A stretch of 61,667 bases of DNA, the filler included, from Alphaproteobacteria bacterium (GTDB lineage: Bacteria > Pseudomonadota > Alphaproteobacteria > Caedimonadales > UBA9215): NCBI GenBank assembly GCA_024280495.1. It is 7 parts of 7 records of this genome, joined end to end, with 100 filler letters (N's around TTAATTAATTAA, not from the genome) between each part and the next. Parts side by side here need not be neighbours in the genome. Positions count along the whole stretch, not along the records: positions 39,142 to 42,918 come from JAJRPZ010000060.1; 6 more parts are not named here. One strand, written 5' to 3'. Position numbers and translations under genes: made by a program. The notes beneath the pieces were generated by a model. It did no database searches. It was not told where the DNA came from and was given only the letters and a program-made list of their open reading frames with translations. Shown here one piece after another: positions 1-61,667 of this stretch (position 1 is its first letter; each line of letters begins with the position of its first letter).

Positions 1-598
1 CCATTACAATACCCATAATTTCATAACGTTTTGCGTTTAACGCTTCATAGGATTTTTTAAAATTCGTAACAGCTATTTTTCCTCCCACAAGAATAACACG
101 AAAAATCGGTATTTCTAATTGAGAATCAGCTTCATAGGCCAAGTGGCGTGCATGAACAAGACGGCGTAAAACACGGGATAAAATCATCAAGAAAGTAAGC
201 GTACCCCACTGCACGAGAACAATGATAGATGGAATATCAATGGGTTGGGTGTGTGCTAGGGTCAAAAGAGGCCAGTAAACAAGGGATGCTAATGCCGTAG
301 TGACAATAATAAGAGCACATTGACGTAAGGTAACAAAACGCCAAACGCCTTTATAAGTTTGGAACCAGAGAAAAAAAGCCATGGATATAAGGGCTAAGAT
401 AGCAGATTGCTTTACCATGAAATTTGGAGATACAAGAGACTGACGATCTCCAAGAACAAAAGAGACGGCAATATAAAGAGACATTAAAGACAGTAAAACA
501 TCATAAGAAAAAATCCAAATGCGCTTATCAGTCACATCAAATTTTTTTGACATATTTTGAAAGGTTCGAATGTTTTTCATTTTTTGAACAAGTGACAT
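1..598 (-). CDS. Polysaccharide biosynthesis protein (CapD/PglF-like nucleoside-diphosphate sugar dehydratase), N-terminal membrane part, runs off window start
   Basis: Not in the ORF track. Manual translation from ATG at 598 is open to base 1: several TM segments, the 'YKGVWRF' motif, then 'RVILVGG' as in CapD-family N-termini. Confidence 0.7.
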   Translation of the reverse strand, partial: MSLVQKMKNIRTFQNMSKKFDVTDKRIWIFSYDVLLSLMSLYIAVSFVLGDRQSLVSPNFMVKQSAILALISMAFFLWFQTYKGVWRFVTLRQCALIIVTTALASLVYWPLLTLAHTQPIDIPSIIVLVQWGTLTFLMILSRVLRRLVHARHLAYEADSQLEIPIFRVILVGGKIAVTNFKKSYEALNAKRYEIMGIVM

Positions 599-780
599 GG
601 TAACTTTTTATGTTAATTTTTTTTATATTTTAAACCTATAGGAAGCTCTGTGGAAGTCCCTAATAGGTCGCCATAATAGATATTTTTATAAAAAATATGA
701 AAAGTCAAAATCCCAACTTAATGAAAGTATTGGAAAATTAACAATGTAACAAAAAAGTTGAGAATCTTTTCCTTGAACCC

Positions 781-2214
781 TTAATAACTTAAATATACCC
801 CTTTTGGACACCAAAAGCCCTCATTATCATCACTTGAATTTTCCGAAGAACATGGATCTTCAGAATCAGAAAATTCGATTTCATTAGTTCGGATATTTAG
901 AAACTTCAGTTTCTTAAGCTTAATAAAAGCATATGAATTAATTTTATAAATCTTATTTCTATTGAGAATTAGGTTTTTTAATGATTCGAGGCCATAAAAG
1001 ATGTCCTTTTCAAGAACACTAATTTTATTTCTACTAAGATCTAAAGTTATCAATTTTTTAAGTTGAGAAAAGGCCTTATCTTTAATAAAGTTGATTTTAT
1101 TATAGTTGAGGTGCATATACATTAACAACTCAAGCCCTTCAAAGGTTTCTTCATTAAGAACGCTAATTTTATTTCGGCTAAGATCTAAAGTTTTCAAGGT
1201 GTTAATAGATGAAAATACACCATTATCCATAATATTAATTTCATTTCTACTAAGGTCCAAATCAACCAAAGACTGAAGTCCCTTGAAGGCATTTGTTTGA
1301 ATAAGGGAAATTTGATTTTTATAAAAGTATAGATATTTAAGTACCCCAAGCCCTTCAAAGGTTCCTTCATTAAGAACACTAATTTTGTTGCAACTGAGAT
1401 CTAGAGATTCTAACATAAAAAGTCCCTCAAAGGTCTTGGGATAAAGCTGATTGATTTTATTTTCATCGAGACTCAAATGTTTTAATCGACTTAGCCCCTC
1501 AAAGGTTCCTTCATTAATGAGATCAATTTTATTCCAACTAAGATCTAGAGATTCTAATTTTTTTAAATATAATAAGGCATCTCTATCAATAACTCTGATA
1601 TTATTACCACTAAGATTTAGAAACCTTAAAGAACCAAGATCAACTAAATCTCTAACATTAAGTGCTTTGATATTGTTACATTTAAGATCTAGACGAATTA
1701 ATTTACTTAATTTTCTCAAGCTACTTGGTATAATAGCAAGTTTCTTACCATCCAATGAGATTACTTTTGTCATGGAACTATCAGACTCAGTAATTATTTT
1801 CGTGGCGTCAATCAAATCTTGGAACATGCCCATTAGACTTGATTTATAATCATCCACTAACCAGTTTTTATATTTTCCAACAGAAATATAATCAAGAAAA
1901 CACCGTTCTTGAAGACGTTCAGTATCTTCCTGAATGAAAGAATAAGATAAATAGACCTTACTTTCCAAGGCTATATTTATAAAAGTATTTTCAATCCAGT
2001 CTTTGATTCCCATGCAAGTTTTACCTTCAATGGTGATCGTTGAATTCCAATGCCAAGGAGAATCACCAGTAACCTCTGTTAGACTAGGTCTTGGCGAGGG
2101 TATCTTATAGAACATGTCATCGTCACTACTTGTCACACTATCTGATGAATAAGAATTCTTTGATATTAAAAAAATAGATAAAACTACTAGAGTAATTTCT
2201 TTAAATTTAATCAC
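781..2214 (-). CDS. Secreted leucine-rich repeat protein (~12 x 24-aa LRRs)
   Basis: Signal-peptide-like N-terminus (MIKFKEITLVVLSIFLISKNSYS); repeated LxxLxLSxNKIxxLxxxTFEGL units with 24-aa period. Confidence 0.9.
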   Translation of the reverse strand: MIKFKEITLVVLSIFLISKNSYSSDSVTSSDDDMFYKIPSPRPSLTEVTGDSPWHWNSTITIEGKTCMGIKDWIENTFINIALESKVYLSYSFIQEDTERLQERCFLDYISVGKYKNWLVDDYKSSLMGMFQDLIDATKIITESDSSMTKVISLDGKKLAIIPSSLRKLSKLIRLDLKCNNIKALNVRDLVDLGSLRFLNLSGNNIRVIDRDALLYLKKLESLDLSWNKIDLINEGTFEGLSRLKHLSLDENKINQLYPKTFEGLFMLESLDLSCNKISVLNEGTFEGLGVLKYLYFYKNQISLIQTNAFKGLQSLVDLDLSRNEINIMDNGVFSSINTLKTLDLSRNKISVLNEETFEGLELLMYMHLNYNKINFIKDKAFSQLKKLITLDLSRNKISVLEKDIFYGLESLKNLILNRNKIYKINSYAFIKLKKLKFLNIRTNEIEFSDSEDPCSSENSSDDNEGFWCPKGVYLSY

Positions 2215-2255
2215 TTTTTTTCTCCCTGTTTAAATTGTCGTCGAGGCATCATTTT

Positions 2256-3770
2256 TTAATGATGATCAAGTTTTTCGCGTAAAATATCATTAATGGTTTT
2301 GGGGTTTCCGTTACCTTGCATGGCTTTCATAACTTGACCAACAAAAAATCCAAAAAGTTTATCTTTACCACCGCGATATTGCTCAACTTTATCCTGGTTA
2401 TTTGTAATAATTTCATCAACAATAACGTTAATGGCACCGTCGTCGCTTACCTGTTGTAGGCCTTTTTCTTCGATGATGGATTTTGGCATAGCACCACTCT
2501 CCCACATATCAGGGAAAATTTTCTTGGCTATTTTTCCTGAAATCGTGTCATCTGCAATAACGTCAACAAGTTCAGCCAGCATTTCTGGAGTGATTTTAGA
2601 ATCTCTGAGTTCAACATTTTCTTTATTAAGAAAACCAAATAATTCACCAGTCAACCAGTTCACTAAGAGTTTAATACTGCTTGAGCTTTTATTTTGAATT
2701 TTTAACAGAGCACCTTCGAAATATGCAGACGTATCTATATCTGCTGTCAAGACTCCTGCGTCATATGAGTTCAACTCATAATCAGCCTTATAACGCTTTT
2801 TCTTTTCATCAGGTAATTCTGGCATAGTGCTTTTAATACGATCCACAACATTTTGAGAGATAACCAAAGGTGGTAAATCAGGATCTGGGAAATAACGATA
2901 ATCGTGGGCGTCTTCCTTTGAACGCATGGAACGTGTTACGCCTTTAGCGGGATCAAAAAGACGCGTTTCTTGAATGACTTTTTCACCATGTTCTAAAAGG
3001 TCACGTTGACGATCAATTTCGTAAGCAATGGCCTGCCCCATAAAACGAATGGAGTTCACATTTTTAATTTCAGCCCGCGTCCCAAGTTCAGCACCTGGGC
3101 GACGTAATGAAATATTCACGTCAGCACGCATACTGCCTTGCTCCATGTTCCCATCACAAGTTCCAAGACATCGCAAAAGAGACCGTAATTTTTTTACATA
3201 GGCTTGTGCCTCGGCAATACTGCGCATATCAGGGTCAGAAACAATTTCCATCAAAGCGACACCACAACGGTTTAAGTCAATATAGGTTTGTGTTGGATGT
3301 TGATCATGGATACTTTTTCCAGCATCTTGTTCCAGATGTAAACGCTCAATACCAATACGGCGTTCCATTATATTTTTATCTTGATCTTCGATTTCAATAT
3401 CAAGGTGCCCCTTACCAACAATAGGCGTTTTAAATTGTGAAATCTGGTACCCTTGAGGTAAATCCGCATAAAAATAGTTTTTACGGTCAAATAAAGAAGT
3501 TAAGTTGATTTTAGAATCAAGGCCCAATCCTGTTTTAATGGCTTGCTCAACACATACGCGATTAATAACAGGTAACATGCCTGGAAATGCCGCATCAACA
3601 AGGGAAACTTGTGTATTCGGATCTGCACCAAAATTTGTTGAAGCCCCTGAAAAAAGCTTGGCTTTAGAGATAATCTGAGCATGAACTTCAAGACCAATCA
3701 CCAGTTCCCAGTAACCTTCTTGTCCTTTAATCCACCTTGGATCAACTTTATTCTCTACAGTTTTATTCAT
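2256..3770 (-). CDS. gatB: Asp/Glu-tRNA amidotransferase subunit B
   Basis: [37 protein letters not shown] and YRYFPDPDL motifs. Confidence 0.98.
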
Positions 3771-5254
3771 GAGATTCTCCCAACGTTAGTGGCAAGGCCT
3801 TGGAAATTTGCAGCTGTTTCCAAAAAGAGACCTGCATTTAATAAACGTGTTTCTTGTAATTTTGGGGCAATCAACTGCATCCCCAAGGGCAGACCTTTAC
3901 TTGAAAAGCCAGAAGGGATGGACATGGCTGGTAGCCCCGAAATATTTGCTGTTACCGTTAGAATGTCATTCATATACATGGCAATGGGATCTTTTGGTTC
4001 TTCACCAATGGCAAAGGCTGGTGTTGGCGTTGTGGGAGTTAAAATTACATCCACTTTCTTATAAGCTTCCTCAAAATCTTGACAAATCAAACGACGTACT
4101 TTAAGGGCTTTAACGAAATAAGCATCATAATAACCAGCAGATAAAACATAAGTTCCCGTCATAATTCGACGTTTGACTTCATCGCCAAAGCCTTCACCCC
4201 GTGTTTTTTCATAAAGATTATCAAGACTCGTCACATCTTCGGCACGGTGACCAAATCGCACGCCATCATAACGAGCAAGGTTTGAAGAGGCTTCTGCTGG
4301 TGCCAAAATATAATAAGCTGGCAACGCATATTTTGAATGTGGTAAGGAAATATCAATGATTTCCGCCCCATTTTCTTGATACCAAGCGATGGATTTTTTC
4401 CAGAGATCTTCAATTTCAGAATCCAAGCCACCCACTTGATATTCTTTTGGAATACCAATTTTCAAGCCTTTCACGTCACCAGTCATAAGGGTATTATAAG
4501 AGGGTATTTCATACTTTAGAGACGTTGAATCTTTCGAGTCATACCCAGCCATCGCTTCTAGAATTAAAGCGGAATCCCGAACGGTTTTCGTTATTGGACC
4601 AGCTTGATCAAGGGAAGATGCAAAAGCCACCGTTCCATAACGAGAACAAAGCCCATAGGTAGGTTTAACACCCACTAAACCACAAAAAGCGGCTGGCTGG
4701 CGAATGGACCCCCCCGTATCAGTCCCCGTTGATGCCATAACAGATCCAGCAGCAACGGCTGCTGCTGATCCACCAGATGACCCACCAGGTACATATTCCT
4801 TGTTCAAATCATCAGTTGCTTTCCACGGATTTTTCACTGGACCATAAGCACTTGTAAGATTAGCAGATCCCATGGCAAATTCGTCTAAATTCAATTTACC
4901 CATCATAACGGCACCAGCAGACCATAAATTTTGCGTCACAGTGGATTCATAGGGAGGAATAAAATTAGAAAGAATTTTAGAACCAGCCGTTGTTTTGACA
5001 CCCCTCGTGCAAAAAAGATCCTTAATCCCAATGGGTAAACCTTCCATAATGCCAGCGACATCATCGGCAAGGCGCGCATCGGCATTTTCTGCCCCAGATA
5101 AGGCAAGGTCAGCAGTTTCAGTAATAAAAGCGTTCAAATCGCGTGTCGCTTCCATTTTTTTGATATGAGCTTTCGTAAGCTCTACGGAAGAGAATTTTTT
5201 TAAAGCGAGGCCTTCTTTGGCCTCCAGCATTGAAAGTGTTGTTAAATCAGTCAT
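3767..5254 (-). CDS. gatA: Asp/Glu-tRNA amidotransferase subunit A
   Basis: Amidase signature [12 protein letters not shown]...[12 protein letters not shown]; start more likely MTDLTT (5254), just after the gatC stop, than 5284. Confidence 0.97.
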
Positions 5255-5258
5255 TTTC

Positions 5259-5546
5259 TTACTCCACGACTTTGGGAACGGCAAACATATTTAGTTCTTT
5301 TTCAGGGGCATTGGACAAAATACAACGCGCTTTATCACCATCGGTTACGACGTCTTCGCGGATAGGCATTTCCGTTAAATGAACACTTGTCAGTGGTGCA
5401 ATATTATCCGTATTAACGTCGCCCAATTGCTCAACCCAAGTTAAAATCTTACTCAATCCTTCTTGCTGAGCAGGAATTTCTGCATCGGAAATTTGAATCC
5501 GAGAGAGTTTAGCTATTTTTCGCACGGTTTTTTCATCAATATGCAT
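5259..5546 (-). CDS. gatC: Asp/Glu-tRNA amidotransferase subunit C
   Basis: 95 aa, '[10 protein letters not shown]...REDVVTDG...NAP...FAVPKVVE'; first gene of gatCAB. Confidence 0.96.
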
Positions 5547-5616
5547 GACGTTATTTCCTTAATTTTATTATTAAGATATAGATCCAAATCTTGTAAGGCA
5601 AGTTTTTTTGATTTTA

Positions 5617-5716
5617 NNNNNNNNNNNNNNNNNNNNNNNNNNNNNNNNNNNNNNNNNNNNTTAATTAATTAANNNNNNNNNNNNNNNNNNNNNNNNNNNN
5701 NNNNNNNNNNNNNNNN
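5617..5716. other. Artificial contig-joining spacer
   Basis: N44-TTAATTAATTAA-N44, with stops in all six frames. Confidence 0.98.
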
Positions 5717-5717
5717 T

Positions 5718-6446
5718 AAAGGCGAGGTCATTATTAATCTAGATGCTGACCTTCAAAATCCCCCAGAAGAAATTCCGCGCTTTCTCGAGAAATACGAAGA
5801 AGGATACGATTATATTGGATCCATCAGAAACGGTCGCAAGGACAACTATTGGCTCCGCAGCCTCCCTTCCAAAATGGTGAACAAACTTCGTGGAAAAGTA
5901 ACCAATATCCATATCACAGACCAAGGCTGCATGATGCGCCTTTATGCTCGCCGCATCGTGGACCTCATCACACAATGTGATGAATCGTCCACTTTTATCA
6001 CCGCCCTTGGCTATCGTTTTGCCACAAATCCAACGGAAATTTTGATCCGCCATGATGCCCGTGAAGAAGGTGAATCCAAATATGACGTGTATCGCCTCAT
6101 CCGCGTAACTTTTGACTTGTTTACTGGTTTTTCCATGGCGCCTCTCCATGTTTGTACGGTTTTTGGATCTATAGTTTCTTTTCTCAGCGGGATTCTTGTT
6201 GCTTATCTTGTGGCTCGTCGACTTATTGTTGGCCCCGAGGCACAGGGGATGTTCACCCTTATGACCATCGTTATTTTTCTCATTAGTGTTGCTATTCTTG
6301 GCATTGGTATTGTGGGCGAATATGTAGGTCGTATTTATGAAGTTGTGCGACGCCGACCAAGATTTCTAATTAAAGAAATTTTAGACACAATACCTGTAAA
6401 AAAAACATCTCCCAAAGCAACTCATAAAAAAAAGAAAGATAAATAA
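5718..6446 (+). CDS. arnC: ArnC-like GT2 polyprenol-phosphate glycosyltransferase (5'-truncated by contig start)
   Basis: Frame is open from the contig start: KGEVIINLDADLQNPPEEIP (DxD motif); two C-terminal TM helices and GEYVGRIY..VR.RP; adjacent to an arnA-like gene. Confidence 0.8.
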   Translation, partial: KGEVIINLDADLQNPPEEIPRFLEKYEEGYDYIGSIRNGRKDNYWLRSLPSKMVNKLRGKVTNIHITDQGCMMRLYARRIVDLITQCDESSTFITALGYRFATNPTEILIRHDAREEGESKYDVYRLIRVTFDLFTGFSMAPLHVCTVFGSIVSFLSGILVAYLVARRLIVGPEAQGMFTLMTIVIFLISVAILGIGIVGEYVGRIYEVVRRRPRFLIKEILDTIPVKKTSPKATHKKKKDK

Positions 6447-6448
6447 AT

Positions 6449-7495
6449 ATGAAAACACCTCTAAAAATTCTTATTCTTGGTGTCAACGGTTTTATCGGTA
6501 GCACCCTCACTGACAAAATAATGGAAACAAAAGATTGGACCGTTATAGGTCTTGACCGTGATGATGATAACCTTGATAAATCTCTCGGTAATGAACGTTT
6601 TCATTTTACAAAAGGCGATGTTTTTGAAAAGGAAAACTGGATCGAAGAACAAGTTAAAGCCTGTGATATTGTATTGCCCCTTGTGGCCATTGCCAATCCA
6701 GCCATTTATGTTTCCGATCCTTTACGTGTTTTCAAACTTGATTTTGAATCCAATCTTGAAGTAGTACGCTTATGCGTTAAATACAAAAAACGTCTTATTT
6801 TCCCCTCTACTTCAGAGGTTTATGGCATGTGTGACGATGATGCCTTTGATGAAGAAACATCAAATCTTGTGTTGGGACCTATTAATAAAGAGCGCTGGAT
6901 TTACTCTTGTTCCAAACAAATGCTAGACCGTGTGATTTATGCCTATGGCCAAAAAGAAGGGCTTAACTATACTTTATTCCGTCCCTTTAACTGGATTGGC
7001 CCTCGCTTAGATCGCCTCAACGAAACACCAGGTGCCAGCGCTAGGTCCTTGACGCTTTTCCTCTCAAATATCCTTCATCACGGTGAAATTAAACTCATCA
7101 ACGGTGGAAATCAACGTCGTTGCTTCACAGATATTGACGAAGGTATTGATGGCATCATGCGTATTATCGAAAATAAAGATAACAAGGCCAACGGCCGTAT
7201 TTTTAACCTAGGTAATCCAAAAAACGATTATTCCATCAAAGACATGGTCACGATACTTTTGTCGAAAATTAAAAATTATCCACAGTATGCTCACCTAGCA
7301 AGCACTACAAAAATCACCATTGTTGATGGGCAAAAATACTTTGGAGCGGGTTACCAAGACCCAGGATTTCGTGTTCCTGCTATTCATAATGCAAAAGAAC
7401 ACCTTGATTGGGAACCTCATTCAACCCTTGATGATATTTTGACAAAAACTTTGGATCATTACCTTATGGATAAAAAAGTCAAAGCCACAGTATAG
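6449..7495 (+). CDS. arnA: Stand-alone UDP-glucuronate oxidase/decarboxylase (ArnA C-terminal domain)
   Basis: ILILGVNGFIG, PLVAIANP..Y...PLRVF.LDFE.NL, FPSTSEVYG, RWIYSCSKQ, FRPFNWIGPRLD; no formyltransferase domain. Confidence 0.85.
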   Translation: MKTPLKILILGVNGFIGSTLTDKIMETKDWTVIGLDRDDDNLDKSLGNERFHFTKGDVFEKENWIEEQVKACDIVLPLVAIANPAIYVSDPLRVFKLDFESNLEVVRLCVKYKKRLIFPSTSEVYGMCDDDAFDEETSNLVLGPINKERWIYSCSKQMLDRVIYAYGQKEGLNYTLFRPFNWIGPRLDRLNETPGASARSLTLFLSNILHHGEIKLINGGNQRRCFTDIDEGIDGIMRIIENKDNKANGRIFNLGNPKNDYSIKDMVTILLSKIKNYPQYAHLASTTKITIVDGQKYFGAGYQDPGFRVPAIHNAKEHLDWEPHSTLDDILTKTLDHYLMDKKVKATV

Positions 7496-7507
7496 TCATT
7501 TCAAAAA
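7491..7507 (+). repeat. Isolated terminal fragment of the 107-bp palindromic repeat
   Basis: TATAGTCATTTCAAAAA matches the element end (TATAGTCAYTCCAAAAA); its TAG is the arnA stop codon. Confidence 0.45.
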
Positions 7508-7666
7508 CATTCAGTAATGGCGTGATTTTTAGATAATACTCTTGTATAGTTGTGGGGATAAGAAAAAAATTAAGCTTTTAAATCCTTCAGTATGACGCCC
7601 ACGTCTAGCATTTTTGGATGATAAGTTTATTAGCTACAAGAGTATTTACAGAGAGTTCTCCACATT

Positions 7667-8809
7667 ATGGGCCACACGCCTCAAGTTACTTATATTTCTC
7701 AATCTAAAACTTCTGGGAGCCTCATTCTTTCTGGGTGTTTTGAAGTAGATGAATGGTTCGTCTTGCGGGAAATTCTTTTGAAAATGCTTCAAGACTTACC
7801 CTCTTCCTTAAAGACCATCACCCTTGATTTTAAGACAGTTACCTCCATGGATACTTTTGGTAGCTGGCGTTTGGCATCCTTTATTAAGTCTCTTGAACAA
7901 AGAAAAACCATTGTTTCTTTGGATAGTTGTTCAAGTGATTGCCTTGAAATTATTCAAGAGCTCAAAGAATTTAAGGTTCCCTCCCATGTGAGCCAGGCCT
8001 TAAAGCCAGTTTCCGTAAATCCAATAACATTACTTGGAAGTAAAGTTCAAAAAAGTTGGCTTCAATTCGTAAGTTTGGTTACTTTTTTAGGGCGTGTTTT
8101 ACAGTCTTTTTGGTCCTGCATTTGGGACCCTCAAAAATTCCGTTATAAATCCTTTATCAAGTTTTTAGATTATACGGGGGTTCGAGCCCTCCCTATTATT
8201 GGACTTGTAGCCTTGTTGATTGGCGTGGTTCTTGTATATCAAGGGGTAAGCCAACTGGAAAAATTTGGGGCTGAAATTTTCACCGTTAACTTGTTGGCAG
8301 TTTCCGTCTTGCGAGAACTTGGGATTTTAATGACGGCTATTGTTGTTGCTGGACGTTCTGGTAGTGCTTTTACGGCGCAAATTGGATTCATGAAACTCAA
8401 TCAAGAAATAGACGCCATGAAGGTTTTAGGATTGGATCCTTATCAGCTTCTTGTGATTCCACGCATTCTTGCTCTCATGGTCGTTTTACCCTTATTGACG
8501 GTTTTTTGTGATCTCGTTGCTTTGGCTGGCGGCGCCTATATGTCCATGGAAATCATTGGGCTTTCCTTGGATCAATTCTTAAATCAGCTTCAACTAGCCA
8601 TTACGCCCGCAACTTTTTGGGTGGGAATTGCCAAAGCTCCTGTGTTTGCTTTTTTTATTGGGTTAATCGGTTGTTATGAAGGATTGCGCGTTAATGGTGG
8701 TGCAGAAGATGTGGGGCGCCGCACAACGAAATCCGTCGTGAAATCTATTTTTATGGTTATTGTTTTGAATGCTATTTTTTCTGTGGTGTTCTCGATTTTA
8801 AAAATTTAA
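7667..8809 (+). CDS. mlaE: MlaE-family lipid ABC transporter permease with N-terminal STAS-like domain
   Basis: LRELG.LMTAIVVAGRSGSAFTAQIG.MK.NQEIDAM motif; N-terminal 'VTSMDTFG' STAS-like segment. Confidence 0.9.
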   Translation: MGHTPQVTYISQSKTSGSLILSGCFEVDEWFVLREILLKMLQDLPSSLKTITLDFKTVTSMDTFGSWRLASFIKSLEQRKTIVSLDSCSSDCLEIIQELKEFKVPSHVSQALKPVSVNPITLLGSKVQKSWLQFVSLVTFLGRVLQSFWSCIWDPQKFRYKSFIKFLDYTGVRALPIIGLVALLIGVVLVYQGVSQLEKFGAEIFTVNLLAVSVLRELGILMTAIVVAGRSGSAFTAQIGFMKLNQEIDAMKVLGLDPYQLLVIPRILALMVVLPLLTVFCDLVALAGGAYMSMEIIGLSLDQFLNQLQLAITPATFWVGIAKAPVFAFFIGLIGCYEGLRVNGGAEDVGRRTTKSVVKSIFMVIVLNAIFSVVFSILKI

Positions 8810-8824
8810 AGGAAATTTTTTTTC

Positions 8825-9583
8825 GTGACTAAAATTATCGAAATCAAAAACTTAAAAACAATCATTAAATCCCAGGCTATCCATGATGGGTTAGCCATGA
8901 CCGTGGAACGCGGTCAGATTTTTGGTATTGTTGGGGGATCTGGCACGGGGAAAACTGTTTTGTTAAATGCTATGTTGGGACTACGCCCCCACCAAGATGG
9001 TATTATTAATCTCTTTGGGGTTGATAGCTCTATTGTAACGCAATCTTTTGAGTATAAAAAACGTATGGGAATTTTATTTCAAAGTGGGGCCCTATTCAGT
9101 TCTTTGAATGTTTTGCAGAATATTTGTGTACCAATGATTGAGCAGGGCGGTATTTCATTATCTTGTGCCCGTGATCTTGCTTACTATAAAATGCAACTTG
9201 TGGGTTTGCCCAGCAACACGGCAACAAAGTTCCCCTCGGACCTTTCAGGTGGGATGGTTAAGCGGGCGGCTCTGGCGCGGGCCCTAGCTCTTGATGCGGA
9301 TCTTGTTTTTTTGGATGAGCCAACATCGGGTCTCGATCCCATATCTGCTGAAAAATTTGATCAGCTCATCGTGAAATTAAAGAAAAATTTAGGTTTGACA
9401 GTTGTGATGATTACACACGACCTTGGTTCTCTTGCTATTTGTGATAAGGTCGGTGTTATTGTAGATAAAAAAATGATTGAAGGGCCCCTTGCGAAAGTTC
9501 GTAAAAATCCCCACCCTTGGATACAGGAGTATTTCTCTGGAAACAGAAGTAAGGGTATGCTGACATCAAATAAAAAAGAATAA
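8825..9583 (+). CDS. mlaF: MlaF-type ABC transporter ATP-binding protein
   Basis: Walker A GGSGTGKT, LSGGMVKR signature, FLDEPTSGLDP. Confidence 0.9.
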   Translation: MTKIIEIKNLKTIIKSQAIHDGLAMTVERGQIFGIVGGSGTGKTVLLNAMLGLRPHQDGIINLFGVDSSIVTQSFEYKKRMGILFQSGALFSSLNVLQNICVPMIEQGGISLSCARDLAYYKMQLVGLPSNTATKFPSDLSGGMVKRAALARALALDADLVFLDEPTSGLDPISAEKFDQLIVKLKKNLGLTVVMITHDLGSLAICDKVGVIVDKKMIEGPLAKVRKNPHPWIQEYFSGNRSKGMLTSNKKE

Positions 9584-9588
9584 AAAAT

Positions 9589-10407
9589 ATGGAAACAAAA
9601 CCGAATAGCTTTCTTGTTGGCATAGTAACCTTAGCAATTTTAATTGCTGGGACCCTTTTTGTTGTTTGGTTTTCCAAGGCAGATTTTGGTACGAAGCAAA
9701 ATTTATATCGCATTGATTTTGCAGGATCGGTTACAGGGCTCCGTGAAAACGAAGATGTTTTATATCAAGGTATTCCCATTGGTAAAGTTCGAAAAATTGG
9801 TGTTTATAAAAGCAATGTGAACCGTATTAAAGTTACCGTAGATATTAACCGCCCTGATTTGATCCGCGAAAGCAGTATTGCCACAATTGAGGCCCAGGGC
9901 CTTACTGGTTATACTTTTGTCCAGATAAAAGGCAGCGAGCAAGATAGCCCTTTGTTAAAAATTTCAAAGGGAGAAAAAATGCCGATTATTCACTCTAAAC
10001 GCTCTAGTCTTGAAACTCTTTTCTCGAAAGCTCCTGAACTCTTAGAGAAACTTACGGCCGTTGCGGTGCAATTGAATAAATTTTTTGATGACCGTATGAT
10101 TAAAGAATCTAGGATTACTTTTCAAAATTTAAAAACTCTCACAAAAGATTTAGCAGAGGGGCCAAATTCTTTGAAAAATGTATTGTCAGAATTTAAAAAT
10201 ACCTCGAAGTCCATGCGCCATTTAATTGAGTATAATAAAGAGTCCATAGCTCTGTTTTTTGAAACAGGGTTGCCAGCATTAACTCAAATGACAGGAAAGG
10301 TTGGCGGAGCTGCGGACCAAGTTTCAGATATGATGAAGATGGTGCGTCAAAGCCCCCTTTCAACACTTTCAGCGTCACATAACCAAGGATACAAAGTTGA
10401 TGGTTAA
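9589..10407 (+). CDS. mlaD: MlaD/MCE-domain periplasmic protein
   Basis: METK..F.VG N-terminal TM; 'GSVTGL....V.YQGIPIGKV' MCE motif; helical C-terminus. Confidence 0.85.
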   Translation: METKPNSFLVGIVTLAILIAGTLFVVWFSKADFGTKQNLYRIDFAGSVTGLRENEDVLYQGIPIGKVRKIGVYKSNVNRIKVTVDINRPDLIRESSIATIEAQGLTGYTFVQIKGSEQDSPLLKISKGEKMPIIHSKRSSLETLFSKAPELLEKLTAVAVQLNKFFDDRMIKESRITFQNLKTLTKDLAEGPNSLKNVLSEFKNTSKSMRHLIEYNKESIALFFETGLPALTQMTGKVGGAADQVSDMMKMVRQSPLSTLSASHNQGYKVDG

Positions 10408-11047
10408 TAATAAAATGCCTTTATTATTCTTTCTTTTTATGGCTCTTTTTTTACAAAATGGATGTGTAAGTTTGTTGCCAGATCCAGGTCCTGCGCCGCA
10501 AAAAATATTTTTGAATCCTTCAATAACTTATTCACCATTACCCAAAGGACGATCCAAAAGCATCGCCGTTTCAAAACCATTGACCCCGACACGTTATGAA
10601 AACAATCGTTTATCCGTCCGTCACTCCATTTATCACTCTGTTCCTCATAAAGAAAAAAAAGATCAAGACCTTATTACGGTAACCGATCATGTTTCAGGCG
10701 TTGTCATTCAAGGAAATTTACCAGACCTTATACAAGATCATTTGATAAAGGCACTTATGACCTCTGAAAAATTTAAAGCTGTTGGGTATGCTCAGGAGTC
10801 TTTTCACCGAGATAATATCATAGAAAGTTCCCTTGAGGCCTTTGATGTTATTATTGAAAAAAATAAAATTTATGCCAAAATTCAAATGACTGTAAAATTA
10901 TTATCGTCTAAAGGCAGAAAAATTATATGGCAAAAACAGTTTTCAGAGACAACACCTATCGCGGAACATAAAATTTCTGCCTTTGTTTTGGGGCTGACAT
11001 CAGCCTATGAGTCTGTTCTTTACCAGATCACAAAAGAGGTTCATTAA
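10397..11047 (+). CDS. PqiC-like ABC-type transport auxiliary lipoprotein
   Basis: Lipobox-like LQNGC after a hydrophobic stretch; fourth gene of the mlaEFD operon. Start may be 10400 or 10415. Confidence 0.7.
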   Translation: MMVNNKMPLLFFLFMALFLQNGCVSLLPDPGPAPQKIFLNPSITYSPLPKGRSKSIAVSKPLTPTRYENNRLSVRHSIYHSVPHKEKKDQDLITVTDHVSGVVIQGNLPDLIQDHLIKALMTSEKFKAVGYAQESFHRDNIIESSLEAFDVIIEKNKIYAKIQMTVKLLSSKGRKIIWQKQFSETTPIAEHKISAFVLGLTSAYESVLYQITKEVH

Positions 11048-11056
11048 TATATAAAA

Positions 11057-11986
11057 ATGGTAGGTTTTTTTTCAAATAACGCGCCTTGGTTTTTGTTTTT
11101 TGGCATCATTTTTGTGATGATCTGCATAGATCTTGGCGTGTTTCATAAAAAATCTCACGAGATCACCATCAAAGAATCTCTTGGATGGACCGTTGTTTGG
11201 ATAGCCCTTGCCCTTTGTTTTAATATTTATATTTATTACCTTAAAGGAGAACGGGCAAGCATAGAATTTCTAACTGGGTATTTGGTGGAAAAATCCCTAA
11301 GCCTTGATAATGTGTTTGTTTTCCTCACAATTTTTCGTGCCTTTCAAGTTCCTTTGAAATATCAGCATCGCGTGCTGATGTGGGGGATTATTGGGGCCAT
11401 TATTATGCGTGCTATTTTCATATCCCTTGGGTCTGTCTTGATCGCGGAATTTAGTTGGATGTTTTATGTTTTTGGTGCTTTTTTGATCCACACTGCCTAT
11501 ACTTTTATGCAAGAAGAAACCAAAGAAAAAGACTTCACCAAGCATCCTATGGTCTTGTTTTTACAACGCTACCTCCCCCTGAGTAAAAAAAGAAATGGCG
11601 ATAAGTTTTTTACCGTAGAAAAGGGAAAAAGACTTGCCACTCCGTTGTTCCTTGTTTTATTAAGTATCGAATTTTCCGATGTTATTTTTGCCATTGATTC
11701 CATTCCTGCAATTTTTGCCATCACACAAGATACGTATATTGTTTTTACATCTAATATCTTTGCGATCCTAGGATTGCGTGCTCTTTATTTTGTTATTGCT
11801 AATATGGCGGTGAAATTTGTTTATCTCTCCTATGGCCTTGCTGCTATCCTTGGATATATTGGTTTGAAACTTATCTTGCATCATTTTATCAAGATCCCTA
11901 GTTTTATCTCTTTATCTGTTATTGGATTTGCGTTATCTCTATCTATTATTGCGTCGCTTATATTTGAAAGGCGACAACAAAAATAG
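11057..11986 (+). CDS. terC: TerC/Alx family metal homeostasis membrane protein
   Basis: FLTGYLVEKSLSLDNVFVF and DVIFAIDSIPAIFAIT motifs. Confidence 0.92.
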   Translation: MVGFFSNNAPWFLFFGIIFVMICIDLGVFHKKSHEITIKESLGWTVVWIALALCFNIYIYYLKGERASIEFLTGYLVEKSLSLDNVFVFLTIFRAFQVPLKYQHRVLMWGIIGAIIMRAIFISLGSVLIAEFSWMFYVFGAFLIHTAYTFMQEETKEKDFTKHPMVLFLQRYLPLSKKRNGDKFFTVEKGKRLATPLFLVLLSIEFSDVIFAIDSIPAIFAITQDTYIVFTSNIFAILGLRALYFVIANMAVKFVYLSYGLAAILGYIGLKLILHHFIKIPSFISLSVIGFALSLSIIASLIFERRQQK

Positions 11987-12009
11987 CTTTGTTTTGGAGT
12001 AGCTAACAG

Positions 12010-15000
12010 ATGACGAAAAATTTAAATCGTTTTTACCGCGCCCCTGAAAAAGAAGTTGTTCAAAATCTTCTTAATAGCTTTTCTTTGACCATGGAACAAA
12101 ACAAACGCATCCAAGATAAGGCCCGTCAGTTGGTGAAACAGGTGCGTTGTGCCCATGAAAAAGCCAGTTCCATTGATCGCTTGATGACCAAGTACCCCCT
12201 TTCTTCTAAGGAAGGATTGGCGTTAATGGCCTTAGCAGAATCTTTAATTCGAGTGCCTGATCACGCAACGGCTTATGCCTTAATTCAAGATAAAATGAAA
12301 AATGTCTTTTTTTCAGCAGTGGTCGAAAAAAAGACATCTATCCTTGAAAAAACCACGGACCAACTGTTAAAATTGACGTCATCTTTTTTAAAAGAAAGCC
12401 ATAATAAACTTTTAAAACCTCTCAAATTTAGTGTTCAATCCTTGTCTAAACCCATTGTGTCGTACACGGGCAGAAAACTCGTCAATATTTTGGCAAACCA
12501 GTTCGTTATGGGGGATTCCATTGAGGGGGCCTATAAAAAAGTTCAATCCAACAAAGAAAAAGGATATAGCCATTCTTTTGATATGTTGGGTGAGGCAGCT
12601 TGTACTAAAGAGGATGCAAAACGTTATTTTGATGCTTATTTTGATGCCATCGGAAAAATAGGCCATGAGGAATCCCAATCAAAAAAACCTAACCATCTAA
12701 GATCAAGTATCAGTGTTAAACTTTCTGCTCTGCACCCGCGTTATGAGGTATCCCAGTGGAAAACATGTGTTCAAGAATTAACGGTGAGCCTTAAAGAATT
12801 ATGCAGTGCCGCAAAACAACATAATATTGACTTGACAGTGGATGCGGAAGAGTCAGACCGCCTTGAAATGTCCCTTGAAATATTTTCAAATGTTGCTGAA
12901 GATCCAGATTTAAAAGAATGGAATGGCTTAGGACTTGCCGTTCAAGCCTATCAAAAACGGGCATTGGATGTTCTCGATCATATCCAAAACCTTTCAAAAG
13001 AAACGGGACGAAAAATAAAAGTGCGCCTTGTAAAAGGAGCTTATTGGGATACTGAAATTAAACGGGCTCAAGAATTAGGTCTTGAGGGGTACCCCGTCTT
13101 TACGCGTAAAAAAACAACGGATATTTCTTATCTTGCTTGTGCTCAAAAACTATTACAGGCACCTGAGAGTTTTTACCCACAGTTTGCAACACACAATGCC
13201 CATAGCGTGGCGAGCATTTTGGAAATGGCCTCAGCTCTTAAGCTGAGCCCTAAAAACTTTGAGTTTCAATGCTTATTTGGTATGGGACAGGAACTCTACG
13301 AGCAACTTTTAAGTTCCAAATTCACTGAAATATATCAAAATATTCCCGTGCGTATATATGCACCTGTTGGGAAATATAAAGATTTATTGCCTTATCTCGT
13401 GCGTCGTCTCCTTGAAAACGGAGCAAATTCATCTTTCGTCAATGAGGTCACCAGACCTAATGCTTCTATGGAACACTTGATCGCAGATCCTAGAAAGGAT
13501 GTTTCTTACCATTTGAAAGAAGGAAAAACGACCCATCCGAAAATTCAATTGCCGTCTCATATTTTGCCTGGACGTTTGAACTCTAGGGGGATGGATATAA
13601 CAGAGCGCGCCATTATAAAAGATATTCAAGACCAAAATAGAAACTCTAAACAGTGGGTTGGAAATGCTATTATTTCAGGGAAAGAAATTCAGGGAAAAGA
13701 GTCAAAAACTGTCGTGAGTCCCGTGGATGCAGCTCCCATCGGCGTTGTTTATCAGACGTCGGGTGAGCCCATTCTTAAGGCATTGGAGGCTGCTACAACT
13801 TCTTTTAAAACATGGTCGAAAACTTCCGTTCGAAATCGGGCTAAGTGTTTGTATAAATTGGCTGATTTGATTCAGGAAAATGAATTCGAACTCATGACAT
13901 TTTTATCCAAAGAAGCAGGAAAATCCATTCCCGATGGTATCTCAGAAGTGCGTGAGGCCGTTGATTTTTGCCGTTACTATGCCAATGAAGCCCGTGATAA
14001 ACTGGCAACGACTTTACCTTTGCCAGGCCCAACAGGAGAACGCAACGTATTGTCTCTTAAAGGACGTGGTACGTTTTTATGTATTAGTCCTTGGAATTTC
14101 CCATTGGCCATTTTCACGGGCCAAATTGTAGCAGCTCTTGTTTCTGGTAATACGGTTTTGGCAAAACCTGCCAGCCAAACAATTTTGATTGCGACCTTCG
14201 TTATAAAACTCATGCATAAGGCAGGTATTCCCGTAGATGTCGTTCATTTAATTCCCGCCTCTGGGCGAGTTGTGGGCGACGTTCTTTTGCCCGATGTCCG
14301 TATTTCTGGTGTTTGTTTTACGGGATCAACAAAAACAGCGTGGCATATTAATAAAACCTTAGCCGCCCGAAAAAGTGCCATTATTCCCTTCATCGCAGAA
14401 ACAGGGGGGCAAAATGCCATGCTTGTGGATTCAACGGCTTTGGCCGAGCAAGTTGTTTCCGATGTTATTGCCTCTGCTTTCCAAAGTGCAGGGCAGCGTT
14501 GTTCTGCCTTGCGTTTGTTGCTCCTTCAAGAAGAAGTTGCAGATCAAGTATTAGAAATGCTTAAGGGGGCTATGAAAGAATTACAAGTAGGAGATACGGG
14601 AAATTTTAATAATGATGTTGGACCCGTTATTGATCAACCTTCTCAGGAATCTTTATTAAAGCATATTAATGCCCTCAAAGTTTCAGGAGCCACAGAAATC
14701 TACACGATTCCTTTAGTAGATAACGTCACGCGAAAGGGATATTTTGTACCACCCAGCGCTTATGAACTGTCTTCATTGGACGCCTTAACCGAAGAGCATT
14801 TCGGCCCTATTTTACATGTGATGCGCTATAAAATAAACAATTTAGATGAAATTATTGAACAAGTTAACGGCCTTGGTTTTGGTCTTACCTTTGGCATTCA
14901 TTCCCGTATTGAAAGCCGTATTAACGAAATAGTTGAAAAAATTAATGCGGGTAATATTTATGTGAACCGTAATTTAATTGGTGCTGTTGTGGGAGTTCAA

Positions 15001-15144
15001 CCTTTTGGTGGGCAAGGTCTTTCAGGAACGGGACCAAAGGCTGGTGGCCCTCATTATCTTATGCGATTTGTTCATGAAAAAACAATTTCCGTGGATACAA
15101 CAGCTCAAGGTGGCAATACCCACCTGATGACATTGGAGTCTTAA
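12010..15144 (+). CDS. putA: Bifunctional proline dehydrogenase / P5C dehydrogenase
   Basis: SFDMLGEAA, SVKLSALHPRYE, RLVKGAYWD, YLVRRLLENGANSSF, AETGGQN, SAGQRCS. Confidence 0.97.
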   Translation: MTKNLNRFYRAPEKEVVQNLLNSFSLTMEQNKRIQDKARQLVKQVRCAHEKASSIDRLMTKYPLSSKEGLALMALAESLIRVPDHATAYALIQDKMKNVFFSAVVEKKTSILEKTTDQLLKLTSSFLKESHNKLLKPLKFSVQSLSKPIVSYTGRKLVNILANQFVMGDSIEGAYKKVQSNKEKGYSHSFDMLGEAACTKEDAKRYFDAYFDAIGKIGHEESQSKKPNHLRSSISVKLSALHPRYEVSQWKTCVQELTVSLKELCSAAKQHNIDLTVDAEESDRLEMSLEIFSNVAEDPDLKEWNGLGLAVQAYQKRALDVLDHIQNLSKETGRKIKVRLVKGAYWDTEIKRAQELGLEGYPVFTRKKTTDISYLACAQKLLQAPESFYPQFATHNAHSVASILEMASALKLSPKNFEFQCLFGMGQELYEQLLSSKFTEIYQNIPVRIYAPVGKYKDLLPYLVRRLLENGANSSFVNEVTRPNASMEHLIADPRKDVSYHLKEGKTTHPKIQLPSHILPGRLNSRGMDITERAIIKDIQDQNRNSKQWVGNAIISGKEIQGKESKTVVSPVDAAPIGVVYQTSGEPILKALEAATTSFKTWSKTSVRNRAKCLYKLADLIQENEFELMTFLSKEAGKSIPDGISEVREAVDFCRYYANEARDKLATTLPLPGPTGERNVLSLKGRGTFLCISPWNFPLAIFTGQIVAALVSGNTVLAKPASQTILIATFVIKLMHKAGIPVDVVHLIPASGRVVGDVLLPDVRISGVCFTGSTKTAWHINKTLAARKSAIIPFIAETGGQNAMLVDSTALAEQVVSDVIASAFQSAGQRCSALRLLLLQEEVADQVLEMLKGAMKELQVGDTGNFNNDVGPVIDQPSQESLLKHINALKVSGATEIYTIPLVDNVTRKGYFVPPSAYELSSLDALTEEHFGPILHVMRYKINNLDEIIEQVNGLGFGLTFGIHSRIESRINEIVEKINAGNIYVNRNLIGAVVGVQPFGGQGLSGTGPKAGGPHYLMRFVHEKTISVDTTAQGGNTHLMTLES

Positions 15145-15147
15145 AAA

Positions 15148-16965
15148 ATGTCGACTCCCATATTACAATTACAAGATATTGAATTTGCCATTGGAACTCA
15201 GCAGTTGTTTCAAGGGGTTAACCTGTCAGTTTTACCTTTCACTAGGCTTTGTATTGTGGGGCGTAATGGCTCTGGGAAATCCACTCTTATGAAGATGATC
15301 GCAGGGTTGGTCGAACAAGATAGCGGTGACATTTTCGTTCAAACTGGTACCAATATTGCTTATATGCCTCAAGAACCCATTTTTCCAAAGAAACAAACGG
15401 CTTATGAATACGTATTATCCCAAGAAAATGTAGATGGATATCAGGCAGACAAAGCCTTGGACGCCCTTGGTATTTCAGGTAAAAAAGACTTGGATACCCT
15501 TTCTGGAGGAGAGGCCCGTCGCGTGTCTTTAGCCTATGCCATGGCAAGTGAACCAGATGTTTTAATGTTGGATGAACCCACCAACCATTTGGACGTTGAA
15601 ACCATCGAGTGGCTTGAGAAAAATTTGGTAAATTTCCAAGGTGCTTTGATTATAATTAGCCATGATCGAACTTTTTTAGCTAACGTGACCAATCAAACAT
15701 TTTGGTTAGATCAAGGTATCGTTCGAACTTTAAATAAAGGGTATGGGCATTTCGAAGAATGGGCCGAACATATTATTGAAGAGGAAATGAAAACTCGGGC
15801 TAAGATGGAGAAACTTATTGCCCAAGAAACTCAGTGGTCAAGAGGTGGTATTAGTGCCAGGCGAAAACGGAATCAAGGGCGCCTAAAACGTCTTTATGAC
15901 CTGCGTAACAAACGCTCTCAACAGCTTACTCGTCTTAAAATGGCACGCCTTGAAAATGAAATCGGTGAGGTCTCAAGTAGGGCGATTATCGAAGCGAAAG
16001 ATATATCTAAAACCTATGGAGATCGATGCATCATAGAAAAATTCTCGACGCAAATTATGCGCGGAGATCGCATTGGTATTATTGGTCCTAACGGTTCTGG
16101 AAAGACCACATTACTGCGTATGCTCATTGGTGAAGAGCGCCCTGATAGCGGTAAAATTAAAATCGGAAAAACTCTAGAACCCCTCTATTTAGACCAAAAT
16201 CGTAAGACTCTCGATATGAAGAAAACTCTCTGGGAAACTCTGTGTCCTCAAGGGGGGGATCATATTTCCGTTCAAGGAAAACAGCGTCATGTTGTGGGAT
16301 ATTTAAAAGAATTTATGTTTAAACCAGAACAAGCCCGTAGCCCTGTGTCAACTCTATCTGGTGGTGAACGCAACCGTTTGTTGTTGGCCCTTTCCATGGC
16401 AACGTCATCGAATTTTATGATTCTTGATGAACCCACCAATGACTTGGATATGGATACGTTAGACCGCCTGCAAGATATGCTTTCTGAATATCAAGGCACT
16501 ATATTACTGGTAAGCCACGATCGAAGTTTTCTTGATAATGTTGTAACCTCTACCATTGTGATGGAAGGCGGCGGAAAACTTCAAGAATATGCAGGTGGGT
16601 ACCAAGATTATTTACGACAATCAAAAAACAAAATAAATGCACAGCAAAAACCACTTAAAAATAAAGAAAAGCAACGGGCAAAGGCTGAGGCAGCCCGTCG
16701 TGCAAATATGCCGAAAGAACGCCCTAAAAAACTTTCTTTTAAACATGAATTTGCCTTAAAAGAACTACCTAAAAAAATGGCAGGTCTTGATGTGAAAATT
16801 CAAAAAATTGAACAGGCCTTAAGTGACCCAGATCTCTATCTTCGCGATAGCATCAAGGCAGAAACCCTTGCCCATGATTTGGAATCCTTTCGTTCTGAAA
16901 AAGAGCGTCTAGAAAATGAATGGCTAGAAGTTGAGCTTTTACGCGAAGAAATTGAAGGGATGTAA
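15148..16965 (+). CDS. uup: ABC-F family ATPase, Uup-like
   Basis: Two NBDs (GRNGSGKST, GPNGSGKTT; LSGGE; LDEPTN) and a C-terminal coiled coil 'KLSFK..ELP'. Confidence 0.88.
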   Translation: MSTPILQLQDIEFAIGTQQLFQGVNLSVLPFTRLCIVGRNGSGKSTLMKMIAGLVEQDSGDIFVQTGTNIAYMPQEPIFPKKQTAYEYVLSQENVDGYQADKALDALGISGKKDLDTLSGGEARRVSLAYAMASEPDVLMLDEPTNHLDVETIEWLEKNLVNFQGALIIISHDRTFLANVTNQTFWLDQGIVRTLNKGYGHFEEWAEHIIEEEMKTRAKMEKLIAQETQWSRGGISARRKRNQGRLKRLYDLRNKRSQQLTRLKMARLENEIGEVSSRAIIEAKDISKTYGDRCIIEKFSTQIMRGDRIGIIGPNGSGKTTLLRMLIGEERPDSGKIKIGKTLEPLYLDQNRKTLDMKKTLWETLCPQGGDHISVQGKQRHVVGYLKEFMFKPEQARSPVSTLSGGERNRLLLALSMATSSNFMILDEPTNDLDMDTLDRLQDMLSEYQGTILLVSHDRSFLDNVVTSTIVMEGGGKLQEYAGGYQDYLRQSKNKINAQQKPLKNKEKQRAKAEAARRANMPKERPKKLSFKHEFALKELPKKMAGLDVKIQKIEQALSDPDLYLRDSIKAETLAHDLESFRSEKERLENEWLEVELLREEIEGM

Positions 16966-17039
16966 CGGATTTAAAAAGGGTTGTTACTAAATATGAAAGA
17001 TCTGCTGAAGAATGGTTTGGGAATTTCCAGGCATTTCCC

Positions 17040-17340
17040 TATTTTTGCGTGGAGCTCTTTGAGTTCTGATGTGTGATCTTTTGCCATGCGCTCCATCTTC
17101 CCTTTAAAGCCCTCTTCTAAACTTTGAAGTGCCTCGCGTTTCCAACGACTTATAACAGCTGCGTGGACACCAAATTTCACGGAAAGATCCGAAATTGGAG
17201 CATCTTCTCGGAGCGCTGCCAAGGCGATTTTTGCCTTTAAGGTAGCTGGGTAATTCTTGCGGGTGTAGTCATTCTTCTTGATTCCTTTTGTATCAATCAA
17301 TGAAGCTTAGCACCCTGTCCGATTATTTAGGACCACCTCA
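17040..17340 (-). mobile_element. IS3-family remnant (left end plus truncated orfA)
   Basis: Minus-strand end TGAGGTGGTCCTAAATAATCGGACA; HTH orfA 'RKNYPATLKAKIALAALRE...FGVH..VISRWKR...ELHAKIG' stops resembling a transposase after ~17040; no orfB. Confidence 0.75.
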
Positions 17341-17346
17341 AGAAAA

Positions 17347-17478
17347 GTAAACAGCTCACGAAGAACATCCTGATTTCATAAAAAAAAGCCCCTAGCCTCT
17401 ATATGGCTTGGGGTTTCCAGTTGTAGGGTAGGAGATCTTGGAGGCTTTCGCCTGCTGAAATTTTTTGGGGTAGTCTGA
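17347..17478 (-). mobile_element. IS66-family right end (partial, at contig end)
   Basis: Reverse complement of 17612-17743 with one synonymous difference (CTC/CTG); terminus GTAAACAGCTCACGAAG; encodes the TnpC tail RLPQKISAGESLQDLLPYNWKPQAI. Confidence 0.85.
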
Positions 17479-17578
17479 NNNNNNNNNNNNNNNNNNNNNN
17501 NNNNNNNNNNNNNNNNNNNNNNTTAATTAATTAANNNNNNNNNNNNNNNNNNNNNNNNNNNNNNNNNNNNNNNNNNNN
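17479..17578. other. Artificial contig-joining spacer
   Basis: N44-TTAATTAATTAA-N44. Confidence 0.98.
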
Positions 17579-17743
17579 ATAGTCCTTACGACTATTTGCG
17601 GGATATTTTTATCAGACTACCCCAAAAAATTTCAGCAGGCGAAAGCCTGCAAGATCTCCTACCCTACAACTGGAAACCCCAAGCCATATAGAGGCTAGGG
17701 GCTTTTTTTTATGAAATCAGGATGTTCTTCGTGAGCTGTTTAC
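17579..17743 (+). mobile_element. IS66-family right end (TnpC C-terminus plus IRR)
   Basis: 17581-17691 encodes SPYDYLRDIFIRLP...DLLPYNWKPQAI* (IS66 C-terminal motif); ends ...GAGCTGTTTAC; followed by the 8-bp TAATAACG. Confidence 0.88.
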
Positions 17744-17751
17744 TAATAACG

Positions 17752-18620
17752 CACTGCGCAATAGAGGCCGTATAGACTTTATGGTTTCAGAAAATCTAAG
17801 CCTTGGATGGTATGCAGATTCTTCCGGTAAAAAGAAGCGTGGCGGCCAAACGATCTATAGTGATGAAGCCATTTTATCATGCTTAAAAATTCGATATTTA
17901 TTTGGGTTAAAACTCAGACAAACACAGGGGTTCATTAATTGGATTTTTTTAATGTCAGGGATGAAGCTCACTTGTCCTGACTACACCACTTTGAGTAGGC
18001 GTGGAAAGAAGCTAGACCTAGACTCACTTCTAGGTAAATCAGATGAAGAATTCGACTGTATTTGCATCGACAGCAGTGGCATCCAAACCTTTACTGGTAA
18101 CGAATGGCTTGAGAATAAGCATGGCAAACAGTACAACCGTAGGATCTGGAATAAGCTTCACATTCTCACAACGGGTGACGGGGTCATTCTTGCTAATTCA
18201 ATGACGGAACACAATAAGGATGATCGGTCTCAAGTTGCTCATTTGTTAAAAGGTGTGATGGCAAAAGAGCTCCTTGGTGACTCTGGTTATGATGGTGAAA
18301 ACATCCATCAATTGGCACGATCAAAGGGCATGAAACCGACAATTCGTCTGCCAAACAGGGCGCCTCCAAAGAAAATCAAGACGGAAGGTCAAAAATCTGC
18401 CGCCTACCAATAAGACAAAGGTTATCACGCCTGGAGAGTTAAAAATAATTATGGACGACGGGAGCGCGTAGAGAACACATTCTACCGTTACAAAACATCC
18501 TATGGCAGTCAATTTCAATCACGTGATGAAAACAACATGAGAAATGAACTAACAATAAAGTGCCACCTGCTCAATAAAATGTTTGAAATTGGGAGGCTTA
18601 TCTCTGTGCGCACTTCTTAA
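17752..18620 (+). pseudogene. IS5-family (IS903 group) transposase, 3' part; disrupted by IS66 and by a premature stop
   Basis: RGGQTIYSD.AI, LRQTQGF, PDYTTLSRR, IDSSG, DSGYD motifs; in-frame TAA at 18411-18413, after which the frame continues with YGRRERVE (Y-2-R-3-E) to a stop at 18620. Confidence 0.9.
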
Positions 18621-18660
18621 GCCAAATTCTGGGGGAAAGGGGGCGTGTGATCGAAAAAGG

Positions 18661-18677
18661 ATTCATGCAACAAAGCG
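18661..18677 (+). repeat. IS5/IS903-like right inverted repeat
   Basis: Reverse complement CGCTTTGTTGCATGAAT resembles the IS903 IR (GGCTTTGTTGAATAAAT) and pairs with 38735-38751. Confidence 0.75.
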
Positions 18678-18825
18678 GAGATGTTATGGATTCTTCAAGC
18701 CAGAATCTCTCTTTCAACGCATGCAATTAGACCTGAAAGGCTTCGATATGTACGCTTGAAATCCGACCAACACAAAATGGAGAAGAGCCAACTTTTTTTG
18801 CCCCCCATCTATTACTCAGAGGTTT

Positions 18826-21015
18826 CTACAATTTTGTTTTTTTAAGACGGGCTGCATTTATAATAACTGATAAAGAGCTTAGAACCATAGCAGCACTGGC
18901 AATAATAGGGTTCAAAAGAATGTCAAATACAGGATATAAAATTCCTGCCGCTATGGGGATGCCTGTGGCATTATAAATAAAAGCAAAGAAGAGATTTTGT
19001 CGGATGTTTCTCATGGTAGCTTGGCTCAGGCGCCTGGCACGCACAATACCAGTTAGATCTCCTTTGACAAGAGTTACTTCTGCACTTTCCATGGCAATAT
19101 CCGCCCCAGTTCCCATGGCGATGCCAACGTCTGCCTGAGCAAGGGCTGGTGCATCATTCACGCCATCGCCTGCCATGGCAACTTTATAACCGTCACTTTG
19201 CAAGCGTTTAACCACTTCGATTTTACGCTCAGGCAAGACATCGGCTTCGATTTCGTCGATGTCTAATTGGCCCGCAACTGCCTTTGCTGTTACGGCATTA
19301 TCCCCCGTTAGCATCACGAGGCGAAGGCCACTTTTTCGAAGTTCTTGAAGGGCCTGAGGCGTGGTTGTTTTAATGGGATCGGCAACACTAATAAGTCCCG
19401 CCAAATTATTCTCTATGACCACAAACATAACGGTTTCTCCTTGAAGCCTCAATTTATCAGCTTTTTTAAGAAGATTTGTCGGGGGTACATTGAGTTTTTC
19501 TAAAAGTTTTTCATTTCCTAGGGCTATATATTTTTTATTGACGACACCTGAAATACCTTTGCCAGTAGAAGAATCAAAATCCTTTATCTTGGTAAGTTTG
19601 AGTCCTTTGTCTTTTGCCCCCTTTACAATGGCAGTGGCAAGAGGATGTTCACTCCCTTGTTCAAGTGATGCGGCTAATTGCAATAAGTCATCTGTATCCA
19701 GTCCTTGTTCTGTGATTACAGACGTTAGCTTTGGTTTGCCTTCAGTTAAGGTTCCCGTTTTATCAATGACGAGAACATCAATTTTTTCCAAAGTTTCAAG
19801 GCTTTCAGCATTTTTAATAAGAACACCGGCTTGAGCTCCTCGTCCTGTCCCAACCATAATGGACATTGGTGTTGCTAATCCAACGGCACAGGGACAAGCA
19901 ATAATCAATACAGCAACAGCATTAATAAGGGCATAAGAGAGGGCTGGTTCTGGCCCCCATAAACTCCAAACAATGGCAGTCGTAATAGAGACACCGACAA
20001 CAACGGGCACAAAATAACCTGCAACCATATCAGCCATTTTTTGGATGGGTGCACGGCTGCGTTGTGCCTGGGCAACCATGTGAACAATTTGTGACAACAA
20101 GGTTTCGTTGCCAACTTTTTGAGCTTCCATAATAAAACTGCCAGTCTGGTTCAGCGTCCCTCCCGTCACAAGATCACCTTTGGCCTTTGAGGTTGGCATG
20201 GATTCACCAGTAATCATAGACTCATCAAGTGTGCTTTTTCCTTCGATAATCATACCATCTAGGGGGACGGAATCTCCTGGGCGCACCCGAAGGTGATCAC
20301 CTGGAATGACCTCGTCTAGGGGGACTACTTTATCTGTGCCGTTTTTTTGAACAATAAGGGCAGTTTTTGGTGCAAGATTTAAAAGTGCTCGAATGGCATT
20401 GTTCGTTTGTGAGCGCGCACGGAGTTCCATAACCTGTCCAAGCATAACCAAGGTAATAATAACGGCCGCTGCTTCAAAATAAACATCAACCAAGCCGTTT
20501 TCCATACGCATTTCTGCAGGAAAAATAGTTGGGAAAAAAGATGCAATTAAGCTGTAAATGTAAGCGACACCTGTCCCTAGGGCAATGAGGGTGAACATAT
20601 TTAAGTGTCTTGAAACAAGGGAGGCCCATGCTTTTTTGAAAAAAGGAATGGCGCCCCAAAGCATCACGGGTGTTGATAATGAAAACTCAATCCAGAGGGC
20701 AGTTGTTGACGATATATAAGGGGCAAGGGGACGGCCTGGTAAGTGATCAAGCATCACCAATAATAAAACAGGGAAAGATAAAAAGCTACAAACCCAAAAG
20801 CGCCTTGTCATATCATCGAGCTCTGTTGTGTCTTCAACGGTGCTCACTCCTTTGGGTTCAAGGGCCATGCCGCAAATAGGGCAGTCCCCTGGTCCTACCT
20901 GTTCAACTTCAGCATGCATGGGGCAGGTGTAAATGGTATCTGCTGCCAGAGATTCAGTCATCTTTGGTTTTAAAGAGTTATGATGGGGAGTATGACACGC
21001 ACTATGATCTTTCAT
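18826..21015 (-). CDS. copA: Copper-translocating P1B-type ATPase
   Basis: N-terminal YTCPMH...[37 protein letters not shown] in TM. Confidence 0.93.
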
Positions 21016-21505
21016 TGTTTTTTCCTGTTTTTTTTGAATTGTTGCACTTTTTACAAAATGTCATTTCCATGCCATGTGCCTCCCACATTTTCTCCACGGA
21101 AAAATAGGTGTATGCTGCTGACCATGTAATGAGGATGAGACCATTAATAGCCTCTATTCCTGTTAAAAATCGTAAGGCATCCGATGGAAAAACGTCTCCT
21201 ATGCCAAGGGAAGAGTAAATTGTAATGGAAAAATAAAGATAGGTTGGAAAATGCTCTTGGATATTACCAGATAAGTCAGAAAATCCAGCATAGTGAACAA
21301 GGGTCCAATAAATAAGAGCGTATATCAAAACGGAAATAGCGTGGGCAATAAAAATTCCGCTCATTATCAAGAGCATGAGATGTTTGGGCTTGACCTCTCT
21401 CCCTGATACAAAGCGTGAAATAAAGCAGAGGGATTCATAAAATAGAGCTGTGACAACATAAATGCTTATTATACTTACGAGAGCAATAATCCAAAATTCA
21501 GTCAT
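21002..21505 (-). CDS. Small ion-channel-family membrane protein (Ion_trans_2-like)
   Basis: [19 protein letters not shown] pore-like motif between TM helices, followed by '[11 protein letters not shown]'. Confidence 0.75.
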
Positions 21506-22473
21506 GTTTTATCCTCATTATCTACCTGAGAGCTGTTCTCCTTAATTTCATGGGAGTAATCAATAAAAGAGGCACTTTTAGAAGCATGACATTTCTTTTC
21601 AACTTGAAGGGTTGTAAAATAGAGGTTAAAATTTTTATCAAGAACGGCATAAACCTTACTTAAAACGGCTTCATGATCCTCGTTTCTTTCAATCATAATA
21701 TGTGCTGTAAGAAGATTTTTACCAGAAGTCAAAGTCCACAAGTGGATGTGATGAACATGGGAAATTTCTTTAAGTTTTTCAAGAACGTCTTTTATATCAT
21801 CGGCATTTATGTCAGATGGAGACGCTTCTAAAAAGATATCAAAAGTCTCTTTAATAATACCCCATGATGCCCATAAAAGCACAAGGCCAAAAAGCATGCC
21901 GAGAATAGGATCGATTGGCATCCAGCCCGTTAACTGAATAACCACTGCTGCTATAATAATAATGATGCTCCCAATAAATGTTTGCATCACATGCCAGAAG
22001 GCACCTTTCATGTTGAGGTTGTTTTTAAAACTCTTCCACATCACAGTCATGGCAATACATTCTGTAATTAAGCCACCAGCAGCGGAGAGGTACATAATGT
22101 TCGTTGGTAACTCAATGCTTTGTTGGAGGCGATTATAACCCATCCATAAAATATAAAGGGCCATGAGTAATAAAAAAACACCATTCAAAAGAGCAGCAAC
22201 AATTTTGGCTCTCATCATGCCAAAGGTATGGTTTTTATCGCTTGGACGCATAGATATACGATTTGCTACAAGTGCTAGCAACACACCACCAACGGCCGAA
22301 AATGTGTGAAAAGCGTCAGAAAGAACAGCAACTGACCCTGAATAAATACCAAGACCAAGTTCAATGAAAAAATAAACACCCGTCAACCAACCAGTGATTT
22401 TTAATGCTCTAGCGTCAGCTTCCATGCCGTGAAAAGTACCTGCACTGCCATGTGAGTTATGCTTTTTTTTCAT
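21502..22473 (-). CDS. czcD: Cation diffusion facilitator (CzcD/ZitB-like)
   Basis: SGSVAVLSDAFH, TFG..R, NLNMKGAFWHV, HHIHLWTLTSG. Confidence 0.88.
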   Translation of the reverse strand: MKKKHNSHGSAGTFHGMEADARALKITGWLTGVYFFIELGLGIYSGSVAVLSDAFHTFSAVGGVLLALVANRISMRPSDKNHTFGMMRAKIVAALLNGVFLLLMALYILWMGYNRLQQSIELPTNIMYLSAAGGLITECIAMTVMWKSFKNNLNMKGAFWHVMQTFIGSIIIIIAAVVIQLTGWMPIDPILGMLFGLVLLWASWGIIKETFDIFLEASPSDINADDIKDVLEKLKEISHVHHIHLWTLTSGKNLLTAHIMIERNEDHEAVLSKVYAVLDKNFNLYFTTLQVEKKCHASKSASFIDYSHEIKENSSQVDNEDKT

Positions 22474-22890
22474 ATGCTTATATCAAAAAAAAAGCCCTTA
22501 CTTTTTTTTGACCTTCCTATTTTGAATTTATTCCTTTTTCTATTATACAGCAGATTTTACTAAAAAAGCATAAAGATCAGTTAAGAGACTATGAAGTAAA
22601 AATGTTTTTTTCATATCTTTTTTCATATGAATTAATATTGAAATATGTTATAAATAGTTCTCTGTAATAAAAGCAATTTTTTTGTCTTTATTAAATATGT
22701 GAAGATACGTTTCAAACTTATGACTTTAGATTGCAATATTTTACATTAAGTTTTAATGTAGGTTGCCCACTTTTGAAATCACATATTATTATTGCGACCT
22801 GTAACTTATTAATCATAATTTCTAATATGAAATGACTTGCAAGGGTAGACAGATTTAATCAACTATAAGAAAGAATGGAGATGCCTGAAA

Positions 22891-23418
22891 ATGGATAATA
22901 CTGATATACTTTCTAACAGCGAATTTTCAATGGGTGACATTGTTGTTTACCCGACTCACGGCGTGGGTAGGCTTGAAAAGGTCGAGAGTCAAACCATTGC
23001 TGGGCATGAACTTAAAGTTCTAGTTATTAATTTTGAAAAAAAACGAATGACGTTGCGATTACCATCAAGTAAAGCAAAAAAATCGGGGCTTCGTTGCATT
23101 AGTACCAAAGATTCTGTCTCTCAAACCATTTCTCTCCTTTCTAAGAAAATGAAAGCGACCAAAGGTATTTGGGCGAGACGTGCCCAAGAATATGAATCAA
23201 AAATAAATTCTGGTTGCATTAAATCCTTAGGTGAAGTGTTACGTGAATTGCACCGTACGGAAAACCAAGCAGAACAATCTTACAGTGAACGTCAAATTTA
23301 TCAAAATGCCCTAGAACGTTTTGCTGACGAAGTTGCCATTGTAGAGTCCATTAAATTTGATGATGCTTGCACAAAATTAAAAGATGTTCTTCAAAATCAG
23401 GCAGTGGTTGCTGCTTAA
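22891..23418 (+). CDS. carD: CarD family transcriptional regulator
   Basis: F..GDIVVYPTHGVG, W.RR.QEYE.KINSG, EQSYSERQIY. Confidence 0.93.
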   Translation: MDNTDILSNSEFSMGDIVVYPTHGVGRLEKVESQTIAGHELKVLVINFEKKRMTLRLPSSKAKKSGLRCISTKDSVSQTISLLSKKMKATKGIWARRAQEYESKINSGCIKSLGEVLRELHRTENQAEQSYSERQIYQNALERFADEVAIVESIKFDDACTKLKDVLQNQAVVAA

Positions 23419-23457
23419 TGATTTAAGATCGAAAATCCTACCATGGTCAGGAATTAA

Positions 23458-23499
23458 GGTGTAAAGTCGATCAAGTGGCTTTGCACCATAACTTTTTTT
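23458..23499 (+). terminator. Probable intrinsic terminator after carD
   Basis: GGTGTAAAGTC / GGCTTTGCACC stem followed closely by a T run. Confidence 0.55.
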
Positions 23500-23594
23500 A
23501 AGGGGTAACCCTGGGAAAAGAATCAAAAAATCTTGCTGTGGGGGCATAGACCCATTATAGTTGTTTTTAGAATTAATTTAAAAAGAACGTTTTT

Positions 23595-24539
23595 ATGTCC
23601 TTTCAAATCCAACCCTTTCAAGACTTATCTAAAAAAGAAAAAAGCTTTCAAAGTATTATTTTAAAACTACAAACTTTTTGGGCTCATCAAGATTGCACTA
23701 TCATGCAGCCATATGATATGGAAATGGGAGCAGGTACTTTTCATCCAGCAACCACTTTACGTACCCTTGGGGCTAAACCTTGGCGCACGGCATATGTACA
23801 GCCTTGCCGACGCCCAACCGATGGCCGTTATGGTGAAAACCCAAATCGTGTTCAACACTATTATCAGTTTCAAGTTATTATGAAACCATCCCCTGATAAT
23901 ATTCAGGAACTTATGCTTGATAGTTTTAAGACCATTGGTATTGATCCCACGTTGCATGATATTCGTTTTGTTGAGGATAATTGGGAAGGACCGACTCTGG
24001 GGGCTTCTGGCCTTGGTTGGGAAGTATGGTGTGATGGTCAGGAAGTGCTTCAATTTACATATTTTCAACAGTTAGGGGGGGCTGAGTGTGCACCTGTTCC
24101 CGTTGAATTGACCTATGGTTTGGAGCGTTGTGCTTGCGTTGTTCAGGGCGTCGAAAACCTTTTTGATCTCGATTGGAATGGAGCAGAGGGTGATCGTAAT
24201 ATTACCTATCGGGATATTTTCATGCAAAACGAAAAAGAATTTTCCGCCTTTAATTTTGACCATGCCAATGTTAAAAAATTAACTTTTGAGTTTTCAGAGG
24301 CAGAAAAACAATGTCAGGTTTTGCTCGAGGAAAAACTCGTTATGCCAGCCTATGATCAAGCCTTAAAAGCAAGTCACCTTTTTAATCTCTTAGATGCGAG
24401 AGGAGCAATTAGTGTCCTTGAGCGTGCCTCTTATATTGGCCGCGTAAGAGATCTGGCCCGAGGCTGTTGCGATCTTTATTTAGCGCAACAATCAACAGAT
24501 TTAAAAAAAACGCAACAAACCTTAACAACAGGAGCGTAA
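23595..24539 (+). CDS. glyQ: Glycine--tRNA ligase alpha subunit
   Basis: [31 protein letters not shown]. Confidence 0.98.
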
Positions 24540-24543
24540 CGCC

Positions 24544-26637
24544 ATGTCAGAATTCTTTTTTGAAATTCGCTCTGGTGAAATCCCTGGCCCCATGCAACGT
24601 GCGGCTGCAAAAGACCTTGAGCGTATTTTATCGCAGAAATTAAAGGATTTATCCCTTGAATTTAACACTCTTAAAGCCTTTGTTGGTCCGCGTCGTTTGG
24701 GGGTCGTCGTAGGGGGGGTTTCCTCTGAAATCCCTGCATTACATACGGAAAAACGCGGCCCTCGAGTGGATGCACCGCAAAAAGCTATTGATGGTTTTCT
24801 AACATCTTCTGGTGTTAAACTTGAGGAGCTTGAGTCCCGTAAAACACCAAAGGGAACTTTTTATTTTCTGACAACGATCACGGCAAAACAATCAACGGAA
24901 GATGTGTTACCAGGCATTATACAAGATATTATTTATGGTTTTCCTTGGCCTAAAAGTATGACCTGGTCAACGACCACTAGGTCTTGGATTCGTCCTATTC
25001 ATGGGGGTTGTGCATTATTTGATGGCAAAAAAATGGATTTTGACGTGTCCATGAACGAAGAAAATCACCCTGATCCTATATTGATTTCTTTTTCAGATGT
25101 GACCGTGGGGCACTGCTTTATGGCACCTTCTCCCTTTCAGGTAAAATCATTTGAGGATTATCAACAAAAATTAAACAAAGCCTTTGTCATAGTGGATCAA
25201 GATCAGCGAAAAAAAATAATCGACGATCAATTACAAGCAATTTGCAAAAAGAAAAACCTATCTATCTTGCCTGATCAAGGATTGATGGATGAAGTCACGG
25301 GCCTTGTGGAATGGCCAGTTTGTCTTTTAGGGACCATTCAAAGTGAATTTATGAGCTTGCCGCCAGAGTTATTAAAAACAACCATGCGAGTGCACCAAAG
25401 ATACTTTAGTGCCCATAAAGATGATGGATCTTTTGCGCCTCATTTCATTCTAGTTGCCAATATTGAAGCCCCCGATGAGGGAAAACAAATCATCATTGGC
25501 AATGAACGTGTTCTTAAGGCTCGTTTGTCCGATGCAGCCTTTTTCTATGATCAAGATCGTAAAAAATCCTTGATAAGCCATGGGACTCGTTTAGAAAAAA
25601 CCGTCTTTCACGCAGATCTTGGAAACATGGCACAAAAACAAAATCGTCTATCCACTATTATTAACTTTTTCAATGAATCTGATAAGGTATCTGTGAAACA
25701 TGCAAGGCAAGCAGCGACTCTTTGTAAGGCAGATCTTATGGGGGAGATGGTTTATGAATTTCCAGAACTACAAGGTATTATCGGATCTTATTATGCAAAA
25801 GCTGATGGATACCATCAAGATGTTGCCAATGCTATTTATAATCAATATAGCCCCAAAGGTCCTAGTGATGATTTACCCTCAGTAAAAGCAGCCCAACTTT
25901 TGGCATTGGCCGATCGTTTTGACACACTTGTTGGATTTTTCAGCATAGGCATCAAGCCCACAGGATCTAAAGATCCTTTTGCCTTGCGCCGCTCTACCCT
26001 TGGTATTATTAGGTACCTCGAGGAAGACTTTGATGTGTTTATACCTGATGTTTTATCACAGGTTTTTGATCTTTTTGAGGAGGTGAAAAATCTTAAAAAA
26101 GAAGTGAAAAAAGAGACAGTTCTAAAAGATCTTGAGTTGTTCTTAATGGAGCGCCTTAAAGTTTATTGGCGAGATCAAGGTTATGGCCATGGATATGTGA
26201 ATGCTGTTCTAGGTGAGGGATTGAGTGCACCTCTCTTTGTTTTAAAAGAACGCCTCATTGCCCTTGTTGATTTTGTTGAAAAAGACCCTCAAAATGCACA
26301 AAATCTTTTTTCAGGGTATAAACGCGCGGTTAATATCCTAAAAAAAGAAAAGGTAATTTCAGTTGACCTTCCCCAAGAGGCTTTATTTGAGAAAGATGAA
26401 GAACGCTTGTTGTTCAATGAGTTGCTGAAGGCAGATACGGCTCTAAAATTATCGCTGTCTAAAGCTGATTATAAAAAGGCCCTTTTGGATATTGCCCCTT
26501 TGAACGCACCCATCGATGGTTTTTTTGATCATGTGCAAGTTAACGATAGCCGCAATGAAATCCGTGATAATAGACTCAAAATTTTGAGATATTTACAACG
26601 TATATTTGAAACCTATGCAGATTTTTCTCAGGTTTGA
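24544..26637 (+). CDS. glyS: Glycine--tRNA ligase beta subunit
   Basis: GLVEWP, GNERVL.ARL.DA.FF, EFPELQG, PTGSKDPFALRR. Confidence 0.97.
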   Translation: MSEFFFEIRSGEIPGPMQRAAAKDLERILSQKLKDLSLEFNTLKAFVGPRRLGVVVGGVSSEIPALHTEKRGPRVDAPQKAIDGFLTSSGVKLEELESRKTPKGTFYFLTTITAKQSTEDVLPGIIQDIIYGFPWPKSMTWSTTTRSWIRPIHGGCALFDGKKMDFDVSMNEENHPDPILISFSDVTVGHCFMAPSPFQVKSFEDYQQKLNKAFVIVDQDQRKKIIDDQLQAICKKKNLSILPDQGLMDEVTGLVEWPVCLLGTIQSEFMSLPPELLKTTMRVHQRYFSAHKDDGSFAPHFILVANIEAPDEGKQIIIGNERVLKARLSDAAFFYDQDRKKSLISHGTRLEKTVFHADLGNMAQKQNRLSTIINFFNESDKVSVKHARQAATLCKADLMGEMVYEFPELQGIIGSYYAKADGYHQDVANAIYNQYSPKGPSDDLPSVKAAQLLALADRFDTLVGFFSIGIKPTGSKDPFALRRSTLGIIRYLEEDFDVFIPDVLSQVFDLFEEVKNLKKEVKKETVLKDLELFLMERLKVYWRDQGYGHGYVNAVLGEGLSAPLFVLKERLIALVDFVEKDPQNAQNLFSGYKRAVNILKKEKVISVDLPQEALFEKDEERLLFNELLKADTALKLSLSKADYKKALLDIAPLNAPIDGFFDHVQVNDSRNEIRDNRLKILRYLQRIFETYADFSQV

Positions 26638-26679
26638 CAACAACCATCAAAATTAAGTGTTTATGGTAGAGCATCTAAA

Positions 26680-26786
26680 TATGGTTGTTTCAAAAAAAAT
26701 CTAGTCTAGGAGCGAGGGACCAACGCCTACAACTTATAGGCGCGGGAGTGATTGACGACGTCTGGGATGTTTATGGAATGACTATA
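26680..26786 (+). repeat. 107-bp TA-bounded palindromic repeat (MITE/RPE/ERIC-like), full copy
   Basis: Imperfect TIRs TATGGTTGTTTCAAAAA / TTTATGGAATGACTATA; central CGCCTAC-AACTT-ATAGGCG hairpin; core shared with 39142-39235 (-) and 55450-55536 (+); lies between convergent glyS and sdhB. Confidence 0.85.
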
Positions 26787-26801
26787 CTTTCACAGCGTTT
26801 T

Positions 26802-27584
26802 TTAAATCACTCTCTCAACCAGGTCTTTTTTGATGGCACCGATGGCTTTTCCAGGGTTCAACCCCTTTGGACAAGTTTTGGCGCAATTCATGATTGTATG
26901 GCAACGATATAGTTTGAAAGGATCTTCCAAGGCATCTAGTCGATCGCCCGTGCTTTCATCTCTTGTATCCGCTATCCAACGATAAGCTTGAAGCAATGTT
27001 GCAGGACCTAAATAACGATCTCCGTTCCACCAATAACTAGGGCAACTGGTGGTGCAGCAATAACAAAGAACACATTCCCAAAGACCATCCAATTTTTCAC
27101 GTTCTTCTGGGCTTTGAAGGCGTTCTTTATCTGGCGTTAACGCGCTATCGGCTTGTATCCATGGTTCAATACTTTCATATTGAGCATAGGCATGGGTGAG
27201 ATCTGGTACCAAGTCTTTCATAATGGGCATATGGGGTAGGGGATAAAATTTAATATCCCCTTTTAGATCTTCCACATGTTTCGTGCAAGCCAATGTATTT
27301 GTACCGTTTACATTCATGGAACAAGATCCGCAAACACCTTCGCGGCAAGAACGTCTGAAGGCCAGAGTTGGGTCCAGTTTTTCTTTGATATTTAAAAGAA
27401 TATCCAAAGCCATGGTGCCAAATGTTTCTTCATCAATGATATAGGTATCCAAACGTGGGTTTTCCGTAGGTTTTTCAGGATCCCAGCGATAGACCATCAC
27501 TTTACGTGGACGTTTTGGATTTTCAACAGCGAAGGTACGACCCTTAACAACTTTTGAATTTTTGGGGAGTGTAAATTCAGCCAT
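26802..27584 (-). CDS. sdhB: Succinate dehydrogenase Fe-S subunit
   Basis: [47 protein letters not shown]; start probably MAEF. Confidence 0.98.
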
Positions 27585-27601
27585 GTGTCTCACACCTTTT
27601 G

Positions 27602-29428
27602 TTAATAAACGCGTTTTGCCAAAGGCACGGTTTCAATTTCATCGGTCAATGTTTTCATAATCACTGGGCGGTAAGTAATAGTGCATTTTTGCAGATCAGT
27701 TGTGCCAACAAGGGAATGTTTTAACCAATCTGTGTCATCTCGATCTGGATAATCATCATGGGAATGCGCGCCTCGGCTTTCCTTACGATTCAATGCAGAC
27801 GTTAACGTCACCACAGACTGACCCATGAGATTTTCAAGTTCAAGGGCTTCAACTAAATCTGTGTTCCATATAAGGGAACGATCATTAAGACGAATATTTT
27901 TAAGGTTCGCTGCTGCGACTTTGATTTCTTTGACACCCTCAGCCATGAGCTTATCCGTGCGAAAAACACTGCAATATCGCTGCATGGTACCTTGCATATG
28001 ACCTCGAATTTCTGCTGTGGACAAAGATCCATTTGCATGACGCAAACGATCTAAACGAGACAAAGAATAATCAGCGCTATCTTCAGGAAGTGGCTTGTGC
28101 TTAGATTCTGGATCAATTGTTTTTTTAGCCTGAATAGATGCGGCTCGTCCAAAAACCACAAGATCCAACAATGAGTTTGTCCCCAGTCGATTGGCGCCAT
28201 GAACGGATACACAAGCAGCTTCTCCAATGGCCATTAATCCAGGAACAACTGAATTAGGATCTTTATGGGTGGGGTTCACGACTTCACAATGAATATTGGT
28301 TGGGATCCCCCCCATATTATAGTGAACCGTGGGGGTCACTGGAATGGGTTCTTTCATCACATCAACACCAGCAAAAATACGGGAAGATTCTTTGATACCA
28401 GGTAAACGTTTTTCAATAACTTCAGGGTCAAGATGTGTGATGGTTAGGTGTACATGATCTTTGTTGGGGCCAATACCGCGTCCTTCATTAATTTCAATGG
28501 TCATTGCGCGGCTGACGACATCACGGGAGGCAAGATCCTTGGCATTGGGTGCGTAACGTTCCATAAAACGCTCCCCTTCTGAATTTAAAAGATATCCACC
28601 TTCACCGCGAACACCTTCAGTAATCAGGCAGCCAGCACCATGAATACCAGTTGGATGAAATTGGATAAATTCCATATCTTGCAAGGGGATACCAGCACGA
28701 AGGGCCATTCCACCCCCATCACCAGTACAAGTATGTGCACCAGTACAAGTCGCAAAAGCACGGCCATAGCCGCCCGTTGCCAACACAACGGTTTTAGCTG
28801 AAAATCGATGGATAACACCATTCTCGAGACAAAGCGCCGTCACACCACGACATGATCCATCGTCATCCATAATAAGATCTATTGCGAAATATTCGATAAA
28901 AAATTTAGTTTTATGTTTCAGGCATTGTTGATAAAGGGTGTGTAAAATCGCATGTCCTGTTCTATCCGCCGCCGCACAAGCACGGTTGGCCATAGCCTTA
29001 CCTTTTTCAATTGTGTGCCCGCCAAAAAGACGTTGATAAATGCTTCCATTTTCTGTTCGTGAAAAAGGAACTCCCATGTGCTCAAGCTCAATAACAGAGG
29101 GAATTGCTTCCCGACACATATATTCAATGGCATCTTGATCGCCTAACCAATCGGATCCCTTAACGGTATCATAAACATGGTGTTTCCAGTGATCACCATC
29201 TCCCATATTACCAAGGGCGGCACTAATGCCTCCTTGGGCTGCGACCGTATGGCTGCGCGTGGGGAAAACCTTTGAAATACAAGCCGTTGAGAGACCAGCC
29301 GCACTCATACCGAGGGCAGCTCGCAGACCCGCACCACCCGCACCAACGATCACCACATCATATTCATGATCAATGATTTTATATTCTGATTTCAGGTTTT
29401 TGTTTTGAATAATTTTTGCATCGGTCAT
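27602..29428 (-). CDS. sdhA: Succinate dehydrogenase flavoprotein subunit
   Basis: [16 protein letters not shown] (covalent FAD His), [14 protein letters not shown]. Confidence 0.98.
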
Positions 29429-29431
29429 GGA

Positions 29432-29884
29432 TTATAATGTCTCCAGAAAAGTAGAAGATTTTTCAGTATTAAATTTAAACAAGTCAGTATTTTGAATGCG
29501 AATAAGGCTTAGTAATGCCATGACTCCCACTAGGGCAAAAAATAATTTTAATGCAATGAGTGTTGGTATTTTAATGCACTGAGTATGGACGTAATCTTCA
29601 ATAACAACCTGTAAACCTAGAAAGCCATGGTACAAACCAGCAACAATAAATAATAGTACCAAGGTAAAGTCCATAGGCGTTTGCAACCAAGCTACAACAC
29701 TTTCGTATGAGCTCATATTTCCTGCATAAAAACTGTACAAAACCCAGGGACCCAAAAGAAGCAAAGAAATAGCAGAAAATCTCTGGGAAATCCAATGATG
29801 AGTCCCTTCCTTTGCAGAGCCATGATTTTTAGCACGTCCCAAAGGCGATTGACATTTTATGGAGGGCTCTTGTTTATAAGACAT
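29432..29884 (-). CDS. sdhD: Succinate dehydrogenase membrane anchor
   Basis: GSAKEGTHHWISQR, H..LGLQVVIEDYVH. Confidence 0.93.
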   Translation of the reverse strand: MSYKQEPSIKCQSPLGRAKNHGSAKEGTHHWISQRFSAISLLLLGPWVLYSFYAGNMSSYESVVAWLQTPMDFTLVLLFIVAGLYHGFLGLQVVIEDYVHTQCIKIPTLIALKLFFALVGVMALLSLIRIQNTDLFKFNTEKSSTFLETL

Positions 29885-29895
29885 ATTAAATTCCT

Positions 29896-30282
29896 TTAGA
29901 AAACACTAGTCATGAGAGCAAGATAGGAAACTGTTAAGAATGTTGATATCATAAGAACAATCCACCCCGTTTTGTATACAGTCGAGAGTTCAAAACCACA
30001 ACCTACATCCCATATGAGATGACGAATACCATTGCAAAAATGATAGAAAAAAGCCGCACTAAAAGCTGCAAATAAAACCTGACCTAAAGAACTTTGAAAA
30101 AAAATATTGGTACAGTCAAATGTTTCTTTTGAATAACCAAGGGCAATAACCCAAAAAGAAAAAAGAAGTATACCAAAAGACAAAAACACGCCAGATCCAC
30201 GATGTATAATGGATAGCATAGAAGTTAATTGGGGAGAATAAATCTGAAGATGGGGTGATAATGGTCGTTGTCGTGGATCCAT
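29896..30282 (-). CDS. sdhC: Succinate dehydrogenase cytochrome b556 subunit
   Basis: RPLSPHLQIY, SIIHR.SG, YH..NGIRHL.WD. Confidence 0.95.
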   Translation of the reverse strand: MDPRQRPLSPHLQIYSPQLTSMLSIIHRGSGVFLSFGILLFSFWVIALGYSKETFDCTNIFFQSSLGQVLFAAFSAAFFYHFCNGIRHLIWDVGCGFELSTVYKTGWIVLMISTFLTVSYLALMTSVF

Positions 30283-30483
30283 GAAACGCCTCCCTTAAAA
30301 ATGTTTTTCTTTTATTTAACATCATTTTTTAAGTTATAGCAAGAGCCCTCCTCGCCTTCAGCAGGGCCACCGTCATGAAAAATCCCTTGTAATTTTTTAA
30401 TTCAGCTGCAATATCCTTAAAAAACAAGAGAATATTATGGTTAAGCCGTTTTAGAAAACATTTTGAAACCTATTACCAGGCAT

Positions 30484-31902
30484 CTAGATCATTTTTGATG
30501 GATCAATCCAAGCATCAAAATCTTCAGCACTTAAAAAACCTAATTTGAGGGCTGCTTCCTTGAGAGTGCTATCATCGGTGTGGGCGGTCTTGGCAATTTT
30601 GGCTGCGTTATCATATCCAATATGAGGGTTCAGCGCTGTCACTAACATTAATGACTCATGTAAAAGTTTATCAATATGTTTTTCGTTGGCTTTTATGCCC
30701 ACGACACAATTATCCGAAAAACTTTTGGCGCCATCGGCAAGGAGGCGAATGGACTGAAGGACATTATAGATCATGACTGGTTTAAAAACATTCAACTCAA
30801 AATGCCCATTAGAGCCAGCAATGGTAATGGTTACGTGGTTTCCCATAATTTGGGTGCAGACCATGGTAAGGGCTTCGCTTTGTGTTGGGTTTACTTTTCC
30901 TGGCATGATAGAGGAGCCTGGTTCGTTGGCAGGCAGTGATAATTCTCCAATGCCACAACGGGGACCTGATCCCAATAAGCGGATATCGTTTGCGATTTTC
31001 ATCAATGATGTTGCCAGTACATTCAAGGCGCCAGATGTTTCAACAAGAGCATCATGGGCAGCAAGTGCTTCGTATTTATTAGGAGCAGTTACAAATGGCA
31101 GTCCCGTTTGCGCCGAAACTTCCGCTGTGAATTTCACAGCGAAGTTTTTGTGAGTATTTAAACCGCTACCAACGGCAGTGCCCCCTTGGGCGAGTTTGTA
31201 AAGGTTGGGCAAGGTTGACTTAACCCGATCAATGCCAAGGCGCACCTGTGTTGCGTAAGAGCTAAAAACTGAACCTAGGGTTAAAGGCGTTGCGTCTTGA
31301 AGGTGGGTACGACCGATTTTCACAATATTTTTAAAGGCTTCTTGCTTGGCTTCAAGGCTGTGTGCCAGATGTTCAAGATTAGGTAAAAGAAGTTCATTAA
31401 TTTGAGAAGCAGCGGCGATGTGCATTACCGTTGGGAAAGTATCATTAGAAGACTGACCGCGGTTCACATGATCATTGGGATGTACAGGATTTTTCGATCC
31501 AAGAATCCCACCAGCTATTTCTATACTACGGTTTGAAATGACTTCATTGGCATTCATATTACTTTGTGTGCCAGAACCCGTCTGCCATACAACTAAGGGA
31601 AATTGGTCATTATGTCGCCCTTGGATCACTTCATCAGCTGCTTCTATGATAAGGTTGGCTGTATCTGCTTCGAGTGTTTTGAGGGCCTTATTGACAACGG
31701 CTGCAGAGCGTTTTTGAATGCCTAAGGCCTTGATCAGAGCCACGGGCATGTTTTCAGTGCCAATTTTAAAATTCTCAAGTGAACGCTGTGTTTGGGCCCC
31801 CCAATAAACGGCATCATTAACTTGGATATTGCCGATGGAGTCAGATTCTGTCCTGGTAGACGTTGAGGTATTTGGTTGTTTTTTTTCTGCGAAACGTGAC
31901 AT
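30484..31902 (-). CDS. fumC: Class II fumarate hydratase
   Basis: [37 protein letters not shown]. Confidence 0.97.
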
Positions 31903-31962
31903 AGGGGGCTCTCATTTATTTGTGAGTTTTTATCCAAGGGGAAAAAGAGGGTTCAGTCACTT

Positions 31963-32625
31963 TTAAGATTGAGATTGTTGGGTGTTTTTAGGATTCTGTT
32001 TTGCATTACGCCCCAAAAGTGTCACAGAAAAAGCAGCAAGACCTGTTTTTAAAATAAAGGCTAATTGATAGCTGAGATAAACGGATTTTGCAGTTGCGGC
32101 ATTGGTCAAATAATAAACCCAAGCAATACCTGGAATATCAATCAAAATAGCGCCAAAAATAAAAATAGCGATTGTTGATAGAGATTTTTTCGCAAATCCA
32201 CGTTCGTAAAGAACACCAACACCGTAAGCTGATAGCATAAATCCAACGAGAAAACCTGCCGTTGGGCCAACAAAATAAAGTGGTCCCGTAAGAGATCCCA
32301 TAAAAACAGGTATTCCACAAAAACCTTCTGCTAAATAAGCGATCACACTGGCAAGGGCAAGGCGTGATCCAAAAACACAACCTAAAATCATCACGGCAAG
32401 GGTCTGCATTGTTGTCGAAACAGGATAGAGGGGGATATTAATTTTAGCTCCTATGGTAATAAAAAGAGAGCCAATAAGGGAAATGGTTATGAATTTCAAA
32501 AGAGTTAAATGTGTGAATTGTGGAAAGTATTTTGCTAAAAGACTATTTTTTATGGAAAAAATCTCCATACTTTTTTGTCCAATTTTCTTTTGACCGATAA
32601 CTTTTTGCATAATGAGAAACTCCAA
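31963..32625 (-). CDS. bioY: Biotin transporter BioY
   Basis: PVSTTMQTLAV, G.PVF, GPTAGFLVGF; start uncertain. Confidence 0.88.
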   Translation of the reverse strand: MEFLIMQKVIGQKKIGQKSMEIFSIKNSLLAKYFPQFTHLTLLKFITISLIGSLFITIGAKINIPLYPVSTTMQTLAVMILGCVFGSRLALASVIAYLAEGFCGIPVFMGSLTGPLYFVGPTAGFLVGFMLSAYGVGVLYERGFAKKSLSTIAIFIFGAILIDIPGIAWVYYLTNAATAKSVYLSYQLAFILKTGLAAFSVTLLGRNAKQNPKNTQQSQS

Positions 32626-32703
32626 ATTTACTTCATCCTATTTTCTTTTTCCAATGGGTTCAACATTATTTTTTTATATTTATAAGAAAAAGAGATGATT
32701 TGA

Positions 32704-32718
32704 TTAACGTCTTCTTAA
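32704..32718. promoter_or_regulatory. CtrA-binding box upstream of the che operon
   Basis: TTAA-CGTCTTC-TTAA (TTAA-N7-TTAA), ~50 bp upstream of cheA. Confidence 0.6.
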
Positions 32719-32765
32719 TAAATCATTGCAAGGATGTTTGAGAATGACTCTTACTTTAAAGGCTT

Positions 32766-35642
32766 ATGATGGACGATATTATCCAAGATTTCCTTATGGA
32801 AACCTCAGAAAACCTCGAGCAACTGGACATTGATATTGTTTCTTTGGAGCAAGATCACAATAATAAAGAATTGTTAGGGAATATTTTTCGAACTATTCAT
32901 ACTATTAAAGGCACCTGTGGTTTTATCGGTTTGCCACGTCTTGAGAAGGTCGCCCACCACGGTGAAGACGTTTTAGGGCGCTTTCGTGATGGTGATTTAG
33001 ATATAAATCCTCAGGCTATCACTGCAATCTTAAGTTGCATTGATACCATTAAAGAAATCATGGCTCATATCGAAGAAACTGGTGAGGAGCCTGAGGGAGA
33101 TGATACTGATCTTTTCGCAGCTCTGAATGTATTTATGCATGACCAACCAGAAGAAAGCATAGAAACGTCAAGCATTGAAGCGCCTCAAGAACAAAGCGAT
33201 GTTGATGACGTCATAGAAAAAGAAAATTCTGATTGTGAAACAGTACCTGAAGGAAAGTCAGAAGATCTCCTTGGGATTTTCACACCGATCCCAATGGCAG
33301 ATGCTGAATTTAATGAGCCCTTGCCTGATGCAAATCCTGATAAAAAAGAAGATCCAGAGGAAGCTCAAGAAAAAATAGTTGAGCCTGAGACGCCAATTTT
33401 AAAAGAAATAAAGGTCGATGCCGTAGTTTCAAAACCTGCTAAGACTGAGGTCGTTAATAAGAAACCTGAAAAACAGGGCCCCTCTATTGCTAGCCAGAAC
33501 ATACGCGTGAATGTCAGTATGTTAGAAAGTCTTATTACCAGTGTGAGTGAGCTTGTTCTCGCAAGAAATCAACTTCTACAAATCGCACGTGACTCTGACA
33601 ACGATGAATTTAAAGTGCCCCTGCAACGTCTCAACCACATCACTTCTGAACTTCAGGAAGGCCTTATGCAAACACGCATGCAACCCGTTGGGACAGCTTG
33701 GTCACAGCTTCCTCGTATTGTGCGTGATCTTTCTCAGGATTTAGACAAAGACATTAACCTTGAAATGATCGGCGCAGAAACTGAACTGGATCGCCAAGTC
33801 ATCGAAGTCATTAAAGACCCTCTTATGCATATGGTGCGAAATTCTGCGGACCATGGCCTTGAATCTCCCCAAGAACGAGTTGCTGCTGGTAAAAACCGCC
33901 AGGGTAGTATCGTTCTCAAAGCCTACCACGCTGGAGGTCACGTTATTATAGAGATATCTGACAATGGACGGGGCCTTAATAAAGATCGCATTATTGAAAA
34001 AATTATAGGTAATGAACTCTCTACCCCAGAGCAAGTGGAAAATATGAGCGATAGCGTCATTTATAATCATATATTTGCAGCAGGGTTTTCAACGGCAGCC
34101 GTTGTGACAAATGTTTCTGGCCGTGGTGTTGGTATGGATGTTGTTAAATCTAATATTGAAAAGATTGGAGGGTCCGTTGAGGTTAATTCAAAGCCAGGAT
34201 TTGGCAGTGTTTTCACCGTCAAGATCCCCCTTACCCTTGCCATTGTTTCTGCTCTTATTATTAAATCAAGCCAGCAACGTTTTGCCATACCACAAACCAG
34301 TATTATTGAGTTGGTTCAGACTTCAAAAGAAAGTGAACATACCGTTGAATATGTTAATGATCACCCAGTTTTGAGGTTACGTAACAATTTACTTCCTCTT
34401 ATCATGTTGAGTGATGTTCTACATATTACTCCTGAATCAAAGGAAGAGATTTCTTCTATTCAGACTGATATAGAGGAGCCTGATTCAGAAAAAAATCAGA
34501 ACCTTTTTGAAAAATCTACTATTAATCAAGATCAATCTATTGAAGATCAATTCATCATTGTGACTCAAGTGGGATCAGGGCAATTTGGCATCATTGTTGA
34601 TAAAGTTTATGATACGGAAGAAATTGTTGTGAAACCCGTTTCAAAATTACTGCGTTCTGCAAAGCTTTTTGCTGGAAATACCATCCTTGGTGACGGAAGT
34701 GTTGTTATGATTTTGGATCCCAAAAGTATCGCTGATAAATCTGGTGATATACAAACAAGCAGCCATGACACTGATAAAGAGTCACTTAAATCCGTAAATT
34801 CACCAGATGAACGCCGCATGAGATTTCTTGTCTTTAAAGCAGGTGAGGGAGGACCTAAAGCAGTTCCCCTTGATCTTATAGTACGTCTTGAGGAAATAGA
34901 TACCGATAAAATCGAGACCTCCAATGGCATGAATGTCTTGCAGTATCGTAATCGTCTTATGCCTTTGACCTCTGTCGCTGGCTACATAGATACTGAACCT
35001 GGACACAAAAAATCGGTCCTTGTTTTTCAACAACATAATGAATACGTCGGTATTGTCGTTGATGAAATAGTGGATATTGTCGAAGAAAATCTCGATATCA
35101 AAATGAATACAAGTATGGGGGGGAGTTACGGCAGTATGGTCATTAATGATATTACCACTGATTTATTAGATGTGGACTATTTTATTAACCAAGTTTGCCC
35201 AAATTGGTCTTCTATGCTTGATGGTGATCAGGATTCAAATGCTCTAGCAATGAAAAAATCCCTTATGACTATTGCATTTATCGATAAATGCAAACTTTAT
35301 CGTAACTTGATTTCTCCCCTTCTTGAGCTCCAAAACATCAAAAGTTTAGCCTTTGATGATGGAGATACTGCCCTTAATTACCTGTCTAATCACCCAACGG
35401 AATTGGATGCATTTATTCTCGATAAAGATTCCTTGGGAGCGGATTCTGGAGCCTTCTTAAAATCTTGCAAAGAAAACTTCCCAGATGTTCCTTTCTTTAT
35501 TGTAGGAGCTGACTTTAATGCAACAGAAGAAGTCCTTTTCAGGGAATATGAGTGTGTCGCTTGTCTTGCTAAAAATGATCGTGACTCCATCATAGTTACT
35601 CTAAAAGACTACCTTGAACAAACCAGGAGCCTGGCCGCATGA
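32766..35642 (+). CDS. cheA: Chemotaxis histidine kinase CheA with two CheW domains and a C-terminal receiver-like domain
   Basis: Hpt FRTIHTIKG; HMVRNSADHG; VSGRGVGMDVV; two CheW-like domains; degenerate REC tail. Confidence 0.95.
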   Translation: MMDDIIQDFLMETSENLEQLDIDIVSLEQDHNNKELLGNIFRTIHTIKGTCGFIGLPRLEKVAHHGEDVLGRFRDGDLDINPQAITAILSCIDTIKEIMAHIEETGEEPEGDDTDLFAALNVFMHDQPEESIETSSIEAPQEQSDVDDVIEKENSDCETVPEGKSEDLLGIFTPIPMADAEFNEPLPDANPDKKEDPEEAQEKIVEPETPILKEIKVDAVVSKPAKTEVVNKKPEKQGPSIASQNIRVNVSMLESLITSVSELVLARNQLLQIARDSDNDEFKVPLQRLNHITSELQEGLMQTRMQPVGTAWSQLPRIVRDLSQDLDKDINLEMIGAETELDRQVIEVIKDPLMHMVRNSADHGLESPQERVAAGKNRQGSIVLKAYHAGGHVIIEISDNGRGLNKDRIIEKIIGNELSTPEQVENMSDSVIYNHIFAAGFSTAAVVTNVSGRGVGMDVVKSNIEKIGGSVEVNSKPGFGSVFTVKIPLTLAIVSALIIKSSQQRFAIPQTSIIELVQTSKESEHTVEYVNDHPVLRLRNNLLPLIMLSDVLHITPESKEEISSIQTDIEEPDSEKNQNLFEKSTINQDQSIEDQFIIVTQVGSGQFGIIVDKVYDTEEIVVKPVSKLLRSAKLFAGNTILGDGSVVMILDPKSIADKSGDIQTSSHDTDKESLKSVNSPDERRMRFLVFKAGEGGPKAVPLDLIVRLEEIDTDKIETSNGMNVLQYRNRLMPLTSVAGYIDTEPGHKKSVLVFQQHNEYVGIVVDEIVDIVEENLDIKMNTSMGGSYGSMVINDITTDLLDVDYFINQVCPNWSSMLDGDQDSNALAMKKSLMTIAFIDKCKLYRNLISPLLELQNIKSLAFDDGDTALNYLSNHPTELDAFILDKDSLGADSGAFLKSCKENFPDVPFFIVGADFNATEEVLFREYECVACLAKNDRDSIIVTLKDYLEQTRSLAA

Positions 35643-36148
35643 GCATAACAAATACAGAATCTACGCATGAATTCGATGATACATATGCCAATTCCCTCAA
35701 TGGCCAAACAGAGTTTTCTTCACAGCTTTTAACCTTTAGCCTTGATGAGCAAATGTTTGGCATTCCCGTTCAGTATATCAAAGATATCTTTAAATCTTTT
35801 AGAATCACGAAAGTTCCCTTAACACCGCCAGAAATTGCTGGTGTTGTGAATCTACGTGGGCATATCGTGACGGCTATTAATTTGCGGCATAAATTGGGCA
35901 TGAAAAGCAATGTCCCAGATGGGCGCGCAACAATGAATATTGCCGTTGATATTGGTGAGGAGATGTACAGCTTTATCATCGATTCCGTTTCCGAGGTTTT
36001 AACTCTTCAAAAAAAAGATTTCGAAGAAAACCCAGTTACTCTTGATGATAATCTCAAAGCTTTATCACTTGGTATTTATAAGTTGGATAGAAAATTACTA
36101 ATTGTGTTGAATGTAGAAAAATTAATTGGAAATCTTGAAAAAGAGTAA
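35639..36148 (+). CDS. cheW: Chemotaxis coupling protein CheW
   Basis: ITKVPLTP.EIAGVVNLRGHIVTAI. Confidence 0.95.
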   Translation: MSITNTESTHEFDDTYANSLNGQTEFSSQLLTFSLDEQMFGIPVQYIKDIFKSFRITKVPLTPPEIAGVVNLRGHIVTAINLRHKLGMKSNVPDGRATMNIAVDIGEEMYSFIIDSVSEVLTLQKKDFEENPVTLDDNLKALSLGIYKLDRKLLIVLNVEKLIGNLEKE

Positions 36149-36221
36149 TGTTAAAATTAAAATCCATGACACACTAAAATATGACCTTTATAAAAAAATG
36201 AATAACAATAGGATCTACCCC

Positions 36222-36590
36222 ATGGCAACAAATTGTTTAATCGTAGATGACTCTTCTACCATTCGGAAAGTTATTGGAAAAATGATGAAAAAGTTCGAGT
36301 TTAATATCTCGGAAGCAGAAAACGGTCAGGTTGCTCTTGATGCTTGTATAGAATCCATGCCAGATGTTGTTATGCTCGATTGGAATATGCCTGTGATGTC
36401 TGGCATTGATTTCCTCATGCACCTTCGTAAAACACCAGGGGGTGATAAACCAAAAGTCATCTTATGTACAACGGAAAATGAATTTGAGGCAATTCAAAAA
36501 GCTATTTCTGAGGGAGCTAATGAATTTATTATGAAGCCCTTTAATGAGGAAATTATCCGAGAAAAACTTGAAATCGTTGGGGCACTTTAA
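36222..36590 (+). CDS. cheY: Chemotaxis response regulator CheY
   Basis: CLIVDDS, LDWNMPVM.G, CTTEN, MKPF; start reassigned to MATNCL (36222). Confidence 0.93.
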   Translation: MATNCLIVDDSSTIRKVIGKMMKKFEFNISEAENGQVALDACIESMPDVVMLDWNMPVMSGIDFLMHLRKTPGGDKPKVILCTTENEFEAIQKAISEGANEFIMKPFNEEIIREKLEIVGAL

Positions 36591-37804
36591 TGGTTAATTC
36601 TTCTTTTAAACCCAGTACCCCTTTAAAACCAAGGGCTCATTCAACTTTTGCACATCGTGTAAATGTTGCACCTAAGACTTCTACAGCAAAATGCCGTGTG
36701 ATGCTTGTGGATGATAGCTTGGTTGTGCGTGGTATTTTACGCAAAATTCTTATATCCGATCCTGATATTGAAATTGTTGCCAGCGTTGGTAATGGTAAAT
36801 TAGCCGTCGAGGAACTTGATAAAACAAAAGTTGATGCCGTTATTCTTGATATCGAGATGCCTATTATGGATGGTATAACGGCGCTTCCCTTAATGCTAAA
36901 GAAAAAACCAGATCTTGTTGTGCTCGTTGCTTCAACACTCTCACAAAAAAATGCTGATATTAGTTTGAAATGCATGGCGCTTGGGGCAAAAGATTATATT
37001 CCCAAACCAACAACGCAAAGTTTTGCGACAGATGAAAATGCTTTCAAAAGAGAACTTATTTCCAAAATAAAGACCATTACACAAAACATTCGCGATCGGG
37101 CTACAAAGAAAAAAATAATAAGTTCAACGTCTTCAGCAATCAAAAAAGATATTTCAACGGAGGCAAACGAAGAAGGTTTTACATTCAGGCCTCTTCCCGA
37201 AAAACGTCCTGAAGCCATTGTTATTGGCTCCTCTACGGGTGGCCCTCAAGCCCTTGCAGAAGTTCTTAAAAATGCTAAGGGAAGATTTAAAACTCCCATC
37301 TTTATTGCTCAACATATGCCACCTCTTTTCACCAAATCATTGGCTGCCCATATAGAACGTGTTTCTGGCATGACTGCAAAAGAAGGAGAAGACGGTGAAG
37401 TTGTTAAGTCTGGTTGTATTTATGTTGCCCCTGGTGATTTTCATATGGAAGTCATTTCCAATGGTGCTGATAAGAAAATAAAATTAACGCAAAATCCACC
37501 AGAAAATTTCTGTCGTCCTTCAGTTAATCCTTTGTTGCGTTCTGTTGCAAGAGCTTACGGGGGAAAGTCCGTATGCGCTATGTTAACAGGGCTTGGATCT
37601 GATGGTTTTCAAGGTGCAAAAGAATTTATCAATCAGGGAGGGGCTATGATTGCTCAGAATAAAGAAACCTGCGTTGTGTGGGGAATGCCTGCCGCCGTTA
37701 CTAAGGCAGGATATTGTTCGGCTGTATTGCCCCTGAATAAGATATCTGATGCCCTTGAGCGTATCACGAATACTATTAACCCGCGTTTTGGAGTGACTCT
37801 ATAA
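36590..37804 (+). CDS. cheB: Chemotaxis methylesterase CheB
   Basis: REC domain plus IGSSTGGPQAL, QHMP, RPSVN, LTGLG.DG. Confidence 0.95.
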   Translation: MVNSSFKPSTPLKPRAHSTFAHRVNVAPKTSTAKCRVMLVDDSLVVRGILRKILISDPDIEIVASVGNGKLAVEELDKTKVDAVILDIEMPIMDGITALPLMLKKKPDLVVLVASTLSQKNADISLKCMALGAKDYIPKPTTQSFATDENAFKRELISKIKTITQNIRDRATKKKIISSTSSAIKKDISTEANEEGFTFRPLPEKRPEAIVIGSSTGGPQALAEVLKNAKGRFKTPIFIAQHMPPLFTKSLAAHIERVSGMTAKEGEDGEVVKSGCIYVAPGDFHMEVISNGADKKIKLTQNPPENFCRPSVNPLLRSVARAYGGKSVCAMLTGLGSDGFQGAKEFINQGGAMIAQNKETCVVWGMPAAVTKAGYCSAVLPLNKISDALERITNTINPRFGVTL

Positions 37805-38670
37805 TGACAGATACATTTGATAAATCTTTAACGCCTGCCAACTATGGTCTTTTGCGTAAAATGCTTAAAGAAGTCTCGGGGTTGAATCTAACGGACAATA
37901 AAATGTACCTTGTGGAAACGCGTTTGCAAACCATAGCTAAAGCGTACAAATATAACTCTTTAAATCAATTGGTTGATGGTTTAAAAGGTCCCCTTCTTCA
38001 AAAATTACGCATCGATATTTCTGAAGCCATGGCAACCCCTGAAACTTTCTTTTTTCGAGATAAAAAACCTTTTGATCAGTTTAAAAATTATGTCTTGCCG
38101 AGAATTATGGAAGCTAATAAATCAACAAAAAATATCAATATTTGGTGCAGCGCCTCTTCCAGTGGGCAAGAGCCTTATTCCCTAGCTATGATTATTGATG
38201 AACTTAAATCAACCACCCTTGCAGGGTGGCACATCAAGATTTTAGCGTCGGATTTTTCTGATAAAATTCTACGCAAAGCCAAAACCGCTATTTATTCTCA
38301 ATTCGAGGTTCAGCGTGGGCTTCCCATACAATATTTAATGAAGCATTTTACTCAAAAAGATGACGGGTGGCACGTCAAAGATAACCTTAAAAATATGGTC
38401 GAGTTCCGTAATTTTAACCTTCTTCAATCTCCTGCACACCTTGGACGATTTGATGTGATTTTTTGTCGGAATGTTCTTTTTTATTTTGAATCTACCGATA
38501 AAGCAAAAATTCTTAATAATCTGTCTGGAGTCATGAACAAGAGAGGTATGCTGTTTTTAGGAGCAGCAGAGTCAACGGTTGGCACCAGTAATGCTTTTGG
38601 TGCTATCAAAACAGAGCGAGGTGTTTATATGAAAACCGAAGACCTTGAAGATAGTAAATTATCTGCCTAA
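37804..38670 (+). CDS. cheR: Chemotaxis methyltransferase CheR
   Basis: T.ETFFFRD, WCSASSSGQEPYS, FDVIFCRNVL. Confidence 0.95.
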   Translation: MTDTFDKSLTPANYGLLRKMLKEVSGLNLTDNKMYLVETRLQTIAKAYKYNSLNQLVDGLKGPLLQKLRIDISEAMATPETFFFRDKKPFDQFKNYVLPRIMEANKSTKNINIWCSASSSGQEPYSLAMIIDELKSTTLAGWHIKILASDFSDKILRKAKTAIYSQFEVQRGLPIQYLMKHFTQKDDGWHVKDNLKNMVEFRNFNLLQSPAHLGRFDVIFCRNVLFYFESTDKAKILNNLSGVMNKRGMLFLGAAESTVGTSNAFGAIKTERGVYMKTEDLEDSKLSA

Positions 38671-38734
38671 TTAAGAGAGGAAGGTCTAGTCGATTTGAAA
38701 CGACTATAATGTGCCTTTTGAGGTAACACGCCTC

Positions 38735-38900
38735 GGATTTATTGCATGAATAAGAAATGTGAGACAAAACAACCATGTTCTGATGGATTTTCATTTTCAC
38801 AATTTTGTAAATTAAATGAGATCACGCAAAAAAGTACCATTCAGTAACTCTAGAGTAAATTCTAAAAAGAAGATTGTTAATTGCCCTGTTTATAATAACG
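38735..38900 (+). mobile_element. IS5/IS903-like left end and first 28 codons of the transposase whose remainder is at 17752
   Basis: IRL GGATTTATTGCATGAAT (38735-38751); ATG at 38816 gives MRSRKKVPFSNSRVNSKKKIVNCPVYNN, ending in TAATAACG. Confidence 0.85.
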
Positions 38901-39041
38901 GTAACAGGCTCATGAACCCCATCTTTTTTTAGTATTTTGAATTGTGTAAGTTGATCTCTATTGATTAAACAATGGAGATTTCAATGACTACTGACCGCAC
39001 TGCCTTTAAGCCCAGGAATGGGACAAACTCACACACTCCGA
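38901..39041 (+). mobile_element. IS66-family left end (partial, at contig end)
   Basis: Starts GTAACAGGCTCATGAAC, an imperfect IR of the right end GTAAACAGCTCACGAAG; identical to 42778-42918. Confidence 0.82.
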
Positions 39042-39141
39042 NNNNNNNNNNNNNNNNNNNNNNNNNNNNNNNNNNNNNNNNNNNNTTAATTAATTAANNN
39101 NNNNNNNNNNNNNNNNNNNNNNNNNNNNNNNNNNNNNNNNN
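39042..39141. other. Artificial contig-joining spacer
   Basis: N44-TTAATTAATTAA-N44. Confidence 0.98.
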
Positions 39142-39235
39142 AAAATATCCCAGACGTCGTCAATCACTCCCGCTCCTATAAATCATAGGCGTTGGTCCCT
39201 CGCTCCTAGACTGAAACCTTTTTGGAGTGACTATA
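39142..39235 (-). repeat. 107-bp palindromic repeat copy (last 13 bp cut by contig start)
   Basis: Reverse complement TATAGTCACTCCAAAAAGGTTTCAGTCTAGGAGCGAGGGACCAACGCC... aligns without gaps to 26680-26773. Confidence 0.88.
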
Positions 39236-41067
39236 TTTTTCTTCTTTTTTGTTTTTTTATATGCCCCCTCTGTAAAGCAGCACAAATACCAGAAATCAAA
39301 GTCCATGGAACGCCCTTACCGTTTGAGCCACAAACAATTAAGAAAAAAGAAATTCAAGTCAAACAGCACAAAAGTATCCTCTCCCTATTCAAGTCCCACC
39401 CAAGTGTCATAGTTAAAGACTTGAATGGCGTTGCAACTCTCTCCATTCGGGGCGCAAGCACAGCCCACAGTCTCGTTATTATCAATGGGATTCAAATGAA
39501 TGATCCCAGCATCAATAATGTCTTTAATGCCAATGCATTGAATTTGGAAAACATTGAAAAAATAGAAGTTCTTACGGGGGCCAAAGCTGCTTATTATGGC
39601 AATGGAGCACTTGGCGGCGTGATTTCCATAACCCTAAAACACCCAAGCTTACAAAAAAGCAGTTCTACTACTGTCAAATATTGCGGACACCTAACCCTTG
39701 AATCTGGTACAAATGGACATAATATTCAAAATATAAAGGGAGATTTTTCGAAATCAAAAATAGCTGCTATTGCCGCCCTCAGCCGACAAGAAAGTGGACT
39801 CATCCAACGAAAAAATAAAACACATGGCACCTTGAATAGTGATTACAATAAATCAGAAACGGGAACAATTCTCTTACATGGAAAAACACTTTCCTGGCAT
39901 GAATTTAGCCTCCTTGCCCAAGGAGAACGCCATCATCAAAACACAGATTCTTTTCAAGGAGGTGCCTCTATTTTTTTTGGTGATACTGCCATAACTCACG
40001 CAACACGCTTTGCTCTCTCCAACAAATTAAGACTTATTCCCAATAAATGGCGTCAAGATATCACCCTTTCACAGATGACTCTCCGTCGAACATATAACAA
40101 TGCTGACAATGACTTTCATCCTGCTTCTATCACGACTTATAAAGGGCAACGCCAACATATTTCTACCACAGCCCACATATTCCTGAATGAAGCACTAAAT
40201 CTTGATATTGGGGGATATCTTACAAAAGAACAAAGCTATATTTCCACGTTAAAAACAAAACATAACACCCACCTAAAGGGTGCCCATACAAAACTTATCT
40301 GGGATACCAGTGAGACCCTCTCTTTTTTTGCTGCAACGAGGCTGGACCATCACTCTACCTACGGTAAGATTTTAACATGGCAAGCAGGCTCACACATCGA
40401 TTTATCCCCTACCCTTGTTTTTGAGGGGAATATTGGCACAGGTTTTAAATACCCAAGCCATTCGACTCTTTTTAAAAGCCCCCTTCAAGTGGCAAATCCA
40501 AATGCCAATCCTGAACGCTCTTTTTTAATGGATTTTAGCCTTGAAAAACGATTTTTAAAACCAGACCTAAATATAAAAATCACTTATTTCCATACAATAA
40601 TTAAAGACGTCTTGACATGGGATAGGCCTTCCAGGCAAGTAAAAAATCATGAAAAACGCCGCATTCATGGCCTAGAATTATCCCTTGCTGGGAGCCTATT
40701 GAACAACAGAATTGATTATAATTTTTCCTATACACACCTTAATGCCAAGGAACAAAAAACAAAGAACTCACCTTTTTCACGAACTTTAGACACACCTCGG
40801 CACAAAATCACGGCTAATTTAACCTATCATTACGCCAGCAAAACCTCCCTTTTCATAGAGGCTGTTCATAAAACGAAAAAAATAGATTATAATTCAAGGA
40901 CTTTAAACAGGGCAACTGATTTAAGGCTCGGGGCCTCCCATCAAGCAACACCGAATGCCAAGGTATATGGCCGCATTGAAAATGCCCTAAATCAAAAAAC
41001 CGAAAACGTTTATGGCTATGGTAGACGCGGCATCACCTTTATAGTAGGCCTTAAATTAAACACTTAG
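39142..41067 (+). CDS. TonB-dependent receptor (BtuB-like), 5'-truncated
   Basis: The frame of ORF 39421 is open back to the contig start and includes a signal-peptide h-region (YIFLLFCFFICPLCKA); plug motifs SIRG...LVIINGI, IEKIEVLTG...YGNGALGGVI; barrel with RIENALNQ. Confidence 0.85.
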   Translation, partial: KISQTSSITPAPINHRRWSLAPRLKPFWSDYIFLLFCFFICPLCKAAQIPEIKVHGTPLPFEPQTIKKKEIQVKQHKSILSLFKSHPSVIVKDLNGVATLSIRGASTAHSLVIINGIQMNDPSINNVFNANALNLENIEKIEVLTGAKAAYYGNGALGGVISITLKHPSLQKSSSTTVKYCGHLTLESGTNGHNIQNIKGDFSKSKIAAIAALSRQESGLIQRKNKTHGTLNSDYNKSETGTILLHGKTLSWHEFSLLAQGERHHQNTDSFQGGASIFFGDTAITHATRFALSNKLRLIPNKWRQDITLSQMTLRRTYNNADNDFHPASITTYKGQRQHISTTAHIFLNEALNLDIGGYLTKEQSYISTLKTKHNTHLKGAHTKLIWDTSETLSFFAATRLDHHSTYGKILTWQAGSHIDLSPTLVFEGNIGTGFKYPSHSTLFKSPLQVANPNANPERSFLMDFSLEKRFLKPDLNIKITYFHTIIKDVLTWDRPSRQVKNHEKRRIHGLELSLAGSLLNNRIDYNFSYTHLNAKEQKTKNSPFSRTLDTPRHKITANLTYHYASKTSLFIEAVHKTKKIDYNSRTLNRATDLRLGASHQATPNAKVYGRIENALNQKTENVYGYGRRGITFIVGLKLNT

Positions 41068-41083
41068 CTAGATTAGATACCCC

Positions 41084-41659
41084 ATGAGCATCTTTAGCAC
41101 ACCATTTATTCAAGCATCTGTAACCTCAGTAATTCTCCATGTGAGTGCCGTTGTTGGGTACGTCTCTTTTGTTTCTACTACTTCTCCTTTAGGGTCTTCA
41201 TTTTCTGTGAAACAAGATATACCAATGGAATATTCCCTAGAGTATTTCCATACCAACTCTATTAACATTAACAAAGAAAAAATGTTTCCCAAAACCGCCC
41301 CCCCACCTAAAAAAAAACTTACTCAAAAAAAGAAGACAACACTAAAATCTGCATCACAACGGGAAGTTCCCCATAAACAAGAGCGGGTGATAGATATCTC
41401 ATCCCTCTCCATGGTTGGTGCCTATATGCCAAAACCTATTTACCCCAAAAGTGCCCTTCGCCAAAAAAAAACTGGCTTGGTCCGCCTTGAGTTTTCCCTC
41501 AGAAAAACGGGACATGTGAAAAAAATCACAAAAATTATTTCATCGGGACACCCTGACCTGGACCAAGCCGCCAAAGTTGCAGTCTCTCTATGGCATTTTC
41601 CAAAAGACATTTCAGAAAAACACCTCCACTTATCTGCACCCATTAGGTTTATTCTTTAA
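41084..41659 (+). CDS. tonB: Energy transducer TonB
   Basis: N-terminal TM with S..LH, Pro/Lys-rich linker, P.YPK.A...G.V...SSGHPDLDQAA..AV..W.F. Confidence 0.88.
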   Translation: MSIFSTPFIQASVTSVILHVSAVVGYVSFVSTTSPLGSSFSVKQDIPMEYSLEYFHTNSININKEKMFPKTAPPPKKKLTQKKKTTLKSASQREVPHKQERVIDISSLSMVGAYMPKPIYPKSALRQKKTGLVRLEFSLRKTGHVKKITKIISSGHPDLDQAAKVAVSLWHFPKDISEKHLHLSAPIRFIL

Positions 41660-41841
41660 CAAAAAATAAAATCTAAAAAAGAATTATTGTTCATTTGAGC
41701 CTCTGATTTTATGCACAAGAGGATTTTCCATTGACTTCATTTTAAAGACAGGATATCAATATAATTGTAGATTATTTCAAGTTTTCTCTTGAATTTTTGT
41801 CCTTTTAGATTTTACTTTTCATAGTAGAATACTGACCCTTT

Positions 41842-41934
41842 GGAGGGGTGGCCGAGTGGCTGAAGGCGGCGGTTTGCTAAACCGTTATACGGGTACTACC
41901 TGTATCGTGGGTTCGAATCCCATCCCCTCCGCCA
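41842..41934 (+). tRNA. tRNA-Ser(GCT)
   Basis: GGAGGGG/CCCCTCC acceptor stem, anticodon arm GCGGT-TTGCTAA-ACCGT, long variable arm, GTTCGAATC, encoded CCA. Confidence 0.97.
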
Positions 41935-42257
41935 TTTTTTAAGCGTCGAACTTTTTGGGCGTCATTTTTCAAATCCAACAGCACCCCTCTGAACCCCAGT
42001 ATTCATAGGCTCTAGCGCTTTTTAGTCATGCAACACATGCGTACCTAGAGAATTGCAAAATCACCAAATTCACCCCAAAATCTCCCTTTTTGCTCTCCGT
42101 TTCTCCGTTACATACGAACGTCGGTGCCGAAGGTACGCATCTATTAAGCCCTTGATTTTACTGTGTTTATGCAGTTTTGGTATTTTAAGGTTCGTTTTTG
42201 AAAGGTGGTGATGAGGCCTCTCTACAGATAAAAGTTGCTCGCAATTAGTAAGATAAA

Positions 42258-42777
42258 CTAACCAGCACAACATGATAGTTTTTTTTACATCCTTGTCAAA
42301 ATTTAATGCAGCAAGTTTTAATCCTTCAACTCCTGTTAGATATGGGAATATTGAATTTGCTAAATCTTCTGTTGTCATTCCGGCTTTTAATGCCGTGACA
42401 GCAGTTTGTATCATTTCTCCTGCTTCCGGAGCTAAAATGTGGACCCCGAGTAGTTTGTCTGTGTTTTTATTCGCAATTAATTTAATCAAACCTCTTGTGT
42501 CGTGAGCAGCAATAAAGCGCGGCACATGATTCAAAATTATACTGCTTGTTTTGATATTTATGTTTTGTTCTTTTGCTTGACGTTCCGTTAATCCAACATC
42601 TGCTACCTGCGGATCAGTAAACACAACTGTAGGCATGATGGCATCATCATATTGTTTGTGATTCCCTTCAAGTGCATTGAGTGCAGCCAACTTACCACCA
42701 TAGGCGGCCATGTAGACGAACATATCAATGCCGGTAACATCGCCAACAGCATAAACGTCATCACGCGTTGTTTGCAT
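42258..42777 (-). pseudogene. merA: Mercuric reductase, C-terminal fragment
   Basis: FVYMAAYGGK, VVFTDPQVA, FPYLT.VEGLKLAA. A +1 A in an A8 run shifts the canonical KKLSCCAG* end out of frame. The 5' side is cut by an IS66 left end. Confidence 0.88.
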
Positions 42778-42918
42778 GTAACAGGCTCATGAACCCCATC
42801 TTTTTTTAGTATTTTGAATTGTGTAAGTTGATCTCTATTGATTAAACAATGGAGATTTCAATGACTACTGACCGCACTGCCTTTAAGCCCAGGAATGGGA
42901 CAAACTCACACACTCCGA
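42778..42918 (+). mobile_element. IS66-family left end inserted in merA
   Basis: Identical to 38901-39041. Confidence 0.82.
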
Positions 42919-43018
42919 NNNNNNNNNNNNNNNNNNNNNNNNNNNNNNNNNNNNNNNNNNNNTTAATTAATTAANNNNNNNNNNNNNNNNNNNNNNNNNN
43001 NNNNNNNNNNNNNNNNNN
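42919..43018. other. Artificial contig-joining spacer
   Basis: N44-TTAATTAATTAA-N44. Confidence 0.98.
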
Positions 43019-43735
43019 GATGGAAACTGTGAAATCTTTGTGCCAATTTTTTTCAAAATTTAGGTAAATCCTAGATTTACTTTGTCCAACAGTGTGAACG
43101 CGACCTTCAATAATATGAAAGCGTTGGGTTTTCCAGTTAAGATTTTTGACAGGTCGGGCTGGGAGTATCAAGGGTTTGTGATGTGACCATATTCCTTTTT
43201 TGAGCGTTCGAGCTTGTTTCTCAGCCAGTTTCCAAGTGGTGAGACATTTAATGGGTTGGTAAAGTGCATAATAAAGGCCATGGCCTTGCTGTATCAAAAT
43301 TTGTTGTAAACTTTTTTGATTTTTGGTGAGATAGAGCGGTGTGATGAAATGATCATATCTATTTTTGGGGGCTTGTTTATTGTAAAAAACATTTTGGCCG
43401 AGGGCGAATGATTTTAAATATTTTTTGATGCTTGATTCTTTTTGAGGTGTTTTGTGAGCGTTTGGCGCGATGGTGGGAATATAAAGCCCTGAAAGCTGAA
43501 TGATTTGGTTATTTTTGAGCTTGAACGTTTTATGCCCCAAGATATTGGTGATCTTAGAAGTGGTTCGTTTGTTAATGGGGGGCAAGCAGGTTAAATTACT
43601 ACTGCTGGTATTGCTAGGAGGCGTAGCTATATCAACAAAGCCCATTAAAGGCATAAGACTTAGCAATATAAGGCCTTGTTTTAGAAAGCGTGTAAAAGGC
43701 ATGGTCGTGATTTTCAGTTTAGAGTCAGGGCACAT
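43019..43735 (-). CDS. Thermonuclease (SNase)-family protein, 3'-truncated by contig edge
   Basis: L.GL..P, 'NRYDH', 'AEKQARTLKKGIW', then an OB-like tail 'IIEGRV...YLNF...W..DFTV'. Catalytic residues look degenerate. Confidence 0.7.
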
Positions 43736-43741
43736 TCATTT

Positions 43742-43905
43742 TATACTCCTGTCACTCGGAAACCCGAAAAATTCAGGTGAGAAATTTTGTCTTCTGGAAA
43801 GGCGCGCCCTGAAAAGCAATGCTGTAGCATTGGTTGAAGGGCGGAACGAAGCCAGAGGGTAAAAGAGCCTGCTGAAAGTGCGGCTATCTGGGTGACAGGA
43901 GTATA
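43742..43905 (+). repeat. 164-bp TA-bounded palindromic element (MITE-like or structured RNA)
   Basis: 19-bp terminal IR TATACTCCTGTCACTCGGA / TCTGGGTGACAGGAGTATA with nested stems TTCTGG/CCAGAG, CGCCCT/AGGGCG and CAATGC/GCATTG. Confidence 0.7.
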
Positions 43906-43930
43906 ACATCGTATAACTTTATTAAGGCAT

Positions 43931-43961
43931 AAAAAAACCATCAGCAAAAAGCCGATGGTTT
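43931..43961 (-). terminator. Intrinsic terminator after ialB-like gene
   Basis: AAACCATC...GATGGTTT stem with a U-tract on the minus strand. Confidence 0.6.
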
Positions 43962-43995
43962 AGATATGTCTTATGAAAACATAAAATAATATTTA

Positions 43996-44769
43996 TTATT
44001 TCTTTGGCTCTTTACCTTTAGCTTTCTTTTGCGCGGCGACCATAGCTTTTTGACGCTTTTTCATAAAGGAAATACGCTTTTTTCTCATCGTGATCACTTT
44101 TTTATTCAGTGCTTTAGCGTAGATTTTTTCATCAAGCTCATCACCATCATAGCTTTTACTAAAGTCAGAAAGAGGGAAGCTCATGCCATGAGGTTTCCCA
44201 AGTCTTTTACTTGTGCCAGCAACGATAATTTTCTTACCTTTTTTCATAGAGGCTAAGAGACCATCTGACATTTTAACCATAGCGATACAGCCAAAATTAT
44301 TACATTGATCAAATTTCAAGACTGTTTTTTTGCCTTTATCGCCGATTTGGATAAACGCATTTTTCTGAATATCCCAAATCACATCAAGTGGCTGGACAAT
44401 CTTTTTTTCTTTTTTGGTCTTATTGTTTGTCAAAGTAACACCAATTGCCCATGTATGCGGGAGCGTGATTTTTAAAATCGTTGGTTTACCCTTAAAATAT
44501 TCCATTAAAATTGGAGAATAAGGCGTAAGGGATAGAGGATCAACCTCATCAATACGAATCGTGCAGGCTTTTTTCTCCTTGCTACCGCGACAAATTTTAA
44601 CCCAAGGCTTTTTGACCTTAGTAGCCGCTTTTTTCTGGGTTTTCTTTTGTGCTTGGGCTGGTGCTACCAAAACAGTCATTGTGGCTGCTAGAATAGAAAA
44701 CCCAATGAGTGTTGCCAGCGTTTTGTTTTTAGTCTGCCGAGCTTGAAACATTAACCTTAACCTCTTCAT
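43996..44769 (-). CDS. Invasion-associated locus B (IalB) family protein
   Basis: Signal peptide; W.K.C......C, 'F.QC..FGC.A', 'MKKG', 'FPLSDFSKSYDG' pattern. Confidence 0.72.
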   Translation of the reverse strand: MKRLRLMFQARQTKNKTLATLIGFSILAATMTVLVAPAQAQKKTQKKAATKVKKPWVKICRGSKEKKACTIRIDEVDPLSLTPYSPILMEYFKGKPTILKITLPHTWAIGVTLTNNKTKKEKKIVQPLDVIWDIQKNAFIQIGDKGKKTVLKFDQCNNFGCIAMVKMSDGLLASMKKGKKIIVAGTSKRLGKPHGMSFPLSDFSKSYDGDELDEKIYAKALNKKVITMRKKRISFMKKRQKAMVAAQKKAKGKEPKK

Positions 44770-45232
44770 TTATTTATGATTTTTAATAATACAGTTTAAA
44801 GGCATTTGAATTCTTAAACTTAAGGCTTAGCCTTTTTCCGATATTTTGCGATACTCTGTTTTAAATTACACTTCACGTTAACAATTTGAGACCATCTAAA
44901 TAAGGCCATGGCATGGCAAAAAAACGACAGTTTATTTTATAGGGCTTAACTGGTTCCCGAAAAGCACAGTCCTAATGTTTAAATTAGCCCCATAAAATTA
45001 AGGCTCTAACTCTTTTTTTAAATAAGAATTAATCATCTTAAGGGCTTGATTTTTCATTGTTTTTTCTGATGGAAAGAGAATATTTTTAAGGCGGTTTGTT
45101 CAAGATAATGAACAAGGGCAAGGAAAGAAGTATCTTTTAAAAATGTGTTATAGGAAGGTGGGTATAAAATTATCTCTTGGAAAGTTTTTATGAGACTGAA
45201 TTATGACATAGTTTTCGCGCTAAACTGGCTTT

Positions 45233-47032
45233 ATGTCTCAAATACCCTTTTTAAATAAATGTCTCCTATCATTGGCGTGCGTCATTGCTATGAGCTCTTC
45301 CGTTTTTGCGGCGCCCTCTCATGGGATCGCTATGCATGGTCAGCTGAAATATAGCCAAGGCTTTAAGCAATTTGATTATGTTAATCCGAGCGCTCCAAAA
45401 GGAGGTAAAATAACATTATCTTATCTCCGTACATTTGATAGTTTGAATCCGCTAATTGTCAAAGGCAATCCAGCGCCAGGTCTGCGCACCAATCTCTATG
45501 AAAGTTTAATGGCGCGGTCTTATGATGAGGCTTTCTCCCTTTATGGCTTGATTGCAGAAACAATTGAAACGCCAGAAGATCGAAGTTGGGTCAGTTTTAA
45601 AATCAGAAAAGAGGCGCAGTTTTCGGATGGAACGCCGCTTACGGTTGATGATGTTATTTTTTCGTTTCATCTTCTGAAGACAAAAGGACGTCCTAATCAT
45701 CGTTCTTATTATAGTAAGGTTGTGAAGGTTGAAAAAACTGAACCACGCACCGTTAAATTTATTTTTGAAAAAGGCGATAGAGAAATGCCCCTCATTATGG
45801 GGTTAATGCCTGTGTTGCCAAAACATTATTATGAAAAGGTCGATTTTGAAAAGACCTCCCTTCAACCGCCTATTGGGAGTGGGCCTTATCGTATCACGCA
45901 AGTTAAGGGTGGTAAAAGTCTCGTTTATGAAAAAAATGAAAATTATTGGGGGCGTCACCTTGCGGTGAATCAAGGGCGCTTTAATTTTAAAACAGTACGT
46001 TACGAAATTTTCAGAGATGTGAATAATGAATTTATAGCTTTTAAAAAAGGTATTATTGACTTCCGTTATGAGAGTGATCCTAGTCGTTGGGCGCAGGGTT
46101 ATAGTTTCCCTGCCGTTAAATCAGGTGCAGTGCAAGCGAAAACGGTGGCGATGAAAATTCCATCAGGCATGAAAGCTTTGGTATTTAACACCCGAAAAGA
46201 GCAATTTAAAGATATACGGGTGCGTAAAGCTTTGGGGCTTATGTTTGATTTTAATTGGCTTAATAAAACGCTTTATCATGGTTTGTATCGTCGAACCGTA
46301 AGTTATTTTGATCGCTCTGAGCTTTCTTCTTATGGTAAAGCTGCGACACCCTATGAACGAAGTCTTATGGCTAAATTTGCCAATGACATCCCAAAAGATA
46401 TTGTGGAAGGGCAGTTTAAATTCCATGCTTCAACTGGAAGCGGACGAGATAGAGGCGCGCGCCGTAGTGCTTTAAAGCTTTTGAAAAAGGCAGGATACAA
46501 GCTTGAGGGTAAACGCCTCATCAACGAAAAAACAGGTAAAGTATTTGCTTTTGAGATGATCGCCGCCAATAAGGATCAAGTCAAACTTTTCCAGAGTTAT
46601 GGACGGAGTTTAAAGCGTCTAGGCATTGCTGTATCAATTCGAATGATTGATTCAGCTCAATATCAGCAAAGACGTAAAGATTATAATTTTGATATGTTGC
46701 AAATGACTTGGTACGCCTCACTTTCTCCTGGAAATGAGCAAGACTTTCGCTGGAATAGTGCGGTAGGTAAGCAAATGGGGAGTTATAATTTTGCAGGTGT
46801 CGAGAGTAAAGCGGTTGATGAGGCGATTGTGAATCTCGTATCAGAAACAAAGCGAGAGCATTTTGTCTCAGCGGTTCACGTGCTAGATCGGCTCTTAATT
46901 TCGGGGCATTATGTCGTGCCACTTTTTCATGAAGAAGGGCAGTGGGTTGCTTATTGGAATAGGATTAAGCACCCTAAACAACATTCTTTTTGGGGTGTTC
47001 AAATTGATAGCTGGTGGTTTGCGCAGAAATAA
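45233..47032 (+). CDS. Extracellular solute-binding protein family 5 (YejA-like)
   Basis: HGIAMHG.LKY...F..FDYVNP.APKGG, FDSLNP, SLSPGNEQ. Confidence 0.9.
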   Translation: MSQIPFLNKCLLSLACVIAMSSSVFAAPSHGIAMHGQLKYSQGFKQFDYVNPSAPKGGKITLSYLRTFDSLNPLIVKGNPAPGLRTNLYESLMARSYDEAFSLYGLIAETIETPEDRSWVSFKIRKEAQFSDGTPLTVDDVIFSFHLLKTKGRPNHRSYYSKVVKVEKTEPRTVKFIFEKGDREMPLIMGLMPVLPKHYYEKVDFEKTSLQPPIGSGPYRITQVKGGKSLVYEKNENYWGRHLAVNQGRFNFKTVRYEIFRDVNNEFIAFKKGIIDFRYESDPSRWAQGYSFPAVKSGAVQAKTVAMKIPSGMKALVFNTRKEQFKDIRVRKALGLMFDFNWLNKTLYHGLYRRTVSYFDRSELSSYGKAATPYERSLMAKFANDIPKDIVEGQFKFHASTGSGRDRGARRSALKLLKKAGYKLEGKRLINEKTGKVFAFEMIAANKDQVKLFQSYGRSLKRLGIAVSIRMIDSAQYQQRRKDYNFDMLQMTWYASLSPGNEQDFRWNSAVGKQMGSYNFAGVESKAVDEAIVNLVSETKREHFVSAVHVLDRLLISGHYVVPLFHEEGQWVAYWNRIKHPKQHSFWGVQIDSWWFAQK

Positions 47033-47102
47033 AGAATACGTTAGGGAGTTGTCCCTAAATTTGAAGTGAGGCTGTTTGATTTACCCTATGAAAGTGCGTT
47101 GG

Positions 47103-47660
47103 GTGCGTTGTAAAGGATTTGGAATTATGGAAGACCTCGAAATTATTGAAGATAATGTCAAGAAAAATGACTATAGTAAGTTGTTTTTAGAGGATGAATT
47201 GAAGCAACGTAAAGTGGCTTGGATGGCGATCAGTGAAATTTGGTTGCATGATGAGATGAGTAATTATGATCTGAATTATATCTCTATTCGCCTTGCAGAT
47301 ACAAATTTTAGCGATGTGACCTTAGATCAAATTTTCTATCAAGAGGTTGCGCCTGTCGTGAGCGAGGGCGAGTTCATTATGAACAATCAATGGCATGTCA
47401 TTGAAGCCAACTGGTTGGAAGATAGCATTTTAAAATATCTGTTTGAGCAGCAAAAAAAGAGTGAAAATGAAAGTTTTTCACGTAAAATGCTCAAAAAATT
47501 TAGCTTTTCAAAAGGCAATGCACATATTTTGACAAGGCAGGGCGATAAAAATGTCATGGCTGAACAGAGATGGCATTTAATTAAAGAATTGATCCAGCAA
47601 AACCGTCAAGAAACTCAAGTGATGGGTATGTCTAGCGTACCTACTTTAATGGCAGGATAG
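47103..47660 (+). CDS. Hypothetical protein (DUF7079-like); start uncertain (47076-47127)
   Basis: 'RKVAWMAISEIWL..E...ISIRLA...FS...LDQIFYQEVAPV' pattern. Confidence 0.55.
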   Translation: MRCKGFGIMEDLEIIEDNVKKNDYSKLFLEDELKQRKVAWMAISEIWLHDEMSNYDLNYISIRLADTNFSDVTLDQIFYQEVAPVVSEGEFIMNNQWHVIEANWLEDSILKYLFEQQKKSENESFSRKMLKKFSFSKGNAHILTRQGDKNVMAEQRWHLIKELIQQNRQETQVMGMSSVPTLMAG

Positions 47661-47689
47661 GGCTTAAGTGAGGTTGATCTTATTAAAAT

Positions 47690-47728
47690 AAAAGCCCGAT
47701 TGAATAATGAATATTCGATCAGGCTTTT
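47690..47728 (+). terminator. Probable bidirectional intrinsic terminator
   Basis: AAAAGCCCGATTGAATA / TATTCGATCAGGCTTTT. Confidence 0.6.
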
Positions 47729-47730
47729 AA

Positions 47731-47830
47731 NNNNNNNNNNNNNNNNNNNNNNNNNNNNNNNNNNNNNNNNNNNNTTAATTAATTAANNNNNNNNNNNNNN
47801 NNNNNNNNNNNNNNNNNNNNNNNNNNNNNN
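47731..47830. other. Artificial contig-joining spacer
   Basis: N44-TTAATTAATTAA-N44. Confidence 0.98.
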
Positions 47831-48150
47831 CAAAAAGATATTTTCTCAATAGCTGTTATTTTTCGCCACCTTATTGATTTTAAGTCAAGATTTACTGCAA
47901 CACATTCCACTGGTGTAGCAGAATGTGTTGTAATGCTTTCACGATATCTTGGTGTCACAGATGCTGAAATCAATCAAATGGAAATTGCTGGATATTTTCA
48001 CGATTTAGGAAAACTTGTAGTGCCCAACTCTATTCTGGAAAAACCAGGGAAATTAACAAAAGAAGAATTTGCGGTCATTAAGCAGCATACATATTTTACG
48101 TATTCAGTTTTAAGCTCCATAGACGGTTTCAGTTCAGTAGCGGAATGGGC
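47831..48150 (+). pseudogene. HD-GYP domain protein fragment, truncated by IS
   Basis: IDFKSRFTATHSTGVA...AGYFHDLGKL.VP..ILEKPGKLT.EEF..IKQH...VAEWA; the HHE and GYP motifs are replaced by the IS end. Confidence 0.82.
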
Positions 48151-48272
48151 TGATCAGCGTCAGTTATCATACCCGCCCGCATTGACTCACGTTAAATGTA
48201 ACCATAGCGGTTCTATTGCCTCACGAATAATGTTACCTAAAACAGATAATTATAAAATGTGGAGGGTAGATT

Positions 48273-49916
48273 GTGAGGTTATCAATGAGTTTTCATGCAA
48301 AAAGAGAATTGTTGGCTACCGTTGCTCCCCGATACCGGGAAGGAAGTAAAAAATTAAAATCAATTATTTTAAACGAATTCATCTCATCAACAGGATATTC
48401 CCGTAAGTATGCCATCCGTTTGTTATCATCACCTTTAATACTTGTTCAAAAAAAAATCAAAAGACCACGACCCAGGTTCTATGATGAAGCGGTCCAGGAC
48501 GCCTTAAAAGTAGCCTGGACTGCGGCCAATTTTATTGCTTCTAAAAGACTTGCTCCATTTCTTGAAGAATTGGTACCATCATTAGAGCGGCATGGCCACC
48601 TTGAACTTACAGAAGAAAGGCGATCTCAGCTTATTTCAATAAGTCCTGCCACAATAGATCGAATTTTAAAACCGATGAGATCCAACGGCCATGGCATAAG
48701 TACCACTAAACCAGGAAAACTTCTTAAACATCAAATTCCAATAAGAACGTTTGCTGATTGGGAAGATGAAGAACCAGGCTTTTTTGAAGCCGATCTGGTT
48801 GCACATTGTGGCTGGAGCATGGAAGGTTCATTTCTTTATACACTTGTTTTAACGGATGTGTCCACCGGTTGGGTGGAGTGCATAGCTCTTTTACACCGCA
48901 GCGGTGCTTCGGTTATCCATGGTTTGGATAAAGCTCGAAAATTGATACCTTTTCCAATTCTGGGTATTGATACAGATAACGGCAGTGAATTTATTAATTC
49001 TGACCTGATAGATTATTGTGAAAAGAAAAAAATAACTTTCACCAGAGGGCGCGCATATAAGAAAAATGATCAATGTTATGTAGAACAAAAAAATGGTGTT
49101 GTCGTACGGCAGATAGTCGGATATGATCGTTTTGAAGGACAACACGCTTATAAGCAGCTCTCAGAATTATATCGAGCGGTACGCCTTTATGTAAATTTTT
49201 TTCAACCCTCTATGAAACTAAAAAAGAAAAGCAGGGATAGCGGCAAAATAAAAAAAATATATTATCCTGCTCAGACTCCTTTTCAAAGATTGAAGCATAC
49301 TGAAATTGCTAAGAATAAAATAATGGATAAATTTGATTTGATCAATCACGCTTTAGATCCGGTTCGTCTGTTAAAACAAATACAAGTTTTGCAAGATGCA
49401 CTCTGGCAACATGTTGTTTTAGCGAAACAAACAAGTCCATTCAATGATGCAGCCACAAAAAATGTATATGATTTAAAATTTCAACCTCCGATTGGTGGAT
49501 CACCTCATGAATCTTCAGTAAAGATTAATAATGAAGATTTGATAAAATCTGAAATCAAAAAAAGGCGGCAATATAGAAAGACGAAAAAACCAAGGGTTAA
49601 GCACTGGTGGAGGACGCGCAAGGATGCATTTGACAATGTTTGGAGTGAGGTCTGCAAGTGGTTGGAAAATAATCCGGAAAGAACAGCGGCAGCAATTTTA
49701 TTAGATCTTCAAAAAAAATATCCTGGAGAATACACAAACGGGCAATTGAGAACATTACAGCGCCGAGTAAAAGTTTGGCGGAAAAATGCAATTATCACAT
49801 ATGATGATGCCCTGTTAAAAGAAGACCCAATAGTTGAAGGTGTTGGTGCTTGGGACCTTAAAGCTGTGACAATAGGCACCTCAAAAAGTAAGGAAAAAGC
49901 TTATTCTACTATATAA
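48273..49916 (+). CDS. DDE (rve integrase-like) transposase
   Basis: GFFEADLVAHCG, IDTDNGSEF, KNDQCYVEQKN; GGAGG RBS; C-terminal 'WRTRKDAF..VW.EV..WLE..P...QLRTLQRRVK.WR' domain. Confidence 0.9.
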   Translation: MRLSMSFHAKRELLATVAPRYREGSKKLKSIILNEFISSTGYSRKYAIRLLSSPLILVQKKIKRPRPRFYDEAVQDALKVAWTAANFIASKRLAPFLEELVPSLERHGHLELTEERRSQLISISPATIDRILKPMRSNGHGISTTKPGKLLKHQIPIRTFADWEDEEPGFFEADLVAHCGWSMEGSFLYTLVLTDVSTGWVECIALLHRSGASVIHGLDKARKLIPFPILGIDTDNGSEFINSDLIDYCEKKKITFTRGRAYKKNDQCYVEQKNGVVVRQIVGYDRFEGQHAYKQLSELYRAVRLYVNFFQPSMKLKKKSRDSGKIKKIYYPAQTPFQRLKHTEIAKNKIMDKFDLINHALDPVRLLKQIQVLQDALWQHVVLAKQTSPFNDAATKNVYDLKFQPPIGGSPHESSVKINNEDLIKSEIKKRRQYRKTKKPRVKHWWRTRKDAFDNVWSEVCKWLENNPERTAAAILLDLQKKYPGEYTNGQLRTLQRRVKVWRKNAIITYDDALLKEDPIVEGVGAWDLKAVTIGTSKSKEKAYSTI

Positions 49917-49940
49917 AAAGGACTTTTTACCAATTATAAT

Positions 49941-50075
49941 GGGGCTCTGCCCCAAACCCCGGGATTTAGCGCATTACGGACAAAAGCATGTTAGAAAAGG
50001 GGCACCCCCATGCCTTAAGTCACCGGTCACGGCGCTCGGGTTGCTTCCCAGCAAGAGCCCTATCCTCCGAACCGG
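49941..50075 (+). ncRNA. Candidate structured RNA/ssDNA element in the IS 3' UTR
   Basis: GC-rich island with stems GGGGC/GCCCC, GCATG/CATGC enclosing GGGG/CCCC, and CCGGT/ACCGG enclosing GCTC/GAGC and GGG/CCC. Confidence 0.45.
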
Positions 50076-50385
50076 CAAAAATAGAATAGCAGGGTTGTAA
50101 AAAAATGCAACGGGTTAAAAAAACATACAATTTTGGGAAAAATTATTGTATGTTAAAAATTGAAAATACTTATAAAAATTTATCATCCCGTCGGTAAGAT
50201 TACTCGTGAGGCAAGAAAACAGGGATGGTATGATTTATTAATGAGGCAATACGGGCGGGTATTATAACTGACGCTGATCACACCAGGCAATGGAAGAGGC
50301 AAAAATCCTGAAAATCTGAGTCATCTGCGTCCCATTGTTTAATACTTTATCTCCCAATAACGACAATAAGGCAAGCCTGACCCCC

Positions 50386-50733
50386 TTATTTTATAATTTC
50401 ATCTTGCCACAGTTTTTGAAGGAACAGATGCCAGGGCATGATTCTAATACCAGCATGGAGCCGTTCTTCACTCTCGTTGCAGACGATAGTAGCTTCCCTT
50501 GGATTGTATAGCTCAATAAAAGATTTCATGGGATGGAGTGCTCTTTTATCTACCATTGCAGTTCCTTTTACCTCCACGGCCACTTCACCCCTTCCCAGAA
50601 CAAAGTCCACCTCCTGACCAGACTTTGTCCTCCAGAAATTTATCTCATAATCGATTTCATGGTATGAATTGTGGGCTGACATTTCAAGATAAATGAAATG
50701 CTCGAAAGCATTGCCGAACATCTCGCCCTTTTC
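50386..50733 (-). CDS. COG1373-type AAA+ ATPase, C-terminal DUF4143 domain (5'-truncated)
   Basis: G.AFEHF, FWRTKSGQEVDFV, AVEVK. Confidence 0.85.
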   Translation of the reverse strand, partial: EKGEMFGNAFEHFIYLEMSAHNSYHEIDYEINFWRTKSGQEVDFVLGRGEVAVEVKGTAMVDKRALHPMKSFIELYNPREATIVCNESEERLHAGIRIMPWHLFLQKLWQDEIIK

Positions 50734-50833
50734 NNNNNNNNNNNNNNNNNNNNNNNNNNNNNNNNNNNNNNNNNNNNTTAATTAATTAANNNNNNNNNNN
50801 NNNNNNNNNNNNNNNNNNNNNNNNNNNNNNNNN
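50734..50833. other. Artificial contig-joining spacer
   Basis: N44-TTAATTAATTAA-N44. Confidence 0.98.
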
Positions 50834-50957
50834 TTACTTTTAAATGTCTGGTAAATTACTCGGTAGCACATGCTCATTTTAAGGGGCCTTATATCTAATT
50901 GATACAATCTACCATATCACATAACTCCACTAAAATCACTCAGTTCATTACACTTCT
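50834..50957 (-). mobile_element. Probable IS end (family uncertain) at contig edge
   Basis: GAAGTGTAATGAACTGAGTGATTTTAGT is 27/28 identical to 52084-52111 and interrupts the IS5 remnant. Confidence 0.45.
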
Positions 50958-51092
50958 ATCTCTATTGTTATAATCGGACCTCTTAAATTTGTGGCGATAG
51001 GGACTTTTCAATTTATAAGGCATGTTATTCTCCATATTAATGAATGGAAAATAACACAATTGCCAAACTTTGACTATTTATGCACCACAGCC
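50958..51092 (-). mobile_element. Second IS5/IS903-like left-end remnant
   Basis: GGCTGTGGTGCATAAAT (51076-51092) resembles the IS903 IR; GGAG RBS then ATG 51023 MPYKLKSPYRHKFKRSDYNNRD, an IS5-type N-terminus. Confidence 0.6.
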
Positions 51093-51095
51093 GTA

Positions 51096-51881
51096 TTAAG
51101 CCCCCCACCAATATATGGCAATAAATAGAAATAACCACACGGCATCCACAAAGTGCCAATACCAGGCGGCCGCATCAAATCCAAAATGATCCCCTTTTTT
51201 AAAATGGCCTTTCTGGGCTCTGAAGTATGCAACTAAAAGAAAACAAACACCCACAAAAACATGAAAACCGTGAAATCCTGTCGCCATATAAAATGTAGAA
51301 GGGTAAATACCGCCGCTAAAAGCAAAAGTTGCATGGGAGTACTCATACATCTGAACACCTAGGAATAAAATTCCAATACCAATGGTGATAAGAGTGAGGC
51401 GCATCATCTCTTTTATGTGGCCTTTTGCCATGGCATCATGAGCCCAGGTAATAGTCGTTCCTGAAAGAAGCAGGAGTAATGTATTAAAATAAGGAAGATC
51501 CCAAGCATTTAAGGTTTCAATACTTTTTGGAGGCCACACATTTCCCATGGCTTCATTAGGATTGAGGGAAGCATTAAAATAGGCCCAGAAAAAAGCAACA
51601 AAAAACATAACTTCCGATGCGATAAATAATACCATTCCCCAACGAAAACCATGGCGAACTTGTTCCGTGTGCTCATTGGTTTTAGCTTCTTTAATAATGT
51701 CACGCCACCATCCATAAAGGGTAAAGAGTAAAAGGCCAAGGCCAGCATAAAAAACAAGAGGCGTAATCTCTCTTGCATATAAAATAATACCAGATAAAAG
51801 AATAAACAGAGACATAGAGCCAACAAAAGGCCAAGGGCTTGGATCTACAATATGAAAAGGATGTTTTTTAACTGACGACAT
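51096..51881 (-). CDS. ctaE: Cytochrome c oxidase subunit III
   Basis: HPFHIVDPSPWP, GMVLFIASEVMFF, FYMATGFHGFHV, AAWYWHFVD. Confidence 0.96.
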   Translation of the reverse strand: MSSVKKHPFHIVDPSPWPFVGSMSLFILLSGIILYAREITPLVFYAGLGLLLFTLYGWWRDIIKEAKTNEHTEQVRHGFRWGMVLFIASEVMFFVAFFWAYFNASLNPNEAMGNVWPPKSIETLNAWDLPYFNTLLLLLSGTTITWAHDAMAKGHIKEMMRLTLITIGIGILFLGVQMYEYSHATFAFSGGIYPSTFYMATGFHGFHVFVGVCFLLVAYFRAQKGHFKKGDHFGFDAAAWYWHFVDAVWLFLFIAIYWWGA

Positions 51882-52083
51882 TTGTTGGTCCTATTATTTT
51901 TATGGATCTTATAAATACGTAATTTTTTTTCAGTTTATCAAAAAAAAGGCTCCGTGGCTATAAGTATAGACGTTGTTCCTTATGTCTTTGTAAATAAAAA
52001 ATTAATCAACTCAGGGCAGCTTTGAATAGCACTGGAGAATGGCAAAACAAATGGAAAACTGCCATTTTAAACGCAATCTAACA

Positions 52084-52112
52084 ACTAAAATCACTCAATT
52101 CATTACACTTCC
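52084..52112 (+). repeat. 28-bp repeat, probable IS terminal repeat remnant
   Basis: ACTAAAATCACTCAATTCATTACACTTC vs 50929-50956 (1 mismatch). Confidence 0.6.
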
Positions 52113-52341
52113 AACACCTACAGTGATTGGCGAGGTCTGGATTTTTTTGAAATAACTGCAGACAAGGACTAAATTAAGTATAGACAGCCAAAGCAAAGGC
52201 AATACCAACAGCAACCTTGGTATAAATAAAAAGGTTCAAATATAAACGCAAAAAGAAACGAGACTCTCCCTCTTTAACTTTAAATAAGGTGCAAATAATA
52301 TCACCTGGCCACAAGATATACCTCACCAAAAGATTCATCAT

Positions 52342-53193
52342 CTAACGCCATCCCTTTTGACGCATAAGCTCATGATTAAATTGCGCGCCCAACAACAAAA
52401 AATATGTACTAAATTGCATAAAAAGCAAGAAAACAATAACCCCACCAAGGCTTTTATAAACGGTACTATAGGATGTAAAATTTTGAATATAATAAGAAAA
52501 AACATTGGAAAAAAGGACACAAAGAAACGAAGCTAACAAAGCTCCAGGTATAATTATTTTGGGCCGTTTTTGATGATTAGGCAACCCCCAATAAGCAGCT
52601 GCACAAAACAAAACCACTAGCGCAAGGGAAATAAGATATTCCACCCAAGTGAATACATCAAAGGATTCTAAAAAATCAAAAAGGGTTGTTATAATTGGAA
52701 AATTTGCTATCAAATCGGGGAAATAAGTTCCTAAGGCAGGAATAAAAACAAGAAATGCACTGGAAAACAAGACTACGGCAACAAGGGCCACAATCAACAG
52801 TAGACTTTGTCCGCGCTTGATAAAAAACGGTCTTGTTTCAGGGGCTTCATAGGCTTTATTCAAGGCTAAACGAATAGACTCAATCCCCGATGAAGAGACC
52901 CAGAAAATACCAATAATGGAAAAAGTAATCAAACTACGAGCAGGATTTGAAAATAAATTTTCAATAATAGGCATCACGACATTGCTAACTTCCTTGGGTA
53001 AATGCGAGGGCAATTGCAATACTAAATCTTGAATAGCCTCCGCCTGCCCAAAAAGAGACGCAACTGCAATCAATAAAATAATAAAGGGGAAAAAAGCCAG
53101 CAGAAATGTATAGGCCACAAACCCTGACGTTTCTAATAATTCATTATCAATGCTCTTTAAGATACTGCTCCAAAGAGCTTTCAAAATAAACAT
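52342..53193 (-). CDS. YihY/BrkB family membrane protein
   Basis: AY.FLLAFFP, ALNKAY, Y.TVY.SLGGVI..LL...LLLGAQFN. Confidence 0.9.
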   Translation of the reverse strand: MFILKALWSSILKSIDNELLETSGFVAYTFLLAFFPFIILLIAVASLFGQAEAIQDLVLQLPSHLPKEVSNVVMPIIENLFSNPARSLITFSIIGIFWVSSSGIESIRLALNKAYEAPETRPFFIKRGQSLLLIVALVAVVLFSSAFLVFIPALGTYFPDLIANFPIITTLFDFLESFDVFTWVEYLISLALVVLFCAAAYWGLPNHQKRPKIIIPGALLASFLCVLFSNVFSYYIQNFTSYSTVYKSLGGVIVFLLFMQFSTYFLLLGAQFNHELMRQKGWR

Positions 53194-53304
53194 ATGTTCT
53201 TCTCAGGTTCATTTAATAAAAAGTGCTCGATCACCGAACTCTTTACTATAGCACTTATGGATTATAACCCTTATGGAAAATCCTTTAAACCCTAGAATTC
53301 CCTT

Positions 53305-54687
53305 TTAAAATTTAATACGTGCGCCCATAAGAACAACCTTAATATAATTATAAGAAACCCCCGCATTAGGTCCACTCAACATGAATTGACGATATCCAAG
53401 GTAAACCTCCGTTGCAATACGATCCAGATTTTGAACAGCAAGAAGTCCAAAGGTCCTACCAACATATTTATCATTAGGGTGCCTTGTATCAAACAACATG
53501 CCGCTGAAGCGACCATAATCAAAGGCAAATGCCGTTATGCCTGCTTCAAAAAACTTGTGTTGATAACCAATTTTCCCCGTATAAGCCGTTCCTGTATTCA
53601 CATTAACATGTGCGCCACTTGTATTTTTCACGTTCCATTTCCGATTGACCACACCAGCAAAAAGACTAATACCATTTTTGAAGAGCACACCAGCAGAGCC
53701 ATTAACTTGCTTATAAGCTGCTTGTACCGCACTTACGTCCGTTGCCGAAGCCACATCTGTAACAGAGCGCGTCAAACTATTGCGCTGCATATAGGCAATT
53801 TGCGTACGAAATTTATGACCAGAAAATTCAGTGGCATATTTCAAAGTCGCATCCCAATTATGATTTTTTTCTTTAAAATAGTGACTTAACTGAAGGCTCA
53901 ACCCAGAAAACACAGGTGTATTATATCGAATACGGTTACGTCGAAACAGTCCATCCCCGCCATCAAAAACACGATCTGCTTTTGCGTTTTGTCCATCAAC
54001 GAGCACTTTAGTATTTCCCATTGTCTTTTTTGTAAAGACCGCACCACCCGCAATAAAGGACATAGATCCACCTGCAGATAAAACTGACGTGCCCGAAAGA
54101 TCCGTTGCTTCCATGGTGCTGTCAGATGCCGTTGAACCTTGACCAACATAAAGTTCACCAAAACGTTTATCTTTTATAAATAACTCAGCCTGACGAATGG
54201 TTGGCTTTGCACTACCATCACCGATACGATTTACATCAATTTGATCCGTGGAATTGGTCTCAATACCAAGGGAAAATGTTGCTCCCACCGTTATATCTGA
54301 ATTAAGTTCCCCCGTTCCTGTAATAATCAAACGTGAAGGAGACGTGTCGTTATCCACATGGGCAATATTTGTATTGGCGCCATTATTGGCGATCCATACG
54401 CCACGATTTATATGACCGCTAATTTTAAGACTCAAGGGGTTTTTAGTGCGCCGAATAATTGTTTTTTCAGAAGCCATTTTTGCATTCATTTCTGAGAAAA
54501 CAACATCACCTTGTTTTTTTTCAAGGTCACGAACACGCTTCAAGAGGGCTTCCACTTGATTTTTCAGTTGTTTAATTTCTGATGTACCCGCAGGTTTAGA
54601 AAACCCTTCCCCTGACGCCATCAAAAAAGAAAAGAAAACAACGCAAATTATCTTCCTCAGGCAATAACCATATGTATTCCTAAACAC
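53305..54687 (-). CDS. Outer membrane porin (alphaproteobacterial type)
   Basis: Signal peptide, short coiled coil, KISGHINR, 'FGELYVGQGSTASD', RIRYNTP.FSG, C-terminal GARIKF. Confidence 0.8.
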   Translation of the reverse strand: MFRNTYGYCLRKIICVVFFSFLMASGEGFSKPAGTSEIKQLKNQVEALLKRVRDLEKKQGDVVFSEMNAKMASEKTIIRRTKNPLSLKISGHINRGVWIANNGANTNIAHVDNDTSPSRLIITGTGELNSDITVGATFSLGIETNSTDQIDVNRIGDGSAKPTIRQAELFIKDKRFGELYVGQGSTASDSTMEATDLSGTSVLSAGGSMSFIAGGAVFTKKTMGNTKVLVDGQNAKADRVFDGGDGLFRRNRIRYNTPVFSGLSLQLSHYFKEKNHNWDATLKYATEFSGHKFRTQIAYMQRNSLTRSVTDVASATDVSAVQAAYKQVNGSAGVLFKNGISLFAGVVNRKWNVKNTSGAHVNVNTGTAYTGKIGYQHKFFEAGITAFAFDYGRFSGMLFDTRHPNDKYVGRTFGLLAVQNLDRIATEVYLGYRQFMLSGPNAGVSYNYIKVVLMGARIKF

Positions 54688-54923
54688 TATAATTCTTTCC
54701 TGTTTTTAAAACATATTTCAATAACTATATCATTTCAAATAAAAGAAAGAAGTTATAATTTTAATTTAATTTTTAGATGCTTCGAAAAAATTCACCTAAA
54801 GACCTTTGTGTTAACTTTGAAAACAGAGATTGTTGTTTTTCTAAATTAAGTTGACCGTGTTCCTTAACTGTCTATAATTGTAAACAGTACGTACTAAATA
54901 AAAAAATTGGAGAAGAAAAAGAA

Positions 54924-55445
54924 ATGTATTATCATAAAAAAATTCGTATCATAACTCTATTTTCTTGCGCAATATTAATAACAACTCTACTTCAGGCTTC
55001 TTCATTTCATGATGAGGAGACAGACTCATACCTTTTTTCATCTCAAAGGATAAATGAATTGCGAGGCCAAAGTGTTAAAAATTACCAAGAGTATGACATT
55101 ATCTTAACTGTAGGCTTTATGAAGGATTTATCTACATACCTGGTTTCCTCTAAATTTTTAAAAGATATGGAGGGTTTTTATCAGAGCAATAATATAAAAG
55201 AATACAAAATGGTAGCCCAAAATCTTTATGATTTACATTTCTCAGATGAAAAAAAAGCTTTTAAAATTTCTTTAGCCATTTTCGATACTATTTTTGAAAA
55301 AGAACAACAGGAAGAACTAAGCTCACTTTCAGAAAATCTTTCGGAAAATTTAAAAAACCTAATAATTAATGTCGTCAAAGAAAACATAAATGAAGCTTGC
55401 GGGTTAGCTCTTTTACTAGAGAGCCGATATGGCGTTAATGATTGA
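54924..55445 (+). CDS. Hypothetical secreted protein
   Basis: 173-aa ORF with a GGAG RBS and a signal-peptide-like N-terminus; no recognisable domain. Confidence 0.6.
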   Translation: MYYHKKIRIITLFSCAILITTLLQASSFHDEETDSYLFSSQRINELRGQSVKNYQEYDIILTVGFMKDLSTYLVSSKFLKDMEGFYQSNNIKEYKMVAQNLYDLHFSDEKKAFKISLAIFDTIFEKEQQEELSSLSENLSENLKNLIINVVKENINEACGLALLLESRYGVND

Positions 55446-55449
55446 ACCA

Positions 55450-55536
55450 TATAGCTGGTTCAAAAAGGTTCCAGTCTAGGAGCGAGGGACCAATGCCTAT
55501 AACTTATAGGCGCGGGAGTGATGGAATTGTAATATA
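55450..55536 (+). repeat. Internally deleted copy of the 107-bp palindromic repeat
   Basis: TATAGCTGGTTCAAAAAGGTTCCAGTCTAGGAGCGAGGGACCAATGCCTATAACTTATAGGCGCGGGAGTGA, then a jump to the TGGAA... end. Confidence 0.82.
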
Positions 55537-55565
55537 GTAGGTGTTAATTTAGATTTTATAGAACT

Positions 55566-55596
55566 CTCTGCAAAAGTTATTTTGCAGAGTTTTTTT
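55566..55596 (+). terminator. Intrinsic terminator
   Basis: CTCTGCAAAA-GTTA-TTTTGCAGAG followed by T7. Confidence 0.7.
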
Positions 55597-55663
55597 CTAT
55601 TCGGCGGCAGAAGGTAAACTTGTGTTGTGGCCCTAAAAGAGTTATGCTAAGAGCACCTTTCAC

Positions 55664-57490
55664 ATGGACGCAACCTTTTATGAAAAAGCCTTTATGAAAA
55701 AGAATAAAAGCGAAAAATCTATAATTTCATTTGTTAAAGACCGATCAACTCAAAGGTTGATTAAGCGTCTTATTGATTATGCACGTCCTTATTCAGGGAA
55801 AATTTTTCTTGGGTTGATTTGCATGATTGTTGTGGCGGCCACAACGGCAGCCTCTGCAAAGCTCATGAAGCCTATTATCAATGATATCTTTTTGGACCAG
55901 CGCAAAGACATGCTTTGGCCCGTGACAGCGAGCATTTTTTTTGTATTTTTTTTCAAGGGACTTTTTGGATATGGAGAATCCGTGTACATGGCTTTTGTGG
56001 GAAATAAAATCATTGCCGATGTGCAAAAAGATTTTTTCAAAACCCTTATTAATGCGGATCTCAAATTTTTTCAAAACACTCAAACGGGAGATCTCGTTTC
56101 CCGTTTTGTGAACGATGTGAGCAAGCTCAATACCGCCATTACGGGTACCCTTTCCAGCATTGGAAAAGATTCTTTAACATTTTTGTTTTTTATTATCATC
56201 ATGTTTGATGAGGATTGGAAACTAGCCGCTGTTGTGTTTGTAATACTCCCCATTGCCATCCTTCCCGTTGTGACTATTGGGCGAAAAATGCGTAAAACTT
56301 CCACCAAAGTTCAAGAGTATACATCGGACCTTACAAGCCTTTTGACTCAATCCTTTCAAGGTGTGCGCATGATTAAGTCCTATTGCCTTGAAACCTATGA
56401 AATCTCGAAAATGTCCGTGGTCATTGATCATGTTTTTAACCGCACCCTTAAAGGCGTTCGAACAAAAGCCCTTAGTCACCCTATTATGGAGTTCCTAGGG
56501 GGCATTGCCATTGCCGTTGTTATCTTCTATGGAGGGTCTCAGGTCATTCAAGGCAATCATTCACCTGGGGCGTTTTTTACATTTTTAACAGCCTTGATCA
56601 TGAGTTACGAGCCTCTTAAACGTCTGGCGAACCTCAATGCTACCCTTCAAGAACAGTTAGCTGCTGCAAGTCGTGTTTTCTCTCTTATGGATCATAAAAA
56701 TACTGTAATCGATGCAGAAAATGCCTCTGACATTAAAATTACAAAAGGCGAGATCTCTTTTAAAGACGTTTCTTTTTCCTATGACCCAAAAACACTTATT
56801 TTAAATAAAATAACGGCCATCTTAAAACCAGGACAGCGTGCTGCCCTTGTGGGGCCAAGTGGCGGTGGAAAATCGACCCTCATGAATTTAGTGCCTCGTT
56901 TCTTTGATACGACGACAGGCGATATCTTTATTGATGGAGAAAATATAAAAGGGGCCACCCTTTCTTCTTTGCGCGCTCAAATAGCCCTGGTTAGCCAAGA
57001 AGTTGTTCTTTTTGATGACACTATTTCTAATAACATCCGTTTTGGACAAAGTGATGCAAAAAATATCCCACAAGGAGATATTATTAAGGCGGCAAAAGCC
57101 GCTGCTGCCCACGATTTTATTATGGACCTTCCCCATGGATACGACACACGTATTGGCGAACAAGGGTTGCGTTTATCTGGTGGACAACGTCAACGGCTCT
57201 CCATTGCCCGTGCTTTTTTAAAAGACGCACCAATTTTATTGATGGATGAGCCGACCTCTGCCCTTGATACAGAATCAGAGCAGAAAATTCAACGGGCTCT
57301 CGAGGCACTTATGGAAGGGCGTCCCACCTTAACCATTGCCCATAGACTTTCTACTATTCGAGGATCCCATGTGATTTTTGTCATGGAGGATGGACAAATA
57401 ACCGATCAAGGTACGCACCAAGACTTGATGAAAAAAAGCAAAAGGTATCAAATGCTTTCTTCGTTGAAAATCCAAGGAGAGCATGTCTAA
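55664..57490 (+). CDS. msbA: Lipid A flippase MsbA-like ABC transporter
   Basis: ABC TM domain plus GPSGGGKST, LSGGQRQR, DEPTSALD; heads the lipid A operon. Confidence 0.85.
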   Translation: MDATFYEKAFMKKNKSEKSIISFVKDRSTQRLIKRLIDYARPYSGKIFLGLICMIVVAATTAASAKLMKPIINDIFLDQRKDMLWPVTASIFFVFFFKGLFGYGESVYMAFVGNKIIADVQKDFFKTLINADLKFFQNTQTGDLVSRFVNDVSKLNTAITGTLSSIGKDSLTFLFFIIIMFDEDWKLAAVVFVILPIAILPVVTIGRKMRKTSTKVQEYTSDLTSLLTQSFQGVRMIKSYCLETYEISKMSVVIDHVFNRTLKGVRTKALSHPIMEFLGGIAIAVVIFYGGSQVIQGNHSPGAFFTFLTALIMSYEPLKRLANLNATLQEQLAAASRVFSLMDHKNTVIDAENASDIKITKGEISFKDVSFSYDPKTLILNKITAILKPGQRAALVGPSGGGKSTLMNLVPRFFDTTTGDIFIDGENIKGATLSSLRAQIALVSQEVVLFDDTISNNIRFGQSDAKNIPQGDIIKAAKAAAAHDFIMDLPHGYDTRIGEQGLRLSGGQRQRLSIARAFLKDAPILLMDEPTSALDTESEQKIQRALEALMEGRPTLTIAHRLSTIRGSHVIFVMEDGQITDQGTHQDLMKKSKRYQMLSSLKIQGEHV

Positions 57491-58224
57491 TGTCCTCTCC
57501 TAAGTTTCACAAACGTATTTTAAAAAGTGACCTTTTTAACCGTTTTGTAGCGCGTCTTGCCTGGGGATATATTAAGCTTGTGAAACGAACGTCTTCTTGG
57601 ACTGTTTTGAATGAAGAGATCCCAAAAAAATATCTTGAGGATGACAAGCCCTTTATTCTTGTTTTTTGGCATAATCGCCTTCTTTTAAATGTTTTATGTT
57701 GGACTTTTAAAACCCCCATTCATATGCTCATTTCAAAACATTCTGATGGTAGATTGATTTCACAAGTCATGACTAATTTTCATATCCATACCATTGCGGG
57801 TTCCACAAATAAAGAGGGGGTTGCTGCCTTACGTTTGCTTTTAAAAACTTTGAAATCTGGCCATTGTGTTGGTATTACACCGGATGGGCCGCGGGGCCCG
57901 CGTTTTACTATTAGTGACGGAACCCTTGCTTTGGCACGGTTATCTGGCGCTGATATCATTCCTTGTATGTCAAGCACCAGTAAACGGAAAATTCTTTCAT
58001 CATGGGATCGTTTTCTTGTGGGACTCCCCTTCAGTAAGGGATGCTTCGCTTGGGGTGACCCCCTTCATATTCCAAGAAAAGCCACAAAAGAAGATTTAGA
58101 AATACTGAAGGAAAAACTTTTCACCAACATGATTAAGGCGTGCGACCAAGGAGACAATCATTGTGGACATCAGCCTTTTTTTACCCTTCCTATTCACAAA
58201 TCGACAAAAGGATCTAAAAAATAA
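57490..58224 (+). CDS. DUF374 lysophospholipid acyltransferase family protein
   Basis: FWHNR, S.HSDG, ITPDGPRGP, SWDRF...LPFS. Confidence 0.88.
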   Translation: MSSPKFHKRILKSDLFNRFVARLAWGYIKLVKRTSSWTVLNEEIPKKYLEDDKPFILVFWHNRLLLNVLCWTFKTPIHMLISKHSDGRLISQVMTNFHIHTIAGSTNKEGVAALRLLLKTLKSGHCVGITPDGPRGPRFTISDGTLALARLSGADIIPCMSSTSKRKILSSWDRFLVGLPFSKGCFAWGDPLHIPRKATKEDLEILKEKLFTNMIKACDQGDNHCGHQPFFTLPIHKSTKGSKK

Positions 58225-59537
58225 TGATCCTTTTTATCTATCGCTGTTTGACACGTTTTTTATATATTCCTTACCGGTCCATTATTTTGAAATGGCGTGT
58301 TTCAAAAGGCAAAGAAGATCCAGTCAGATATCAAGAACGTCTAGGTTACTCTCCTTATGGGCGTTTATCTTGGGTGGATAAGCTCATCTGGATTCATGGT
58401 GCCAGTGTGGGAGAATCCCTGTCTTTGATCCCCCTCATTGATGCTCTGGTAAAACAATATCCCCATCATCAAATTTTAATGACATCTGGGACGAAAACGT
58501 CCGCTGATCTTATGGCAATACGACTTCCAGAATCCGTTATTCATCAATATGCCCCTTTAGAATTTACTCCCTGTATTAATCGGTTTTTAAATCATTGGAA
58601 GCCAGACCTTGGTATTTGGGTAGAGTCCGAATTGTGGCCCAACCAAATTTTCAAAGCTCACAAACGCGGCATTCCTTTAGTACTTGTAAATATGCGTTTG
58701 TCTCAAAAATCCCTTGAAAAATGGTTGTTGATTCCCCTTTTTTTTAAACGTCTTTTTTCTTGTTTTAATATTGTATTTACACAAACTCAAAAATTAAAAA
58801 CTGACCTCGAAAGTCTTCATTTTTCCAATGTGCACTTTTCAGGAAATCTCAAAAATGCTCTTGCAAAACCTGCTTTAGACTTTGATTTTATAGCCTCATT
58901 GGAAAATGCTTTAGGGAATAAAAAGCCTTGGATGGCTGCCAGTACGCACAAGAGAGAAGAGCAACTCATTCTAGCTACCCATAAGGCTCTCAAGAAAAAA
59001 CATAAAAATGCGTTTCTCATTTTAGCCCCGAGACATCCAGAACGCACCTCAGATATTTTAAAGCTTTGTGCTCCTTTAAACCTATCTGTAACTCTTTATT
59101 CCACCTGGATTAAAGATAAAAAACCTTTTAAATCCGATGTTTTTTTTATAGATGTTATGGGGGTTATAGCCCCTCTTTTTCATGTGAGTCAACTGGTTTT
59201 TATCGGAGGTTCCCTTATTCCTAATATTGGCGGCCATAATATTTTCGAGCCTCTTTTGCAGGAAAAACTCACTCTACATGGTCCTCATATGCAAAATTTT
59301 TCGGAAGCCGTTGTTGAAGCCCAAGAAGCAAATGCTAGTATCTGTGTTCAAGATCAAAAAGAACTGGAACAAACGCTTTTTTCTTTTTATGATGTCCCTG
59401 AGTCCATTACGTCTTATGAAAAAAATGCGAAAATTTTTATGGCAGAGCAAAATAAAATTGTCCCGTCTATTATGAGCGCTCTCAAGCCTTATTTAGAAAC
59501 TAAAAATGGTTTAGAGACAAAAAAGGTGAAAATATGA
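58224..59537 (+). CDS. waaA: Kdo transferase
   Basis: IWIHGASVGE, ESELWPN, AASTH..EE, APRHPER, GGHNIFEP. Confidence 0.96.
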   Translation: MILFIYRCLTRFLYIPYRSIILKWRVSKGKEDPVRYQERLGYSPYGRLSWVDKLIWIHGASVGESLSLIPLIDALVKQYPHHQILMTSGTKTSADLMAIRLPESVIHQYAPLEFTPCINRFLNHWKPDLGIWVESELWPNQIFKAHKRGIPLVLVNMRLSQKSLEKWLLIPLFFKRLFSCFNIVFTQTQKLKTDLESLHFSNVHFSGNLKNALAKPALDFDFIASLENALGNKKPWMAASTHKREEQLILATHKALKKKHKNAFLILAPRHPERTSDILKLCAPLNLSVTLYSTWIKDKKPFKSDVFFIDVMGVIAPLFHVSQLVFIGGSLIPNIGGHNIFEPLLQEKLTLHGPHMQNFSEAVVEAQEANASICVQDQKELEQTLFSFYDVPESITSYEKNAKIFMAEQNKIVPSIMSALKPYLETKNGLETKKVKI

Positions 59538-60562
59538 CTCCTCCTGACTTTTGGTATGATCCAACCAAACCAGTTTTCTTTTTAAAACGCTTTTTCCTTT
59601 GGGTTTTGTCTCTTCTTATTTACGCAGGAGGGCGTTTGCGCACGGCTTTTATTATTCGGAAAAAATCTCCTATTCCTGTTATTTGCATTGGAAACTTTAC
59701 CGTAGGAGGAGCTGGTAAAACACCAACCACCCTCTATTTTGCACGATATTTTAAAGACCTTGGTATGAACGTCTCTATTCTTTCACGGGGATATAGAGGT
59801 CGCCTTCAAGGTCCTTTATTTGTTGACCCGTCTCAACATTCTGTCTTTGATGTGGGAGATGAACCTCTTATGATGGCACATTATTACCCTGTTTACATTT
59901 CAAGGAATCGTTACCAAGGAGCCATGTTGGCCGCAAAAAATGGCGCTGATATTATTCTTATGGATGATGGGTTACAGCATCCCCGCCTTTATCAAGACTT
60001 TAAAATTTCTGTCATTGATGCAAAAAAAGGCTTTGGAAACCTCAAACTTTTACCTGCAGGACCATTACGGGAACCTCTAGATTATGCCCTTAAGAGGGTT
60101 GATGCTTTTGTCTCCATTTCAACAAATGATAAAACACGTTTTCATTTTGATAGGTCCTCCTCTTATTCAAAGCCCAAAAACACACCTCATTTTCGTGCAG
60201 TGATCAGTATTAACGACTCAGACAGAAGAAAATTAAAAGGTAAGAAACTTATGGCCTTTGCTGGTCTTGCCCATCCTGATAAGTTTTTTACAACGCTCTC
60301 TGAAGAGAATTTTAATGTCTTGAAAAAATTTACCTTTCCTGATCATCATTTTTATACAAATGAAGAACTTGACCATTTAAAACAAAGGGCTGAATCTGAA
60401 AAAGCACATCTCGTGACAACGGAAAAAGATTGGGTCCGTTTACCAAAGAAGTTTCAGAATCATATAACCCCCTTGCGCATTACCCTTGAATTTGAAAACC
60501 CTGATGCTTTCAAGGATATATTGGCTCCTTTTGTAAAAAAGATAAAAAAGGTAGAAAAATGA
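59534..60562 (+). CDS. lpxK: Tetraacyldisaccharide 4'-kinase
   Basis: GNFTVGGAGKTP, LSRGY, GDEP, DDGLQ, LPAGPLREP, TTEKD. Confidence 0.96.
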   Translation: MTPPDFWYDPTKPVFFLKRFFLWVLSLLIYAGGRLRTAFIIRKKSPIPVICIGNFTVGGAGKTPTTLYFARYFKDLGMNVSILSRGYRGRLQGPLFVDPSQHSVFDVGDEPLMMAHYYPVYISRNRYQGAMLAAKNGADIILMDDGLQHPRLYQDFKISVIDAKKGFGNLKLLPAGPLREPLDYALKRVDAFVSISTNDKTRFHFDRSSSYSKPKNTPHFRAVISINDSDRRKLKGKKLMAFAGLAHPDKFFTTLSEENFNVLKKFTFPDHHFYTNEELDHLKQRAESEKAHLVTTEKDWVRLPKKFQNHITPLRITLEFENPDAFKDILAPFVKKIKKVEK

Positions 60563-61482
60563 AACGTTTTTTAAAACGCTGTTTAAAATATATTGGGTAT
60601 CCTTTTGAAGCAGCATTTTTTCTCATCATTCCCATATGCGGTGTTCTTTTTCCATTTTCCTGGAACTCTGCCATTGGTGGTTGGCTTTTTTCCACCCTTG
60701 GGCCTCTTATTAAAGCTAAAAATAAAATTATTTATCGAAATTTAGAGCTTGCTGGATTTGATTATAATGAGGCTCAAAAGAAAAAACTCATTAAAAAAAT
60801 GTGGGAAAATTTAGGGCGTACTTCTTTTGAATATACGCGCCTTCCTGGCCAAGATCCTTTTGGGCCTAACAGCCCTTATACTATTGAAGGTATAGAACAT
60901 ATCGATAAGCTTATTAATGATGGGAAGCCAGGGCTTCTTTTTTCTGCTCATATGGGCAACTGGGAAGTTGGCACTCATGTTGCTCAAAAACGGGGGCTTG
61001 TTACAGCCCAAGTCACACGATTTTTAAACAATCCCCTTGTTCGCTATATGGTAAATACGATCCATGGCCGTGTTGCAAGAAAAGTCATTCCAAAAAGTGA
61101 TGCAGGAGCAAGAGACATCATTCGAGAACTCAAAGCAGGCAATCATGTGTCTATGCTGGGTGATCAAAAAATGGATCAAGGTGAATCCATTCCCTTTTTC
61201 ACGAAAAACGCAATGACGGCTAAAGCCTTTGCTCGCATGGTCCTAAAATTCGACTGCCCCCTTTTGCCTTTCCATGTTATTCGCCAAAAGGGCGTAAGAT
61301 GCAAAGTTATTTATTATCCTCCCTTAGAGGTTCCTCATTCAGGGACTTCTGCAGAAAAAACAACGGCTCTTTTATGCCAAATGAATACGCACATTGAAAA
61401 TTGGATTAAGGAGATTCCAGATCAATGGTTTTGGGTTCATCGACGCTGGCCAAAAGACCACTATAATTCTTCACAAGAATGA
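60559..61482 (+). CDS. lpxL: Lipid A late acyltransferase (LpxL/HtrB family)
   Basis: SAHMGNWE, LGDQ, PDQWFWVHRRW. Confidence 0.88.
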   Translation: MKRFLKRCLKYIGYPFEAAFFLIIPICGVLFPFSWNSAIGGWLFSTLGPLIKAKNKIIYRNLELAGFDYNEAQKKKLIKKMWENLGRTSFEYTRLPGQDPFGPNSPYTIEGIEHIDKLINDGKPGLLFSAHMGNWEVGTHVAQKRGLVTAQVTRFLNNPLVRYMVNTIHGRVARKVIPKSDAGARDIIRELKAGNHVSMLGDQKMDQGESIPFFTKNAMTAKAFARMVLKFDCPLLPFHVIRQKGVRCKVIYYPPLEVPHSGTSAEKTTALLCQMNTHIENWIKEIPDQWFWVHRRWPKDHYNSSQE

Positions 61483-61667
61483 TCTTGCTCTTGCAGACTA
61501 AATGAACGAAAGTTATGATGAGTTTCAAAAGAGTCTGAAAATAAAGCCTGAAAATGAAAGAGTACCAACAATGATTTCAATGCAAAAAACTTTTTTATTA
61601 TCTTTGATTTTTTTGTTCTGCATATCATCAGGCAACTTGACCCATGGTAAAAACACATATACTCAAA

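Follow-up and report, generated by a model that had tools for sequence, protein, structure and literature searches.

A putative IS630-type MITE fused in frame to signal-peptide n-regions, probably including that of a TonB-dependent receptor, in an alphaproteobacterium

We found that a 107-bp repeat, which on its sequence is an IS630-type MITE, is probably inserted in the signal-peptide coding part of a TonB-dependent receptor gene, where it would keep the reading frame and encode a segment that is discarded at export. Two further genes of this small, symbiont-like genome, encoding LptD and a small exported protein (the C61 protein), carry the element with the ancestral start codon upstream of it and the hydrophobic core of the signal peptide directly downstream. 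The earlier note on this DNA had proposed a selfish element, akin to the Rickettsia palindromic elements (RPE), that inserts in frame in n-regions; the LptD and C61 genes bear out the insertion, but kinship with RPE gives way to assignment as an IS630-type MITE. The window, the whole stretch of DNA that was analysed, comprises 61,667 nucleotides in seven contigs joined by runs of N with TTAATTAATTAA linkers (six such linkers), and its position 39142 is base 1 of contig C84 (3777 bp) of this genome, G000. The features of the window are as follows.

26680–26786, minus strand: full-length 107-bp element copy, intergenic, coding frame with two stops (G000:C83:9102-9208)
39042–39141, no strand: artificial contig joint, non-genomic (C83 ends at 39041; C84 begins at 39142)
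39142–41067, plus strand: TonB-dependent receptor frame, 641 codons and a stop, 5' end off the contig (translation, Pfam)
39142–39235, plus strand: element copy, positions 14–107 of 107, read as KISQTSSITPAPINHRRWSLAPRLKPFWSDY (94 bases, 93.6% identical to the consensus)
39235–39279, plus strand: signal-peptide hydrophobic core and c-region IFLLFCFFICPLCKA, aligning with LLSFFFLLITLVKA of the orthologue in genome G002
39421–39423, plus strand: first in-frame canonical start, TTG, codon 94, within the Plug region (start-codon scan)
55461–55525, minus strand: partial element copy, element positions ~32–96, between two open frames (G000:C87:4628-4692)

Translation of 39142–41067 confirmed that the receptor frame runs free of stops from the contig start through 641 codons, and it reproduced exactly the N-terminal sequence read before, KISQTSSITPAPINHRRWSLAPRLKPFWSDY followed by IFLLFCFFICPLCKA. 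The Plug domain (PF07715, residues 64–160, 67.3 bits) and the beta-barrel domain (PF00593, residues 259–564, 77.7 bits) are both above the Pfam cut-off, and their order fits a TonB-dependent receptor. Homologues at 24–28% identity carry the JGI name vitamin B12 transporter. In a large protein collection the receptor had no close relatives (best match 25–28% identical, its own record not being among those listed), and a protein-guided scan of metagenome contigs found no relatives. A same-genus orthologue was obtained from G002, and the other three same-genus genomes yielded no usable one. The G002 protein begins MRLLSFFFLLITLVKA, is 36% identical to the receptor over receptor residues 33–637 and aligns from residue 33 on, and its M-R start directly precedes its aligned hydrophobic core. 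From the sequence, signal cleavage of the receptor is predicted after CKA. The receptor frame holds no ATG, GTG or TTG before codon 94, and the TTG at 39421 is implausible as the native start since it sits within the Plug. The lack of a canonical start 3' of the element, together with the G002 start ahead of the core, thus places the receptor start upstream of the repeat, which narrows the earlier statement that it lies within or upstream of it.

With a hand-made consensus as query, BLAST returned 43 element loci of 35 bp or longer in this genome of 1.14 Mb, scattered in both orientations beside unrelated genes, with many abutting gene ends. The full-length copies (n = 19) measure 107 bp in 14 cases, 108 bp in three and 106 bp in two, and have the ends TATAGTCA...TGACTATA. 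By alignment the terminal inverted repeats span ~25 bp with TA ends, and as DNA the element folds into a hairpin of -22.3 kcal/mol. An element 24-mer occurs twice in the window, against zero occurrences expected from shuffles. Nearly all copies have TATA at both ends; the flanks hold no longer duplication, and a TA duplication would be inseparable from the inverted repeat. Target duplication of TA is a property of the IS630 family, which the TA termini of the element fit. The part of PMC2229807 consulted states a TA target duplication for IS630-Spn1.

The element itself has no transposase, and candidate sources were found in two genomes. In G000, a DDE_3 (IS630-type) remnant at C36:12432-12830 (PF13358, 94.4 bits against a cut-off of 28.6) ends in GAAACCTTTTTGGAATGAGTATA, two mismatches from the right end of the element, and the stop of its frame falls within the inverted repeat. 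In G003, a genome of the same genus, a 910-bp unit on contig C67, with both ends matching the element, encloses a DDE_3 transposase in two overlapping frames. An intact transposase gene was not found in the G000 assembly, which is 89% complete, and MAG repeats are often unassembled. Like bacterial MITEs in general, the element is short and multicopy, has terminal inverted repeats and a stem-loop, lacks a transposase and has its ends in common with an autonomous IS. Rfam returned no family for it, just a tRNA match, and a search of 26 genomes from outside the genus did not find it. Across the species genomes scanned, just three other MAG records, labelled Alphaproteobacteria or Holosporales, contain an exact 22-mer of the element end. 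Copies in the sister species are 105–106 bp long and have stops in the corresponding frame, and none of 93 matches was a coding copy in the one relatives' frame searched.

The arithmetic of the earlier note, by which 107 bp less one TA leaves 105 bp or 35 codons, is sound. Plus frame 1, the frame joined to the receptor, is the only stop-free one among the six frames of the consensus, so the lack of stops in the receptor frame from the contig start on carries little weight taken alone. Among the 18 other full-length copies, this frame contains stops or indels in 12 and is open in six. This openness also suits a different account, which we consider rather unlikely: the insertion severed the receptor from its start, leaving a recent pseudogene, or a gene poorly translated from a non-canonical codon at or inside the right end of the element, and the open frame is incidental. 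The right phase would arise by chance in one case in three, given the right orientation, the receptor start codon is unassembled, and the genome is small; reduced genomes often hold pseudogenes. The candidate codons are ATT at 39235 and CTG at 39211, the latter giving MKPFWSDY and then the hydrophobic core. However, no Shine-Dalgarno-like sequence was seen before either of them, and starting at ATT would give a signal peptide without a charged n-region. Bacteria rarely start translation at CTG or ATT. Moreover, the 641-codon frame is intact and aligns end to end with its orthologue despite differences from the consensus at 6 of the 94 positions of the element copy, and at two complete sister loci, lptD included, start, element and core lie in one frame.

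At the first of these loci, on contig C51, the lptD ATG at 5607 shares bases with the stop codon of lptG (GAAGATGGATAA), and the same overlap is found in the order-level orthologue G019, which starts MDKVYRF. Nine codons are followed by the 35-codon element, IQILLTLFILISRSYG and then DAQVLLDTKE. Removal of 105 bases by eye leaves MDKTFMRTSIQILLTLFILISRSYG. The closest LptD orthologues have signal peptides of ~20–45 residues (most 20–35) and no insert, and the collection's own LptD gene call of 808 aa takes in the element peptide. A TTG just 3' of the element is a possible alternative start. The gene is normally essential. A scan of genome contigs with LptD returned solely an unrelated Saprospiraceae match.

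The second locus, on contig C61, encodes a protein of 159 aa that reads MIRKN, 23 element-derived residues, IMFFLVAFSFSILKA and then RELS. Its G002 orthologue reads MRKQLRFVTLFLSFFSVFPLSLLA and then NELT, lacks the insert, and has a similar GGA-rich stretch ahead of its ATG. The C61 copy is truncated, having lost the right arm and the hairpin while keeping the frame, and an ATG just 3' of it is a possible alternative start. The signal cores and c-regions delimited by eye at the three genes, IFLLFCFFICPLCKA, IQILLTLFILISRSYG and MFFLVAFSFSILKA, align with the signal peptides of the orthologues. LptD and C61 thereby supply the other in-frame coding copies that were sought, with inserts missing from orthologues. 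Overall, coding copies make up 3 of the 43 loci, solely in signal-peptide n-regions and never inside a mature protein; the in-frame cases were picked by asking for open frames, and their shared phase is partly ascertainment. A copy at RarA (G000:C49), although spanned by the open frame of that gene, was rejected as a coding insert, its GAGGG-ATG start coming after the element, which makes it a 5' leader copy. A Tat twin-arginine motif, YRRWSL, in the element peptide was likewise rejected by eye as a misfit to the Tat consensus, and the cargo beta-barrels use Sec.

The first 13 bases of the receptor copy lie off contig C84, and synteny suggests what precedes them. In G002, rlmH lies 10 bases upstream of the receptor ATG; in G000, rlmH ends 7 bases from the end of contig C4, and the G002 locus is collinear with the end of C4 followed by the start of C84. 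Since rlmH adjoins the C4 end and G002 keeps this order, the receptor start would fall in a short unassembled gap, the evidence for joining C4 to C84 being synteny with a single genome, G002, where the receptor has 36% identity. The in-frame continuity of the receptor upstream of its contig is similarly suggested by analogy and synteny. The end of C4 carries no element sequence, and the missing left end of the element is not in the last 60 bases of any contig end in the bin. Element copies reach contig ends only at the C84 start and the C69 end; the C69 end was rejected as the partner of C84, as its copy runs in the opposite orientation. Extension of the contig, the check that had been advised, was attempted: in a search of public runs only X1 matched, with 22% of the words sampled. 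The X1 and X2 contigs cover the region in three short pieces, namely a 102-base repeat unitig belonging to another copy, a 156-base exact match to 39313–39468 and a 34-base repeat match, which neither bridge the gap nor recover the start codon. An exact 25-mer from the C4 end had no match in metagenome contigs.

These observations leave some room for an assembly artefact, in which the repeat was attached from reads of other copies, or for a population polymorphism with a dominant allele that has an ordinary short signal peptide, although we think either improbable. The contig starts within a 43-copy repeat, where assemblers are least reliable, the C4 end lacks the element, only two copies sit at contig ends, and the single public run with the organism covers the locus in just two short contigs. 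An element present in some cells alone would explain the break here. However, the element gives way to unique sequence at C84 bases 94/95, 94 bases into the contig, the copy has substitutions of its own and is identical to no other listed copy, and once the element is removed the downstream sequence still lacks the start codon that it needs.

The favoured reading, insertion into the signal-peptide coding part, entails the following steps. An IS630-family transposase acting in trans would insert the element at a TA dinucleotide within the first few codons of the receptor, between the charged n-region and the hydrophobic core. With its single stop-free orientation and phase and its 105 net bases, the element would leave the gene in frame, and the pre-protein would gain ~35 residues, net positive in charge, that precede the hydrophobic core. 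The insert would then be cut away by signal peptidase as part of the signal peptide, and the mature receptor would stay as it was. For the receptor we infer the start codon, its phase, passage of translation through the element, and the export and cleavage of the product. If inserts are cleaved off with the signal peptide, selection would leave copies just in intergenic DNA and n-regions.

Against the favoured reading, a hairpin directly 3' of the start codon could hinder translation. As RNA, complete copies form long hairpins clearly lower in energy than shuffled controls (C51 copy, z -3.2; C36 copy, z -6.5), many element loci lie against gene ends, and RNA-level effects of MITEs are covered by a review (PMC2229807). 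By analogy with what has been proposed for Correia and ERIC elements, the element might be kept for a regulatory role, a 5' mRNA hairpin tuning stability or translation of exported-protein genes with the peptide as a by-product. We hold this to be very improbable: the 193-base LptD 5' region folds no better than shuffles (z -0.85), the C61 copy lost its hairpin and kept its frame, and copies lie in both orientations next to unrelated neighbours. The truncated 94-base receptor copy does not form such an RNA hairpin (z -1.2).

Among known repeats, the element resembles RPE in being a short palindromic selfish repeat of a small alphaproteobacterial genome, with an open frame fused in frame into conserved genes that are left intact. 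RPE (Ogata et al. 2000, 2002) are in-frame inserts in conserved protein genes, and the parts of PMC2229807 and PMC10969869 consulted describe them as ~150 bp long, at internal sites of many metabolic proteins and with no known transposase partner. Our element differs from these descriptions in its 107 bp, IS630-type ends, TA termini and confinement of coding copies to n-regions; in-frame insertion into an intact gene, the mark of RPE, is seen for LptD and the C61 protein and there affects the signal peptide alone. In architecture it matches the pneumococcal RUP, with which it shares a 107-bp length, IS630-like terminal inverted repeats, TA target sites and a presumed manner of mobilisation, for RUP proposed to be by IS630-Spn1 (PMC2229807, in part). 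There, RUP is listed as an intergenic repeat that lacks an open reading frame, whereas our element has a single stop-free frame and coding copies in frame at three loci, in a host of a different phylum.

MITE open frames fused to host genes are also known from the 107-bp form of Correia/NEMIS, from ERIC and YPAL, and from the Coxiella QMITE. As far as the consulted text of PMC2229807 and PMC5896051 goes, these fusions are mostly C-terminal extensions, new small frames or internal inserts in hypothetical proteins; for YPAL, the exported YPO1552 has a signal peptide partly formed by the MITE (PMC2229807, in part). In contrast, our element extends the n-region of signal peptides that already existed, in conserved proteins that are exported or lie in the outer membrane, LptD among them; the hydrophobic core and cleavage site remain the native ones. 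The literature search returned no report of this element, and the portions of the sources seen contained no MITE insert in the signal peptide of LptD or a TonB receptor, though such inserts may be described elsewhere. The suggestion of an undescribed family is supported by the absence of an Rfam match and by the few records with the 22-mer. The kind is an established one, in-frame MITE fusions having already been described (PMC2229807, PMC10969869, both in part). In-frame MITE insertion is a known phenomenon, and confinement to signal peptides is a modest novelty.

The local subfamily, with 35 codons, one stop-free frame and a net-positive peptide, stands against sister copies with stops, and this comparison makes shaping or filtering possible. 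In this gene-dense, reduced genome the n-region may even be a safe harbour for selfish DNA within coding sequence, with a local subfamily shaped or filtered for residence in pre-proteins, even that of lptD, and discarded at export, a proposal that we put forward tentatively and think doubtful. Extended signal peptides are said to modulate targeting in some autotransporters, and the long n-regions seen here might in turn do so. For annotation, such inserts matter in that gene callers give long odd N-termini, as the collection's LptD call does, or miscall starts, and MAG assemblers break contigs at such repeats. The element offers a checkable case outside Rickettsia of mobile DNA within intact genes, in a lineage with relatives labelled Holosporales, and a natural test of the length that an n-region can reach before export is lost. 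A simple rule of survival suggests itself, by which inserts persist in the part of the pre-protein that is discarded.

The reading frame of the TonB-dependent receptor is open from 39142 for 641 codons, to a stop at 41065–41067, and its translation runs from KISQTSSITPAPINHRRWSLAPRLKPFWSDY through IFLLFCFFICPLCKA to AQIPEIKVHG. Pfam places a Plug domain at residues 64–160 and a TonB-dependent receptor barrel at residues 259–564, both over cut-off, and the source-given name of its distant homologues is vitamin B12 transporter. The earliest in-frame ATG, GTG or TTG is a TTG at 39421 (codon 94), within the Plug region. Translation and codon scan thus agree with the earlier note, which had described an open frame that starts in a repeat and has no early start codon. 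The window consists of contigs C80 and C82–C87 of the source genome (G000; 99 contigs, 1.14 Mb, 39.5% G+C, 89% complete), separate pieces joined by N runs carrying the six-frame stop linker TTAATTAATTAA, so gene neighbourhood across the joints is not genomic. The receptor lies on C84, which is 3777 bp long and has its first base at 39142.

Features of the window and of two further contigs of the source genome.
5617–5716, 17479–17578, 39042–39141, 42919–43018, 47731–47830 and 50734–50833: N-run joints
26680–26786, minus strand: further copy of the element
41842–41934: tRNA-Ser (GCT), downstream of the receptor and likewise on C84
55461–55525, minus strand: further copy of the element
G000:C51:5607–8048 (locus L011, 1608–4049): LptD with the full 35-codon element (Pfam LptD, LptD_N, OstA_2)
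G000:C61:7366–7845 (locus L012, 1367–1846): 159-aa exported protein with a shortened in-frame element, no Pfam family

Bases 1–94 of C84 form a partial copy of a repeat with 43 loci in the genome, each of at least 35 bases, detected by BLAST with a consensus that we built ourselves from an alignment of copies. Nineteen copies are full-length, at 107 bp (14), 108 bp (three) or 106 bp (two). Copies start with TATAGTCATTCCAAAAA and finish with its reverse complement, which gives a terminal inverted repeat of about 25 bp, and a small hairpin lies at the centre; the flanks of full-length copies contain no duplication past the terminal TA. Since C84 begins at element position 14, 13 element bases are absent from the contig. 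A second contig also ends inside a copy, in the opposite orientation (G000:C69:23595–23663), and the element interrupts the assembly at no fewer than two points. That the edge of C84 is instead an artefact or a polymorphic allele is improbable in our estimate.

The ends of the element point to its origin. A remnant of a DDE_3 (IS630-type) transposase lies at G000:C36:12432–12830 (Pfam, 94 bits), and its frame stops within GAAACCTTTTTGGAATGAGTATA, which differs from the right end of the element by two mismatches. In G003, a genome of the same genus, a 910-bp unit (L070 1058–1967, on C67) has both ends matching those of the element and encodes a transposase in two overlapping frames. From these common ends, as read in the two genomes, the element is a MITE related to an IS630-family insertion sequence. 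No intact transposase was found in G000, an incompletely assembled genome of a kind (MAG) in which repeats are frequently unassembled. The transposase frames at G000:C36:12197–12892 and G003:C67 overlap, and the shift from one to the other, close to an A-rich stretch (ITHKKN / KSLIKKT), may reflect either decay or programmed frameshifting.

As a DNA query, the C51 copy matched G000 and three of the four other same-genus genomes, and none of 26 genomes outside the genus. In G002, G003 and G004 (loci L027–L037) the copies form per-species subfamilies with 72–82% identity to the query, which suggests separate bursts or within-species homogenisation. Among nine loci examined, the sister-species copies are 105–106 bp long, with another interior and with stops in the frame used in G000; the relatives' copies have a different stop-free frame, which in those examined from G002, G004 and elsewhere is on the opposite strand. 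In the one frame searched, none of 93 matches in G002–G004 is stop-free within an open frame of more than 125 codons. A scan of species genomes, which may have excluded the window's own, found exact matches to a 22-mer from the right end in 17 stretches, spread over three MAG records titled Alphaproteobacteria bacterium or Holosporales bacterium. Rfam holds no family for the element.

In the consensus, + frame 1 is the only one of six without a stop (IVIPKTSQTSSITPAPISYRRWSLAPRLEPFWNDY), and this is the frame continuous with the receptor. It is open in the 107-bp C51 copy and in six of the 18 other full-length copies, also 107 bp long, while 12 have stops or indels; because those six keep it open, an open frame alone is weak evidence. 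Two fully assembled loci, lptD and the gene of the C61 protein, show the proposed in-frame insertion. lptD begins with the ATG at 5607, overlapping the terminal codons and stop codon of lptG (GAAGATGGATAA); the order-level relative G019 has the same overlap, and its LptD starts MDKVYRFLLFCSIFLG. In G000 the protein reads MDKTFMRTS, TVIPETSQTSSITPAPISYRRWSLAPRLEPFWKDY, IQILLTLFILISRSYG and DAQVLLDTKE, so that nine codons precede the element and the signal peptide's hydrophobic core follows it. Its closest orthologues (51–59% identity) have no insert; their signal peptides span roughly 20–45 residues, most 20–35, after which come ADSVILIDTKA, ADTVVLIDTKT and the like. Removing 105 bases would, as read from the sequence, leave LptD a normal 25-residue signal peptide. 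The protein collection's own gene call (808 aa) includes the element peptide.

The C61 protein opens with MIRKN, continues with 23 residues encoded by a truncated copy (positions 1–70) and goes on to IMFFLVAFSFSILKA and RELSVNNQLYVEI; its G002 orthologue reads MRKQLRFVTLFLSFFSVFPLSLLA and then NELTINNELFVEI, and the two genes have a similar purine-rich stretch ahead of the ATG. The protein has conserved counterparts in each of the four genomes of the genus that were searched, and in three more distantly related genomes. Translation might alternatively begin at an ATG that directly follows the element. In LptD and the C61 protein we found what the earlier note had proposed seeking, in-frame coding copies elsewhere in the genome that are absent from orthologues. 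RNA folding of complete copies gave z −3.2 (C51) and z −6.5 (one C36 copy) relative to shuffled controls, and the incomplete 94-base piece of C84 folded not far better than its shuffles (z −1.2). That the hairpin is regulatory and the peptide incidental is, in our estimate, very improbable.

Open frames of 120 codons or more, measured from stop to stop, wholly enclose four of the 43 loci, those at the receptor, lptD, the C61 gene and RarA, and in all four the element is at the 5′ end of the frame; the others lie mostly between open frames, a handful overlapping a frame edge, in a genome of which, by a crude measure, open frames of 110 codons or more cover 88%. The copy at RarA (C49) was rejected as a coding insert: its frame is open by accident, and a GAGGG-ATG start after the element places it in the leader. 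Many copies begin 0–5 bases from where a long open frame ends (for example G000:C30:4003, C53:17271, C53:5615, C63:1410 and C26:3657), and five overlap open-frame ends by 30–49 bases. Insertion at or beside stop codons (TAA, TAG), or a swap of C-terminal tails, seems common.

For the receptor, the only same-genus orthologue found, in G002, aligns at 36% identity over residues 33–637 and starts MRLLSFFFLLITLVKA. Its L3 matches F33 of the window protein, so that its M-R faces the residue that ends the element-derived part and the one that begins the core. In G002 the receptor ATG follows the rlmH stop by 10 bases; in G000 rlmH occupies C4:2724–3185 and C4 ends at 3192, 7 bases past the stop. The G002 locus is collinear by tblastx with the end of C4 and then the start of C84, and from this synteny the receptor start codon should lie in the unassembled C4–C84 gap, which must also include the 13 absent element bases. 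As read from the sequence, the phase demands a T-ending codon ahead of ATA-GTC-ATT-CCA, which places the start two codons or more upstream of the element's second base. None of the public contigs compared with the region bridges the gap, two metagenome scans, one with the receptor protein and one with an exact 25-mer from the end of C4, gave no match, and the element's left end is absent from every contig end in the bin. That the gene is severed from its start codon, or uses a rare start codon, is in our estimate unlikely.

We favour, as the probable course, insertion of the element by an IS630-type transposase at a TA within a gene's first codons, where a net gain of 105 bases in the single stop-free orientation and phase would keep the frame. 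By our own count the added segment has a net charge of +4 for the receptor part that is visible, +2 for LptD with its native residues counted and +5 for the C61 protein. This positively charged segment stands ahead of the protein's own hydrophobic core and predicted cleavage site, and so would be lost at export. The element's anatomy and family, the two complete sister loci and the synteny were observed; the receptor's start and phase, and translation, export and cleavage, are predicted. The RPE-like insert in a signal-peptide n-region that the earlier note proposed is thus largely right in kind, given LptD and the C61 protein, but unproven for the receptor itself.

Passages of PMC2229807 describe MITE open frames fused in frame to host genes for RPE, ERIC, the 107-bp Correia form and YPAL, the last including an exported protein that owes part of its signal peptide to the MITE; parts of a 2024 review (PMC10969869) and of a report on Coxiella QMITEs (PMC5896051) also cover such fusions. 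Like RPE, our element is tolerated within genes, and it resembles the pneumococcal RUP, 107 bp long with a proposed derivation from IS630-Spn1 (in the same passages of PMC2229807), in its length, IS630-type ends and TA termini. Our literature search found no report of the element or of the n-region pattern, which may be published elsewhere. In-frame MITE fusion is already known, and the element is a further case of it; unlike RPE and RUP, it occurs as coding sequence only in the n-regions of signal peptides that already existed, that of LptD included.
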